DNA of 64,000 nucleotides from Neodothiora populina (lineage: Eukaryota): the NCBI RefSeq assembly GCF_041146345.1, contig NW_027191410.1, positions 434,001-498,000 of the forward strand, written 5' to 3'. How positions within the stretch are numbered: position 1 is the first letter of the stretch; every line of letters starts with the position of its first letter. Shown one piece after another: positions 1 through 64,000 of this stretch. Below the pieces are notes generated by a model. It was not told the DNA's origin and did not search any database. It saw nothing but the letters and a program-made list of their open reading frames with translations. The position numbers and the translations under genes are program-made.

Positions 1-1393
1 GGTTTCTTGAGAACGGAAATCGGCGAATATGGGTTTGAGCAGAGATGCGATGTAGTCGGCTTGGATAATGCATCCGGCACTCCAGATCTGGAGGATTTGA
101 TCGAAGTTAATGTTCCAGTGGTGTTCTCGATTTGCTTGATCGATGATGTTGATGCCCTGCACGTAAGCCGCTAAGCAAGCTGTGTATGTGGCCCGTCGCA
201 AATCCTCCAGGAAAGCGGATCGGTCCTTTACCTCGAGTTTCTGAGCCGGGAAATCAGCTCCGAAGGTCTTCTGGGCGCGCTCACGTTGCCAGCGGTAAGC
301 AGAGGCTAAACGCAGGTAATGTGCTGATGTCAAAGTTGGGGCGGGTACATGTGCTTTAACTGCTTGCTCGTTCGACCAGATGCCCGTCCCTTCTTCGCCT
401 GAGATATCTTGGACTACCTTGTCTTCGACACTATCGAGGACGCGGGCACCAGATGAGTCTTTCGTGCGGCAGATATCTGCACCGATCCAAACGAGAAAGG
501 TCCCTTGCTGCTCAGGGGTGATCATCAGTAATGCTCAATACTCTCAAAGAACGGATAATGTGGGCTGCGTACAAATTCACCCTCTTTGTTCCACTTCTCG
601 AAAACATCGCCGATTTCGTCCTCGTCCATGCCTAGTCCATTAGTCATGATGCCCCAGGCCTCTGATATGGCACTCATCATGCCGTGCTCGATGCCGTTGT
701 GTACCATTTTCACATAGTGGCCTGCACCACCAGATCCGGCTTTCCCAACACAAGCATTGCCATGCTTATCCTTGGCTGCCATCTTCTGGAGAAAGGGAAA
801 GACGAGGTCAAGTGTCTCATCGTCAGCACCAGGGCACATGGAAGGGCCACTATAGAAGCATAGTCAATATTAGTCAATCACACCATCCTCTCAAGGTTCT
901 GTCGTACCGTCTTGCAGCCTGGTATCCACCACTCACTCCACACCCTACATAACGAACACCACGAACGACACATTTGCCCTGTCTCCTCTCTGTATTCTCC
1001 CAGTGCTCATTACCACAATCAATGATGATATCGCCCTTATCGAGATAAGGCAGCAGGCCAGCAAGGACAGTATCTCCAACACTACCATGAGGCAGACTGA
1101 ACATGAAAACCTTTGGCGAGTCAAGGGATTCGCATAACGACTTGTAATCGGTATATTTGTGCATCTTCTTCGCCACATTGTCCTTTTCGGCTTGCTCTAT
1201 TATGGTATCCATTGCCTTCTCCGATGGATCCTGCAGTGAGACTTCGCAGCCTTTCTCGGCAGCGAGCAAGGCCATGCCGCCGCCCATGCTGCCGCAGCCT
1301 ATCATTGCGATCTGTGGTCTCGTAGTCAGCAGATATGATGTCTGTACTACTGTAGCTCTCGCTAACCTTTTTGATGTCAATAGGTGGCGCCAT
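1..1393 (-). CDS. 6-phosphogluconate dehydrogenase, decarboxylating (3' end runs off the window start)
   Basis: ATG 1393 (MAPPIDIKK). GT-AG introns at 1312-1366, 850-907 and 508-572. Rossmann motif IAMIGCGSMG, plus IIDCGNE, GCGVSGG, GPS(M)CPG, GAGHYVKMVHNGIE and GTGIWS. The reading frame stays open to position 1. Confidence 0.93.
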
Positions 1394-2602
1394 AATGGAA
1401 AGGCGATACGCTCAAGTATATCACTTTCACACTTCTTGATGAGAATATGGTACAAAAGTCGGAAAAAGTAACTGAACCTGTCCACTCTCAAACTGCTGTG
1501 TTTATAGTAGGTACAGCTTCCTCAAACAAAAACAAGATTTATTGTATCCGGAACTGTTGACTTGATCGTGATACACGAATTAATACGTCGAAGGTGATGG
1601 CGATGTGATGTGACGTATCTGGGGTTACAAACGTCAGATCGACGCACAAGAAAGCTTCTTTCAAGGATGGCTCCACGGTCCCACCACGGCAGGCCTGCAA
1701 TAGTGATCAAGCTTTCGATGGAGAGCTTCATCTGTTTAGCTGACGACTTCACGATAAGAGAGATACGGTAAGGTAACATCTCTATTTTCTCACGCCGATT
1801 TAGACTTCAGATATCCACTTCCAAGCGCTTAAACACCATCAAGTAGCCATTTGCTGCGTCCGTAGGATTAGACAGGGTCCCCCTCTTGTGCGCGGCGTGG
1901 CGTACTACTATACCGCGCGTGGGTCCAGCCTTGATCGTATCAAAATCTAATCACATTGTTTCCCGTCCTTTACGCAGCGTAGATATTATTCCGAATCACA
2001 CAGAGCACTGATATTGCACACATGCAGGGTCAACGCACTCTGCTTAAGCGGAAAAGGGTACATCGTCTATAGCGATGAAGCAATTGAAACGACGCTTGGT
2101 GACTATGTAAGCTGATCACTTACTCCGGTGTTCCTTGTTCGTTGAAATGCTTGATGCATAATCTACCGAAGCACTTGCTAATCATTGAGCATAATAACAC
2201 GCCTGTTCGTGTCTGTATGAGGGCAAGACAGGAGCTGCTGTAATCTCTGCTAGTCCAAGTCTTATCATCGTGGTCAACTCAGACAGCAAGCAAGGTATGA
2301 AATTATTGTGCTGGCATGCTTGTTGGTGTAGTTGGTCTGTTGCACATACTCCATACCTTACCTTACCTTGTGAATGGTCCTGACGAAGCCACCCTCGTCA
2401 CATCTTCACCCCGACCACATGGGACGTAGCCGATGGCTGCGGGGTACGAGTGTAGTGCGGGGAATATAGGTACGGCAGGAAGTGCGAAGGATACGAACAG
2501 CGAATCAAATAACAATAATGGTAAGTACTATGGGAAATACTACTACTCTTCATTTTCGAATATACCACATTCTGAGAGTATCATTGAATCAGTATTCAAG
2601 TC

Positions 2603-4513
2603 ATGGAACCTGCAAATCTTCAACAACAGCATGAGCCCGAGGAGCCTCGCTATCTCCAATTCCCGCATCATGATACAATGGAGGATGGCTCTCCCAGGCT
2701 GAACAGATAATCGCACGTCCTTACCCGCGGTCATGACTTCCCAGGTGCACAGGCGATGCTGTACGCGGCCGGGGTACCAGATAAGAAGACTATGAAGACT
2801 GCACCCCAAGTGGGTATATCGAGTGTGTGGTGGGAAGGAAATCCTTGCAAGTTAGAACTGTCATCCAACGAAGTGGTTCAAACGCCTGCTGACCGTCGAT
2901 AGTACCCATTGTATGATAAACTGAGAAGGTCTGATGGCAATTGACTAATCAAAGTTCTAGTGAACGACTTAGGAAAGGTTGTCAAAGACGCAGTACAGAA
3001 GCAAGGCATGCTTGGGTGGCAATACAATACCATTGGTGTTTCCGATGGCATCACCATGGGCGGGGAGGGAATGCGATTCTCTCTGCAGACACGGGAGATC
3101 ATCGCAGATAGCATCGAAACAGTGACCTGTGCTCAGCATCATGATGCAAACATCGCAATTCCGGGCTGCGACAAGAACATGCCCGGATGTGTGATGGCGA
3201 TGGCTCGACACAATCGCCCTTCGGTTGTGATATATGGCGGAACCATTAACCCGGGTTATTCACCATTACTCAAGAAACCGATCAACATCACGACTTGTTA
3301 TGAAGCACATGGAGCGTACAACTTTGACACGCTGAAGAACCCAGATGATTTAAGTCAAACCAAGGATGACATCTTGTCAGATATCGAGAAGAATGCATGC
3401 CCAGGCGCTGGGGCGTGTGGTGGTATGTTCACTGCCAATACGATGGCAACAGCAATTGAGACGCTCGGATTGAGTCTTCCTGGATCAGCAAGTACACCTG
3501 CAACGTCTCCGGCCAAAATGCGCGAGTGTATGAAGGCAGCGGACGCTATAAAGATCTGCATGGCTAAAAATATTCGGCCTCTGCATTTATTGACCGGCGC
3601 ATCTTTCGAGAATGCTCTAGTCATGATGATGGCTCTTGGTGGCTCTACAAATGGTGTGCTGCATCTTCTGGCCATGGCCGGTACTGCGGGTGTTAAGCTT
3701 ACTCTAGATGATTTCCAAAGGGTGTCTGACAAGGTCCCGTTTATTGCTGATCTTGCTCCATCAGGCAGATACCTGATGGCTGATCTATACGAAGTGGGCG
3801 GGATCCCCGCCGTGTTGAAGCTACTTATAGCATCTGGCATTCTCAATGGCGATACTCCAACTGTCACTGGTAAGACATTGGCCGAGAACGTCGCGTCCTT
3901 CCCATCTCTATCTGCTGGTCAGAAGATCATTCGCAGTCTCGATCAGCCAATAAAGTCAACCGGCCATATCGAAGTCTTGCGTGGCAACCTTGCTCCTGAA
4001 GGTGCTGTGGCGAAAATCACAGGCAAGGAAGGTCTGAACTTTACTGGCAAAGCCCAAGTTTTCAACAAGGAGCACGAGCTCGATGCAGCCTTAAACAAAG
4101 GACAAATATCTCGCGCAGAGAACCTAGTTCTTATCGTGAGGTACGAAGGGCCAGTTGGAGGTCCTGGCATGCCGGAACAATTAAAGTCAAGCGCTGCCTT
4201 GATGGGTGCCAAATTGACCAATGTTGCCTTAGTCACAGATGGACGATACAGTGGTGCTAGCCACGGATTTATCGTTGGACATGTGACACCAGAAGCTGCT
4301 GTTGGGGGGCCGATCGCACTTGTAAAGGATGGTGACATGGTGACGATTGATGCCCAAACGAAAACGATCACTATGGACGTGCCTGAGGATGAGATTAACA
4401 GGCGGAGAACGGCATGGAAAAGGCCAGCAATGACGGTGACCCGGGGCGTCCTGGCGAAGTACGCTAAATTGGTAGGCGATGCAAGCCATGGTGCAATGAC
4501 TGATTTGTTCTGA
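2603..4513 (+). CDS. Dihydroxy-acid dehydratase (IlvD/Edd family) paralog without an obvious mitochondrial presequence; in-frame TAA at codon 36, so possibly a pseudogene allele
   Basis: Exons 2603-2850, 2903-2910 (8-nt micro-exon) and 2961-4513 give ...GHDFPGAQAMLYAAG...WWEGNPC-NTHL-NDLG..., PGCDKNMPG, GACGGMFTANTM, GGSTN and TDGRYSGASHG. TAA at 2708-2710 interrupts exon 1. The next in-frame ATG is at 2756. Confidence 0.9.
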
Positions 4514-6201
4514 AATGTAAGTATTGGATAAGGTCAAATAGCAGACCTCAAAAGGGGCAGTACTCTCAAGTCAATTGACTCAGCCAAGATGTGGCAGGAC
4601 AAAAAATGCCAACCGCTCTCATTCTTACCCAGATCAGCTCAAGCGTCCAGAGACAACACCGTGTCCATGACTCGACACCTGATCGTCGTATCATCACTAT
4701 GGAATGGTTCATGAATTGGTAACGAGATCTTGACAATTAGTCTGATCTGGCCGATAAGCAGTTTGTTCCTATGAAACTATCGATTTATGCTGCCCGGTGC
4801 CGTGCTGTGGAAGGCGCAGACATTGCGTCGATTGAAAGGCAAGAAATGGAACCGCCTTCGAGTCTTCGCCTGTAGATCTACTACCCGAGGCGCAGCTTGC
4901 TCAAACAACTTTACACCAGTCCCAATCGTTGCATGGGCTGAGTACATGAGTATTCAGATCGCTCTTCGAACTTATGGGAAACCTCTCGTGGGTGAGCGAA
5001 AGTAGTGAATAGGTACAATGACGGGCAAGTCGGACCGTATCCCTCACATCAACCCCAGATTTGCGCTGCATGTCTAGCAATGACACTTGTACAGATTGTG
5101 AAGCTGAAGATCGCCATGCCACATTTGCTCTATTCCACGCGCTGGTCATGTATGCGTAGATGAGAGTAGAACTTTGGTCATGTTTGTGCGACCTGTCCTG
5201 AAACAACGCTAAGTCGTTCCAAAACAAGGACTTTAGCAGGATATGCAGGCTGATCAAACGTGAGCCATTCGCAGAATATGAGCCAAATTAGGCCTCATTG
5301 TTCCAAATATAGGCACTGCATACTAACGGATCAGATTGACGCTTATTTTTACAACCTCTCTCGAGCCTTCTTCTATCCTTCCATTGTAGCCAGTAGATCT
5401 AGCGCCGGACCCCACAGTCCTGGGGCTTTCTTACTACACCCACTGCACAATGATCAACCAGGGGGCTACCGTCTGCTATGTCATTTTCGTGTACTGTCAG
5501 GTGGGGTGCGGGGCCTCAAGGTGAGCAATCTCGATTCGCAAGATTATGTTCGTGGATGAAATCGCCCATTACACAGGCACCCAGAGGATTTGTAAATTAG
5601 GTCGTTCAGTCACACGTCAGCCTATTGTCTCGAGTTTGACCCGACTTGGTCCAGAAAACATCGATTGATCGCGCTATCCGAAAGTAGGCTTCTTTCTCGG
5701 GTCTTCAGAGACCGCCCCTTGATCCTCCATCAGAAACATGCCGGACCTCAGAGCGCGTTAATGCAGCCGCGGTCGATATGATCTCCATGGGCGCTTGATG
5801 CCATAAATCTAGAAGGCAGCGCTAATATCGAATGCACTGTGCAGCAGAGCCTCGAAAGCCACACTGGTGAATTCTCCGGATGTCTTTCCACCTGATATTT
5901 TCGCTGGCACTGGTCATGTAGTTTATTGATCCTTCTCATGCGGATGCAGCTTTCCAAGTAGTCTATCTTTGTCCTGGGGATACTGTACGTCTCCCATTAG
6001 ACTGAGCCGAGCCACGCTGTGTACCCGTCCTCTAATACCTACGGTGAATAGAATAGTACAAAAGACGGGGACATGCCTTCGAGAAAATATAGGCTCGTTA
6101 CCAGCCCCCCTAGAAACAAATTCTTCATACAATATATATATTTCCTTGCCTTTCAAGTAGTGTGCCTTACGCCTAGCAGTCCCTCTTTATGGATAACCGC
6201 A

Positions 6202-7486
6202 ATGTCGAATACGCCGGCATACTCTACTGATGCGACGCAGTCCAACTGTGTGGCATCTAGCTCAACAGATGGCGCGCCACTCTACCAGACACCGATGTAC
6301 TTCCCTACACAAGTATGTTGAGATATCTCGATTGGCTTGAGCTGTGATCACCATGCATGGCGCTAACCGTTAAAGTCTTACTATCCCATGCACCCCTTCT
6401 CATTCTCTTCTTACGAGTATGACCCGAGTATGACTCAATGCTCTACCATATGGGGACCACAAGAACCTCCAGCCAATGCTACCACTAGTGCGGCGTCCGA
6501 TGACCGAATATTGTACGCTTTGCCACCAGGCATGGCGACATCAACAAACAGCCTCCCATATGGGCTCGGCATATCATGCCCACGAAGCAGCTCCTGTAGT
6601 CCTCCGAACATGCTAGATCTCCAGCCTGCGATGCCCATACAGCACGATAGAAGGTTGCTGCCTTTGCAAAGTGAAGATACACATATGTGGCCACATCTGG
6701 TGAACGGATCGTACTCACCAAGATCTCATCAGTCCCAGATGTCACAAACACGAGATCAAGCCGGAGCGGGATCTAGACGTCGCAGAGATGAAGCTGATGC
6801 ATCAGAAGCTTCTTCTCCTAGTAAGCGTCGTAAGCGAAACTCATCGGATCCGAAGTTGATGGACGAGAGTGCAAAGTTACTCTTCAGACTTCGGGACACA
6901 GAGATGTCATGGGCTGAGGTAACGGACATATGGTCAAGGCGGACCGGCGTGCCAACCACGCGTGATGCTTTACAGATGCGATTCAAGCGTCTACGTATCC
7001 GGTGGGGTGCTTCTTTCAATCCGCCGGATGAAGAAGCCTTGCGGAAGGCGCGCGAGTGGTACAAGGACAATGAATGGCTCTTCATAAGCAACAAGGTATG
7101 TGACCTCATCCTGCTCCGTGTACCTGAATCTGGCTCTTTTGGGCAAACCGTTGACCTTCGGTATATTCCAACAGTTGTCAGAGCTTAGCGATATCAGAGA
7201 TTGCCCTCCTCTAGTATGTCGAGAGAAGTGGCAAGAGCTCGAATTTCGCGACCAACAAGGGACCTCTACCAAATCTTCTCCAACTCCTCAACAGCCCACG
7301 ACAACGCCTAGCTCAACGCCACAGCATATACCCTCCTCTCCGCTTCCAACAGGGCTGCGGACTCTACAGGACCCCTCCCGATTACTGCAAGCTTTTGTTA
7401 CGACAGCGCCGTTCTATCCCACTCCGTCTATCGCCCCATACTCGGAAGGCTTTTACTCCTTCACAGGACCTCCACTCATCGAGTAG
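6202..7486 (+). CDS. Hypothetical protein with a Myb/SANT-like helix-turn-helix region (putative DNA-binding protein)
   Basis: Exons 6202-6312, 6376-7095 and 7175-7486 join in frame through GTATGT..AG introns. A basic stretch (KRRKR) precedes LLFRLRD.EMSWAEVTD...ALQMRFKRLR...EEALRKA...W.FISNK...CREKWQEL, with Myb-like Trp spacing. Confidence 0.6.
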
Positions 7487-9931
7487 GGTGAGATTCTATG
7501 AAGGCTCTCGGCAGTCACGTCAATGACACAAGACAAAACAGGCCCCTTGTTTCTAGCTATTTCACTCCCCAACTTATGAGGACAGTGAATGACCCGTGGC
7601 TTTTGCTGGCTCGAGTTGCAGTCTGTCAGACGTTTGACATATTCTTTCCCTGATTATTTTCACTTCTTTTTGTAGCTCCAGGACTTCCTGTGGTGTCTAT
7701 ACGTTTCTCCCCACTTTTCAAATGCATTATCACATCTGCATGTTGATGTAAGAGGAGTTTGACTTATTCGTTCGGTCTTCTGCTTCATTGCTCTATATCA
7801 TTACGATGCCCAACGTCACTCGCTTTGGTTGTGTCCTTTCTATTTCTTAGACTACTGCATATCGATTTCATTTTCTGTCTGAACTTCTCAAATCTTTCAT
7901 TTCCTGCATTTCCACTTTCTCAATCACAAATCCTTCTTCATTGTTCTATTAGTCCATCGTAAGCAGAGCCGAGGTGCCCGATTTGGATATGTCAGGGAGC
8001 TCGGTGTGTGCGGGTACCTACAGAAATTGTGCTTCTGCCAGGCGCTGTACAGAGCCAACCAATTTACCTAAATTAGGCTTGACAACCAAAGCCGAGCAAC
8101 ACTCGAATCACACTCGAACCAATCCATACTCGCTTGGTATTGGATTTTTGGAGCTAAGTATCATGTTTCGTATGTGCCATCACGAAGCGTATGTTCCGGG
8201 TCTTCGAAAAAGTGCTCATAGGATCGTACTCCTTACTGACACTATCCCTTTACACATCTTGTGCAGCACCAGCCAAAACAGCAAAGCAACACAAATTTAG
8301 GACAGGTCCAAGCGATCACAAGTCTTGTTTAGTCCTGCCACTTCCTGGCTTTTTTGCTGCCTTTTATTTCCCCCTGATGTCAGTATCGTCCGTTGTCTAA
8401 AGAGTCCTTTTCGGATACAGCCGATCTGGACAATTAGCGGCTCGTAGATCCCAAAGACGTGGCTGACAAGAATGAAGAATCGTCGGATGTAGAGAATGTG
8501 TGTGGTGTGTTGCGCGCGACATCCTTCATATACATCATCTGATCGAAGATGACAATCTTGCATCGAGTTCTTTCTCTGTACATCTGTTTCTATGCGTACT
8601 TGGACCGTGTATATGCCTATATCGATGGCGAACTTGATCACCGGAATGTCTTATATTACTCACTATGATGATGGGACTACAGGTAGATCATTAATTAGTC
8701 CACGGGCACGTCACACAAGTTCGAGACAATATTCATATGCAATATATACCCCATCATACTATACACTACGAACAGTCAGGGGTCGTTGTTCCAATCGCAT
8801 CTCCAGGATAGTTAATTCTCGGTTGTTGTTCCAGGTTCCATCTATCGGCTCCTGTGGGTGCCGTGTTATCGTGCACGCCTTCATACATCAGGGTACATGC
8901 AAGAGCAAGATGACAAGCAGTGCGTTCGATTGATCTGTGCCAAGTGTCAATTCATCAAGAGATGATGTTCTCATGTCGGCCACGTCTTTGAGACAAGATA
9001 TTGACAGCGAAAACGTCTCGCTGCGGTTATTATCTTTCCATATGGACCTTTCCGGGACCCTGCAGACCAGACACTCATCACACGACACACTAATAAATGT
9101 CGCTAGAGGTCCAACGCACTTGGCACAAGTGCTGATCAAGCTACGTGATATACTACCGAATAACACTGCCACCCCACTAGCACTTTGCGATAGTCTGTGA
9201 GTTGTGATCTATGCTTACTGGTTCTGATCACGCCGTTCTGCTGATTTTCACAGATATTAACCCCCACAATGATGCGGTACGCTCTCAATGTTCGGAAGGT
9301 GATCATGTCAGCATCTCGATTCGCAAACGCGATCCGTTATGGAAAAAACAACAATCACAACAGATATCGGACCTTCCAAACCGCAATCTGTCTTGCAGTG
9401 GCCCCAAGATAAGGGTTCAAGGGTTGTTGTTTGTCAAGTTTCTGTCATTCCCTGGAAACGGGCAGCAAAAGCCCAAGCTCACCGCAAACGAAATAAGCAG
9501 GGACATAAGGCAAGTACAGAGTTTTCAATGCCTCATCTCCGAAGAGTCATGATCCGGTGGTATAATCAGCCATTCGCAGTGAGAGAAGTGGCGGAGATCA
9601 AGCTAGGCAGCGTAAGATCCATATGTTTTTCGAGGGTTCAAGCTTTTGAAATTGAGGGTCGGGCCAAGCACAGACCCTTTGTTGACGTCGTTCTATTTGG
9701 AAGTGTAAATATCTAATATCAAATGAAGCCAGGGAGTGTCATGGCGGTGAATAAAAGGCATGTGCACAGTACGAGGCCGCCGTCTCAGTCTAGCACTATG
9801 GCCATCCTGCAAGAGGAAGGCCTAGGACCATATAGATATCTGATGGATTCCCTCGACTGATAAGACTTAAGAAAAGGTTTGTTTCCTTTGTACAACACAG
9901 ACTAAGTATTACAATATTTTACTCATCAAAT

Positions 9932-12268
9932 ATGGACACTGGTTTGGAAGACGTTTGGTACAATTGGCTTGGGTCTTCTTACCAATCAATACGATTTCTC
10001 AAGAACACACCAAAGAAAGAAAGCTCCGAAACAAAGGGCAAAAAGCCGATATCAAAAGTCGAGGAACACATTAGCAATCTCACCCAATCTCTCTCGGAAA
10101 CCCAAGTGGCGCTTGCTCAGGCAGGAGATGCAGAAAAGACAGCACGTGATCAACATGCTGGATGTGCAGAAGCATTAACGAAGCAGAAGAATGTAAATCA
10201 GCACTTGGAGCAGGAGATGCGGAGGTTGTATGGAGAGTTGGAGGAAAGCCAACTAAAACGTGATGATCAAGCCGCGGTCCACGAACGCCTCAAGGAACGG
10301 ATTTCCGAACTTGTCGGGAAGATCAAGCAAGCAGAAAAAGATGCAGATGAGACTCGACATCAGATGGACCATGAGCGACTGATCCACCTACAAGAGCGCG
10401 AGGCTCTACGGGTGGTACACGCCGCGCACGAAGACTGTCTAGCTTCCCTTCGCGCTGCTCAGGAGACTTTGGTCGCATACCAGGAAGACCTTGCATTGAG
10501 GGACGGTATAATACAGAACCTCAAACGTCACAAGTCCCGGATATCTTCGAAACTCGGCTACTTTAGTTCCTCTCTACGTCGAACCGCCAAGGAGCTGGAG
10601 GATACGAAGAAGCGTCTAGCCCAAGTTTCGGACCAGCTCGGACAAGCTGAACAGATTATCCAGCAACACTTCACGATGCTGTCGTCGCTCGAAACCTACA
10701 AGCAACGATTAGCTGAGGAGCTCGGTCATCTACGTAGTAATTACGAGGACCGGACACAACAATTAGTACGAATGCGGGAGACACTACTGGAGAAGAACGA
10801 CACCATAGCCGAGCTCCGCGATCAGGTCGAAGAGCAAGCAACACAACTCAGAGACACCAAGTCACGGGCTCTCTCGACTCAGCAAGAGCTAGCTGACACA
10901 GTTGCTGGGCTTGCCACAGCCAAAGAAGCTACTACCTCGGCTGAGAGGGATATCCTAGACATCAGAGAACACTTTGCGAAGGTCTCCAATGAAAAAGACC
11001 ACACGATAGCAGAGATGGACTCTGAAAGGAAAGAACTGAGAATGGCTCTAGAGGCAGCATGGCACGAGAACGATGCTTTGAAATCTGACTTGGTCATCTG
11101 TCAGACTCAAGCCTCGACGAGTGAAGAACGACTGGCAGAGGAGATTGCAGCCCATAGTCGTACCTCCGCTGCCGCCGAAGCGCAGAGGTTGCGCTTGCAA
11201 CATAGCATCGACGATCTCAGGAGCAACCTGGAAAGGGCGAACGGGGATCTAAAGCAGACTCGGGAGACACTCTTCGCTCTAAACGAGAAATGCCACAGCC
11301 TCGCCCGAGCTCAAATGTCGCTCGCAAGTTACCAGAAGCGAACCAAGATCCTCCTAGACACCGAGCAAACCCACAAACGCCACGATTCCGGCACCTTTGT
11401 CGACGACTTCCCACCTCACGAACGTGAAGACACCATCTCCCGCATCTCTACAAGCGATGGCTCTTCCCACGATTTTCACAATGACGATGACGATGACGAT
11501 AACGATAATGTAAACAACGAAAATAACAACGAAAGCAACGAAGCAAACAACATGAAGAAATGCGATGTTAACGTAGCATTCATGCTCAAAGTAAAGGCGC
11601 GCCAGCAAGTAGTGCATCGCCTCCAACAATCCGCGCAAAGAAGTCCGATCGGCGTAGCACCCGAGGACGTTCACACGAGAGGGCCCGAGTCTATCTTCGA
11701 GCCCATAAATACAGAAGGTACACATGCTCCTGCCTCCAAGGCCCGCCATACACCTCCCCATCTCGATCTCCAACCTTTGTCTCTTCTGCAGCGACAACAG
11801 CCAGGACGAGGAAAAGTGCCCGGAAGTCTCTTTGTTGATTTCTCTCAACTACCCGATACACCTCCCATCACACCCGCCTCCACAATCGACGGTTTCTTTC
11901 CTCCCGCTTTCTCTACTACAACCAGCTCCTCTACCACCACTACATCTAGCACCCGTCCAATGTCTAATGCCACTACCGCCTCACACCCAAGTCTCTTTCC
12001 TCAACTCTCTTCTTCCTCTTCTGCTTCTGCTCAGCAACAACACCAACAACAATCGCAACATCCCAAGCGTGTCAGGTTCGCTGACGAGGGCTACCAGACA
12101 GACGAAGAAGTAGCAGCGGACTCTACTCTTACCACAACCTCTGAACATCAGATCTGGGACATCATCGGCAACCTCGACCGTGCGAGGCGTGGCTTCAAGA
12201 CGGTCAAGAGGAGGCAGAGGCAGAAGAATCTCCAACTCGCCTCGGGGGCTGCTACTGATGCTGTCTGA
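9932..12268 (+). CDS. Uncharacterised 778-aa long coiled-coil protein with a low-complexity C-terminal tail
   Basis: Single uninterrupted 2.3 kb ORF. About 430 aa of E/K/L/Q/R-rich heptad pattern, followed by D/N-, S/T- and Q-rich tracts. Confidence 0.75.
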   Translation: MDTGLEDVWYNWLGSSYQSIRFLKNTPKKESSETKGKKPISKVEEHISNLTQSLSETQVALAQAGDAEKTARDQHAGCAEALTKQKNVNQHLEQEMRRLYGELEESQLKRDDQAAVHERLKERISELVGKIKQAEKDADETRHQMDHERLIHLQEREALRVVHAAHEDCLASLRAAQETLVAYQEDLALRDGIIQNLKRHKSRISSKLGYFSSSLRRTAKELEDTKKRLAQVSDQLGQAEQIIQQHFTMLSSLETYKQRLAEELGHLRSNYEDRTQQLVRMRETLLEKNDTIAELRDQVEEQATQLRDTKSRALSTQQELADTVAGLATAKEATTSAERDILDIREHFAKVSNEKDHTIAEMDSERKELRMALEAAWHENDALKSDLVICQTQASTSEERLAEEIAAHSRTSAAAEAQRLRLQHSIDDLRSNLERANGDLKQTRETLFALNEKCHSLARAQMSLASYQKRTKILLDTEQTHKRHDSGTFVDDFPPHEREDTISRISTSDGSSHDFHNDDDDDDNDNVNNENNNESNEANNMKKCDVNVAFMLKVKARQQVVHRLQQSAQRSPIGVAPEDVHTRGPESIFEPINTEGTHAPASKARHTPPHLDLQPLSLLQRQQPGRGKVPGSLFVDFSQLPDTPPITPASTIDGFFPPAFSTTTSSSTTTTSSTRPMSNATTASHPSLFPQLSSSSSASAQQQHQQQSQHPKRVRFADEGYQTDEEVAADSTLTTTSEHQIWDIIGNLDRARRGFKTVKRRQRQKNLQLASGAATDAV

Positions 12269-12831
12269 GCTTGTTGCCTTACGACGAGGCGTGACATCGA
12301 AGAGGAGGACGGAAATGAAGAAGACTGTAGGAATTGATGAAGAGACGAGATAAGATCGACGAGACGGATGATATTTTTTGTTTATTTTCTCCTTTGTCAT
12401 CATCTCACGGAGGGACGGAGTCATGGGTAATGCCGAGCGGGCGATAATCCATTTTCGTCCTTCCAACCATACGCGTTTGTGGTTCTTTCCTTCCCTGTCT
12501 GTTCATATCTACTGTCTCACGGTGGGCGCTTTGGAGATGGGTTTCATTTTCCTTTTATTTTCATTCTCATGTGATGATGCCTGGAGATAGACGTCGACGA
12601 AATTGTAACTTTTGATGTTGACGAAATGGAAGACTATATGCGAAGAATCACCAATAGACTCTATGAGAGAAGAATGATTTGATTGATATACTCGATGTGA
12701 CCTTTATGGTGAAGCTAACCTTTCTCACGTGTTCCCTGTCCGTCGCTCTCGTCGAAGAGACAACATTCGTTCGTTTCTTAAGTTCGTCTAATGTATGATT
12801 GTCTTCAGTTCCAATTCCTTTTTCATAAGTC

Positions 12832-15800
12832 CTATGTCCTACCCGGTGTCTCATCCCCATGCGCCACCTCCGACTGACCGAAAACCATCTCTCCCACCTC
12901 GGCAGGACTACCTTCGCCAATGACTTTCCCATTACCAAGAGCGAGACAGTATTCGGCGTCTCGGACAGCAGAAGGTCTATGAGCGATAGTGATGACCGTG
13001 CTGCCCTTCATTTCCTCCCTCAGCACTCTCTGGATCTTCCATGCTGTGTCCATGTCTATACTGGCGGTCGCCTCGTCCATGATCACAATGGCGCTTCGGC
13101 GCAGGATCGCGCGCGCAAGTCCGACGAGTTGGCGCTGGCCTTGACTTAGGTTCTTGCCGCCCGTGTCGATCTGCGTGTCAAGTGTCCATTGGTATGACGG
13201 ACATACTCTGGCGATGACGGCTTCGCAGGCTTCGTCGGAGTGTTCTTCTGTCGGGTCGAGGTTGTGGCGGAGAGAGCCGGGGAACAGAACTGGGTCTTGA
13301 GCGAGGAAGGTGATGCGCGTGCGAAGAGCTTGTTTGTCGGCTTTGGAAATGTCTATGCCGCCGATGAGGATCCGGCCTGACTCGGGCGTGATGGTGGCCA
13401 GGAGAGCTAATGCGAGTGTACTCTTGCCTGATCCGGTTCGTCCGATCACAGCGGTGTTGGTACCACCTTTGAGCTGGAATGATATTCCTGATAATGCAGG
13501 TTCGAGGTGGGGTGCGTAGCGTATGGTGACATCTTCGAAGATGATGTCACTTTCGTAAGATGGCCACCATGCTGGCGGATCTATGCTACCTTTCGGTTCC
13601 TGCTCGAGATGAAGCAACTCGACTACTCTCTCCACAGACACGAAATCCAGCTGCAATTGGCCATACTGCTTACAGATTTCGTGTGTCGCACGCACAAAAC
13701 TACTTGCCGATACCAACACAAAGGCGGTCAGCCCAGAGGTCAGCCCAGAGTAGATCGCTAAGATTGTCAAGATGAAGGTAGAACAGCCCGAGAGAATGTC
13801 AAAGCGGTACATCAACCAGCTCTGCAGACTCCAGTAGAAATGATCCATCTTCTGGAAGTTGTCAGTCACGGCAATCACGCGATCTTGGAATTGAGATTGG
13901 GCGCAAAATGCTGTGAGCAGGGTTAGCGATAGTGCCTCCGATTTATTGGATACCAACATACCTCTGACGGTTGTAAGACCATCCAAAAGCGCACCGAAGT
14001 TTGACATGAGAGGGCTCAAAGATACCATCTGCAGTTTTGTCAGCTTATTGTTTTCTGTGAACTTAATTCATGAATAAAGATGCGTACCTCAAGCCTGCGC
14101 AAGCTTTGAGATGTAGGGAGAAAGCGCAAGAAAACAAATACGAATGCAATGGTCAGAGCCATGGAAAAAATGAGAAATATCGGAGTGATGCTTGCAATGA
14201 CAACAACAGCAGACACCCAAGCAATAGATTGCCACACAACATTCAAGAACTTATCCGAGATGTTGCCATCGATTGTGCCGACATCAGAAGTCAATCTGTT
14301 CATAAGACGTCCGACTGGGGTGACATCGTAGTAGCGGAAAGTTGTATAGCTGACACGTTTCATGATGTCTCTGAACATCTGGCGCCCTGCCGAGTATATG
14401 ACTACCAGCATAAAACTTTGGAGGACGAGGAAGCCGGTCGCCTGCGCAATGGCGATGAGAAGATACCCGATGAGCCAGGGCTTGACGTTATCCGATGGGT
14501 TCGGGAAGCGGCTGAAGAATCCAGATACCGGACTCGACTGCATATGTAGTTGAGCGGAAAGGCGTTGGGCTACGAATGCATTCACTCCAGCTTCGTTATA
14601 TGCCTCGCCCCACTCCTTGAGAAACCAGGATTCCAGCACACGGACTAGACGACAGAACGCAGCGCCTAAAATCACAAATGCCCACCACTTTAGCTTGCCG
14701 GCTTTGACATATTGCCAATATACTTTGAATTGCACACCCCCATGCTTGCGGTGTTCATCTTCCGTGAACTTGTCAGGAACTGCGGCTGCTTCTTGGGCTT
14801 CGTCCGAGGATCCATCTACCAGGGTACCACCGTCGGAGCCAGCTTGAGGGATGTTCGACCCGTCAGTCATTTCATCGTCATCTACGACGCGTGCCGTGCC
14901 ATTCACGATTTCGATGGCGTGCTCAGCTATACCCCGGCATAGATCAGTCCTGTGGGTTACGAGAATGACAACGCGGTCTTTCGTTAGATCTCCGGCGAGA
15001 CATTTGGATACAATCGCTTCTGCAGTCTGCTGATCTAGCGCACTTAATGGATCATCGAGCATCAAGATATTTGCTCTGCTGTAGACTGCTCGTGCAAGAG
15101 CTACTCTGGCTTTCTGACCACCTGAAAGTCCGATGCCGTTCTCGCCGATCGGCGAGAGATCACCATGCTGGAAATTCGCGAAATCGGAAACGAGAGCACA
15201 AGCGTCCAGAGTCTGTTTGTAACGAACCTCGTCGTATGGCGAGCCGAACAAAATGTTGTCACGTATGCTCATGCTCTGCAACCAGGGACTTTGTGCGCAG
15301 TATGCAACCGGGGTTTTCGGTTTATGAAGTTGCCCACCGCGGAGGTCAAGTTCCCCCAGAAGAGCTTGTAATAAGGCAGTCTTCCCAGACGCCACTGGAC
15401 CCGATATCACGGTCAAACCAGTCGGAAAGGACAGTGTAACATTGCGCAGGACATTGCGAGATAGTCCTGGCCATGCGAAAGACGCGTCCTTGACTTCTAG
15501 CGCTTGCTCTATTCCTGAGGGTTCCCCTTCAATATCCAGATGTGCCCGATCCGGCTCAGCCATGAAGTCCTCGATACGCCCAACAGCAACATTTGCATTC
15601 AGCAATACAGTGATCAAGCCGGGTATATCTCGCAGATTCCCTTGCAGTAGAATGAACAGCTGTAGGGCGGGAAAGGCTACCGAAACTCTTAATTGATGGC
15701 CTGCAAGTGCGGTATATGCCCAAAACGAGGCAACAGGCAGAATGCCACTACCGAGCATATTGAAGAATATGATAGCGAGGTCCCAGATGTTTGTCAGCAC

Positions 15801-17399
15801 CTTGAGCTTCAACTCCTTTTGACGTGCGCCCATAATTCTGTTAAACCATGTAGGATGCCATCCATACCATCGCAGGTGTCTGATGGCTTCGACATATTGG
15901 GAAATCTGCTGTAGCTTTACATCTGTAGCTGCTCGACGCGCCTTTTCGTTCTTTATAAGTTGCCGCACGAGTAAGGCATTGATACACTGAGCGATGATAA
16001 CAACACTGATGCCAATGAGACATGGCCAGCCTATCAATCTCCAAACCAGGATGACCGATAGTAGAAGGCCGAGCGGTTTGTTGATAATTGACTGGAACTC
16101 CCAGAATCGCTGGGCGACTTCGTAAACATCACCACGCATCAGGTTCAGAATCTTTCCCATTGATGCGGGCTCCTTTTTAGGCGCGTCTTGCTTTCCCATC
16201 TTGAATGGCACCAAGGCTCGAATTTTTGCAGCAACTCTTGACGTGAGCTTCCCATGCCCGCTGCTCTTCTTGATACTACCATTCAGTAATGCACTATCCT
16301 CGCCAGATTCGTCTTCGATTGGATCTTCTTGATCTGGACATGCTGATTGCCCATTCCGCATGGCTGCATCGTCGGACGTGCTGATTCCTTCGTTGTTCAC
16401 ACTGCCGATGATTTTTCTATTCAATGTCTTTTCAAAAAGCATGGTAATCATCTCGCCTCTTGAACGCTCGTAGCACCGCCTTCCGAACCAGAGACTGAAT
16501 ACAGCGCTTTGGGCAGCGACAAGCCTTAGAGTCAATATCAATACTGCGAACGTGATGGCAGGTCTCCTGTTAAGATCGATCCGGTCCATTGCTTCCAAGA
16601 GATTTTGCAATAGAACAGGAGTTGAATAGTTTGCAACGAGTTCTACAATTGCTAAGATTGCAAGGATCGCAAGATCAATCCAATTGGCGCGAAGCAGCCG
16701 TATCACCACTGTGCCTTTCAGATCCTTGAAGGCGTCATGTAGATGACGATGTTGGAATTCATAGCCAAGCTGCCACACATCTTCATCGTGCAACTGTCTC
16801 TCAGTGCCAACACGAATGAGGGACGACATCCAGGACACGGTCATCCATTGCAACAGCGTCAAATTGTCTTCAGGCGAACGAAGATCGTGGCTCGGAGTTG
16901 TGAAGGGTCGACTTATATCTGCCTGTGACTGATCGGGCTGTCGTAACGGCATGTTGACCACAATTATACAGGCGAGGAACGACAAGATCGCATTGCTGAG
17001 AGCCAGCACATCGAGTGGCGACTGCTTGTACCATCGTGCAGGTGAACTCTGATCCCAATGAGATGCAAAGAATACAAGTTGCAGGGCGAAAATGATACTA
17101 TATGTAAGGAGAAGTGCTACAGATGCTGTCCGTGGGCGACGGAATGCAATACCCAATGCTGATAATGCCCACAAGATTGACGGTGCAATAGCCGGGAGAA
17201 CCTCTATCGAAGTCACAACTTGAATGGATAATCCGCCAGCGGATATTATCAACAAACAAATTGCCGCGTAAGGTAGCCGCTGAGTAACCTTGTAGTCGAC
17301 TTCGTTATCGTCGGTAGGTTCCTCGACAAAAGGGCGAAACCAGGTAGTCCGCCGAGGAGTGGTCCATGTGGCGATCCATGATGAGCCCTCGTCAGGCAT
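12832..17399 (-). CDS. ABC transporter, ABCC/MRP-like (TMD-NBD-TMD-NBD)
   Basis: Two NBDs: GPVASGKT / LSGGQKARVALARA / LMLDD and GRTGSGKS / LSQGQRQL / VIMDEATAS. Intron at 14029-14087 (GTACGC..CTGAC..CAG). The start is uncertain: ATG 17399 is used, but an extra upstream exon is possible. Confidence 0.93.
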
Positions 17400-18499
17400 A
17401 TCTCTGTGGTTTACCTTTACAATCACATAGCATGCAATTGCGAGGAGAGAGCTATGCTTACAGGGTCAAGTTCTGGCAGGCAACAGCAATAGTTCCACCT
17501 CCGCTGCTTATCGGACTGCTCGCGCGCATTAATTAAACTGACGTGCTTGATGATGCATCCGGGTGTCGGCCAGAAGCGAATCGATGTGGCGTCGAAGGAA
17601 GTCGGACACGAGTCATGCCAATGCAGAGTAAACGTGTATGCCTACTGTACAAAAATGGGGTATTTCAACACTGATAGCTTTTCCCTCATCAGATGTCTGT
17701 TCAAGATGAATGGAAGCACTGAAGCATCGCTAGTCTATTGGTCTTATGGATGTACCGGTATATGTTGCCATACCTAGTTATAGCACAAAGCAAGCGAATC
17801 TGCTGTCCCCCAGGTGCAAGTTTAACCTGTCTTACCTGGCGTGGGGTGACGCTCACCTCTATATTGTCTTTGGATACGATTTTTATATGACGGAAGATGT
17901 GCAAACTACTGTGGTCATTCTTCGTGACGCCGCTCATAGACATTGTGTTGCTTACTATCTTACTATGGGCAAATGGTTAGTTCCTCTTACCTATGTTTGC
18001 CATAGCCATAGGCGTCCTCTACTAGTCACCTAACAGGACGTACCATAGGTAGTTCGTCGTGAAGATCAGCATCAGGTTGGTTCAGCCCAAGCGGTAGATC
18101 TTTTCTGTATTCATGGTATCGTTCACAATCGCCCGCAACAATCGTTCGGGATCCTCGGTAGCTGTTAATCGTACATGGCCTGAACGCACGGTATGTCCCA
18201 TATCCCAGAAGAGACGCGTCGCAATAGACGAGCACTCTCTCATAATACTTGCGGTTTCGAGTACCCTCTTTCTCAAACCAATAACAGACCCACAATTGAA
18301 ATCATCGCTATCATCCGCATTACCGTTGACTTACAGAAGCCGGGGGGGTTAGAATGGTCTACAATCCCAGCCAAAACACAGGGTTGCCCTATAGACGGTC
18401 CTATTAATCGACTTCGAGTCTCATAACTCCTGATACTGGTATCCAATCACATTATAAAAAGTATATATACTTGACAAACGGGAATGTCGATATCAGCAA

Positions 18500-18594
18500 G
18501 GCCGCGTGGCCCAATGGCAAGGCGCTTGACTACGATTCAATCTATTCGATTGAGCGGTATCAAGAGATTCCAGGTTCGACCCCTGGCGCGGTCA
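18500..18594 (+). tRNA. tRNA-Arg(ACG) with a 23-nt intron (18536-18558)
   Basis: Acceptor stem GGCCGCG/CGCGGTC, D-arm TGGCCCAATGG, anticodon arm CTTGA-CT-ACG-A[intron]A-TCAAG, T-arm CCAGG-TTCGACC-CCTGG, and an oligo-T terminator just downstream. Confidence 0.95.
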
Positions 18595-19002
18595 ATTTTT
18601 CGCGGAACCACACCACGATCCACACAAAAAATGACGCTCGGTATATGTGGGTCCAGAAGGCTCAAATTTTGCTTGCAGCTGATCAATAGAGTTTTTTTTG
18701 GGTCTGACCCTTCGCGGATTTGGGGCGCTTTCGCCGCTTGCCGAGAAAACTCCGGGTCAGCTCGACTCGAGGATGCTCCGATGGTGGAGGGACTGGTACA
18801 TATCCCGGGGATCGTATGAGCAGCTGCTGTGGTCCGAATATACCGTGTGAAATATATTCTGTGTTTGTAGGACGACTGATCATATTATTCCATGCCAACG
18901 GACGGCATTCTTTCGTGCAGCAGACATGCCTCCTTTACAGTCGAGCAAGTTGATGGTATAAGGGAGATTCGAATGTTGTACACAGAGTGAGCCACTTGCT
19001 GT

Positions 19003-20224
19003 TCAATACCATATACTTCTTGTTCGATGATGAGGAATCGCCGGTTCTCCAGCCTTCTCGTTTTCCTTTGCCAGATCATACAAGAAGAAGTCGATCAAAA
19101 TCGCATTGACTGTGGCCTCAGGGTGGTTTCTGAGTATCTCTTGTTTGATGAGCTCAACTGTCCAAATGCTACAGCCTCGTAATTGCGTTTCCCAGCTACT
19201 ACCGCTCTCGATAGGCTGTTGTGTTCGTATGGCTGAGTCTAGAGGTGGACTGTACGAAAGACATTGGAGCGAATGAAGCATTTGCGGAACTCGGTAATCA
19301 GCAAACATAGTAACACTGTCAATGTCGTTGAAGTGGCCATAGTCCTCGCCATTGAACGCAGCCCATATGTCGGCAACAAGTATCTGGGGTCGTTTCATGA
19401 TGTGTACAGTCTTACGCTCAAACTTGGCACAGTCATTGAAGCAGATGAAGTGATGAGCTAAAAGGTTGACTAGCTTGCCCGCACTGTTTTCGGAGGCTTT
19501 GATGAGTTCTGCCACGCTACCGTGGAAGTACTGGACTTGTCAGGCACGAGTATTGGAGTAGTTGTATGACACAGGACACCTACCTCTTCTAGTACAGCAC
19601 CTGCCTCTCTCATGCAAGCGATACGTTCTGTAAGGAGAGGAATTGGCTCTTCGGTAGAAGAGCGAAACACGGAGGCTATAACTTCATCTGGACATTCCTC
19701 ATCGTCTGTGTAGAAGGCAGGAGTGGTGATTGGGATGCCTGGATGGTGATGAGATGGTTCTCGACAATGATACATTGAGCTAGAGCCTCAAGTCAAGAGT
19801 CAGCCTTACCTTGATCGAGTGCACGTTGCAAACACGCCACAAGACTCCAATATCCAGTCCATCGCTTCTCGCGATACTCGACAGCGAATCGTTCATCTTC
19901 ACTTTTGTCGCTCCAGAAACTGAAGTTCAGCAAGTCCATGAGGAAGATGAAGTTCAATGTAGCTTCATCTTTTGCTTTGGGATGAAGTTCATGTTCGGAC
20001 CAAGTATGAGTGCTATACTGCCGTGACTGCATCTGGTCCCATATCATGACAGCAGCCTGCTTTGTACCTTGCATCCCCACAGCGACATCGACGCTGTTGT
20101 CGTATATGTATCTGGCATCCTGCAAGACTTTTGTGGCCGATGTGATTTCATCACTGGGAGCAGATATACCTAGCGATGCTCGAAGCAGGTTGAGCAATTC
20201 GGGGTCTGCTTCGTCGTCAGACAT
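19003..20224 (-). CDS. QNG1: Queuosine salvage protein / queuosine 5'-phosphate N-glycosylase (DUF2419, C9orf64 family)
   Basis: Exons 20224-19810, 19738-19584 and 19530-19003. Motifs DLLNFSFW, WTGYWSLVACL, KRPQILVADIW, TMFADYRVPQML, LRGCSI, AILIDFFLYD and C-terminal PHHRTRSIWY. Confidence 0.92.
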
Positions 20225-21106
20225 ATCTTGGATGCAGTACAGTACTTTGGTGTTGTAGTCCCTTGTGGTTGGCGGTTGGTGCAGCTGCAGCACGCAGCAC
20301 GAATCACAGTGGATGCGCAATCCAAGTCAGCCCGCGCCACAGGCGCTCGCCTGCTACGGCGAATAAGCTTTGCAGCTGCTATCTCCTATGCCCGATAACC
20401 TGGGCTCCAATCGGGTCAATGCAGGCTTGGCAGAGAGGAATCCTGTGGGACCAGACTTTGTAACTACTGGTTTGGGCAAGGCAAGGTGGTGCCTTGCTGT
20501 ACTCTGCGTGGATATACTACTGTGAACACAAAGTTGATGGACTTAGTGCCAAGTTGCTGTATGCACAGCGATTGATACTACGTGAACTGAACGATGAAGC
20601 TTTGACACGATAGTCCTACTCGTTCGCGAAAGAAAAGCCGGAGTGCGAGCCTTGAGCCGTACCTGTCTCAAAAGAAAGTACAGGTACACGGCGGTACCTG
20701 ACGCAGGCAGAAGGACGGCTACGCGGTAACCGAGCAAGCTTGGCACGTATCCCTCAGTCCAAAAAGTCCAAAAGATGCGTCAAGGCAAACTGCGGGGGCT
20801 CCCTTAGTCATGTTAGCCTCAAAGGCAATATACAGTAAAGTACCTTACAGGCCGGGCAGGGTCGTCGGCGTCATGTCATCGTTGCTCTTTGGCTCTTGTG
20901 GACGTGGGAGACTTTCTCAGGTCTGTATCGACACTGACGATTCGTAATAGGAGGGTGCAAGCGAATGTCTCCTTTACCATCCAACACCTTCATTGCCTTG
21001 TTGGCGACACCCGTCTCTCACTCTTTCCTTTGTTCGGTCTCGGTGCAGTGATTGTTGTCTTTTAGCCTTCTTGGATTCTATCATTACTGGCCAATCTTGC
21101 GCCATC

Positions 21107-23098
21107 ATGGCACGCGACAGATTCCTGAAGCAGTCGCTCGGCTCGCTGTACAGCTCAATCAAGCAGGTACGACCGTCTTCACAATCATCGCACAATTCAT
21201 TTCTCACCTCAATACTAATTTTGCCACAGTCGCGCATCCTTGTAGTCGGCGCGGGCGGCATTGGCTGCGAATTACTCAAGAACCTGGTCTGCACCGGTTA
21301 TGGTCACATCACCGTCGTTGATCTCGACACCATCGACCTCTCAAACCTCAATCGCCAATTCTTGTTCCGCCATTCTCACATCAAGAAATCAAAGGCTTTG
21401 GTCAGTGAAAGACAGAGGAACGGTCTTTTGACATTTGCTAACGCGATGAGGTAAAAGGTGGCAAAGGAGGCTGCTGGCAAGTTCAACCCCAACGTCAACA
21501 TCGAGGCGCATCATGCCAACATCAAAGACCCGCAATTCAATGTCGACTGGTTCAAATCATTCGGCATTGTCTTCAACGCGCTTGATAATCTAGAAGCACG
21601 TCGACATGTCAACAAGATGTGTTTGGCTGCTGATGTCCCTCTTATCGAAAGCGGCACTACTGGATTCAATGGTCAGGTTCAACCCATTCGCAGGGGGCTG
21701 ACAGAGTGCTACGATTGTCAGCCGAAAGAGACACCGAAGAGCTTCCCAGTGTGCACTATCCGGAGCACTCCCAGTCAGCCCATTCACTGCATAGTCTGGG
21801 CCAAGAGTTATCTGTTCAACGAGCTCTTCGGAGTCAGCGAAGACCAGGCCGCAGACCTTGATCATTCGGAAGATTCCGAGAATGCGATAGAGATCGAGAA
21901 CTTGCGACAGGAAGCTCAAGCATTGCAGAAGATTCGTTCAGCGATGGGATCCGAGGACTTCCCGCGTCAGGTGTTCGACAAGGTTTATACCCAGGACGTC
22001 GAACGATTGAAGAGCATGGAAGATATGTGGAGAACACGCAAGGCGCCTACTGCTCTCAATTTCGACGAGCTATTACCACAGTCCGAGAGCGTCTCGCCAG
22101 ATATCGCGAATCAAGACCAAAGGACATGGACAATTGCCGAGAATGTAGCTGTTTTCAACTCGAGCCTTAACAGACTCAGTGCTCGTCACGAAGAGCTCAA
22201 GGCCACTACTGAATCCGATGACGCCTCACCAATACTGAGCTTCGACAAGGATGACAAGGACACCCTGGACTTTGTTGCTTCAGCAGCCAATCTCAGATCT
22301 GTCGTCTTTGGCATCGAGACCAAGTCCGAATTCGACATTAAGCAGATGGCTGGAAACATCATTCCGGCTATCGCAACCACCAATGCCAACACTGCAGCAC
22401 TTTGTGTATTGGAGGCCTTCAAGATCATGCAACAGAAACTGGAGAAAGCCAGTATGGTCTTCTTGACCAAATCCACGGATCGCATGATTGCAAGGGAGCC
22501 TTTGCAACCGCCAAAGCCCGACTGTCCCGTTTGTGGCAATGCGCAGGCAAGATTGGCGACCATCCCAGAAAAGACGACACTCGAGCAGATCGTTGAGCAA
22601 CTACTAAAGGCCAAGCTAGGCTACACTGATGAGCTAAGTATCAGCACTGATGTTGGTATCGTCTACGACCCCGATATGGAGGAGAACCTTCCCAAGACGC
22701 TGGCTGAGCTTGGCATCAAGAAAGACATTTTCATCACCGTTCGTGACGAGGAAGATGCGAACACAAAAGTCAATCTCGTCCTTGCCATCTCCGAGATGGA
22801 CGACAACACCTTCGAGGCGCCTTATTATCTCATCCCAGAGACCATCATCGTTCCGTTAAAGGCCAACGCTACCAATGGCACAGGACCAGCTACAAACGGC
22901 GACGTTGCCGCCGTCACCGCAGCTCCCGCCCCTGTTGCCACGAAAAAACGAACAGCGAGTGCTGCAGATCTCGAAGCAGAGCCTGCGACTAAGCGTGGGA
23001 AGCTCATCGAGAGTGCCGAGATTGACGGCGCTAATGGCAGCACAAAGGACAATGAGCCTATCGTGCTTGACGACGACGGTACCATTCTACTCGACTGA
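21107..23098 (+). CDS. UBA2: SUMO-activating enzyme E1 subunit Uba2
   Basis: Introns at 21167-21229 and 21401-21457. Motifs VVGAGGIGCELLKNL, DLDTIDLSNLNRQFLF, CYDC, catalytic PVCTIRSTPSQPIHC, MAGNIIPAIATTN and CPVC. Confidence 0.95.
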
Positions 23099-23269
23099 TG
23101 GAGCGGTCCACCAATGAACAGTAAAAGTTTTCACTTTTTCTCGCGATGAAGCATGGCGTTGGTGATTCCTCCGTGTGTATCTGGAGGATTCGGCGTCAGA
23201 AGAGCGGTGGAAGCTTCCTTCTCTAGCGTTTGAAATGGTTGTGATTGCCGCTCACGCCTCGCGATGCCT

Positions 23270-24706
23270 CTATACGGCACTCAGGCCACCATCCAGAGTG
23301 ATGACACAATTGTTGGCGTATGCATTGCTTGCCAAGAAGACTGCTGCCTCAGCTATCTCATCCACCGAACCGAACCTTCCGGCTGGAATTCTTGAGAGCG
23401 CTTCCCCGCGTGCTTTCGGCGCCATGGCTTTGATTGAGTTTGTCAGCGTATGCTCCGTTGGATGGCATAAAACAGATTGGCATATGACGGTGTTTTAGAA
23501 TCTAGATGGGACCGAGACAGGACTTAAGGGCTATAGGCACATGGGAATAATGGGACGTACAGGAGGCGGTAGTGGCTTGGCTGGAGAATGAGCACTTGGA
23601 GAAGATGGAAGGGTACGATAGCCGGGAACAGTGCTTTTGGTCTCGCGAATCCCTTCGGCCTGCATCATCACGGCCTGGCAGGTGCAGCACGCAGCCCACA
23701 CCCCCACCCCCGGCGAATGACACACCACATGTTAATATACTCCCGATTTGCCTACATGATCGCCCTCGCACTCGGCTCACCAAAGTGATTTGGGAAAGGC
23801 TCGAAAAGGAATGCAGCCAAACATAAGTAGAATCGAAAGACGAGAAATAGACATACCTTTAGTCATATCACTCTCGATATACCCGGGCAGAACAGCGTTG
23901 ACTCTGATGCCCGCGGCGCCCAACTCAGCAGCCAGACTCCTCGTCAGTCCCAGGACGCCGGCTTTACTAGCGGCATAAGCAGCCGAGCCCGCGCCACCGT
24001 GTGTGGCAAGTAACGAAGCGACGTTGATTATGACGCCCTTTGTGCTGACCGCGCCCGGCTGGGTCTGAGCCTCGTTGCTGTTGCTGTTACCACGAAATCG
24101 CAGCATCTGCTTGCCTACAATCTGACTCGCCCATAAGGTTCCCATTAGATTCGTTTGAATCACTGACTCGATCTGGGAGGCGCTGGTGCGGAGTAAGAGC
24201 GAGGAGTGGGTCACCCCGGCGCTGTTCACTAGTATCAGAGGGCCTGATTGTGTTTCTCCATTGGTGGAAGAAGACGACTGAGAAATGAGGTCCTTGAGGT
24301 TTAGCGAGGTCCAGAATTCTCGTGAGCTTATGTCTCCCATCTCGACAATGTGGCGTTGTTGTGACGTTGCAGACGAAGACCCGTCTCCAGAACTTTGGTT
24401 GGATGTATTGTTACATGCTTCGAGAGTGCGATTTAAAGCTGTCTGGTCCCGACCGATGAGAATGCAGTTTGAACCTTTTGAAGCAAATGCTGTGGCGATT
24501 GCGGCGCCTATTCCTCGGGATGCCCCTGTGATTATCGATGTTGTTCCTCCCAATGGAGGTCGTGTTAATGAAGATGCGGTGCTCAGCGCTCGATTTTGTT
24601 GCTGCTGCTGTTGCCCATGCTGAATCATGTAATAGAATGATGGTGATGGTCGAGCGGCATTCCTGTAGAACTGGTGCCGGAGTGGAGTCGAAAGTCGAGT
24701 CGCCAT
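23270..24706 (-). CDS. Short-chain dehydrogenase, 3-oxoacyl-[ACP] reductase-like (mitochondrial FAS OAR1/CBR4-like) with a presequence-like N-terminus
   Basis: TGASRGIG, VNSAGV, YAASK and IRVNAVLPGYIESDMT. The last exon, 23427-23270, encodes IPAGRFGSVDEIAEAAVFL...LDGGLSAV*. A 429-nt intron lies at 23428-23856. The N-terminus is Arg/Ser-rich. Confidence 0.88.
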
Positions 24707-25084
24707 CGTTCTTCTCTTCTCGTTTGCCTCGATCACGGCAATTATGAAGAAGCTTATAAGTTACTGATTGTGACAAATTCGATGACACCACGTTTCTTGT
24801 TTCATGTCTCTATATACTAATGATGATGGTATTGGAGCACACAACACGGTAAGGTATGTGATGATGAATGCCAAGAGTTTATTGGACATGTAGTACTTGG
24901 CAAAAACCCGCATCCACTCTTTCTTTCCCTCGACACGTCGTGCTTCAAGCTTCAGTAATTCTTTCTCTTTCCTCCTACACTGATAACCTAGAGAAATCGT
25001 CTAGACGGGTCTTTCATCAACTCCTGTCTCGTTCCGATCTTCTTGCAGATTCTTTCAGAAAAGTATTTTATAGACTTCATACCC

Positions 25085-25536
25085 ATGGCGGACACAGAAC
25101 AGCCTGCCAGACCAGAGTACGTGACTCTAGTGTCCAACGACGACTTTGAGTTCAAAATCGAGCGTTCGGCGGCTCTGATTTCTCCCGCCATTGCTCGCAT
25201 GCTGAACCCACAGAGTGCGTGTCTCTTCTCAATCTATCCCTGTCTCTCTGTTGGTCATGAAAACTTGCTGAACAACAAAAACAGATGGCTTCATGGAGTC
25301 CAAGACAAACGTCTGCGTCTTTGATAATATCAACGGCATGGTGCTGGAGAAGGTCTGCGAGTACTTTTACTATAACTCTAAGATGAGGGATGCAAAGGAT
25401 GTGCCTGAGATGGATATCCCGCCTGAGCTGTGTCTTGAGATACTCATGGCGGCTGATTATCTCAACGGTGAGTCTTTTCCTTTGGATTCGATGTGAAATT
25501 AATGAGGACTTGTGTGCTAATGTCTTGATAGTCTGA
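25085..25536 (+). CDS. ELC1: Elongin C (Skp1/BTB-like)
   Basis: Exons 25085-25214, 25285-25467 and 25532-25536. Motifs YVTLVSNDDFEF, ISPAIARML, LEKVCEYFYYN and IPPELCLEILMAADYL. Confidence 0.93.
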
Positions 25537-26474
25537 TTGGTTGACCGATCGAGTCCTTAACGAATACGAATATTGACGATTGAGGCTACATGCAATGATA
25601 AGAAGAGAAGAGGTTTGATATTTCAGCGACGGCGTTCTGGCATGCATGCTGGTCAATTGGCATAGCGGTCTGGTATACCCACGGAGAAGTAACAATAACG
25701 ATATACATGATCATCTCCTTACGCCTTTTCTCCTTTATCTGACAATCTAAGCTCCTCCACTTTATCTTTCACATTGCCCGAATCTCATCTTCCGGATCAC
25801 GAGCATATACGCCGAAATACCCTACACTCCTCCACGGTACGGCGTCTATAGTTGATCCAACAAAGACCTTCCTTTCTGATCTGGACTGTCGCCTCTCATT
25901 GCTTATATGGGGTGGCGGTCCTTGTTATCTGGAGACATATTCTTTCTCTTCTCTCTAGGTTTATCCTACTCGTCTTTGATATATAATATAGAAAAATGAC
26001 AATGTCTCTCCTAAGCTATTTGTTGAGGACTAGTAAACTCGGGCCGTAAATCATTATGGTTTCGCTCAATTGAGCGGCGGTTCTGTTCCTCTTGCCTTCG
26101 TATGGCCTTTTGCTTTCCTCAGGCTGCATGTATCATCGCATAAACCTCCTGGAAAGTAGATAGACCCCACAGGGGTATCAGCCTGTCCTATTGAAGGCAG
26201 CAGCATGGGGAAGCGGACAGCATTGCCAGCGGCGAGAACAAATGTGTCCACGTTCTGTTCTTCTCAGGCGCGGGGACTATGGTCGTCGACTCGCTTGAAG
26301 AGAAAATGAGGAACTCTCGGTTTGTGTCGGTGGAGAGGGTTGCCGGGGATTTCTTTCCTTGTGGTTCCTCTGCCGTGGAGGCTTCTTGCACCGCCGAGGC
26401 TTTCTCATCTATTGAGACTTTTGGTGGTCGGTTGGTCAGATCAGAGCGTCCTTTACAAGGAGGACAAGGCATGA

Positions 26475-27305
26475 TCATGCGTTTGTCCTCGATCCGAAAA
26501 CATGTGCCTTGACAAACTCGACGTAACCCAATTTCCTGCCCCTCAACAAACCCACGACGTCCTGAGCGATTCCAAAGCCGAACCCGACCTTGAGGCCCAT
26601 GAGGGCGGTGCGAGCAGACGTCTCGACGGGGAAACGATTCCAGGCGCTGAATGCACCTGCGGTGCCCAGTGCGGCGACGACCGTACTCAGAAAGTCGCGC
26701 TGGACGTATACGCCGGGGGCCTCGCCGCCGAGCTTCTCGATGCCCAACGACGCATCATCCTCGTCATCGAAGAAAAGCCCTCTCCTCTTCTCCTCCCTCC
26801 TGCGTTCGCGGAACCCATACCACCCGCCCCACACAGCGCCTCGAAGCCGATCGACAGCCTCCTCGACGGCAAAGAAAACCCCCGTCCACGCCCCGACTTT
26901 GACGCCCATCTTCATGCCCTCTTTGATCCCGCCTAGCATCGCGTGGTAGTTCTTGCTCTTGTGGTATAGGTACCATCCTACTTGCGAGGTGGGCAGGCGA
27001 TGGGCGTTTTCGGCGCGGAAGCGCAGGCCCGCGCTCGTGCCGCCGTGGGTCGCGCCTAGGAGGAAGCCGGTGGCGGAGGCGAGGAGGGTGCAGAGGGGGA
27101 GGCGGAGGGGGAAGGGGGTTGTCAGGCGGTCGTTCGAGATGTTCTGTGGCTTTTGTTGTTCTTGGGCAGATGGTGTTGTTGAAGAGGTCGGCGGTGGTGG
27201 TGGTGAGTCGGTTGTGTTTGTGAAGGGCGTTGTCAGGGATGAGGATAGTGCTGGTTCGCGTTGGAGTTGTTGGTGGTTCGGCTGCTGGGAGTTGAGCGTC
27301 GTCAT
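26475..27305 (-). CDS. Conserved fungal membrane protein, Tim17/Tim22-like glycine-rich helices
   Basis: Single-exon 276-aa ORF with strong codon bias. It has Gly-rich TM-like segments and the motif GLRFRAENAHRLPT..GWYLYHKSKNY, which I recognise from an uncharacterised fungal family. The fold assignment is inference. Confidence 0.75.
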   Translation of the reverse strand: MTTLNSQQPNHQQLQREPALSSSLTTPFTNTTDSPPPPPTSSTTPSAQEQQKPQNISNDRLTTPFPLRLPLCTLLASATGFLLGATHGGTSAGLRFRAENAHRLPTSQVGWYLYHKSKNYHAMLGGIKEGMKMGVKVGAWTGVFFAVEEAVDRLRGAVWGGWYGFRERRREEKRRGLFFDDEDDASLGIEKLGGEAPGVYVQRDFLSTVVAALGTAGAFSAWNRFPVETSARTALMGLKVGFGFGIAQDVVGLLRGRKLGYVEFVKAHVFGSRTNA

Positions 27306-27658
27306 GGTGCTTGATGGTCGCTCAAACAGCTTTGGGTGGATTATTACAGGTGTTTAGTGGATGATAATGGTAGTATTGAATGGAAATGGAGCTTGAGGCT
27401 CGGAGGTGCCCATTTTCGCCGCAACCTCGGGTGATTGTGGACGCATCTAATCTTATCGTTTCTCGTGCCCAATCTAATCTTATCGAGTTACCTCTAGACG
27501 TGTTATATAAGCTCCTCGTCTTGCTCATCCTCTTCACACTCTATGCGCCACTTGACCAATCTCTCAGATCACTAATCATTGCTCTACACAGCTCAATTCA
27601 TACAGCTGCCTCAGCTCCTTAGATACTAGACGTGGAACAATCAAAGCGCTCCTTCGCC

Positions 27659-28354
27659 ATGCCCCTCGTCAAACCCTCGCCTCTGACCTGGACTCTACGC
27701 CTCAAGTCCCACCGAACCACTATCCTCCTGCACGTCTCACCCACCACTCCCTGGTCAGACATCAAAGCCGAACTGCTGCGCGCCTTACAGCAGACATCAA
27801 GCAACGAGTCCAGTCCCACTCTGAACGGCCAGCCCCTACCTTCTTCCGCAAACGACGTTCTGTTCGCCAGACTCATCGACCCAAACAGGCCCGAGGCGGG
27901 ATGGACGAGTCTCGGGCCCGAAGACCTCGATGCTGCCGAGAACAACGACGATGACGAAGAGCTGGGAGATATCGACGACGAGTTGTTCGGTGGTGGCAAA
28001 GGCAAGGCCAAGGCCACGTCTGCTGCGAGACAAAAGCAGAAACAGGCAGGGTTCAGAGATTGTCCTCAGGGCTGCGGACTACGCGAAAACGCCATTGTCG
28101 CTTTCAGATTCAGAGGCGCTGCTCCTGCTGCGCCTTCTGCGTCCTCTGCTGCTGTCGGACTAGGTGTCCACAAAGGCGCTGTTGATGACGAGGGATACGT
28201 CGACGAAGACATGGATGATGGAGCACAGCCGTCGCGAGAATGGGACGTCGTCTTGCCTCAGTTCGAAGATGTCTACGGTATCAACGAGCTCGAGCCTGAT
28301 GACGAATTGGCCACGCCGCGCGCGAGAAAAGTGGCCGACTTTGCGGGTATATGA
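27659..28354 (+). CDS. Conserved fungal hypothetical protein (ubiquitin-like N-terminal pattern, acidic C-terminus)
   Basis: ATG 27659 in GCCATG context. TLRLKSHRTTILLHV.P...WSDIKAELLRAL, CPQGCGL.....VAFRF and WDVVLP. GC3-rich codon usage. Confidence 0.7.
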   Translation: MPLVKPSPLTWTLRLKSHRTTILLHVSPTTPWSDIKAELLRALQQTSSNESSPTLNGQPLPSSANDVLFARLIDPNRPEAGWTSLGPEDLDAAENNDDDEELGDIDDELFGGGKGKAKATSAARQKQKQAGFRDCPQGCGLRENAIVAFRFRGAAPAAPSASSAAVGLGVHKGAVDDEGYVDEDMDDGAQPSREWDVVLPQFEDVYGINELEPDDELATPRARKVADFAGI

Positions 28355-29971
28355 ATGAGGGAGTGACTGACGAAAAGACAACCACTCATGATTCTGCTGG
28401 ATCAGTCATCATACCGCCACGGATCGCAGAGATGACATCAGTCTTCCTAAGCTTTGCCCGCCGTACGCCTTTTGCTGCTTGTTCTATCGACGAGTCTTTG
28501 CGACACGGACACGAATCAGGCACATACCCCATGAGCTCACCCTTTTATCCATCTTAGTATGTCCCAAACAATCAAGATCGGATGGAGAGGAGTACGAAAG
28601 AGGAAGTCGCCTCAAGCAACAATCTACCGCTCCGGAAACCCCTTAGCCAACGTTCTACCCCCTCCAAGATTGATCGCTGAAATCATGTGAAGAGACGATC
28701 AGAGAGAGAAGCAACAGAACCATGACAGACAAGATGACCATGCTTGGAATGTACCATGCCATTGATAATCTTCATAGCCATTAACACAAAATGGACATGG
28801 ACATGGACGAATCTTTATAATATACCTCTCCAGCGCTAGCGCATACATACTGCGAAAAGAGAGATAGGATCATACCATAGTCACAGTATACGATGATTTG
28901 AGTATACGACAAGCAGACTTCACGACAAGAATGATTTCCATACCTTAGGTACATCAGGAAAACAACAAACCCTCCATACAAAGCTACCCTACAATAAAGC
29001 ATGGTACTCTATAAGCTTAGGATATAGCGACTGACGCAGAAAAGAATAGGCCCAAGGTTGTGCAAAAGGTGGAACGAATCCCTGTCTATCTCTTGAAGCA
29101 CTCGCGTACATGTAGCTGCCAAGCTCTGGTCTGTTCCAAAGTTCGTGGTCCCCCCAAGCTGCAGTAGTCTTATCACACACACATACCCACTCTCCCGTAC
29201 ACCCACCGAGTCAAGAAAATGAAATCCGTTGGGTCGAATGATTAGATGACGCCTTTTCACATGCGTTGAACACAGATGGCTTGCAGCGGCGGAAGCGCGC
29301 CGACGAACCTTAGGCACAAGTACCTTGCCTATTTCACCGGCCTGGACCGACTTTCTCTTCTTCTGCATGACTGCTTTGTCTTTCTCATGCAATTTGATCA
29401 TTCCAAGCGAAAGGATCGAGGACCAAAAGTAGTGAGTGCTAGGAGAACAGATGGCGATAGGCTAAATCTGACGGAATACATCACAGAGGCGCAATATACC
29501 ATTGGCAATAGCGTTACCCGATATAAAGAGATACATACTCTATTGTGACATGGTGTCTTCATGCGGTGCGACAGTAGCGATGGGAGACAGGTAGGATACG
29601 GTACAAAAGTGAGACAGATGTCAGGGACCAAGCTCTCTCTGTCTCCCCGCTTGCACTGAGTTGTTCAACTTGGCCATGCGAGTACAAGTATAGTGGGGGA
29701 TTCTGAGCCGAGGGTTGCAAAATAGAAGGGAAAATTTCATCCCCACCATACGACAATACTGTACATAATCTTGAGATGCAAACGAGGTACGAGTACAGGT
29801 TTCAGAGCACAAGTAAGGTAAGGTAGCACATAGCTTAGGCAAAATACCTTAATTACTGTTACGTCAAATCGTCGTTCTGCCACACTTTGGCGTAAATTAT
29901 ACTAAAATCCGACTTTCTCTGGTGTGCTGCTGCCCGCTTGCAATTATCTTTTGTGCTGCACTCTGCAACAG

Positions 29972-30028
29972 TCTGCATCTGCAATCTGCAATCTGCCAAT
30001 CTGCCAATCTGCCAATCTCCAGTCTGCA
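29972..30028 (+). repeat. Short degenerate tandem repeat (TCTGCAA/TCTGCCAA)n containing three CCAAT motifs upstream of APRT
   Basis: tctgcatctgcaatctgcaatctgccaatctgccaatctgccaatctccagtctgca. Confidence 0.7.
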
Positions 30029-30376
30029 GCTAATACCTTACCTTCTTCTTCGTCTTTCCGTATCTCTCTCCCTCCCCATCTCCGTACTTTGCCTGCCTCA
30101 TCCGTTGCCCGACGATCTGCCTTGTCCCTCTCTTCCCATTCGTCTTCGCGCCCGCCTGTCTTCTTCGCGTCCGCCCGTCTGATTGCCAGAACGGCACGGT
30201 CCGCTTTTTTTCTACTTGTGTCGGCTCACTTGCCTGCATAGCGTCTCGCTGTCTGTCGCTCGCCTGCCAGTCACAGTTGTGTGCGCCTATCCGCCAGTCC
30301 ATCACTCTTCCCACACCGCTACGCTACACATCCCTCACCTCAATCTATCTGTGTTCCCCCTCTCCCCGCTTCCATC

Positions 30377-31299
30377 ATGTCTGGCACCCCCGTCTCGCAC
30401 GACGCGCATCCTCCCCACGGTCACCCCGACAATCAGGGTCCGAGCAGTCAATCTGCAGATAAACCATCCACTGCCTCTCATCCTCGCTCAGACAAGCCAG
30501 ATCCCACCACCTCGCAGCCTCACTCCAAGATTCATCCGCACGGCGCAAACGTCCAAGATGCCTCCCAGGGACGACTCTCCGCCTCCTCTGCCTCCTCCCC
30601 CGCCGAACTCTCCAGTCTTAAGGTAAAGCTGAGGAATGCTCTTCGCCAGTACCCCGACTTTCCCAGCCCGGGCATTCTTTTCGAGGACATCATGCCCATC
30701 TTTTCTTCCTACCAGTTGCACAGCGACCTCATCAAAGCCCTTGAGTTGCAGGTGCTCTCAGCCTTCGACAAGAAGCCCGATGTCATTGTCGGTCTTGAAT
30801 CACGCGGTTTCCTCTTCGGCCCTTCGCTCGCTCTTCGATTGGGAGCTGCCTTTGTGCCAGTCAGAAAGCAGGGAAAGCTTCCCGGCAAGCTTGAGACCGA
30901 GGGTTACGAGAAGGAATACGGCACCGACTTTTTCCAGATCCAGAGCGATGCTATCGAGAAGGGACAGACTGTGCTCATCGTAGACGACATCATGGCCACC
31001 GGTATGCTATACAGAAGACTGGCTTCTTCAGAACGAAACTGACGCATTTCACAGGTGGTTCTGCCACGGCTGCGGGCACCCTCGTCGAGAAGATCGGAGG
31101 CTCCATCCTCGGATATCTCTTCATCATGGAGTTGGAGTTCTTGCATGGTCGCGACAAGCTCAACGCCCCTGTCTCCACCCTCCTCAGCGGTCAAGACAGC
31201 GAGAGCAGAGAGCTTCCCTTGGGCCAGACCAAGGAGCCTGCTTCGGAGATCAAGAGTGTGCAGGACGCCGGTGGCGCTGCGGCAGAGACTCGTCCTTAA
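30377..31299 (+). CDS. APT1: Adenine phosphoribosyltransferase
   Basis: [39 protein letters not shown] and PRPP motif [13 protein letters not shown], which is split by intron 31002-31054. Stop TAA 31297-31299. Confidence 0.95.
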
Positions 31300-31792
31300 G
31301 ATAACGTCTAATTATCTGTGTTGTTTTCCCGGGCTTCATTTGATGTAATTTTGGACAAATGATTTTTTTTTATCATGGAGATATACCGCTGGATACCCCA
31401 TATAATACACACACACACACAAAGACACGATGATTACGTTGCGACATGGCTTCATACCGCAGATCTCGTACAAAAGCTTACATATACATTCTATCACTTT
31501 GTTCACTCTGTCATGCTATTCGGGTGTCGTCTATATGCGACCATAGGTAATCTCTCAAGAAAGTGTCATAGTGAGGCTTCTTCTCAACCCCTCCACGCCC
31601 AAAGAAGAAAAGCCCGAGATCGGAGGCCCGAACAGCCCACCGCCCCGCCATTGCCCCTCCAAACCATGCTTAAACCTGACTAAGGTAAGCACAAGGAAGG
31701 ACGCGGGCAAAATAAACCGACCTGTGTAAGTTGGGGGACTCACTCGTGCGAGAACAATCAATCACACCCAAAGCTTTACCGTCTTCCTTCCC

Positions 31793-32634
31793 ATGCTTCG
31801 TCGTCCACTTATACATATACTCAGAAGATCTATTGTCGTTCGTCCTACTCCCGCCGCTTCCAGACTCTTCAGTACTTCGCAATTCAAAATGTCCGAGATG
31901 CAGCAGATCTTCACCTCCAACTCCATGGCCCGTAAGTCTCCACCCGAGGATTGATAGCATGTGAGCTCAAGCATTGACTTTTGTTGTGTAGCTGTTGGTC
32001 CCTACGTACGTGGTGATTTTTCGTCTATATCCACATGCCTCTGTCCTCGGGTACAGAGAGGGAGTCAAGCGTTGAGAAGAGCTCAAGCGACACTCTGCAT
32101 ATCGAACTCTTCGCATGCAGACTTGTTCTCTTCGATATATCGTGACACGCCTACCTCTGATCATAGACACTGACAAAGACCCCAATAGAGCCAAGCCATC
32201 AAGGTCAACGGACAGATCTTCGTCTCTGGCCAGATCCCCGCCGACAAGAACGGCAAGCTCGTCGAGGGTACCATCTCCGATAAGACCAAGGCTTCCTGCG
32301 AGGGCATGAAGGCCATCCTCGAGGAGGCCGGCAGCAGCCTTAGCAAGGTTATTAAGGTCCGTGACTCATCAATGTCTTCCTCCTTGTATTGTCATACAAT
32401 TCAAAGTGTGGAAGAAAGGCAATAGTATGAAAGAAAGAAAGAAAGAAAGAAAGAAAGCTGACTTTGGACGACAATAACCAGACCACTGTCTTCCTCGCCG
32501 ACATGAGTGACTTTGCCGAGATGAACGCCACCTACGAGAAGTACTTCTCTCACAAACCTGCTCGTAGCTGCGTCGCTGTCAAGGAGCTCCCTAAGGGCGT
32601 CCCGGTTGAGATTGAGTGCATTGCTCTCGCTTAA
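31793..32634 (+). CDS. RidA/YjgF/UK114 enamine-imine deaminase (Mmf1/Hmf1-like) with an optional mitochondrial presequence
   Basis: Exons 31793-31931, 31992-32005, 32189-32356 and 32482-32634 give [58 protein letters not shown] second in-frame ATG lies at 31889. The gene is not visible as a single ORF in the track. Confidence 0.93.
32429..32456 (+). repeat. (GAAA)7 microsatellite in RidA intron 3
   Basis: Read directly from the sequence. Confidence 0.9.
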
Positions 32635-33457
32635 GTTTATGTAGTCAATGACATATAGATGGACCACAAAAAGACATTTTTTTTTATCACTTATTGCTGA
32701 TCGCATCTCCATTGTATTATCGTCCTCGTTGACTTGGGAGCGAGAAGCTGTAAATACTTCCGTTCTCATTCCATCTTTTGTGTCAGACTCGTGGCTGAGA
32801 TGGACGCAGTAATATGGGAGAAACAGAACACCATAGCACAGCAAACCAAGACATGCTGGGCCCTAAATTGCCGTGTTCAAGGCGCGCGCTGTAGTCTACT
32901 ACTGTACCGTACAGTACTGTCCCGTTCGAGCAAGATACTATACGGGCGAGTCGGGCTCGGGACTGAGTTCCCTAAATCCAGCTAGCGCAGAACCTCAGAT
33001 ACTCTGAAGTGCTGTATGATCGCTCTTGCTAGACACATCGCCGATCAAGCATATTTAAATGCATGCGAAAGCCGGAACAAGAACAGTGTTCAAGTTACAG
33101 CTCAGTCGTGCAATATATATGCAGATGATCATTAGATCGTCAATAATGCCATATGTTCAAAACAATCAATGGTTTCTTTCGCTAAAGAGCCTCAAGCGCC
33201 ATACCCATCCAAGACTAGTGGCAGAAGTCACATCTGCTGATGGACTGCTCTTCCCCTAGAAACAGCTTACTGTATCATTACTCCGTTCTCCGGCGCATTC
33301 CCTTTTTCTTACACCGTTTGGCTTAGAATTACTGTACTTTACTGTACTCAGAGTACTCGCCAATTACGATTTTTACTGTACCGTACTGTACCGTACGGAG
33401 GGATTTTGTCTTAGCACCATCCGGCAAAGGTCCATTGGCCTTTGATGCTGCGACGCA

Positions 33458-35511
33458 ATGGTATGTTCAATGCTGTAGGAGTACATTAGCTTCGTCTTCT
33501 TTCCCCCCCCCCCCTTCTTTCGTCCTGCATCTGTATATTCAAATTGTTCTACCAAATCCACGCTTCCGTCTTGCCGCCGTGCTCATCCGGGCGGGCGTCC
33601 ATGGACCAAAAGCAAAGGGCAATAATGTAGTAGTATACTGCTGAACATGGATTTTGTTATAGGGCAGACATGGCAATGTTGATGTTCAAAAAGCATTCAA
33701 GGAGTTTCAAGACGACGAAAACCCGACCAAGGTAGGTTTCTACAGATGAATTTCTCATCTCTTCTCGTGTTCGTGTTGTATACCACTCCCGCCATCTCTC
33801 CTCGACGCGTCCACTGTACGAGGTTCTCACGCGTCACATACTGTCTGATGGCAACAATTTTTTTTTTTGTTCTTTCCCTCTCTTTGTGTTCTTCATAAGT
33901 AGGTACAAGGATAATGGCAACTGATTATTTACTCGTAGTGTAACAAGGTTCGCTGTGTGCACTGCGGGTTCGTACGTGCAAAGAACACGACGCGCCAGGT
34001 GGAACACTTGCAGGATTGCTCAGCATACTTGAATTCACAACAACAGCAGCAGCAGGAGCAGCAACAGTCGTCGCAACAACCGACACCGCAGCCCCCGCCG
34101 GGGCATATGAATGCATCTCATAACGGGAGCACTAACCCAAGTCCGACCATGAACAACTCTCCTGCTCACGTCACACCGACGCCTGGCCAGAAGAACTTCC
34201 TCATGGGCCAGAGACCAAATCCGAATCTCATGGGTACCCGTCGACCATCCAACAAGCGCACTATTGATGGAAACATCAAGCAGAACGGACGACCACCAAT
34301 GGGAAGGCCGATGCCTCCCCCGCCTGTTGCTCCCGCGCCTGTGCCTGTGGCTGCTCATGCTCCTGCTCCGCCTGCACAAGCCCCCAGTCTGGCGAACTAT
34401 CTCCTTACTCGTGATCCCGGGGCTTTCAGCTCTGCGACCCAGCAGCCCTTTTTGTCTCACGCAGGTTGTGGTACTTTGAGCGCAGGCGCTCTAGGGCAGT
34501 GGCTGGCGCAAGACTCGCATATCTCCAGAGGCTACATTAGCTTTGTCGGACAATTGATTGGCAAGATCAAGCTTCCTGCAGTGCAGAACAGCCAATTACA
34601 TCCGCTCTATCGCACCATGGATCTGCTAATCAGCGCGCTGAACAACGCGAGGCGGGAAATGAGCTTCTTCGAGGTGACAGCGACAAAGTACAATCTGCAA
34701 CTCGTGCGCGAGGAGCCGAGTCCCATCACAAAGGCCTATCTTGACCTATTCGTTGCATCCAGCTCACCGAGTGCAAGTCTGCTAGAAGGAATGGTGGTAT
34801 TATGGGCGACCCAACACGTATGTATTTTCTCTGTTGCAGCAACAATCATTGTTTCTTTACTGACTAGAGTCCAAATCACAGTGCTACCGTTCGTCATGGA
34901 CCTACTCGTCAACTTTCACTTCCACCCTGAACCAGCCCATTTTACCTTCCTTCAGCGTAAACACAGACTCCCACAACGCGGCGCTGCATCAATCCTTGAT
35001 ACCCAACTGGACCTCTCCTGCATTTGCCAAATTCGTCGATGCCTGCCGAGCAGTGGTCGACGAGCTAGCGAATGCCCAAACAAGCGGCAACGGTCGAGAA
35101 GAGATGGCCAGATGTGAGTGCGCATGGAAACAAGTGCTCTGGCTATGGGAGCAGAGTTGGCCCGAAGTAGACGGCATGGGAGAGGAAGAGGAGAGCGTCA
35201 GCGTCGATCGGTTCGGGAACAGCATGAAGATAATGAGCAGCGCCGGCCACGGCGGCAGCAGCGTAGTGAATCATCCCACAGCTACTGCGGTGGCAATGTC
35301 CACAGGACCCCCTGCGCCGAACGTCGCCGCAGGTGCCATGCACGAGCGAGACGCCGAAGCCGCAGACGACGACGACGACGACGACGATGAAGAAGACGTC
35401 GTCGAGGTCGTCGGCGGACGAAGAGAGAGCGGGTTGGTGGGCAGTCCGAGCTATGTCAGTCCGTATGGCGGGACGGGATTGCAGGCCGTCGAAGCCGCCA
35501 CGCATGTTTGA
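33458..35511 (+). CDS. N-terminal BED-like zinc finger + Q/P-rich linker + TenA/THI-4/PQQC (heme-oxygenase-like fold) domain protein
   Basis: Exons 33458-33460 (ATG only), 33663-33731, 33939-34817 and 34882-35511. Zn motif VRCVHCG..RAKNTTRQVEHLQDC. TenA-like motifs ATQQPFLSHAG.GTL....LGQWLAQD, RREMSFF, VVLWAT.HCY..SW and LIPNWTSPAF. Confidence 0.8.
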
Positions 35512-36091
35512 TCCGCGGGAGCCAGCCGAGCATCGTAGGCTCTTGTTTCCAGCATGTCCTCTGACTGCACTTTCGTATTGTCTTCTTCTTCTCATGTACG
35601 CGAAGAACCAATTCCGTACTCTAGCATGGCGTTCCGAGACGAGGTCAATCGGGGAGACCTTTTTTCTTTTCTAACACCTTCTGGACTTGTGGCGATGCGG
35701 TCATCTCCACATGTATGTCGTAGCATACACGAATGGACACTGCATGTTTGCAGTTGTCTTCTATTTCTTGATTTTTTCTGATGGAATGGTAGTAGATATG
35801 GCAAGCCCAGTGTAAGCTTCGAAGATGGCTGGTTGTTGGATCGTCATCTCTGTTGAAAGTGCTGGCTTGGCTAACTTGCCTGTGTACGGGATGTACGTAT
35901 ATCTCAAAGTAGATATGACACCTCACGGTCGTCGGTACTTGATTGCTCGTGATTGTCGTAGTCTTGCTTTTCTTGTCATTCATCTGCTGAGCACTCTACT
36001 GTATGCATGCTTTTTTTTTCTTCATAACGATTCATATCTAACGGCGTATACTCTACTGCTAGAAGTCCTGTGTCAACGACGACGCCGACGA

Positions 36092-37416
36092 TCAGATATC
36101 AATATGCTCATCGAAACCCCTGGGCTGCCGCCCCTCAGCAACGAAGCCCGTGTTGCTCTCCTCTTCTCCCTCTCCATCGACCTGCTCGCCCCCATCCTCA
36201 TCCCCCTCCTCATCCTCAATCGGAAACGTCAAAAGAGCAGCAACGCCGCCCAAGCCCTCCAGCCTCCTCCCACTCTCATGCATCGAGCTCAAAACCCTGA
36301 CCTCGCCGCCCTCATCTTTCCTTACCCGATCAACCAGCCCGACCCACCTCCGCCGCACATGGACGTCTTGCGCGCGAAACAGCGCATCACTAATGAGCAG
36401 GACTCCGCCTCCACGGCCCACGGCGCCCTTGGCGACGGCGTTCTCGACCTCTCGCGGGCCGTAGCACGCGCGTCCGTCGTCTTTTCGCACCAGCTCGTAG
36501 AAGCGGTCGATCAGCGACGTCTCGCGGGCGAAGCGCGTGTCGCTTAGCTTGGAGGTGATGGCTGGGGAGGCGAGGACCTGGGCCAGCGAGTGCAGGTGGC
36601 CTGAGGCCGAGTGGGCGACGATGGTCTTGGAGAGGAGCTGCGAGAGCGGTTTGTTGGTTGGTGAGCGAGCGGATTGCGACTTTATGTAGGATTGGAAGGA
36701 GGAGGCGGTGAAGCCGGGCGAGGCGAGCAGGATGGGTTTTAGGTCTGACGAGGAGTCGGACGAGGTGGATGAGGAGGAGGAGGAGGAGGAGGAGGAGGGG
36801 GGGGAGAGTCGGAGATTTGCCGGGTCAGAGAGTCGAGCACTGTCGAGAAGAACTTGTTCACAGCTTTGTCGTGGTCGGACGCGGGTTTGCCGGGCCGCTT
36901 CTTGGGCAGAGACACGGTGATTTGCTGGCGCAGGATGGTCTGGTGCGTCGTGATGAGACAGATGTTCGCCAGCCCTTCCTGCATCACCACCGCCCACAGT
37001 TCGGCTTTGGCGCTCTGGTCTAGCGACTCCCGCAGCGTGTCCAGCGCCACACTGTCCCATCCGTCTGCTTTTTCCAGCGTCAAGTTCCGATGCAGTTCGA
37101 GGTCCAGCGTGTGATGCGCGCCCAGCTTGACGTATTTGTTCTCTTCGGCGACGCGCCCGCTGACGTGCAGTTCGCCCGCCTGAGGATCAAAGTCGAGAGA
37201 GGTCACGCGCAGCGTCAATGTCATGTGCACTCGCTGCGACGACGAGGATCCCGTCGCTGCGGATTCCGTAGTCACTCTTCGGATCGCTGATGCTCGTAGC
37301 AGGTCGTTGGGTCGGATCAGGTTGTATGCGTGCCACATGTCTTCGGGCTCCTCTGGCAGGAGAGTGGCGCTGCCGCTGCCATCTTTGGCCTCGATGTTTT
37401 GTTTCATGAGTTTCAT
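36092..37416 (-). CDS. DOM34: Dom34/Pelota ribosome-rescue factor; frame broken at a G8 homopolymer (36797-36804)
   Basis: The N-half (LLPEEPEDMWHAYNLI, GRVAEENKYVKLGAHHTLDLE, AVVMQEGLANIC) and C-half (ILLASPGF, HSASGH, ACYGPREVE, LLISDALFR, VRVLSSMHESGRRLEGLGGVAALLTFP) lie in different frames. One extra C on the minus strand joins them. Confidence 0.92.
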
Positions 37417-38181
37417 GCTGGACTTGGTCGGATTTCATATACTTCTGTATGCTGTATGAGAGGTTGATTTGGTGGTGGTGAATGCACAGCAGAAGGTGAG
37501 ACTCGAATAATTGTAGACTTTGGGCAAAAAATCATTGGTATACAGTATTGTTATAGCATACATCAAACATGACCCGAAAAGCTTATATGCAGTTTACAAC
37601 CGTGGATATCCTCATGGGACTGCGGAAACTAATCACCACCGCTTTGCACGCTGTCGAGGGGTATAGTGGGGTTGATGATTGAGTAAAAGATAAGGCCCAA
37701 AGGCGGTGAAGCACAATCGTCCCTTCTACGGAGTCTCGTCTTGTACAAGGCGTACACAAGGGCAAGGAGTCGCAGGTAAACATGCATAAGATCAATCTCG
37801 CATTGATGAATGCAATCACCCGACGTCATGAGTCAAAGGAAAGTCTCGGCTTCGATGACTCGAGTCGTCCCGTTTCTGGGCGGTGGTATTGGCAGAAGGA
37901 AGGATTATTCCTCTCAACAACAATGTTACTCATATACACTTCCCTTGCCTTTTGTTCCCTTTTTATTTGTGAGAGCGTTCTTGCTTTGTCTGTCACCCAA
38001 ACACAACGGCAACACAATCAATCTGTCGACATCTGCGGTCTTGCAACAGAAATCACTGCGCTCCGCGTCCAGTCACTATTCGCCACACCGTAAAGTACGA
38101 AAAGCAGCTCTGCGATATAGCCATGAATCCATTGAGCCAAGAATCTCTCCTAGATCAAGTCCAAGGTATCAGGTAAAAACT

Positions 38182-38286
38182 CAAGCATGCGCCGGTGTCC
38201 AGGTTCCTTGTTACACACAAACCTCGGTCTGAGATTATACGGTTGAACTTGATCTAGATAATTCTAGCGAATGAAGATCATGCTTG
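38182..38286 (+). promoter_or_regulatory. TPP (thiamine pyrophosphate) riboswitch aptamer in a 5'-UTR intron of the NCS1 permease gene
   Basis: P1 CAAGCATG (38182-38189)/CATGCTTG (38279-38286), CCGGTGT...CTGAGATTATACGG, TGAACTTGATCTAGATAATTCTAGCGAA. These match the fungal TPP aptamer core (J3/2 UGAGA, P4/P5, L5 GAUAA). Branch point GCTGAC and 3' splice AG at 38337-38338. Confidence 0.95.
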
Positions 38287-38347
38287 TTTCATTTTCTAGT
38301 CCGGCTCCTGGTTTGGGAATAGCTGACCGTGTTCGCAGGTTCTCAAT

Positions 38348-39955
38348 ATGAACTCCACCCGCTCGACGGATCCTGAAAAGGGTGCTCCGTCGCCAGGTCT
38401 TCAGGCTGATGCTTCGTCTATTGGAGAAATGCCATCACCTTCTGATGGCGTCTGGCCAAAATTCAGAAACTATGCCAAAACATTCGAGCGTACTCTGATA
38501 AAGTACAACTTCGAGGCTCGTGGCATTCAGCGAGTCTTGCCCTCTGAGCGCCACTCTATGGGCTTTATGCAGATTGGTCTGCTGTGGTTCTCCATCAACC
38601 TCGCTGCCAATAATGTACGTCTCCTTTCCTGTGGGTATTTGGTTACGGTCACAATATACTGACGTACTCCTCAGATCACTCTGGGAATGCTAGGCCCAGC
38701 CGTGTACGGGCTATCTTTCCTCGATTCGGCCATGTGTGCAGTGTTTGGCATGCTCGTGGGAGTTGTCCCCGTTGCCTACATTGCCACCTTTGGTCCCTTG
38801 AGTGGACACCGAGCGATGGTCATAGCTCGATACGCCATGGGTTGGTACCCTGCGAAATTGGTGGTCATCCTGAACATAATTGTCATGCTCGGCTATTGCC
38901 TCATCGACGCTGTTGTGGCCGGTCAAATTCTGTCTGCAGTCTCACCGAATGACTCACTGAGCGTCATCGTCGGGGTTGTCATTACAGCTGTAATCACCCT
39001 GCTCATCACAGTCTTTGGCTATAGCGTCTTCCACTGGTACGAGCGCTACTCCTGGCTCCCCCAGCTGATCGTCTTCTCCATCCTTGCCGGAGTGGCGGGA
39101 CCTCACTTCGATCTCGAAACTCCCACGCAGGGAGACCGCCTCACTCGCATAGGCAATCGACTTTCCTTCTTCAGCATCTGTCTGTCAGCAGCAATCACAT
39201 ACTCAGGAAGCGCCGCCGACTTTTTTGTTTATTATCCCGAAAACACTCCCAGGTGGAAAACCTTCAGCATCACTATCATCGGCCTCTCCCTGTCATTCAC
39301 CTATGCTTTCATAGTGGGCATCGGCCTCGGCTCGGGATTAGCTACACAAGCAGCCTGGTCCAGCGCATATGAAACTTCCCAAGGCGCCCTCATAACAGCC
39401 GGCTTCGCACCCCTCGGCACGTTCGGCTCCTTCTGTTCCGTCATCGTCGCCCTAGGTCTGATAGCAAACATGACGGCGCCAACCTACGTCTCGGGCGTCG
39501 ACTTCCAAGTGCTAGGAAGCTGGTGCGCCGCCGTGCCGCGCTTCGTATGGAACACCGTCGGCGTGATAATCTACACGGTATGCGCCATCGCCGGCCGAGC
39601 CTCCCTCGCGGAGATCTTCACAAATTTTCTTGCGCTAATGGGCTACTGGGTGACCATCTGGATCGCCATCACCCTCGAAGAACAGTACATCTTCAAGCGA
39701 CTCGCGGGCGTGGGCTTCGACTGGGAATTCTGGAACCAAAAGGATAAATTGCCGATTGGCATTGCTGCTCTTATCGCGTTTCTGGTTGGTTGGGCTGGCG
39801 CTATTATCTCTATGGCCCAGGTCTGGTATGTCGGTCCCTTGGCTGCGTCGCTGGGGGAGTACGGTGGTGATATGGGGAATTATGTCGGCTTCGCTTGGGC
39901 TGCGCTCGTTTATCCCCCGCTTAGATGGCTTGAATTGAAAAAGTTCGGGCGGTAG
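38348..39955 (+). CDS. NCS1 family purine-cytosine permease-like transporter (Fcy2/Tpn1-like), probably for thiamine or a thiamine precursor
   Basis: Exons 38348-38614 and 38675-39955. Motifs EARGIQRV, LWFSIN, GP.SG.R.MVIARY.MG, ERYSWLPQ, AADFFVYYP and NFLALMGYW, with about 12 TM segments. The substrate is inferred from the riboswitch. Confidence 0.92.
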
Positions 39956-40416
39956 GTGAATGGTCAGGCGCTGGTATTTGTTGTGTGTGAGAGCAGAGAC
40001 GGATTGGAGAAACTTACTGCGAGTTATTACCGAGTTGTAAGGCTTGTCGAGGGCAGAAGTGTAGATGAATTTCGCTAGAAGTGGACGAAGATGAGAACAC
40101 GGATTGGCAACGCCTCTACCTGGTGCTCTTTCCGTTGTTCGACGTACAATGCAAGACGCAAGTCATATCACACAAACGACGGTCGTTGTACATGTCCAAC
40201 ACCGACACTGAATCGTGTTGTGCACAGCAGCAGAACGCGATGAAAGACAAGGCCCAGAAGATATGCTTAAAGTCAACGCATCTCGGCTGACGACATCCAA
40301 ACCCCCCTGCGCCTAGGCCGGTGCTCGATCACGGCAATATCCACAATTCCCCCCCCCCCCCCTCGACGCTTTCTAATCCCGTCTTTGCCCATCGCAGATA
40401 TACACCAACCCAGCCC

Positions 40417-41878
40417 CTAATCCATAGTAGTAGGATCCCAAGCAACAGGCTCATAACTGCTCGGCAAATGCAGCGTCTTCATGTCCTCATCGTCCAGCTC
40501 GAAATCGTAGATGTTCGCGTTCTCCTCGATCCGTGCGGGCGTGACCGACTTAGGCAGCACGACGAATCCCTTCTGGATGCCCCAGCGCAGCAGGATCTGA
40601 GAGGTCGTCTTGTTGTGCTTCTTGGCTAGGGAGACGAGGAGGGGGTCGTCGATTTTCTTGGCGCGTACGAGGGGGCAGTAGGCCTTTTTTGGGGGTTGTG
40701 TTGTTAGTTACTAGGCTGGAAAAATATGGGGGAGGGGAGGTTTGGAAACAGGAGGATGGGGATGGGGATGCTACTGCTTACCTCCATGACAATCTTGCGC
40801 TCTTTGCACCAGTTCACAATGTCTTCTCTGGGCAGCCAGGGGTGCAGCTCGACTTGGTTGACGCTGAGAACACCAGGGTTGCCGCCTGCTGACTTGGTCT
40901 CTTTCTGCCACTGCTCGAGTTCTTCGAGGTGCTTGACTCCGTAGTTGCTGTTTAGGTTCGCGGTTGCGTTAGCGGTATACCACTATGATGACAGATAGAA
41001 AGTGGGCGAGGTTGGGAGATACAAGCAGTCAGCTACGAAACATACCTGACACCGATACTCCTGATCTTGCCAGCCTCGACAGCCTCGACGAGAGCCTTCC
41101 AGGCGCCCAGTCGACCCTCTTTGCCACCGTAAGGTGCGTGGAGAAGATAGAGATCGATGTAGTCGAAGCCAGTCTTCTGCAGGGTCTCGTCGACGCAGGC
41201 CTTGGCTTGCTCGTAGGACATCAGTGGTGGAGGCACTTTGGAAGTGAAGAATTGCTCGGAGCGTGGGATGCCGGCCTTGATCATGCCTGATGAGGAAGGG
41301 GCTTCGTTCTTGTAGAACACGGCGCTGTCGACCTGCGAATGAAGTGGTCAGATCCAGCCATGCTTGTTTCTTCTGTTCCGCATCTAATCGCCATGGTGGT
41401 ATTCTTGATAGATGGCCTTTATATAAGGGCAAATAGTGGTGGTTGGCCTTCTGCTCTCTCGTGCCCATGATCTCAGAATAGAGGATTACTGTTCTTTACG
41501 ATGAAAAGCAGAAAAATTGATGCTCCAGATGCACGTATAGCTTAACGAAAACATAGAGTCTCGCAGGTGTCACCGTGAAGTAGAACAAAAAAGTACTTAC
41601 ATGGCGATACCCAGACTTGATGGCATGAATAGTGACTTCTTCCGTCACTTCAGGCGGACTGTATAACCAAATGAACCTTAGCATACGCATGCCACACGAC
41701 CCCATCATCACTCTTCCAGCTTTCAAACTCACGTCTGATAAACACCATATCCCAAAACCGGAATCTCGTATCCCGAGTTCAGACGTAGAGTTGAGTTGAT
41801 ATTGAACTTGGCCATATTGTTGTTGTTGTGCGAGAGATGAGAAGTCAACAGTTGCAATCGAGATTTACTCGCGAGCAT
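40417..41878 (-). CDS. Aldo-keto reductase with an optional N-terminal PTS2 extension
   Basis: Introns at 41659-41732, 41333-41600, 40948-41045 and 40684-40781. Motifs LNSGYEIPVLGYG, GYRHVDSAVFYKNE, FFTSK, YIDLYLLHAP, IRSIGVSNY, NQVELHPW and VLPKS. ATGs at 41878 and 41815. Confidence 0.93.
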
Positions 41879-42660
41879 TGTTCCTCTTATAAACCACAAA
41901 AGAGGGGAAACGGGGACTTTGGAAATCTGAACACCCCCACCTATTGTCACTCTCGTCACTATGCTTGCTGCTGCTGCTGCTGCTGCTGCTCCTAGCTGAG
42001 CGATAAAGACAGACACAGGATTGTTACTGCATTAGTAGATATTTCGGAGCGATAACGGCGGAGTTTAGAACGGATTCTGGGCGGTGATGACGACTGATGG
42101 AGGGGTGTGGGGACGCCCTGTCTGTTTTAGGGAATGTGGAGCCGGCTTTAGGGGATTACCTTTACTTTAGGTAGTAGTCTTACCACCGTAAAGTGTGGTG
42201 TAGAAAATTGAAATGCGGTTTTGAGATCACATAGGGTAGAGCACGGAAGCGTGTTCTTCGAATCCATAGGGGAACACAAAACTAGGCTGTGTCAGACCTT
42301 CGTTTACGGTCGAGCATATCGTATGGGGATGGATCAGTAACCTGAATTAACTCAGCTCACACATCAGCACACCCGCTCCTCATTTATAAGCTACTTGTAG
42401 CTAGTGATCAGCCATCAAGCTTCGCCTATGGATTCCGCTTCTGAATGTATACTATAGTAGATCTGGCGGGGCAAAGATTCCCGACAAGAGAGCAGGATCA
42501 CGTTCGGTTGAAGTAAGTAGATACTGCATCCGGAGAGCATTTACTGCAAAATCGAGTAGCATCAAAAGCTGCTGGTCCAAGCATAGGAAGTCAGATCTCA
42601 TATATAGTGTAATGTATCGATAGCTTTGCTATTTGTCTTTGGACAATCTGCAAACGTGAT

Positions 42661-44008
42661 TCAACCACTACGACCTGCAGTGTTAAAGTCGCTGTATGCC
42701 TCATCTTGCTCTCTCCACTCAGCGCCGCCACCATAGACGCCACTCCTGCCCGCCATGTCGTCTTCGTCGTCGCTGTCGTCACTAGGCATCTGATCATCTC
42801 TGTGCAAGCGCTGTGGACTAACGATAACAGCGTCGTTCTCGGCCTCGTCGTCTTCAAAGGCAGCGGGATCAGTAAGACCGTGCATGCTCTTGCCAGCGCT
42901 ACCATCCTCGGCATCCAAAACCCCTTCGTCTGCAGAGACGGAAATGCCGCGGGGACCCCAGCTGTTACTCTGCTGTCGCGGGGGACCGCTCGGCCGTACG
43001 ATGCCTTCTTCTTGTCCAATGAATCTTTCGTCTTCCTCGTCAACTGCAGCGTCCCGAGCACCCCTTCCGCGACCTAACAGACGTCCCACGAGCCAGCCTC
43101 TGCCCAGGTCCTCACCGTCGACCACACCGCCGTACCTCAGTTTTACGCGTTGCCGCGTCCAGTACACCCAGGCAAAGTCGACGTACAAGAGCGTCTGCAC
43201 GATACCGAAAAGGACCGAGATGGGGAAGATGGGATCGACTGTGGTGATGTGTTTGGTGGTGGCAGCTCGCACGATCCAATTGAGGAGGTAGAAGAAGCGG
43301 TATGAGCCCAGAGTAGCGAGATAAAAGCTGTCCAGCACTGTAGGCACAGATGTCTGTCTCAGTAGCAAGAGCTGCGGTAGAATAGCAGTTGACTCCAGCG
43401 ATAGAGAGAAAGTGTATAGACTCTCGAAAGGGTGCTTGAGGCCCCATGCGCCCTCGAATATGGCAACGGCGATAGGTGCAGCAAGCACACTACCGCCTAG
43501 ACTGTACGCGCCTAGCCGCCATGCTTGCTCTCTCTCACGCGTGCGCGCAAACACGCGCAGCATGAGAAAGACAATGTAGGCTGAGCTGGTGATGTAGAAG
43601 ATCTTGAGTGTGAAGTTCCAGAAGGACTCGAATGAGTGAAAGGGTGCGCTCCATAGTAGATCGAGATAACGCGAACAGAAGACGAGGATGTACAGTATTT
43701 GTGTTATGAGAGAGACTCCTGGACGGCAGGAATGTCAATGTCAGCCCCGGGATGCAGGAGAGAAAGAGAGATGAAGACAGGGGAAGTAAGCTCCGTCGCA
43801 TCGGTCAGACAAACCTTCAGCAGAAGTGTTACTGTGTATGGACCATATCAGGATACACTTGGACACTGTATGAGAGACATCTCCTGCTCGGTTGTCAGCC
43901 ATTAATGTTCTTGTCGACTCGCTATCTCTACAATGCAGTGCGCCAGCCTCATCGCCAAGTGCTGCTGCCTAACATACCCAGTATCCGAAAGATATTGAAG
44001 TGGATCAT
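42661..44008 (-). CDS. ERD2: ER lumen protein-retaining (HDEL/KDEL) receptor-like protein with an acidic C-terminal extension
   Basis: Exons 44008-43978, 43883-43815 and 43718-42661. Motifs NIFRILGD.SH, SAEGVSLITQ.LY..VF.SRYLDL, FS..LESTAILPQL, YL.TLGSYR.FY.LNW and GIVQTLLYVDF. Confidence 0.9.
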
Positions 44009-44900
44009 GGTTATAGGTGACCGGTCAACATTGAATTCTGTTCAATAAACACTGCAACCTTCATTGCCCGAGATATACACAGACTCCCGTTTCATGCAGG
44101 CAGGCGGTTGCGTGGCCTCTTGACGTCGAGGAGGCGGAGTCTTTGTTTGTTTCACATCTGTGGCTCATTCCGGGGGATGAAGTCGTGGCTGAAGCTCAAG
44201 CTGGAGCTATCAGGCCTGCACTGAGGCAATCAAGCACTGAGGCAAATCGGCTATAACTGTCTCGCTATCTAATTACATATTGAAAGGCTGGGGATTGAAG
44301 GAAGACTCGATGCCCTAAGTCCAATTGATAAAAGCGGCTGGGAAGGATGCATGATGCTACTGGCCCACTTCTTGTAACAAGTAAGCTCTCATTAATTAAA
44401 TCACAATTCATCAGTATGTTTAATATTTCTGCTGAACCCAGCATTTGCATCTCGATCGTGAGCATGAACGAACGGCTTCAGGCATTTAAATGCATCCAAG
44501 CTCACTGCGCCGCTTCTGGCGTACAGGCATCATACAGCGGCAGTGCCAGCGTCGCAATAGGCGCAGCCTGTCAATGGCTAGAATATAAATAAAAACAAAT
44601 GTTCAGGTAGGTGAGCGGACTACTCATGCAGCTACATCTCGACACGCATACGTGCATCGAAGGACATCCTGGACGCCTTAGGTTCAACTCTCCGTCAGCC
44701 CCGCCTGCAGCTGCCCGTCCTGCGCACTATTGTCCTAGCTACTGTACCTTACGTCCAGCGCATCTCGCCCCCGCCGGCGCCACTGAGTCTCGCCTTGTGG
44801 AAATAGGTTGCCAACCTGGTTTCCCTGTTCACCGCTTCAGCACATATAGCAGCCGGAGGACCCACCTCCAAAGTATAAGCAATGACTACCGCCACCTTGC

Positions 44901-46160
44901 ATGGCGTCGTTCTCACTAATCATGGCTCCAATATCCACCTTGCATGCCGCTGCGCAAAATGTGCAGAACCTTGTAAAGGCCAACCCGTTCCCTGGAATCA
45001 GAACGCAGTGGCAGAATCCAAGTGACCTGTTTTCCATACTTCTAATCGTCGGTGGGGATATCATACAGCGAGCCATCGCGCAACTCTGCAGTCACTACTA
45101 TATCACCCCTGTTGCCTTTTCTTTCGGTTGGGTGGCGTATACCGTCAGCGCCATCACATCTGCAATCGGCGATGGCAAATTCATGCCAGAAACCGACTGT
45201 CCCGCGACCTTGATCAATGTCAAGAGTGGGTACAGCCGCGAGAACAACTCATGGATCCTCGGCCGTATCCTGCGCGACTGGGATGAAGGCGAATTGAAGA
45301 AAGACGGCAAAGACTACGCCCTGGTCATCAGCATGTGTACCCAATCCGCTGCGGAAGCGGGACGGCCGGCAATCGATTTCGTGTGGCAGCTGGGCGTCCT
45401 GACAATCATCGCTCAGATTGTCCTGTCTATAATCCCAGGCGTGAAATCCGGCGAATGGACCGTCCTGGTCATCACAGTCGGCGGCACACTGCTCTGTCTA
45501 GCCCAGAGCGCTCTCCCCCAATGGGACAAGGAAAAGTTCAAATGTCGCAAAGTGAGCAAAAAGCCTCAACAGATCGCTCTGACGAGGGGCAACGGGCACA
45601 ACCATGTTGTCTTTGTCGAGACAGAGGTAGAGGGACTCAACCTTGAGGACCTCGCCGTCGGCAGAGTCGACAAACATCACTCTACCTTACCCCTGACTCT
45701 CGCCTACTCGGTGTGTTGGTTCGTCCTGCTCCTCACGGCTATCGGCGTGGACACATACACATGGTATCTTCTCCTGATCGGCAGCATCGGCATGGTGCAG
45801 AACATCTTCGCTGCAGGCTTCAAACGGAAACCCTGTGCGTTCGGTATTCATCTGAAGCAATACGCCACCATAAAGCCCGCAGCAGCAGGTGACTCGCCAG
45901 AAAATAAAGTCTTCAAGGTCATCCAACAAGCAGAGGAGCAAATACCCGGACTGGGGTTGTCTCTTATGCCGATTTTCTTTCCAGGAACTTTGTTCCCTGC
46001 AGAGCAAGATTGGATGGGAAAGGCCATTGCGAAGAATAAACCGAGCAAGAAGAAAGATGGGGAGAAACAAGAGATAGATGTTGATATTCATGCAATTGCT
46101 GCAGCTCAAGCGACTGATGTTGCTCCTCAGCAGGTGAATCCTGAAATTAAGACGATATAA
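44901..46160 (+). CDS. Uncharacterised fungal multi-pass membrane protein (419 aa)
   Basis: Single-exon ORF with several TM segments. Motifs QW.NPSD.FSILLIVGGDIIQRAIAQL, PVAFSFGWVAY, R.N.SW.LGR.LRD, LPQW..EK, LTRGNG and G.IGMVQN, which I recognise from a fungal family of unknown function. Start may be 44922. Confidence 0.85.
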   Translation: MASFSLIMAPISTLHAAAQNVQNLVKANPFPGIRTQWQNPSDLFSILLIVGGDIIQRAIAQLCSHYYITPVAFSFGWVAYTVSAITSAIGDGKFMPETDCPATLINVKSGYSRENNSWILGRILRDWDEGELKKDGKDYALVISMCTQSAAEAGRPAIDFVWQLGVLTIIAQIVLSIIPGVKSGEWTVLVITVGGTLLCLAQSALPQWDKEKFKCRKVSKKPQQIALTRGNGHNHVVFVETEVEGLNLEDLAVGRVDKHHSTLPLTLAYSVCWFVLLLTAIGVDTYTWYLLLIGSIGMVQNIFAAGFKRKPCAFGIHLKQYATIKPAAAGDSPENKVFKVIQQAEEQIPGLGLSLMPIFFPGTLFPAEQDWMGKAIAKNKPSKKKDGEKQEIDVDIHAIAAAQATDVAPQQVNPEIKTI

Positions 46161-46390
46161 TATGGAAGATAATAGCATGATCAATGAAGTATAACGAATG
46201 TAATGATAAAAGACCTTGGTCGTCAAGACCACAAGAACAATTCTCACTCTAAGCTTCCACGATGAAAGGTATAGGTTCTAATCGAACAATAACACTCATA
46301 ATCAAGTATGATGTCGTGCAAAGTGAACCAGGACAACATGAGCGCATAAAATAGGAAAAAAGTGCAAATGAGTGTGGAAGGACAAAAGTT

Positions 46391-46497
46391 CGACGCCTGT
46401 GTGATTCGAACACACGCTCCCGAAGGAAATGCCTGTCGGCTAACAGCTCAAGAAGCTGAATAGCAGGGCATCGCGTTAACCACTCCGCCAAAGCGCC
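46391..46497 (-). tRNA. tRNA-Ser(GCT) with a 26-nt intron (46435-46460)
   Basis: Minus strand reads GGCGCTT-TGGCGGAGTGGTTAACGCG-ATGCC-CT-GCT-A[intron]A-GGCAT, long variable arm TTCC-TTCG-GGAG, T-arm GTGTG-TTCGAAT-CACAC, then AGGCGTC-G. Confidence 0.95.
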
Positions 46498-46863
46498 GTT
46501 GGTGTTGATGACGTAAGTTTCAGATACGTAATATTATATACTCTAGCAATTAAGCTTAGGGTTTCTTGGGAATATCTATGGACGATAGTAATATACTGTA
46601 GAAGTTCCCCTATTGCGAATTGTAAGGACATATATGGTGATTATGAGGTATAATACTGGTTCCGCAGTTCATGTAGCCTTCGATCGATCTAGGGGAATCA
46701 CCACTATTGCCATAGTTTCCACGTTCTCTCTTCCCGCATTGAACTTCTGCTCAGCTTTATCAGCCTACAGTAGATGCCCTCCACGGTCTAAAACTTCCGT
46801 CCTTGACAGCCCAAGCCTCACATGGACCGTGTATATATCTCTGAACCCAGTCTTCGAACATTC

Positions 46864-46916
46864 CTACATACGCAGTCAGCTCAAGCAGTCTAACAAGTGG
46901 AACTTATGGCACTTAT
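46864..46916 (-). other. Terminal 3'-processing intron of the candidate telomerase RNA (non-canonical AUAAGU 5' splice site)
   Basis: ATAAGT 46916-46911 (a second copy at 46907-46902), branch site GCTGAC 46880-46875 and TAG 46866-46864. It starts 3 nt after the Sm-type site. Confidence 0.85.
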
Positions 46917-49140
46917 CGGAAAAAATTGGGCTGCCTTCGTCTTCCCCAAGGAAGAGCAAAGGCAGCAAGAAACAGCGCCCAAATGCACCTATACAGCCCC
47001 TCATCCACTCTTCAACCTAGGCCTGCCAAACTAACCCTCGTCGACTATACTTGTTCACCTGATAGGACACAGAGAAAATCATGAGCCAAGGATCTCATAA
47101 GAGCCGTATCCTCCGCTGCCGCTCGGCGAATACTCAAGAGACTGAAATATAACAACAATAGATCACACATCTGGCGGATACAAGGAACAGACAAGCCAAA
47201 GCTTTGATCCTCACTCGAGAGAGGTCCTGTCCTTGTAGCCGTGACCCAGCTGTCACGATCATTGCGTTTGTGTGATTGTCCCGAGTCCGTGGGTGAGCGC
47301 AGCGGGTTCGAAACGGCTAGAAATCGAGGTTGATTGTTTCCCTTGCAATGTGCTACATCCACAGCGAACAAGTATTGCGGCAAGGATCAACCGACTGAGC
47401 CTTGACGTCGAGTTTCCGAACGACCATGTCCACCCTTGTGACTAACACTATGCAAACTAAACGACGTGGAATCCGAGTCAACCACACCAAAACGTATGCC
47501 TAGTCGTTACACTAGACCCTTGGAAAAACTCTCACGATTCAGATCAGCATCCTCTCTCAGTGTGTGATGCATTGCTCTCGGAGACACGTCTTTGTTTCCT
47601 CGTTCGCTCTGACAGGCGGGGCCAGGCAAGACGGGCATTTGTGGAAGCGAACAAAGTACATCATCAAAAATCGCTTCGGTCTTCGTCACGAAGACCACGC
47701 AGCCTCTTCAGCAAGCTGAGGAGCGCGCAGGAGGTTCGGCGTCCATCAATCGACTTCCTTGTCAAGCAAGGAAGGAGACGGTTAACGTGACTGATCGAGA
47801 CAGTGGCGATTGAGCCAGCAGAACCTGGAGCTGGTGCTTACGGTTCTGGCTCGGCAGCCGATTTCGTAGCAACCAAGAGCGGAGAGAAGGTAGATGGCTG
47901 TCTCGAGCGTGAAGCTGAGAATAGTGGGTAGAAGAACGGTACGGGTGATCTTTGTCGAGATAGTCGCAAGTTGATGTGCAGACCAATGCAAGAACCATTT
48001 GCGTGACGATATCCTTACCTTTGAGGACTCAGACAAACCATGCAAGCCACGACATCTGCACGTGAGCGTACATCAGACAGTACAGGTTGAGAGGCAAAGA
48101 TATACAGAAATCAGGAGACATCGATATGCCATGGGGTGACAGCACGACCTGCAGATACCTCTGTGTGTAGCTCGGTGGCCTTGCTACGCGCAGGTGCACG
48201 ATTCTGGCAAGTGCCTGTAGAAGAGCCAGGTGGAGGTAGCAACAGTCGTCCTTCGTCTGTACGGAAGCAATATCGAGCTCATCTCTGAATACCTGAGCTT
48301 CCCACTGCCAGCCATCCGTACATCTCACAACAGGCACCTTGAGGTGCTAATGACGCTTTGCATGATTCGCAGGGTCCGGATCAGGAGTACCGACTTTGCT
48401 GGACACTTGTATGTGTCGACACCTCGCAAGTCTGTCCACGACACGAGCAAGACCCCAAAGACATCCTCATACAAGGTGCCCGACGGTTCTTGCCTACCCA
48501 GCCCGAATGTAATTGCCACAACAGACCGTAAGAGCTGTCCGTGTATGATCAGAGCATGTTGTCCAGCCAGCCGATTGACGCGTGGGTTCTCAGAACCTCT
48601 TATCAAAACGACGCATATAAAGGCTGCGATTAAGGCTAATGCAGCACCGGACGTCAACGACACTTTGACTCCCGTTGCCGTGATCTTCATATCGATGCCA
48701 CCCCGAAGAGAGTATGCAAGTCAAGAAAGAAAGCGCGAGGAGGTAATCACGAAATTGGCAGCTTCCTGGCCAGAGGATCACGAGACTTAAAGAACCGAGA
48801 ATAGAGCATTAGGGTTAAGTTCCGGGATACATGCCCACCTGCGTTACCTTGCACCAGAACACGCGCCAGCAGCCCAGTGTGAGCCATGCTACGAGGCTCG
48901 AGCGCAGCGCGTGCACCGATGTAAGGACTGTACAGATGGCTCAGAGAGATCCCAACCTCGGGAGAAGTCGAAAGATGCAGCCCGTGACTGTAGGGAGAGT
49001 GCCATGCGCATGTATTAGAGAGACGACTGATTTCTGAATCGAGAAAGCATCAAAGAGCCCAGCTTCGCGATATCAGCGGCATCACGGTGGTGGGTTGAGT
49101 TGGTGATCGATTGAATGAGGAGTGTGTGTAACAAAGGCAG
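46917..49140 (-). ncRNA. Telomerase RNA (TR/TER), about 2.2 kb; 5' end approximate
   Basis: Template TAACCCTAA 48817-48809. Candidate pseudoknot 47677-47588. P5/P6/P6.1 three-way junction 47237-47179. Nested 5'/3' long-range helices. Terminal hairpin 46966-46930, Sm-type site AATTTTTT 46927-46920, then ATAAGT (46916-46911)..GCTGAC..TAG. No credible ORF in the interval. Confidence 0.87.
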
Positions 49141-51085
49141 ATGTGTATGCTACGGTAAGAAGCTCGACAGAGGGCAAACATATAAATAAGGTCAGAGTCC
49201 GGGCGCGTTACATCGATAAGGCGATAAGACGTTCTTGGCGGAACTGTCGCGTCGCGCTGTCACGTTGCTCACGTATTGCCAAAGAGGCGACTTTCATCAC
49301 CATCAGTTGTGCATGATGCACGATATGATTACAATCTTGATCTACAGATACCAAGTAGCATGATTGTGGTACGGTCGGATATAGTCCTCATGCCTTGAGT
49401 GCTACATTCTGCTCTACATTCTGCTGACATTAGTAAGGATTTTGAGCCCCTGCAAATCAGATTTCATCCGTGCTAATGGAAGGCAACTCGTAAGATTGGA
49501 CAGTCGTACAACTGCAAAGACCGAACAACCGTGGGGAATTTGAACGTGGGGTATATTTTTTGTGGCTCCAACTACAGGTAGCCCGATATAAGCTTGACTT
49601 CTCCGCATGTTTTTCCGACCAATACGCCTTGAAACGCCTGGCCATGCCATCTCTCACACTCAGATATGGTCCCAGCCAAAGTAGCCTGATTCTGAGAACG
49701 CTCCTGCTAGAACGCGCAAGGAGTGCGCTCGACTAAAGCAGCTAACGGGAGCTAATGGGATCTCATTGCAGGCGATGCTAATGTGTCGCGTAGGATGCCC
49801 ATGTATGATCTGGATCGTGTGTCGTTATTGTAGGTTCCCTCTGGTATGCAGCTTCATCCTCGCATTTCCGTGTCTGCGCCCTTGGTAGCGGCGTCCTTTG
49901 CAGCGATCCATAAAACGTTGTTGCACCTGTGACAGAGTTCAAGATTAGCGAGTCGTCCACGACTTGACTCTGAGTTGGTCCGAACGACAGATCGCCACGG
50001 TGTGAACTACCGCCACGTGTACAATCTGGTAGGGAAGAATGGACATGGTTACCTGATGAGGACCTGTCCCAGGCTACCAGTGCTCTTGCCATCCATATAT
50101 TCTTCGGCGTTGCTGAGTTGTATGTTCATGTATGAATCGACGGAGACTAATAGACCAGTGTATTCGGAGGTTCCCCACTTCAGACGAATTCTGACTTCCT
50201 CGTTCACACTGCAATGGGGCGTCAGTGTCTATAGGCGCAATGCTAGTCATCAACCAAGGACGTACAGAGATTGCAGCATAGGCCGCGGGTTCAGAGGTAC
50301 AAACTAATCGCTGTCAGTAAAAACTCTCCTGAGGATATAATGCGCAACACCTACGCTCATGTTTCCGACGGCTTGTGATGAATTTCAAGTCGAAGTAAAT
50401 TGGTCCTGGACGTTGTCGCGCGCTGGATGAATCTCACAAGTGACGGGGGAGCTGTAACAACGGAGGTTGGCTTCACGGCTACTTCCGTCGCCAAGCTGCG
50501 TGCCAGCAACGTGTACATGGAATCAATCGCTTTACTTCTTGCTCACTTTGGCAACACCTTATTGACATTCGATCCTGCAATATCCTGAAACAGACTATCG
50601 ATGCTATCGTCTGACCACCTGACCATATCTACTTGATCGATGAGTATCACTGTGACGCGAGTTCGTTTACATTGACCCAATTGAAAGGACTTTCGCTTGT
50701 GCTATCCACTATCTGAATCTGTAGCAATGATGGTATACTAGCTACGCACCGAAATGGATGTCGCCTTGAGGAGAGCGATGCTGAATCGGGTACAATGAGC
50801 ACAGTATCATATCTCTTGCATTTTGTGAGGGATCGGATTGATAAAGCTTATGAGAGCAGCGATCCCGGCGACCGCTTCCTTCAATGAACCCCGCAATCCT
50901 GATAAGGTGCCTTAGTTGGGGGGATGTGGGAAGCTACAGCGCCTGTTTGTGAGTCAATGATAGCAGTGTCACGGAGTCATACGAACCTTCAAGTAACACC
51001 CAAGCAAGCTGGTCAGCGTCTCGTTGGAAGGCGCACTGTGACTGCTTGTCTCCATTCTCTCAATCACAAAAGAAACTCTATCAGC

Positions 51086-51941
51086 ATGCCTCAGTTCTAT
51101 GGGTCCATGTCAGACAGCCTACGCGACTGGGCACTTGGTCAACACGTCTTCTTCATCGCATCCGCACCCCGATATGGGAAGCATGTGAATGTATCCCCTA
51201 AGGGCCTTCCAGCATCCACATTCACGGTACTCGATCCGAACACAGCCTGTTACATTGACGCTACGGGGTCTGGTGCCGAAACCATCGCACACATGTATGA
51301 GACAAGTCGTGCAACCGTCATGTTCTGCTCTTTCGATAAAAGTCCGAGGATCTTGAGACTCTTCTGTACTGGACGTGTAGTCGAATTTGACCAGCCGGAG
51401 TACGAAGGTCTTTTGAAGAAGATGGGCAAGGAGCAACTCTCCGGCGCCAGGGCTGTGATACTGCTCAACATCTTTAAGGTCAATATGCCCCACCTTGGCC
51501 CCCGGAAGGCTGTGCATGCTCATAACAGTATAGGTCCAGACATCTTGTGGCTATGGTGTGCCACTTTTGGCAGACGTAGATAAGTCTGAAGTCGACAACG
51601 AAGAACCACGAGCTCGATTCGAAGACCGTCAAACCTTAGGCCACTGGGCGTCAAAGCGGGTCGAGAAAGGGGAGATGGTAGACTATCAAGCCAAGAACAA
51701 CGCGAGGAGTCTAGATGCGATGCCTGGACTCAAAGCTGCCAGAAGAACGAATGGCGAAATGATCTGGCTCGAAGACTTCAAGGCATTCCTAAGGACATTG
51801 TTGCACCAGTGGCAAGCCGTCATCATTGGTATGTTGTTGGCTATTGCATTGACCTCGATAGGCGATGGGTTTCTGATAAAGTTTTGTTTCCTCATCGTTG
51901 CTCTCATCTCTTTTTCTACAGCATCGACCACGATTCATTAG
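51086..51941 (+). CDS. Pyridoxamine 5'-phosphate oxidase-like FMN-binding split-barrel protein with a hydrophobic C-terminus
   Basis: Exons 51086-51478 and 51534-51941. Motifs FFIASAP..G.HVNVSPKG, Y.DATGSG.ETIAH, R.TVMFCSF...PRILRLF, VQTSCGYGVP and YQ..NN.RSLD.MPGL. Confidence 0.9.
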
Positions 51942-52973
51942 GAGAAAGGACGTGGCCTCCCACTGTCACCTTGCTGTCTGTGTGATGTGGTCACTTATTG
52001 ATAGCAATATCTAATGAATCAAAATGCGTTGTGCTGAGAATTCCTCGCTCCATAACTCACTAACTGATCAATTTATACCTGCTCAACTAGCCAAGAGCGC
52101 TGAAAGTGTTGAAGCACCCACAAGACAAGACTCATAGATGTGTACTTCAGCCGTACCTGACATAAACATCACTACTCATTCCTTTTGGGAGCATCTCACA
52201 ATGAGTAGCTATGAGGATATTGTTAACTGTCGAACATATCACGCCGTGACCCACCAACATCCAAGACCAGGAAGACATTTGCATAGTAGAACCAGATACT
52301 TAGGGTAACAGTAAGAGAGGGCATCGGGAGTAGGTGTATAACCAGAACAGTAGGTGACACGATGTGTGACTCGGAGTTCTTAGAGTTCTCGTCTCGCCAT
52401 GAGCGCAGGCGTGAAAACTCCCCTTCTTTTCATGCATTAGGTTCGTACCACACATACAAGAGCGCTGCAATTTGATCGGATGGTGGCCAGAATATGTAGC
52501 TTTAGATGACCCACACAACTATAGCTCTTCTCATCATTATTGCCGAAAGGCTATCATGCCACCATACCAACTAATTGAAAATATGGCGAATCAGAGACGA
52601 ATACAGTCATATCCGTGTCTAGCACATCCATACACAAAGGTCACAAATCGACAGTATCGAACAAAGTATGGTGATGATTCGAGGACATCTTGATTCATCA
52701 GCTTACCCTACCTAGTCATCTCTCCTCTTGCCATTCATCATTCCTGTACGACTCAATAAGCGGGCCGCCGGTCACTCAAAGGATGGACGGGTGCCAGCCA
52801 TACTGCCTGGAGCGGTCTCAAACCTTATTCTCGTTGCTTGGCCTGCGTCAACAGAGATCTTCGATCGCCACGCCTATATCAGCGACTTTAACATCGACGA
52901 CGATACAGTATTGGAATGTATACTAGGTACCTAGTTTTGTTTAGCTTATGGCTCTTATGAACATTTCCTTACG

Positions 52974-52992
52974 CTCTCTCTCTCTCTCTCTC
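52974..52992 (+). repeat. (CT)n microsatellite upstream of photolyase
   Basis: Read directly from the sequence. Confidence 0.85.
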
Positions 52993-53178
52993 CACATCTG
53001 CGGTCTACCACGTGTGTGTCTGTTTACATTCACGCTATATCCATCCTCGTTGTTAATACGCCATCCCACATACCACTGCTGAAGAAGTGTATTTGACAAA
53101 TCCAGATACGTTCGGAAGAAATCAATTGATCATCAAATCGATTTCACCTCTCTAGGTACAAGTAGAACATATTCAGCC

Positions 53179-55038
53179 ATGCCTCCCAAACGTAAAGCAT
53201 CGACCCCGTCCCCGACAGAATCAACCCCTCCGCCATCAAACCGATTCTCTCCTACCAAACCCTTTTTCTCTGCTTCCAGACCCGCTACGACCACGCAAGA
53301 ACAAATGCAAGTCATGTTTCCAAACAGCACGGCGTCTCAGCGACAAAATGATGATGCCCAACACTCCCAACCCGAAGATGAAGACATCTCCTCATCAGCG
53401 CAGGATCTAAGATTCTACCCCCGAGAAATGCCAAACTCGCGCTGCGAAGCGTACATTAACAACCAGATCCCACGTCCGCTAGCTGTTCTCCAAAAAACAC
53501 TTGCCGCCACGGCGTCGGCGCGCGCAGGTATTTCGGTCGGCGAGAGTGTGGTGCACTGGTTCAAGCGCGACTTGCGAACACGTGACAACCACGCGTTCAC
53601 GCTGGCGGCGATCAAAGCTGCGGAGAACAAGGTCCCGCTGATTTGTCTTTTTGTCGTCAGTCCGCAGGATTACGAGGCGCATGTGACGAGTGCGCCGCGG
53701 GTGGATTTCGAGCTTAGATGTCTTGAGGAGTTGAAGGGTGGGTTGGCGAAGCGCAGAGATGTGCCGCTTTATGTGCTTACTGTGGAGGAGAGGAATAATG
53801 TTTGCGGAGAGGTGCTGAGGCTGTGTGAGGAGTGGGGTGCTAGGCATGTTTTTTGTAATATCGAGTATGAGGTCGATGAGCTGAGGCGGGAAGAGAAGCT
53901 CGTCAGGATGGCTTTGGAGCAGGGCGTGAATTTCACTGCTGTTCATGATGATGTGGTTGTGGCACCTGGCGCTCTGACTACCGGACAGGGGAAACAGTAT
54001 AGTGTCTATTCTCCATGGTACAAAGCGTGGGTCTCACATCTGCACTCGCATCCATACCTTCTCAAAGAACACATCCCACCCGAGGGCAAGAATCCCGCTG
54101 GTACGAGAAACAGGTACAAGGAATTATTCGAAGCACCGATTCCCCCTGCGCCGGAGAACAAGCGCATGACGAAAGAAAGAAAGGTGAGTTTCGAGTCTCT
54201 TTGGCCTGCCGGCGAGCTCGAAGCTCAAGCACGCTTGAAGAAGTTCATCGACAAGCGTATCCACACATACAACACCGGACGCAATTTCCCTGCGGCGAAC
54301 AACACTGCCGTGCTATCAATCCATCTCTCCGTGGGAACGCTTGCGGCACGAACATGCATCCGACAAGCGCGCGACGCGAACTCAACGACTAAGCTCGACG
54401 GCGGGAATGATGGAGTCAAAACCTGGATCTCGGAGGTCGCGTGGCGAGACTTCTACAAGCATGTTCTGGCGCATTGGCCGTATGTTTGTATGGGCAAACC
54501 ATTCAAGTACGAGTATTCCAGCATACGATGGGAGTACAACACGGAGCATTTCGAGGCATGGTGTCAAGGACGCACTGGATATCCTATTGTCGATGCTGCT
54601 ATGCGACAGATGCGGCGGATGGGTTATATGCACAACCGCTGTCGGATGATCGCTGCCTCGTTTCTAGCGAAGGACCTGTTGCTCGATTGGAGGCAGGGGG
54701 AGCGTTTCTTCATGCTCAGTCTGATCGATGGCGATTTTGCAAGCAACAATGGTGGCTGGGGATTCAGTGCGTCGTGTGGAGTTGATCCGCAGCCCTACTT
54801 CCGCATTTTCAATCCGCTGTTGCAGAGCGAGAAGTTCGACCCAGAAGGCGAGTACATCAGGAAGTGGGTACCAGAGCTAAAGTTCGTCGAGGGCAAAGCC
54901 ATCCACGATCCATACGGCAGAGGCGAGGGCAAGACGGCCGAGAGAGCGGGCTATCCGAAGCCGATAGTCGTGCACAAAGAGTGCAGAGAACGGTGCCTAA
55001 AGCGATACAAGGAAGGGCTTAGAAGAGACACCGCCTGA
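53179..55038 (+). CDS. PHR1: Class I CPD DNA photolyase
   Basis: VHWFKRDLRTRDN, EVAWRDFY, WCQGRTGYPIVDAAMRQ, GYMHNRCRMI.ASFL.KDL, DGDFASNNGGW and PYFRIFNP..QSEKFDP.GEYIRKWVPEL. N-terminal NLS-like PPKRK. Confidence 0.96.
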   Translation: MPPKRKASTPSPTESTPPPSNRFSPTKPFFSASRPATTTQEQMQVMFPNSTASQRQNDDAQHSQPEDEDISSSAQDLRFYPREMPNSRCEAYINNQIPRPLAVLQKTLAATASARAGISVGESVVHWFKRDLRTRDNHAFTLAAIKAAENKVPLICLFVVSPQDYEAHVTSAPRVDFELRCLEELKGGLAKRRDVPLYVLTVEERNNVCGEVLRLCEEWGARHVFCNIEYEVDELRREEKLVRMALEQGVNFTAVHDDVVVAPGALTTGQGKQYSVYSPWYKAWVSHLHSHPYLLKEHIPPEGKNPAGTRNRYKELFEAPIPPAPENKRMTKERKVSFESLWPAGELEAQARLKKFIDKRIHTYNTGRNFPAANNTAVLSIHLSVGTLAARTCIRQARDANSTTKLDGGNDGVKTWISEVAWRDFYKHVLAHWPYVCMGKPFKYEYSSIRWEYNTEHFEAWCQGRTGYPIVDAAMRQMRRMGYMHNRCRMIAASFLAKDLLLDWRQGERFFMLSLIDGDFASNNGGWGFSASCGVDPQPYFRIFNPLLQSEKFDPEGEYIRKWVPELKFVEGKAIHDPYGRGEGKTAERAGYPKPIVVHKECRERCLKRYKEGLRRDTA

Positions 55039-58000
55039 GTTCGAATCGAGCCGGCGAGGTCTGTCGAAAGTAATCAGCTCTCGTTTTTCTTCAGGTAGTT
55101 CGGTTCGGAACCGAATCCACGCGAACCGTGCCGGTGGACACCTCAACGAGCGTCTCACTATACCGTACGGGGCGTTTCACTCCGGCTGAGTTCACAGAAA
55201 ACCTCTCGGATCTTCACAGCTGAGTATTGGCTTACGCAGCTTTGACTCTCGACGAGGAGAGGTGGTGTCACGGTCGCCGTCGTACACTCTGACAACTGGT
55301 TCGATCCGTCGAGCTGAACACTTCTCCGTTGATCGTGGAAAAGAAAGGAGAAGTCGAACTCGTACGCGTAGACGAAGTTCGCTTACGCCTTGTACAGTAA
55401 TCGTCGCGCAATCGGGTATATCATCAGCTGGAAGTGTCTTCCGAAGAAAGCATTGTCGTTGCGCCGACGGTCGAATTGATTACAGCCGTGGTTGAACTTC
55501 TATAACTCCCGGCGACGCGTCCAATTCCGGCAGCCCTGGCGACGAAAGAGGAATACATGACTGCGTGCTGCATCCGCAGCTACCCGTGGCTTACCTATAT
55601 TACGTGTTGATATTTTTGTTACTCGAGGCTTCATATAGAAGATGTGATGGATATTGTTGTAAATTGCCTGCGAGTCTTTTTCGTCCAGCCACAATCTAGA
55701 CGCTTTGCAGGCCGTCCTTTCCAGCGTTCGGCGTTGCATACTTCTATAGCCAAGCCAGATATCTTTTTCCGCGGCAGGTTGATTATGCAAAAGCATTATC
55801 CCAATTGGCGCATCGCAAACAAAAGCTCAACAGGAAACTCTGTTTGAGTGGTCGGATCTAGGCACCGTTCTTGTGCGATCATTTTCGCTTCATCGTACAG
55901 GAAGGATCTGTACTGTGGTGTTTCAAGCGAAGCGTAGTGGGGCGCGGCCACCAGGCTCTCACGTCCCAGCGCCAGGATCGACCGCTATCATCGCGGATGT
56001 ACGGACCAGACATCATCCCGGGCTTATAGAGTGTGGTTCGCTTGGAACATCAGCAGCAACACGTAATCAGAGAATTACGAATAGAGACATTGTTCAAAAT
56101 TGCTTGATTTGGGTGTGTGGACGCTTTTGGTGTGGGAAGAAGATGCGTCTTAAAATTTACGATAACGAGGCCTACCTAAATCACCTGTCAAAAAGCTGCA
56201 GAGATCGAATGCCGCATTGATGTCTCGGGGTGCATGCGGCTGAGTAAAGAGTATTTGTACCAGGGGAGTGCCTCGAAGATCAATATGGAGGGCACAAGAT
56301 CACAGGGTCAGCACTGGTGACACAACGCATATCGCTCCAATGCGCACATGCTCTGCGTAGCAGATCTGAGGTAGGAAATGGCCTGATAGAAGCCCGACAG
56401 CATGGCTTACGGCGCGATCGTGGTCTGATAAGGTATGAAACTGGAGATCTGTGACACTGTAATGGGCTCATGGTCACGTCGGGAGACCTGGTGTGTCTCA
56501 CTCTGAAAACGCCTTGGTACTTCATCAGATCTGTGAGCAGATAGGTGCGTACCGGCATCGTCTTCCAGGGGATGACCTACATCAAACACTCTTCAATCAG
56601 CAGTTTCTGGGGTGCCGACCGACCTCGGCCGGACGACGGCTTTGCTCATCGTCCAAAGTAAAGTGAATGATACTTGCGGGTAACGACAATCCCGTTCGCG
56701 GGGGATTTGTCGCAAATCGTCTGTTTCGAACGACATGGGTCCAGGATTTTAGGATATTGCGGCACATGAAAATAGACGAAGAAGGGAAATTCATACGGAT
56801 GCCTCGTTCCGACTCTCCTATATGCTCGTCGGGCCCATTCCCTTGGGACAGGGCTAATAATTACCCTAAGGGCAGAATAGGGGCAGCCCTCATGTAGGGT
56901 ACACGGGTATGGCGCATGTCGTGACTCGCATGACAGATGGCTTCGACGGCAGCTATTCCTACACGGCCTGTGGGATTGGACTGGCATCACCAGTGCTACC
57001 AATAGCGTCGCTCCGCGACGGGGGTTCCAGGTTGCCCGTCTGTGGTCAGCAGCACTAAACATGACGCGGGAGGGAATGTGACCATTTCGGGCATCCCTGG
57101 GGCGGTGAAGAAGTGTGGACCATGCCATGTACAAAGATCACAACGACACAACAGCCGCAACCTATCGTGAAAGCCGTTTCTCGATCGATCTCAGGATTTG
57201 AGATTCTAGTCACCACGAGTGTTGATCGCGTGGCAGACCAATAAATCGTACTGCTAGTGTGGCTGCGTGGTAATTGAAAGATGTGTCGTCAAGATAAGGT
57301 TTTTGTCAACTTGCTTGAGACGTGTCTGGTGCGACGAGCGGTGCGTGAGCCAATCAATGGCGCAATCCACATGACATGCTATGGGGATGAGGAGATGGAC
57401 GCGTTAGCGCCCCTCGCGGCTAGTGGTCAGAGTTTTCCGCGACATGATATCGTGGTGGCAGGCTCGCTACAGGTCGTGGGATGTTGGCGATGTGGATTTC
57501 CATGTGTGCACTGTATCTCAAAGCCCCCGAGATGTCGAAAACGGTGGATATGCATAGCCGAGCGACCACATGTGCCAGGTAATAGTTACCGACGTGAGAT
57601 GTCAGGTTCTTGTGAAAAGATTGAAAGTTTCCTGGTTAGTGTCTGCATTGAGACGTTGTCCAGACCCCTCCACTGTGGAGGTCATGGTTTTCGTGGTGGC
57701 TGACGGGGGTCAGCCGGGGAAGCTCGCCAAGTGGACGATCAATATAATATACAGTAGTGTCCGTGTTTTGTAGATCCCACAGATATGTTGGGTCTTTGAG
57801 CGAGGATAAACATGGACTCTGGTTCCTTGACATGTATAGGAAATAGCTGTTGTGTCAAGTTGCAGCAGTCCCTTGCAGGATCTTAGCCACGTGAAAGCCA
57901 CGGAAATGTCAAGTTCTTCCATCCAGATAGCATGACTGGTAAATCCGTCACCTGTCACCGGAGTCATTCGCTCTCAAGCATTGTTTCCAGGGTGAGACAT

Positions 58001-59155
58001 CTCAGGACACACCACCAAGTCCTGGTCGGAGTATTGTTCCTTGATTGGCCTGACTCACGAAAATATGCTAATGACTTATCCGGTCGGTCAGGGACGGTCC
58101 GCACCGATTTGTAACCTTGCAGCTGTCGCGCCCGTATCGACGTCCCAAATACGAAGTGAGATGCATAATGTGATGCACCAAGTGGCGAACGTCCCTCTCT
58201 CAAACCAAGATAATCTACTTATCTGAGACTGACTGAGCCCCGATTGATCGATATGGGTTCGGTCTCCCTTGCAGACGGTGGCACTCCGCCCAAATGCCCT
58301 TTCCCTTTCCGGAGTCGTCAAAATGTGAAGTATTCACCCGAGCAGGGGACTAGGATGCAGTAAACAGGACGCGGAGTGGGGAAATGGCGCAGGTAGCGCC
58401 TTCGCTACAGGGCAGCCCGGTTAAACCTTGTCTTGTGCGACTCAACGTCAAGTCCCAATAATCCACCACGATTGTGATCAAATCTTACTTTGCTCCGACC
58501 AACATATGACCTTCTCTACTCACTACTGCGAATAATAACATGTACTGTGCATGATCGGAATCTTTCACACTCGAGCTACCGACATGCAGGGCTTCGTTCC
58601 ATCGCGATGCTAGTATTGCACCTCACCGCACTAATCATGCGTCGGGAACCACTTCCGGATACCTTGGCAAGACCAGAACTTTGGAATGAGAAATTATTGG
58701 GCATTAATGTGTCTTTTGTCTAGATGATGAGACTTTTGACGCTCGCAGCTAGATCCTGCCTATGAAACCCAGATGCTTTTGGCCCAGTGCTCCAGCCCAG
58801 ATTGATCCATATCGCATAGTCTATAGTAAGTCCAGGCTTTTTTCGCCGTAACAACAGATCGGCTTAATATACAGAGTTCGGGGAACGTATTTCCTTATCC
58901 TTTCATGACTCTCAAACGCCATCGCTAGCAATTAAATCGTGGGTGGATGATTTTCCCTAAAGGTAGCTCGTGCTTTCCCGCGCTTTGTCGACTCCGTAGT
59001 TGTGGAACCCCAGTGTAATCAACGTATCCCCACCAACCAATTCCTGCCCAAGGGTATCTAGAACGCCTATTCCCGTGTAAAGAAATCCAGTTCTTATCGT
59101 ACATGATGCAAATTGTGAACCCTGTAAGGGAGACAAATCACCAGTTGGCCGCATA

Positions 59156-60496
59156 TCACATTGCCATCCAGGATTGTTCGGCTCCGAATCCGTAGCCGAA
59201 TCCGGGTGTGTCATTCTCGATCTTGCACGAAAATGGAGCGGTGTACATGGCTTGGTCTTGGACGCCGACCATAGTGGGCCAGTATGACGATTCTGTAGTC
59301 AATGGAATGTTGACCATTGGAGATGGTGACACCGTAGTCACTGCGCGGGCTCGGCTAGGGTAGGGTTCATCGCGATAGCTTTTGCCATGACGCGAGGTGT
59401 CATGCCAATTCGTAGACCGCGCGGCAGCTGCGGCGCGACGATTAGCGAGCCTTCGCGTGGCTTGTCCTCCCTTGGCTCCGGACTTCACTCGCTTATCGTC
59501 AGGGGTACCGTTGCGGTTGGCACGCTGCGCCTTTCGCTTACCATCTCCCTTACGGTATCTTGTCGTTGACTGAATGCCGTTGGTTACAGCATCATCTGTC
59601 AACCTCCAAAAGCTGCGCTGTTTGCTTCCGCTGCTAGCCGAGCTATCATCGACGACTTTCTCAAAACCCTGATGTTCTTAGCATTAGAAGCAAGCTACTT
59701 CGATCGAGATAGAGATCCTTACCTGGTTCATGGAAAGGTTATGCCTGACACTGTTTTTCCAGCCCGTGCTGTTTGGATCTCTTGCCTTTGGACTGTGCTC
59801 AGCTACCCAGGTATAGAGATCACGGAGCGACATTGTGTGATTTGGGGCTTCGAGAAGGCATTTGCGCAGAAGTTCTGCATAGCAAGGATCGGCTGTGTCA
59901 GAGTCGTCTTCATCCGGACTATCGGCCGAGACTGTCTGTGGGTATTCATCGTCGCATTCGTTCTTGTATCTCGGAGACTCCGAGGCTGTCACTCGTGGAC
60001 ATGTGGGTCGATCAGAAGCAGGAGAGGAACTCTCGTAACCCAGCTCCGGTAATTGCACGGGGAGATACTGCTCACATGGACAATACTCGTAGTTTGCTGT
60101 ACTTGAAGGCCAGGCCGGACCTTGAGGTAAGTAGTTTGCGCTTGATTGGGGCGGCAAAGAGTACGTCCACGGCAATGCTGAAGTCGATGGATCGATGCTG
60201 GTTGGCAAGAGGCCACCATTGAATGTTCCATGTACATCGAACATGGACGGGTTAGAGAAGACTGGTACCCCCATATCAAACATTTGGGATCCATGAGGAA
60301 TGGTGCGAAAGTCTTTCCCATCATACTGAGATGATGTCTCGTCTACAGCTGGTGTTTGAGATTGCTCAGATCCAGCATAAGCGTTGAAGCCGCCCATTAC
60401 TGGTGGAGACAGGCGAGTCTGGAACGTTGCCATGTGCTGCTGATGTTGAGCATACCAAGGTGGGAATGCATACTCGTAAGTAGCGTAGTCAGTCAT
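59156..60496 (-). CDS. Forkhead-domain transcription factor
   Basis: Exons 60496-59723 and 59668-59156. Motifs PCYAELLRKCLLEAPNHTMSLRDLYTW, GWKNSVRHNLSMNQGFEKV and SFWRLTD.A...GIQSTTRYRK. Confidence 0.9.
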
Positions 60497-61957
60497 GGCT
60501 GATTGCCAAGCGATCACCTTTACGAAGAGAGGATCTTCAAGGTGGGATGTAAGACCAAAATCGGCTAGAGCTTTTTGGTCTTTCAAGAAAGATATCTATG
60601 GGTCAACAAGTATCTGGTGGTCAAGAGAAGGATTTTGTGTGGAAAGGAAGTGCAAGGGGGGGCCGGCGGAAGACTTTATGTAGATACAAAGAGTCAAGCG
60701 GGCTGATTGGGTTTTCTCTCTGAAACAGAAGAGGCTTTTAACATGCGACGGTAGATCTAGAGAAGGATGATAGAAAACAACAAAGTGGATGCATCGTCCA
60801 ATAGACATTAGGCGGGAAATTTAAAGATTGAAAGAGCACAAACCACCAGAATGGGAAAGCTATCACAATGCGGGATATGGCAATGCAAGCATGAGCTGGC
60901 ACAGATGGCCTATCAATCACGCCCATGAGCGTGACAAAGAAGTGTCCTCATTACATGCGGTACTACGGCATAGACATCACAAAAGGGGACCACCAGGCAG
61001 TACAAAGTGGCTTTGCCAGGCGGACGGACCATGCGTATCTGTATCTGTCATGCAGTATGTACATACGTTGAGCCATATCCTGGTCTGTACGCCAGACCTG
61101 GGATGCTGCACAAGAAGAGGCAGTATGTAGGGCATAGAGAAACAAGGATACGATAGACGTGTGCAGCGATGCGCTTTGCCGTTGTTTCCCCCCGTCAAGA
61201 TGCGCCTAAGTGGCACTTGCCCCGGCTTCCTGCAAAATTCAATTCTTGTCTAACGCACGACGGACCGTGCTTACAGTTGACTACTGCAACGTCATTAAAC
61301 ACAGATCTGCCTGGCGGTCACGCTCTCGACAGCGATGCATGATGATATTGTGAGAGATTGAGCGAAATGAAGAGACCGGTCGATTCTTGAAATTCGAAGT
61401 TTCGATCACTGTTCCTTCTGTACTATACGTGGGGATCTGAATGTGCCTATACATAAACGCATACCTCGATGAGATCAACACCAGATCAAGCATCATGGCG
61501 CGTCGATACAACGAGAAAACTGGCAATGCTTCCATGCAAGTTTTTATGTCGGTAGTCTTGTGCATAATGGCCGCGTCATCTGTAGCGTGATGGTGGTCCT
61601 GTCATGCTGCGAGCTGGGTTGACATATGCAAGGGCGAGGCGTGGTCCTATGATCAGATGAAGCTTCCTGAAACGCGAAAGGCAATGCTCGTGAGATTCAT
61701 TGGACGCGGTCAATTTGAAAGAAAGCGAGTACAGAACCGCAGCAAGATGCCGGCTCCCGTAACGGTCTCGCAAGAAGAATAGACCATGCGACGACGGGGT
61801 CCTGCACGGGTGTCATGAACGACATCACTTTCTGATCTATGTATTTGGAATGTTCGCAAGAGAGATGAAGTAATTCGGTATTGGTTCTCGAAAAAGCAGA
61901 CCAAAGCAACAAGCGACCAGACGGTGTCCACCAAGTGTGCGATGGAGTGTTTGACCC

Positions 61958-63731
61958 TTACTTCCGGTAGTAGACCTGCAGGCGAATTTGTGTCAGAAAA
62001 AGACATCTCAGGCGTGATGGACCCTAGCGGACTTACTTTCTTGAACTGGAAGTGTAGCTGCAGAATACCCTAATCTGAAGATTAGCAGGTGGATCGATAC
62101 GAGATTTGCGGCGTTTTAGTGCCATACCTTATCGAAGCTGCTTCTGAAGTTGCGATCTCTCTTGGCGCTATAATCCCATTCCTTGTCGACTATTCTGAAA
62201 GCGATGTCCTGATACGGTGGCCCAGCGATGAAACGGATCAAACAGCTATCATCTTCACCAGCGGGAGCGAATGATTGGCCTCGCTTGCGGCCATTTTCTC
62301 TCTCGATTTTGAAAGTCGGGGCTTTAGTGGCATCGACGAGATCGGGATAAAAAATATTGAATTTGTAACCTTGTACGACCTTTGGAGGGGGATTGTCGTG
62401 ATCGTAATGGGTCTGATTATATTTGTTCCACTCATAACCCATCTGTACTCTGTTGAAGTAAAGAGGCTTGCGGGGCTTGTACTTGTTGGCCCAGGAGGGT
62501 GGGGGTAGGTCAAGCTCTTCCTCGACGGCGAATGCTACCTCGTTGTCGCCAAATCCTCGGGCGGCTTCACGTTCGTACAGGGCACTGGTCGTACCCGAAG
62601 CATGTGAGTCATGAGTGAGTTTTCGTCGTTGATGAGTAAGTGCTCCAGTCGTCGAGTCTCTAGCCAGCGTGCCAGATCGAGCGGGGATAAAACCAAGTTT
62701 CAGTACCCTTCGTCGATCGGAAAGCTGTGCGACAGTCAGAAATGCCAATTATATCATGGAAAAGGGCGTTGAACCTACCAATTTGCTTGTGAAGTCGCCC
62801 ACCTCGACCGACGCTAGTGCCTTGTCTTCTGGATTAAGCTTGAGGAAAGGCTCTGGGTCGAGGAGCGTGGCGGCGCGTGCAAGTTCTTTGTCAGCTGTGC
62901 CTTCATCTGTAGCAGGAGCAGCGGCAGGCTGTGCGGTCAAAGTAATGCTTTGCCTCAGATGATCCTGGAACGCGTTGGCGTCCTCCGCTTGTTGCCTGCG
63001 CAACGTATCAAGGCGAGCACCAAGAAGTGACTGTGATACGTGACGTAGTCTCGCCTTGGCCTTGTAGATGGAAATGCTCTTCAACAAGTTCTCCCAATAA
63101 TCGACATCGATGGGCTCATTGGACTTGAGCTTCTGCTTAACCTGCTTGTCCAACGTTTCTAGCTGCTCATACGTCTTGGGCGCTAGTAGTTTATCGAGAT
63201 CAGGAGAGATGGAGGACATGCCGCGAGCGGCCTGAGTACGGTTTCTGCTATACTGTAGTCGGTCTCTGCAGATCACCTTCATCATCTGAAGGAAGAACAA
63301 GTCAGCAACTGGTAGACAAGCTCGCGCACGCATATCTGAATCATCCTTACATTCCAGAAATCTCGGTTGCTCCTGCTCTTCTCAAGCACAAGATAGTTGT
63401 CGATGCCCTGTTCAAGCTCAGAGAGCTGTTCATCGTCCAGGCCTTCGAAGACTCCCTCGGGGTCCACTACGGGCAGCTCTTCCTCGTCGTCGTCGTCGTC
63501 GTCGCTGTTGTATCCATCGCGGGCATTATCGAGTGCGCGTAATGTCACGGCAAGCAAATCGATAGGATCTGATCTGCCCGCGCGCACGCGAATCAAAGCC
63601 TTCTTCTTGGACTGCCTCAACACAAATTTATCTTCATCGGCGACCCAAGCATCCTCTTGCGCATCTGCAGCGCTGCGCTTTGCTGGTATCGTCGATCGGG
63701 GCGGTGGTCGGGGACCGTTGCGATCGGCCAT
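61958..63731 (-). CDS. Cactin (spliceosome-associated factor)
   Basis: Exons 63731-63351, 63285-62779, 62724-62128, 62069-62037 and 61975-61958. Motifs EDKFVLRQSKKKA.IRVR.GR..PID, DVDYWE.LL, KPRKP.YFNRVQMGYEWNKYNQTHYD.DNPPPKVVQGYKFNIFYPDL, AGPPY.DIAF and QLHFQFKKVYYRK*. Confidence 0.94.
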
Positions 63732-64000
63732 GCTGTGTGCGTGCTTCCTGATGTGTTCCTGTCGTGGCTCCGATCCCGGCCTGGGCTATGACGAGGTGAT
63801 GTTCTTCTTCACACCAGGATCTGCTTGTATCACTGATGCAGCGAAGAGTAAGGTCGGCCTCGGCGAGTCGATATTCCAGGTTGCGCCGAAGAGTCTTGTT
63901 CTGGTATGAAGCTGGGACGGTATTGCTGATGGTCGACTTTGATGAACCTGTGATCCGTCCCTGCACAGTGGTCTCTGTAGCCGTTTTCCTTCTCTTTGTC

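Follow-up and report, generated by a model that had tools for sequence, protein, structure and literature searches.

Spliceosomal cleavage of the Neurospora crassa telomerase RNA is said to have been described by Qi et al. 2015 (Nat Commun 6:6105). As presented in excerpts of PMC9564094 and PMC4993307, this RNA measures about 2 kb, carries a template of the UAACCCUAA type and is processed through a first-step-only intron with a distinct 5' splice site, like the RNA predicted here. According to the excerpt of PMC4993307, spliceosomal cleavage is how every telomerase RNA known from filamentous fungi is processed.

In Aspergillus TER1, as excerpted from Kuprys 2013 (PMC3603654) and Kannan 2015 (PMC4299874), a terminal hairpin is followed by CC(C), a U tract, 1-3 nt, AUAAGU and, after about 30 nt, GCU(A/G)ACU, which is also the order found here. 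The ten Aspergillus/Neosartorya rows examined from the alignment in PMC3603654 all have the hairpin, CC(C/U), U6-10, 1-3 nt, AUAAGU and GCU(A/G)ACU. The A. niger row reads ...GGC-CC-AATTTTTT-CTT|ATAAGT. In the branch region the A. terreus row has GCTGACTGC and the other rows have GCTAACT (PMC3603654). In the same alignment A. kawachii has a second AUAAGU as well. By a count made by hand it follows the first by 19 nt and leaves about 17 nt to the branch A; it is unconserved, as A. niger reads AUAAGC there and A. carbonarius AAAAGC.

In the excerpted parts of Kannan 2015 (PMC4299874), the A at intron position 1 of the Aspergillus telomerase RNA blocks the second splicing step, and it is the cleaved form that functions. 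The A. niger AUAAGU intron placed in S. pombe gave a cleaved, non-polyadenylated telomerase RNA with ends within the Sm site, and changing the A to G in that intron led to less telomerase activity and shorter telomeres. Schizosaccharomyces pombe TER1 (Box 2008, as given in PMC4299874) resembles what is predicted for the present locus in having an Sm site beside the 5' splice site and a first-step 5' exon that is the mature RNA. Its 5' splice site, however, has GU, and it depends on a strong branch site that lies far from the 3' splice site, where the block at the present locus would be the A at position 1. In S. cryophilus and S. octosporus, hyperstabilised pairing of U6 with the 5' splice site plays this part (PMC4299874). 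The Rfam model RF02462 (Telomerase_Asco) stops at the mature end, without the intron, and the locus described here has two colinear local matches to it.

Location and identity of the predicted telomerase RNA gene

We analysed a stretch of 64,000 nucleotides from Neodothiora populina (contig NW_027191410.1, positions 434,001 to 498,000), called the window below. The following features were placed in the predicted gene and upstream of it:

46917 to 49150, minus strand: telomerase RNA gene, mature RNA of about 2.2 kb; 3' end placed at the predicted cleavage site, 5' end approximate
49181 to 49188, minus strand: TATTTATA, read from the sequence and perhaps a TATA box, on the upstream side of the gene
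48809 to 48817, minus strand: template UAACCCUAA, specifying TTAGGG repeats, the sole match in the window
47583 to 47674, minus strand: three-way junction (P6/P6.1 region), RF02462 match
47193 to 47262, minus strand: conserved hairpin pair of the 3' domain, RF02462 match

For comparison, metagenomes were scanned with the pattern of the three-way junction, which gave four loci (L001 to L004); in genome contigs the pattern also gave four loci, all titled bacterial metagenome-assembled genomes. L003 is a metagenomic fungal telomerase RNA (RF02462, 661 bits, E 1e-199). L001 is identical to it over the telomerase RNA and the two were counted as one, so that the comparison base was one independent orthologue (L003) and the ten Aspergillus/Neosartorya alignment rows. 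L002 (bacterial-looking coding DNA without a template) and L004 (a short contig that lacks a template and has no U tract ahead of its ATAAGT) were rejected and treated as chance matches.

Telomerase RNAs of Pezizomycotina have a single-stranded template complementary to about 1.5 TTAGGG repeats, and UAACCCUAA at 48817-48809 is of this kind. On its own this 9-mer was matched at least once in 16 of 100 shuffles. It lies in a 58-nt island (48824-48767) with 74% identity to the template region of L003 (blastn, E 2.8e-4), and its flanks CGGAACUUAACCCUAA are the same as in L003 and in the RF02462 model consensus. The three-way junction that marks such RNAs was found by a structure-aware match to RF02462 (24.6 bits, E 8.7e-5, model positions 1285-1381) and lies within an island shared by the window and L003 (47687-47562; blastn, E 5e-6, 130 columns). 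The hairpin pair of the 3' domain matched model positions 1615-1690 (17.3 bits; E 6.5e-4 when 171 nt were searched), and here too an island is shared with L003 (47227-47188; blastn, E 7.6e-4). Template, three-way junction, 3'-domain island and 3'-end module are colinear and all on the minus strand.

The gathering score of RF02462 is 30 bits; it was reached nowhere in the window, where the two matches above are the best, and by the Rfam criterion the locus is thus not a member of the family. Rfam searches of the window's template region and of the 3' end gave no RF02462 match. The RF02462 seed is apparently near L003-type sequences, and a divergent class can fall below threshold. Outside the core islands the RNA of the window is very divergent, as seen in its two scores against the 661 bits of L003, and a global alignment of both telomerase RNAs by MAFFT gave no information beyond the islands.

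None of the six ORFs overlapping the telomerase RNA region had a Pfam family, and a reading of the splicing signals as a protein-gene intron was therefore dropped. A neighbouring ORF groups with Ascomycota proteins. The window also has intron-bearing tRNAs, including one that was found by Rfam and missed by ARAGORN. Because of the template, the two colinear sub-threshold RF02462 matches and the three colinear islands shared with L003, we identify the minus-strand stretch of about 2.2 kb ending at the module as a predicted filamentous-ascomycete telomerase RNA gene.

Elements of the predicted 3'-end module

The earlier note had read, on the minus strand, a hairpin, CC, a U tract, CCG, two AUAAGU copies, GCUGAC and UAG. 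Each of these elements is present where that note places it, and a further one was added to the list:

46930 to 46966, minus strand: terminal hairpin GCUGCCUUUGCUCUUCC-UUGG-GGAAGACGAAGGCAGC, 16 bp with one bulge and a UUGG loop, predicted fold
46929-46928, minus strand: CC between hairpin and U tract, read from the sequence
46920 to 46927, minus strand: Sm-like site AAUUUUUU, unpaired in the predicted fold; putative Sm binding by sequence resemblance
46919-46917, minus strand: CCG between U tract and first AUAAGU, read from the sequence
46911 to 46916, minus strand: AUAAGU 5' splice site no. 1 (site 1), predicted cleavage after G46917
between 46911 and 46907, minus strand: GCC spacer between the two AUAAGU copies, read from the sequence
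46902 to 46907, minus strand: AUAAGU no. 2 (site 2), second copy of a 9-nt tandem unit
46892 to 46899, minus strand: CACUUGUU, complementary to G|AUAAGUG, predicted 8-bp stem with 46917-46910
46875 to 46880, minus strand: branch site GCUGAC with branch A 46876, read from the sequence
46864 to 46866, minus strand: 3' splice site UAG, ending 12 nt past the branch A, read from the sequence

The outer 8-nt arms of the terminal hairpin were 100% complementary in a repeat search, and the 84-nt stretch containing the hairpin has a predicted folding energy of -32.4 kcal/mol (z -2.5; 5 of 200 shuffles were equally stable). The predicted intron is 53 nt long from site 1 and 44 nt from site 2, with 40 and 31 nt, respectively, to the branch A. 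These values were compared with an intron catalogue that is crude, consisting of 27 unverified pattern matches with minima of 39 nt for the intron and 30 nt from 5' splice site to branch point; site 1 falls inside its range, site 2 at the extreme low end. The 12 nt from branch to 3' splice site are inside the catalogue range of 7-27, and CTGAC is the commonest branch-like pentamer of this crude catalogue (11 of 27). The U tract is followed downstream of its end by CC, whereas the textbook Sm consensus has a purine there; most Aspergillus rows also have C or U.

The stretch thus combines a 3' location after a hairpin and a U-rich Sm-like site, an A at intron position 1 (as in AUAAGU or AUACGU), and CURAY and YAG at intron-like distances. 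The reading of this stretch in the earlier note as a spliceosomal-cleavage module was borne out: it lies downstream of the template, the RF02462-like three-way junction and the 3'-domain hairpins, on the same strand and colinear with them, and the orthologues agree. The stretch is very probably the 3'-end processing module of a filamentous-ascomycete telomerase RNA gene.

By this mechanism the precursor would be transcribed beyond the mature end, and the spliceosome would assemble on AUAAGU, GCUGAC and UAG. The first transesterification would free a 5' exon ending at G46917. With an A at intron position 1, which would lack the contact of first to last nucleotide with the UAG, exon ligation would fail and the products would be released. 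The terminal hairpin and an Sm ring (later possibly an Lsm ring) bound to the U tract would shield the new end, perhaps after 3'-to-5' trimming of a few bases. The stable end may be a few bases upstream of 46917, because the ends of the A. niger chimera lie within the Sm site in the excerpt of PMC4299874. Use of the module in Neodothiora populina, the exact end and Sm binding are predictions from the sequence; the ends and the first-step-only reaction we infer from sequence and literature together.

Comparison of the 3' ends

A MAFFT alignment of the 3' ends of the window RNA and L003 slipped by a few bases, and the elements were therefore compared by reading. The 3' end of L003 has a hairpin, CC, a U tract, GGAGG|AUAAGU, GCUAAC and CAG, with an intron of 47 nt, and the last model position of RF02462 (1858) falls in L003 on the base just before AUAAGU. 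The window has 13 nt between hairpin end and 5' splice site, L003 about 14 nt. The terminal hairpin and the order of elements are thus alike, but L003 is without the second AUAAGU and without the CACUUGUU stem. In the earlier note, absence of the arrangement from orthologous loci would refute the module; the arrangement was present in L003 and in each of the ten Aspergillus/Neosartorya rows examined from the published alignment. The window shares CC-AAUUUUUU with A. niger and GCUGACUGC with A. terreus (both from alignment rows of PMC3603654). In comparison to Aspergillus TER1, the window differs by a second AUAAGU 9 nt past the first, in a 9-nt tandem unit.

Chance and position of the motifs

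ATAAGT occurs 19 times on both strands of the window, against a shuffle mean of 21.4, and is not enriched. The pair at 46916 and 46907 is the sole pair of ATAAGT within 30 nt of each other in the window. The composite pattern U5+ .. AUA[AC]GU .. CURAY .. YAG was found in two places in the window, and at least once in 11 of 300 dinucleotide shuffles (mean 0.04); its tandem version was found in none of the 300. From the three-way junction to position 45500 the minus strand has three AUA[AC]GU sites (47497, 46916 and 46907), and the one at 47497 has no U tract upstream. The position of the module is a stronger argument than the chance counts.

Choice between the two AUAAGU sites

The two AUAAGU copies lie in adjacent 9-nt units, ATAAGTGCC and ATAAGTTCC, which are identical at 8 of 9 positions, and the second copy most likely arose as a 9-nt tandem duplication. 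Site 1 has a G at exon position -1 and a G at +7, where site 2 has a C at -1 and a U at +7. A G at either position can pair with the conserved 5' end of U1, and site 2 would thus have fewer U1 pairs. Site 1 looks favoured over site 2 because of these potential pairs with U1 and because its 53-nt intron and 40-nt branch distance are within the catalogue range.

The predicted fold would favour site 2, because site 1 is in the 8-bp stem formed with CACUUGUU and site 2 is in a 10-nt loop. This stem has a predicted energy of -6.4 kcal/mol (z -2.6), and 4 of 200 shuffles were equally stable; it is weak and contains two G-U pairs. We consider it unlikely that cleavage takes place mainly, or equally, at the second AUAAGU (46907-46902), with CACUUGUU masking site 1 and a primary end at C46908 that is either trimmed or kept. 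Besides the loop position that the stem (46917-46910/46899-46892) leaves to site 2, the tandem arrangement, which the shuffles did not reproduce, would fit such a role. A distal site also appears workable in the excerpt of PMC4299874, where the 5' splice site is 14 nt past the mature end in S. cryophilus and 27 nt past it in S. octosporus. Against it, the 44-nt intron and the 31 nt to the branch A are at the bottom of the crude catalogue, the C at -1 and U at +7 would offer fewer pairs to U1, and the stem is weak, with neither stem nor duplicate in L003. In the alignment of PMC3603654 the second AUAAGU of A. kawachii is likewise not conserved in A. niger and A. carbonarius.

With site 1 as the preferred site, cleavage at the second AUAAGU would at best be minor or serve as a back-up, and trimming would probably bring the products of both cuts to one protected end. 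The second end at 46908 that the earlier note had suggested is, as a distinct stable end, the weakest part of that reading. The 9-nt duplication and CACUUGUU could together form a switch, in which the stem would mask site 1 and show site 2, and site 1 would win once the stem is melted; we regard this as quite improbable. If true, it would mean two primary products, or a tuned commitment of the precursor to first-step-only splicing, through structural control of 5' splice-site choice. Our literature search found no such structural control described for any telomerase RNA and, in the titles and abstract starts covered, no paper on telomerase RNAs whose 5' splice sites are in tandem, cryptic or alternative.

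Other explanations of the 3' end

It is very unlikely that the motifs are unused, the 3' end being made by termination or by exonuclease trimming stopped at the hairpin, and AUAAGU...GCUGAC...UAG being chance or a relic. The composite does occur once more in the window, at 12819 on the plus strand, where it borrows the signals of an ordinary intron. However, the same arrangement is at the same place in L003 and in the ten Aspergillus rows of the alignment excerpt, the A. niger version was functional in experiment (excerpt of PMC4299874), and downstream of the conserved 3' domain of the window these are the only AUAAGU sites.

An intron that is wholly removed, for example an AU-AC intron ending at the first AC after the branch (46851-46850), with a functional RNA that carries a second exon, is extremely improbable. 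An A to C change at the last intron base is known to suppress G1-to-A blocks, for which PMC4299874 cites its ref 33, and by eye the branch A is followed by the first AC at 25-26 nt in the window and at 27-28 nt in L003. Yet the UAG, 10-12 nt past the branch, would come first, the model RF02462 stops ahead of AUAAGU, and the cleaved form is the functional one in the excerpt of Kannan 2015 (PMC4299874). AC dinucleotides are, moreover, common.

There is practically no likelihood that the GC-rich hairpin and the TTTTTT after it are an RNA polymerase III or bacterial-type terminator with no Sm site, as the DNA is eukaryotic by its intron-bearing tRNAs and Ascomycota neighbours, T5 runs inside the RNA (in the three-way junction and at 47525-47521) would stop Pol III, and fungal telomerase RNAs are Pol II transcripts.

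Implications

The predicted 3'-end module is a further case of the arrangement already described for ascomycete telomerase RNAs. The mechanism has been in print since 2013-2015 and is not surprising to specialists; the only fresh element is the naturally occurring tandem of two A1 5' splice sites. This pair lends itself to asking how the spliceosome selects one of two equivalent crippled sites, and whether it matters where the cut falls if the Sm ring sets the end. For Neodothiora populina, the finding locates the telomerase RNA gene in the genome, gives its orientation and predicts its 3' end, all of which were missed by automatic annotation.

3'-end module of the telomerase RNA gene

The window contains a minus-strand telomerase RNA gene, and the module at 46966-46864 (minus strand) is its 3' end. 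The earlier note had described an Sm site followed by AUAAGU, and on re-reading the sequence its element order and coordinates matched exactly. The module has every sequence-level defining feature of the spliceosomal-cleavage module of Aspergillus and Neurospora and, judged from these features, would work alike.

Features of the telomerase RNA gene and its 3'-end module
49188-49181, minus: TATTTATA, possible promoter TATA box
48817-48809, minus: template UAACCCUAA, single occurrence in the window; at least one in 16 of 100 shuffles
47674-47583, minus: P6/P6.1 three-way junction; RF02462 24.6 bits, E 8.7e-5, model 1285-1381
47262-47193, minus: pair of 3'-domain hairpins; RF02462 17.3 bits, E 6.5e-4 (171-nt search), model 1615-1690
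46966-46930, minus: terminal hairpin GCUGCCUUUGCUCUUCC-UUGG-GGAAGACGAAGGCAGC; outer arms confirmed by repeat search, fold of 16 bp with one bulge; CC directly 3' of it
46927-46920, minus: U tract AAUUUUUU, Sm-like site
46919-46917, minus: CCG, between AAUUUUUU and site 1
46916-46911, minus: AUAAGU, site 1
46907-46902, minus: AUAAGU, site 2, separated from site 1 by GCC
46880-46875, minus: branch site GCUGAC, branch A at 46876
Between GCUGAC and UAG, minus: UGCGUAUG
46866-46864, minus: UAG, 3' splice site

Both local matches to RF02462 (Rfam Telomerase_Asco) were colinear and below the gathering score of 30 bits, and no telomerase match was obtained in the Rfam search for the template region or the 3' end. 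The gene failed the curated Rfam threshold; both template and three-way junction were present. The low score fits a lineage far from the seed of the model, the metagenomic fungal telomerase RNA L003 being near that seed. With TATTTATA taken as the TATA box, the RNA would be about 2.2 kb long. None of the six ORFs crossing the region had a Pfam family.

The DNA of the window is fungal; its tRNA genes have introns (Rfam) and a neighbouring 419-aa ORF groups with Ascomycota protein clusters. One intron-bearing tRNA gene (46391-46497, minus; RF00005, 45.2 bits), which was not reported by ARAGORN in default mode, starts 367 nt downstream of the UAG on the same strand, so the second exon of the precursor would span at most a few hundred bases before it. 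Another (18500-18594, plus; Rfam 49.8 bits) carries 27 inserted nt at its anticodon loop, which fits a fungal nuclear genome.

Conservation of the module

Metagenome contigs were scanned with a three-way-junction pattern and gave four loci. Two of them (L002 and L004) had no template and look like chance matches, and L001 equals L003 over the gene, so L001 and L003 were counted as one independent sequence. In prokaryote genome contigs the pattern was found at four loci, all titled bacterial metagenome-assembled genomes. L003 is an unambiguous telomerase RNA (RF02462 661 bits, E 1e-199), full-length at 1850-3584 (plus) with the identical copy in L001 on the minus strand. Three colinear islands are common to L003 and the window, with E values of 2.8e-4 for the template, 5e-6 for the three-way junction and 7.6e-4 for the 3'-domain hairpins. 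The final model position, 1858, corresponds to L003 base 3537, directly before its single AUAAGU; the 3' end reads hairpin, CC, CUCUUUUU and GGAGG, and the 47-nt intron has GCUAAC and CAG.

PMC3603654 was the first to record the Sm site, AUAAGU and GCUAACU. In its supplementary alignment all ten rows examined (A. fumigatus, N. fischeri, A. clavatus, A. oryzae, A. flavus, A. sojae, A. niger, A. kawachii, A. carbonarius and A. terreus) have a GC-rich hairpin, CC(C/U), U6-10, 1-3 bases, AUAAGU and, after about 30 nt, GCUAACU, replaced by GCUGACU in A. terreus. A. niger (...GGC-CC-AATTTTTT-CTT, then ATAAGT) and the window (...AGC-CC-AATTTTTT-CCG, then ATAAGT) are near-identical. The arrangement, whose absence from orthologous loci the earlier note had held to speak against its reading, was found in both L003 and the Aspergillus rows. 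The sequence anatomy of the module and its conservation are shown by these comparisons. The observation is confirmed, and its interpretation as a spliceosomal-cleavage 3'-end module is supported.

The first AC past the branch A stands within AGAC in both sequences, by eye count 25-26 nt beyond the A in the window (46850-46851, minus) and 27-28 nt beyond it in L003 (about 3604-3605, plus). An AU-AC second step could use this AC in principle, but it is probably there by chance.

AUAAGU was not enriched in the window (19 copies, shuffle mean 21.4), and sites 1 and 2 are its only pair less than 30 nt apart. The composite "U run, AUA[AC]GU, CURAY, YAG" occurred at two places, and at least once in 11 of 300 dinucleotide shuffles; its tandem-AUAAGU form occurred in 0/300. 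The other match, at 12819 (plus; span 12794-12906), lies within an apparent ordinary intron (GTATGA ... CTGAC ... CAG), and its ATAAGT looks incidental, with branch and 3' splice site taken from the host intron. Since this match uses the signals of an ordinary intron, shuffles underestimate how often intron-rich DNA gives such a match by chance, and the case for the module could not be made from motif statistics by themselves.

Proposed mechanism

Qi 2015 is reportedly the source for spliceosomal cleavage of filamentous-fungal telomerase RNAs. In the window, first-step cleavage would occur after G46917 and set the 5' exon free, and the hairpin, together with an Sm ring on the putative Sm site AAUUUUUU, would guard the new end. 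The chemistry comes from the literature, and we infer its use in Neodothiora populina. Telomerase RNAs of filamentous fungi, N. crassa among them, are stated to use spliceosomal cleavage (PMC4993307, PMC9564094). In Aspergillus TER1, PMC4299874 places AUA(A/C)GU and its accompanying branch and 3' splice sites downstream of the Sm-like site. When S. pombe TER1 carried the A. niger intron, the mature RNA was not polyadenylated and had its end inside the Sm site; with G in place of A at intron base 1, telomerase activity was impaired and telomeres became shorter. The A1 is thought to block the first-to-last-nucleotide contact that exon ligation needs (PMC4299874).

The second AUAAGU

Sites 1 and 2 head adjacent 9-nt units, ATAAGTGCC and ATAAGTTCC, whose identity at 8 of 9 positions suggests a small tandem duplication; given both hexamers, agreement of two of the three remaining bases is not significant (chance about 0.16 by our own arithmetic). 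Site 2 is unlikely to be the main or a co-equal cleavage site. Its intron would be 44 nt long and its branch A 31 nt away (53 and 40 nt for site 1), close to the minima of 39 and 30 in a crude catalogue of 27 unverified intron-like pattern matches in the window (median length 78, 5th percentile 52). The bases that could pair with the U1 5' end at -1 and +7 are both G in site 1, against C and U in site 2. L003 has no second copy, and among the ten Aspergillus rows only A. kawachii has one, 19 nt past the first and with only some 17 nt, by hand count, left to the branch A; it is not conserved, the bases there being AUAAGC in A. niger and AAAAGC in A. carbonarius (PMC3603654). No mention of it was found in the main text of that paper, as far as available.

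In favour of site 2, G + AUAAGUG (46917-46910) is complementary to CACUUGUU (46899-46892), and in the predicted 8-bp stem (-6.4 kcal/mol, z -2.6; 4 of 200 shuffles are equally stable) site 1 would be masked and site 2 would lie in the 10-nt loop. No counterpart of this stem was found in L003. CACUUGUU, downstream of both AUAAGU within 46892-46917 (minus), also mimics the U1 5' end. A regulated switch between the two sites is very improbable.

The earlier note had predicted an end at 46917 and a possible second one at 46908. Two fission yeasts have their 5' splice sites 14 and 27 nt past the mature end and trim off the additional bases (PMC4299874), so RNA cut at 46908 would most probably be shortened to the same Sm-protected end and give no second stable species. 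The module belongs to an already known type and is of modest significance. As a variant, the duplicated A1 5' splice site is minor and possibly neutral; it could provide a naturally occurring case for testing how 5' splice sites are chosen in first-step-only splicing.

Follow-up and report, generated by a model that had tools for sequence, protein, structure and literature searches.

The question raised by this locus is what an ORF-free interval in the window (the whole 64-kb stretch of DNA analyzed) encodes on its minus strand. It had been proposed in a preliminary description that the interval is the species' telomerase RNA (TER), and every element listed there was found in the sequence within ∼6 nt of where it had been placed. 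A minus-strand unit from approximately 49209 to 46918 was found to carry all the hallmarks of Pezizomycotina TERs in the correct order (Table 1). The proposed identity was upheld by matches to the Rfam model and to two models built from other TERs (R1 and R2), by the block order of the Aspergillus TERs, and by compensatory changes, and the interval is very likely the TER gene of a filamentous ascomycete. Sequence and structure homology were computed for the pseudoknot and the junction; the remaining motifs were assessed by their presence and order.

Table 1. Features of the predicted TER gene, from 5′ to 3′ on the minus strand
Feature	Positions	Strand	Sequence, basis, or comment
Promoter-like element	49248..49266	-	AACGTGACAG then CGCGACGCG; function suggested by likeness to Aspergillus
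Predicted TER	46918..49209	-	∼2.2 to 2.3 kb; 5′ end from the Aspergillus motif-to-5′-end distance
TATA-like element	49180..49189	-	TTATTTATAT; sequence motif
Core-enclosing 5′ strands	48994..49030	-	AUCAGUC.GUCUCUC ... GCAU.GC.CUC; cofolding
Candidate template-boundary hairpin	48819..48860	-	GUUCUGG (48860-48854) with CCGGAAC (48825-48819)
Template	48809..48817	-	UAACCCUAA, 1.5 repeats complementary to TTAGGG; context GGAACUUAACCCUAA
Conserved block before pseudoknot	47736..47785	-	UUAACCGUCUC, hairpin CUUCCUUG/CAAGGAAG, then GAUUGAUGGACGCCGA
Pseudoknot	47583..47674	-	PK1, PK2, and PK2.1; RF02462 and R2
Core-enclosing 3′ strands	47544..47581	-	GAG.GC.AUGC ... GAGAGA.G..GCUGAU, with ACACAC between
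Three-way junction (CR4/5-like)	47180..47236	-	P5, P6, unpaired A, P6.1 (AAGC-UUUG-GCUU); R1 and MFE
Terminal hairpin	46931..46965	-	-25.7 kcal/mol; z -5.04; equaled by 0/200 shuffles
Putative Sm-like site	46918..46930	-	CCCAAUUUUUUCC, C-rich/U tract; motif; mature 3′ end expected inside
Predicted TER 3′ end		-	In or beside the U tract, once cleaved at 46917/46916
Terminal intron	46864..46916	-	AUAAGU 46916-46911; branch site GCUGACU 46880-46874; UAG 46866-46864

Searches with models of other telomerase RNAs

Loci for comparison were obtained by scanning metagenome contigs with an anchor pattern derived in part from the window's own pseudoknot, which matched at least 115 loci. Among the anchor matches listed, seven were TER-like on reading between the anchors (L006, L036, L041, L059, L070, L113, and L115). 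Another locus, L077, was half-similar but lacked an Rfam match, a template, and a junction and was rejected; the other 107 listed loci were taken as chance matches. Over the stretch examined, L036 is a duplicate of L006, and it was left out of the alignments. As the scan pattern came partly from the window pseudoknot, letters inside the pattern are shared by construction, with no effect on R1. Both covariance models were built with the window excluded: R1, of the junction, from three TER loci, and R2, of the pseudoknot, from six, five of which are themselves Rfam TER matches with 44 to 553 bits.

The preliminary description had suggested Infernal searches with template-pseudoknot and CR4/5 models. 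These were run with Rfam Telomerase_Asco (RF02462), R2, and R1, and all three matched the interval. R1 gave a single match when both strands of the 64 kb were searched, at 47178-47241(-) with 62.9 bits, and R2 likewise gave a single match in 64 kb, at 47546-47682(-) with 73.3 bits. With E values of 1.4e-19 and 2.8e-14, respectively, from TER models of other organisms, the joint occurrence of TER elements was far beyond chance. In blastn searches, HSPs with the TER loci were colinear, including one with L006 over the pseudoknot block (47801-47550, E 1.4e-21) and one with L070 over the junction (E 1e-11), and a reversed-query control gave no matches.

RF02462 reported nothing in the window at its gathering score of 30 bits. 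Only the pseudoknot could be aligned to it, with 24.6 bits (E 7.1e-5 for 3.3 kb searched; model positions 1285-1381), which is below the threshold. Used on the comparison loci, the model passed in L006 (50.7 bits) and L070 (44 bits), in both over the pseudoknot part only, and gave no match at E ≤ 1 in L041, though the junction and 3′ motifs are present there. Metagenome TERs near the model scored 418 to 553 bits over most of their available length. In TERs distant from the model, RF02462 therefore picks up only the pseudoknot. That routine annotation misses the locus is plausible, given the empty Rfam result at the gathering threshold; the TER gene is taken to be real and is probably absent from the annotation. 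The locus would supply the genome with a gene overlooked by standard RNA annotation.

It is hardly credible that the TER motifs arose by chance in an interval that is simply intergenic or regulatory, or that encodes some other long noncoding RNA. The template 9-mer occurred at least once in 16 of 100 shuffles, so that the template match alone is weak, and the AU-rich pseudoknot anchors are common, given only seven TER-like loci among the 115 matches listed. Against this, two independent domains ∼350 nt apart match models of other TERs (E of 1e-14 and 1e-19) in the right order, strand, and spacing, and processing motifs at both the 5′ and the 3′ end are common to Aspergilli.

An intron-containing protein gene with TER-like elements in its untranslated regions or introns was also considered, since the interval holds stop-to-stop ORFs of 131 to 189 codons. 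One basidiomycete TER is reported to be processed from an mRNA (PMC9564094). None of the three ORFs scanned inside the interval matched any Pfam family, however, and the ORFs, found on either strand, run across the conserved RNA blocks. Nearly all Aspergillus orthologues are intergenic noncoding genes (PMC3603654), and a protein gene is highly improbable. The TER reading is followed below.

As to the surroundings, the tRNA-Ser(GCU) neighbor of the interval was not seen beside L006, the sole other TER locus with enough flank. An Atlas look-up of the neighboring photolyase placed it in Ascomycota, at no finer rank. TTAGGGTTAGGG, with at most one mismatch, was found nowhere in the 64-kb window. 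When run X1 (0.09 share of words) was examined for 43000-53000, six small contigs were obtained, one of which (260 nt) was identical to 47401-47660; the run is probably DNA and has no bearing on expression.

Template, pseudoknot, and three-way junction

The 9-nt template was present where it had been reported, and TAACCCTAA at 48817-48809 was its sole copy in the 64 kb, counting both strands. It covers more than one and no more than two telomeric repeats and is unpaired in the global MFE, and the telomere repeat of the genome is predicted from it to be TTAGGG. The template flank GGAAC(U/C)U is common to the TERs of L006, L070, and L059, with 16 of 16 positions of the template region identical in L059; Aspergilli have GGGAA(U/C) at this flank (PMC3603654, Fig. 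S1). Two mutually exclusive helices are candidates for the template boundary. The hairpin in Table 1 stops 1 nt short of the template; it is formed in the local MFE (z +0.74, not significant) and is missing from the global MFE. The global MFE prefers to pair 48826-48818 with AGUCACGGG at 48989-48981, which sits where relatives keep the partner strand.

Cofolding of the 5′ strands with 47585-47540 gave a core-enclosing pairing of 22 bp in two blocks, the outer of which (49030-49018 with 47544-47558) also appeared in the global MFE. The duplex energy was reached by 12 of 200 shuffles, a moderate statistic. Nested helices with other letters occupy the same two places in L006, L070, and the Aspergilli, and the ACACAC and GAGAG motifs are common to all seven aligned TERs. 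In the block that precedes the pseudoknot, Aspergilli have UAACC(A/G)UCUC, a hairpin UUUGCAAU/AUUGCAAA, and then GAUUGAUGGGCGCCGA (PMC3603654, Fig. S1); compared with these, the flanks of the window block are conserved and the helix is swapped on both strands.

The U-rich pseudoknot, previously placed at 47677-47588, was located at 47674-47583 and is the part matched by Rfam. It contains PK1 (GCGA/UCGC) followed by a U5 tract, PK2 (GAUGU.CUUUGU with ACAAAGAC..GUC), an A-rich strand (GAGGAAACAAAG), and PK2.1, whose base pairs CCCGU with ACG.GG and whose sixth pair is an unformed C.A mismatch in the window. From the U and A tracts, we infer a U-A.U triple helix. Across its 21 pairs, 97.2% of the cells were paired, versus 43 to 56% with the partners slid, and both-sided changes were seen at four pairs (12-33, 27-100, 51-88, and 52-87), three of which are carried by the window. 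A nested fold of this stretch was not significant (z -0.87), as expected because the stretch is a pseudoknot.

The P5/P6/P6.1-like junction, reported at 47237-47179, was found at 47236-47180 and folds as drawn, with the MFE equal to the model fold both locally (z -2.42) and globally. All cells (100%) were paired, versus 25 to 50% with the partners slid, and 3 of the 14 pairs showed both-sided changes. P6.1 has 4 bp and is preceded by an unpaired A, which is invariant in all four sequences; according to a review, TERT binding requires this A between P6 and P6.1. The junction is near-identical to that of A. oryzae in the published alignment (PMC3603654). For the entire predicted RNA of 2,288 nt, the global MFE left the template single stranded and contained a helix that spans ∼1,470 nt, together with the junction and the terminal hairpin.

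The mismatched pair in PK2.1, together with an Rfam score lower than those of L006 and L070, would fit a pseudogene duplicate of a TER gene that works elsewhere in the genome. This is very unlikely: all functional elements are intact and ordered, the promoter-like element and splice signals included, and the helix changes are compensatory rather than disruptive. To our knowledge, TER is also single copy in the fungi described.

Predicted RNA ends and processing of the telomerase RNA

In A. oryzae, the motif CRCGDCGCG lies 39 to 48 nt upstream of the mapped TER 5′ end, and a CACGTG-N4-(N)CGCG(A/T)CGCG block labeled "Promoter?" opens the Aspergillus alignment (PMC3603654, Fig. S1). The promoter-like element at 49266-49248 agrees with the former and, by eye, resembles the latter. 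L006 carries CACGTGACCGCGCGTGTCGCG ∼405 nt upstream of its own template. The preliminary description had placed the 5′ end at 49140, as defined by a TATA-like element at 49188-49180. The TATA-like motif is present, at 49189-49180, as a putative element; were the 5′ end at ∼49205, the motif might fall within the transcript. The single 5′ position was overstated: the 5′ end could fall at any point between ∼49210 and 49130, an uncertainty of ∼70 nt, and the promoter-like element shared with Aspergillus is further upstream.

At the other end, the reported terminal hairpin, Sm-type site, and AUAAGU-initiated intron were located at 46965-46931, 46930-46918, and 46916-46911, respectively. With AUAAGU there, 46917, the end previously given to the interval, is the base that immediately precedes the 5′ splice site. 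The hairpin occurs at the same place in Aspergilli and L006, and the putative Sm-like site is single stranded in the MFE, local and global. Aspergilli show the pattern CGGC3-5U7-12 at this site, with GGCCC-AAUUUUUU in A. niger (PMC3603654), and when the A. niger sequence was placed in S. pombe, the RNAs ended inside the Sm-like site (PMC4299874).

The Aspergillus 5′ splice site is AUAAGU and the branch site is GCUAACU, or GCUGACU in A. terreus (PMC3603654); the terminal-intron motifs of the window and their spacing match these signals. The U tract, AUAAGU, and branch site follow in the same order in L006 and L041, and the motifs across 46965-46864 agree with those two loci and with Aspergillus Fig. 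S1. The second step of splicing is blocked when intron position 1 is an A (Kannan 2015, PMC4299874), and by analogy the terminal intron is predicted to be a signal for first-step-only cleavage.

A second copy of AUAAGU is found at 46907-46902. It is possible, though rather doubtful, that the window represents a lineage beyond the Rfam threshold with a tandem AUAAGU duplication (46916 and 46907) and a rewired boundary helix, whose usual partner strand is altered and for which another partner is available locally. The tandem copies, if this is true, could offer a choice of two sites for first-step cleavage, or a backup site. Were both departures real, 3′-end formation and boundary definition would be drifting around a fixed catalytic core.

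The mechanism proposed is based on homology with the TERs of Aspergillus, Neurospora, and fission yeast. Transcription of a precursor would start downstream of the CACGTG-like/CGCGACGCG element, and the spliceosome would perform the first transesterification only, at AUAAGU, the second being blocked by the A at intron position 1. Trimming would then shorten the released 5′ exon as far as the U tract that follows the terminal hairpin. Once the RNA is mature, at ∼2.25 kb, the core-enclosing pairing would set the single-stranded template UAACCCUAA beside the triple-helix pseudoknot, and TERT would be bound through the separate P5/P6/P6.1 junction. The template would then be copied by TERT into TTAGGG repeats, with the template-adjacent helix halting the copying. 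Transcription, RNA ends, processing pathway, protein binding, and activity are thus all predictions by analogy with described TERs.

Comparison with known telomerase RNAs

The closest comparison was with the TERs of 13 Aspergilli and relatives, for which the A. oryzae RNA was mapped by RACE (Kuprys et al. 2013, PMC3603654). The sequences from its supplement were compared by eye, outside the alignments and models. Block by block, the window elements follow the same order as in the published alignment of 10 Aspergillus TERs (Fig. S1). Common to both are the CACGTG-like plus CGCG(A/T)CGCG element, the template context, the pre-pseudoknot block, the CS3/CS4 pseudoknot (including the GCGA/UCGC variant of A. 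clavatus), the core-enclosing helix, and the three-way junction. The terminal hairpin, CCC-AAUUUUUU, AUAAGU, GCUGACU as in A. terreus, and the ∼2-kb size class are also shared.

The window also differs from the Aspergilli. Of four window strings taken from the pseudoknot and template, three were absent from the supplement, so the window species lies outside the 10 aligned Aspergilli. The distance from motif to template is ∼430 nt, compared with ∼350 in A. oryzae by alignment numbering, giving a longer 5′ region, and the predicted length is ∼2.25 to 2.29 kb, compared with 1,930 to 2,130 nt in the Aspergilli. The post-template block (GAUGUCCAGAGCC...), well conserved in Aspergilli, is recognizable only partly in the window. 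AUAAGU occurs twice, and the partner strand of the candidate boundary helix is different.

The TERs of N. crassa and 72 other Pezizomycotina (Qi et al. 2012, PMC3592445) have the same two-domain core, comprising a template-pseudoknot domain (PK1, PK2, and PK2.1) with core-enclosing helices as well as P5/P6/P6.1, and share the TTAGGG-type template and ∼2-kb size. S. pombe TER1 (Kannan et al. 2015, PMC4299874) likewise has a terminal intron just 3′ of an Sm-like site and undergoes the first splicing step only. There, the second step is blocked by branch-site and distance features, whereas in the window, as in Aspergillus, it would be blocked by the A at intron position 1.

Vertebrate TR shares the UAACCCUAA-type template, the U-A.U triple-helix pseudoknot, the 4-bp P6.1, and the unpaired A. 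Compared with it, the window RNA would be ∼5 times longer, with a putative template-adjacent boundary helix in place of P1 and a spliceosomal 3′ end. Unlike vertebrate TR, it is not known to have an H/ACA 3′ domain. The TER at this locus is an ordinary member of a well-described family (Aspergillus and Neurospora), and known TER architecture and biogenesis are unchanged by it. It offers a moderately divergent TER for comparison, with compensatory changes in PK1, PK2, PK2.1, and the pre-pseudoknot hairpin and with a complete 3′ processing cassette.

Elements and surroundings of the candidate locus

The preliminary description had proposed a telomerase RNA (TER) gene on the minus strand, and all of the elements it listed were found on that strand, displaced by at most about 6 nt. 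The template 9-mer occurred once within 64 kb, but at least one copy was also present in 16 of 100 shuffles, making it weak evidence alone. No Pfam family was matched by the three ORFs scanned inside the TER interval (130 to 189 codons). The locus is very probably the telomerase RNA orthologue; the TER gene here is real and has probably gone without annotation so far.

Elements of the probable TER gene in the window
Feature	Position	Strand	Basis
TATA-like TTATTTATAT	49189-49180	minus	sequence
Template 9-mer TAACCCTAA	48817-48809	minus	sequence
U-rich/A-rich stretch (pseudoknot)	47674-47583	minus	sequence and RF02462 match
Junction-like stretch	47236-47180	minus	sequence and R1 match
Strong terminal hairpin	46965-46931	minus	sequence and fold
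CCCAAUUUUUUCC (Sm-like site), directly after terminal hairpin	46930-46918	minus	sequence
AUAAGU (5' splice site motif)	46916-46911	minus	sequence

In the 1.6 kb upstream of the promoter-like element (49300-50900), 23 ORFs of at least 50 codons were listed, and none of the 8 scanned against Pfam (67 to 124 codons) gave a match; nor did Rfam at the gathering threshold. This brings the ORF-poor gap to about 4.4 kb, of which the TER accounts for only about half. A tRNA-Ser(GCU) gene (46391-46497, minus; Rfam 45.2 bits, not reported by ARAGORN), with anticodon loop CU-GCU, a long variable arm and an intron (28 positions unaligned in the Rfam match), follows the TER intron at a distance of about 370 nt and is encoded on the same strand. 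It is adjoined by an uninterrupted 419-codon ORF (44901-46157, plus) that matched no Pfam family at E ≤ 0.01. In metagenome locus L006, no tRNA was found in the 1.8 kb that follow the TER. Elsewhere in the window, a tRNA-Ile(GAU) of 95 nt (18500-18594, plus) was called by both Rfam and ARAGORN, its length suggesting an intron.

Related loci and conserved structure

At gathering thresholds, Rfam reported only two tRNAs in the whole window, leaving the TER region without a match. In an E-value-thresholded search of 46300-49600, the Ascomycota telomerase RNA model RF02462 matched 47583-47674 (minus) over model positions 1285-1381 of 1858, with 24.6 bits (E 7.1e-5), below the gathering score of 30. 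To find relatives, a gapped pattern representing the two pseudoknot anchors was scanned against metagenome contigs and gave at least 115 loci; 7 TER-like loci among the matches listed were kept by reading, L036 being a repeat of L006 in the sequence displayed. L006, L041, L059, L070, L077, L113 and L115 were then searched with Rfam. RF02462 scored 418 to 553 bits on L059, L113 and L115, compared with 50.7 bits on L006 and 44 bits on L070, where the pseudoknot part alone was matched; hence, RF02462 recognizes just the pseudoknot in TERs distant from the model, and the window behaves like these. Neither L041 nor L077 was matched at E ≤ 1; L077 was dropped, and L041 was retained because its junction and 3' motifs were present. 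The contigs L006 (530,764 bases), L070, L041, L059, L113 and L115 each carry a filamentous-fungal telomerase RNA gene, complete or partial, and long blocks of L006 and L070 are nearly letter-identical to the Aspergillus TER alignment.

Two covariance models were built with the window excluded: R1 from the P5/P6/P6.1 junctions of L006, L041 and L070, and, for the pseudoknot region, R2 from six loci. Searched against both strands of the whole window, R1 gave a single match (47178-47241, minus; 62.9 bits, E 1.4e-19), as did R2 (47546-47682, minus; 73.3 bits, E 2.8e-14). Because the retrieval pattern was partly window-derived, the anchor letters in R2 are common by construction; the R1 region had no role in retrieval. 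Blastn HSPs were colinear (pseudoknot block to L006, E 1.4e-21; junction to L070, E 1e-11), and a reversed query gave none.

In the pseudoknot alignment (7 sequences; 21 pairs in PK1, PK2 and the PK2.1 base), standard pairs occupied 97.2% of cells, compared with 43 to 56% when partners were slid by 1 to 3 columns, and 0 of 500 shuffles reached the observed percentage. Four pairs were changed on both sides: PK1 G-C to A-U, PK2.1 U-A to G-C and PK2.1 C-G to U-A were carried by the window, and PK2 U-A to C-G was common to the window and L041. The window pseudoknot contained one C.A mismatch. In the junction alignment (4 sequences, 14 pairs), all cells were paired, compared with 25 to 50% when slid, and three pairs were doubly changed (two in P6.1, one in P5); this pairing was reached by 33 of 500 shuffles and is weak, with only 4 sequences. 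The A between P6 and P6.1, described in a review as required for TERT binding, was invariant. The junction folded as modeled both alone (z -2.42) and inside the global MFE structure of the 2288-nt RNA.

Template region and predicted RNA ends

In the same global MFE structure, the template and the U tract were unpaired, the terminal hairpin was formed, and a long-range helix joined 49030-49018 with 47544-47558. Cofolding of the core-enclosing flanks gave a duplex of 22 bp, divided between an outer block and an inner one; it was reached by 12 of 200 shuffles and is statistically modest. Nested helices occur at the same two places, in other letters, in L006, L070 and Aspergilli. A candidate template-boundary hairpin, GUUCUGG/CCGGAAC, stops 1 nt short of the template, its local fold not being unusual (z +0.74). 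The global MFE favored AGUCACGGG at 48989-48981 as the candidate boundary partner, which is the position of the partner strand in relatives.

Extrapolated Aspergillus spacing would place the 5' end at about 49209-49200; alternatively, it would fall at about 49160-49130 if transcription began 30 to 60 nt past the TATA-like element. The predicted TER length is about 2.2 to 2.3 kb, since the 5' end is extrapolated to either range. For Aspergillus, Kannan et al. 2015 (PMC4299874) describe cleavage at AUAAGU limited to the first step, function abolished by an A1-to-G mutation, and RNA ends falling inside the Sm-like site. By homology, 46917/46916 would be the cleavage site of the window precursor, which would then be trimmed into 46930-46918. 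The predicted terminal intron is 53 nt long, with the branch A 12 nt from UAG. The non-canonical AUAAGU is repeated 9 nt further downstream (46907-46902, minus; CCG-AUAAGU-GCC-AUAAGU, 46902-46916), and an intron beginning at this second copy would be 44 nt long; no second copy was present in the aligned stretch of ten Aspergilli, and L006 and L041 were likewise single in the stretches examined.

Likeness to published telomerase RNAs

The window was compared by eye with the Figure S1 alignment of ten Aspergillus TERs in Kuprys et al. 2013 (PMC3603654), where the blocks follow the same order. The 'Promoter?' block resembles AACGTGACAG-CGCGACGCG in the window (49266-49248, minus), which fits CRCGDCGCG, a motif that in A. 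oryzae precedes the mapped TER 5' end by 39 to 48 nt. Also shared are the template context, UCGGUU 3' of the template, and the block UAUGCGU...ACGCGUC...ACAUGCU. Before the pseudoknot, both have UAACC(A/G)UCUC, a hairpin and then GAUUGAUGG(G/A)CGCCGA; the helix of this hairpin has different letters on each strand in the window and in the Aspergilli. CS3/CS4 and the core-enclosing strand are common to both, and the A. oryzae junction is unlike that of the window at only a few positions. The A. niger 3' cassette (hairpin, CCC-AAUUUUUU, AUAAGU) is nearly repeated, and the A. terreus branch site GCUGACU is that of the window. Of four window strings from the pseudoknot and template looked for in the supplement, three were absent; the source is therefore none of the ten aligned species. 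For the Pezizomycotina TER family, Qi et al. 2012 (PMC3592445) define two core domains and report 73 TERs. The TER here is a further member of a well-described family.
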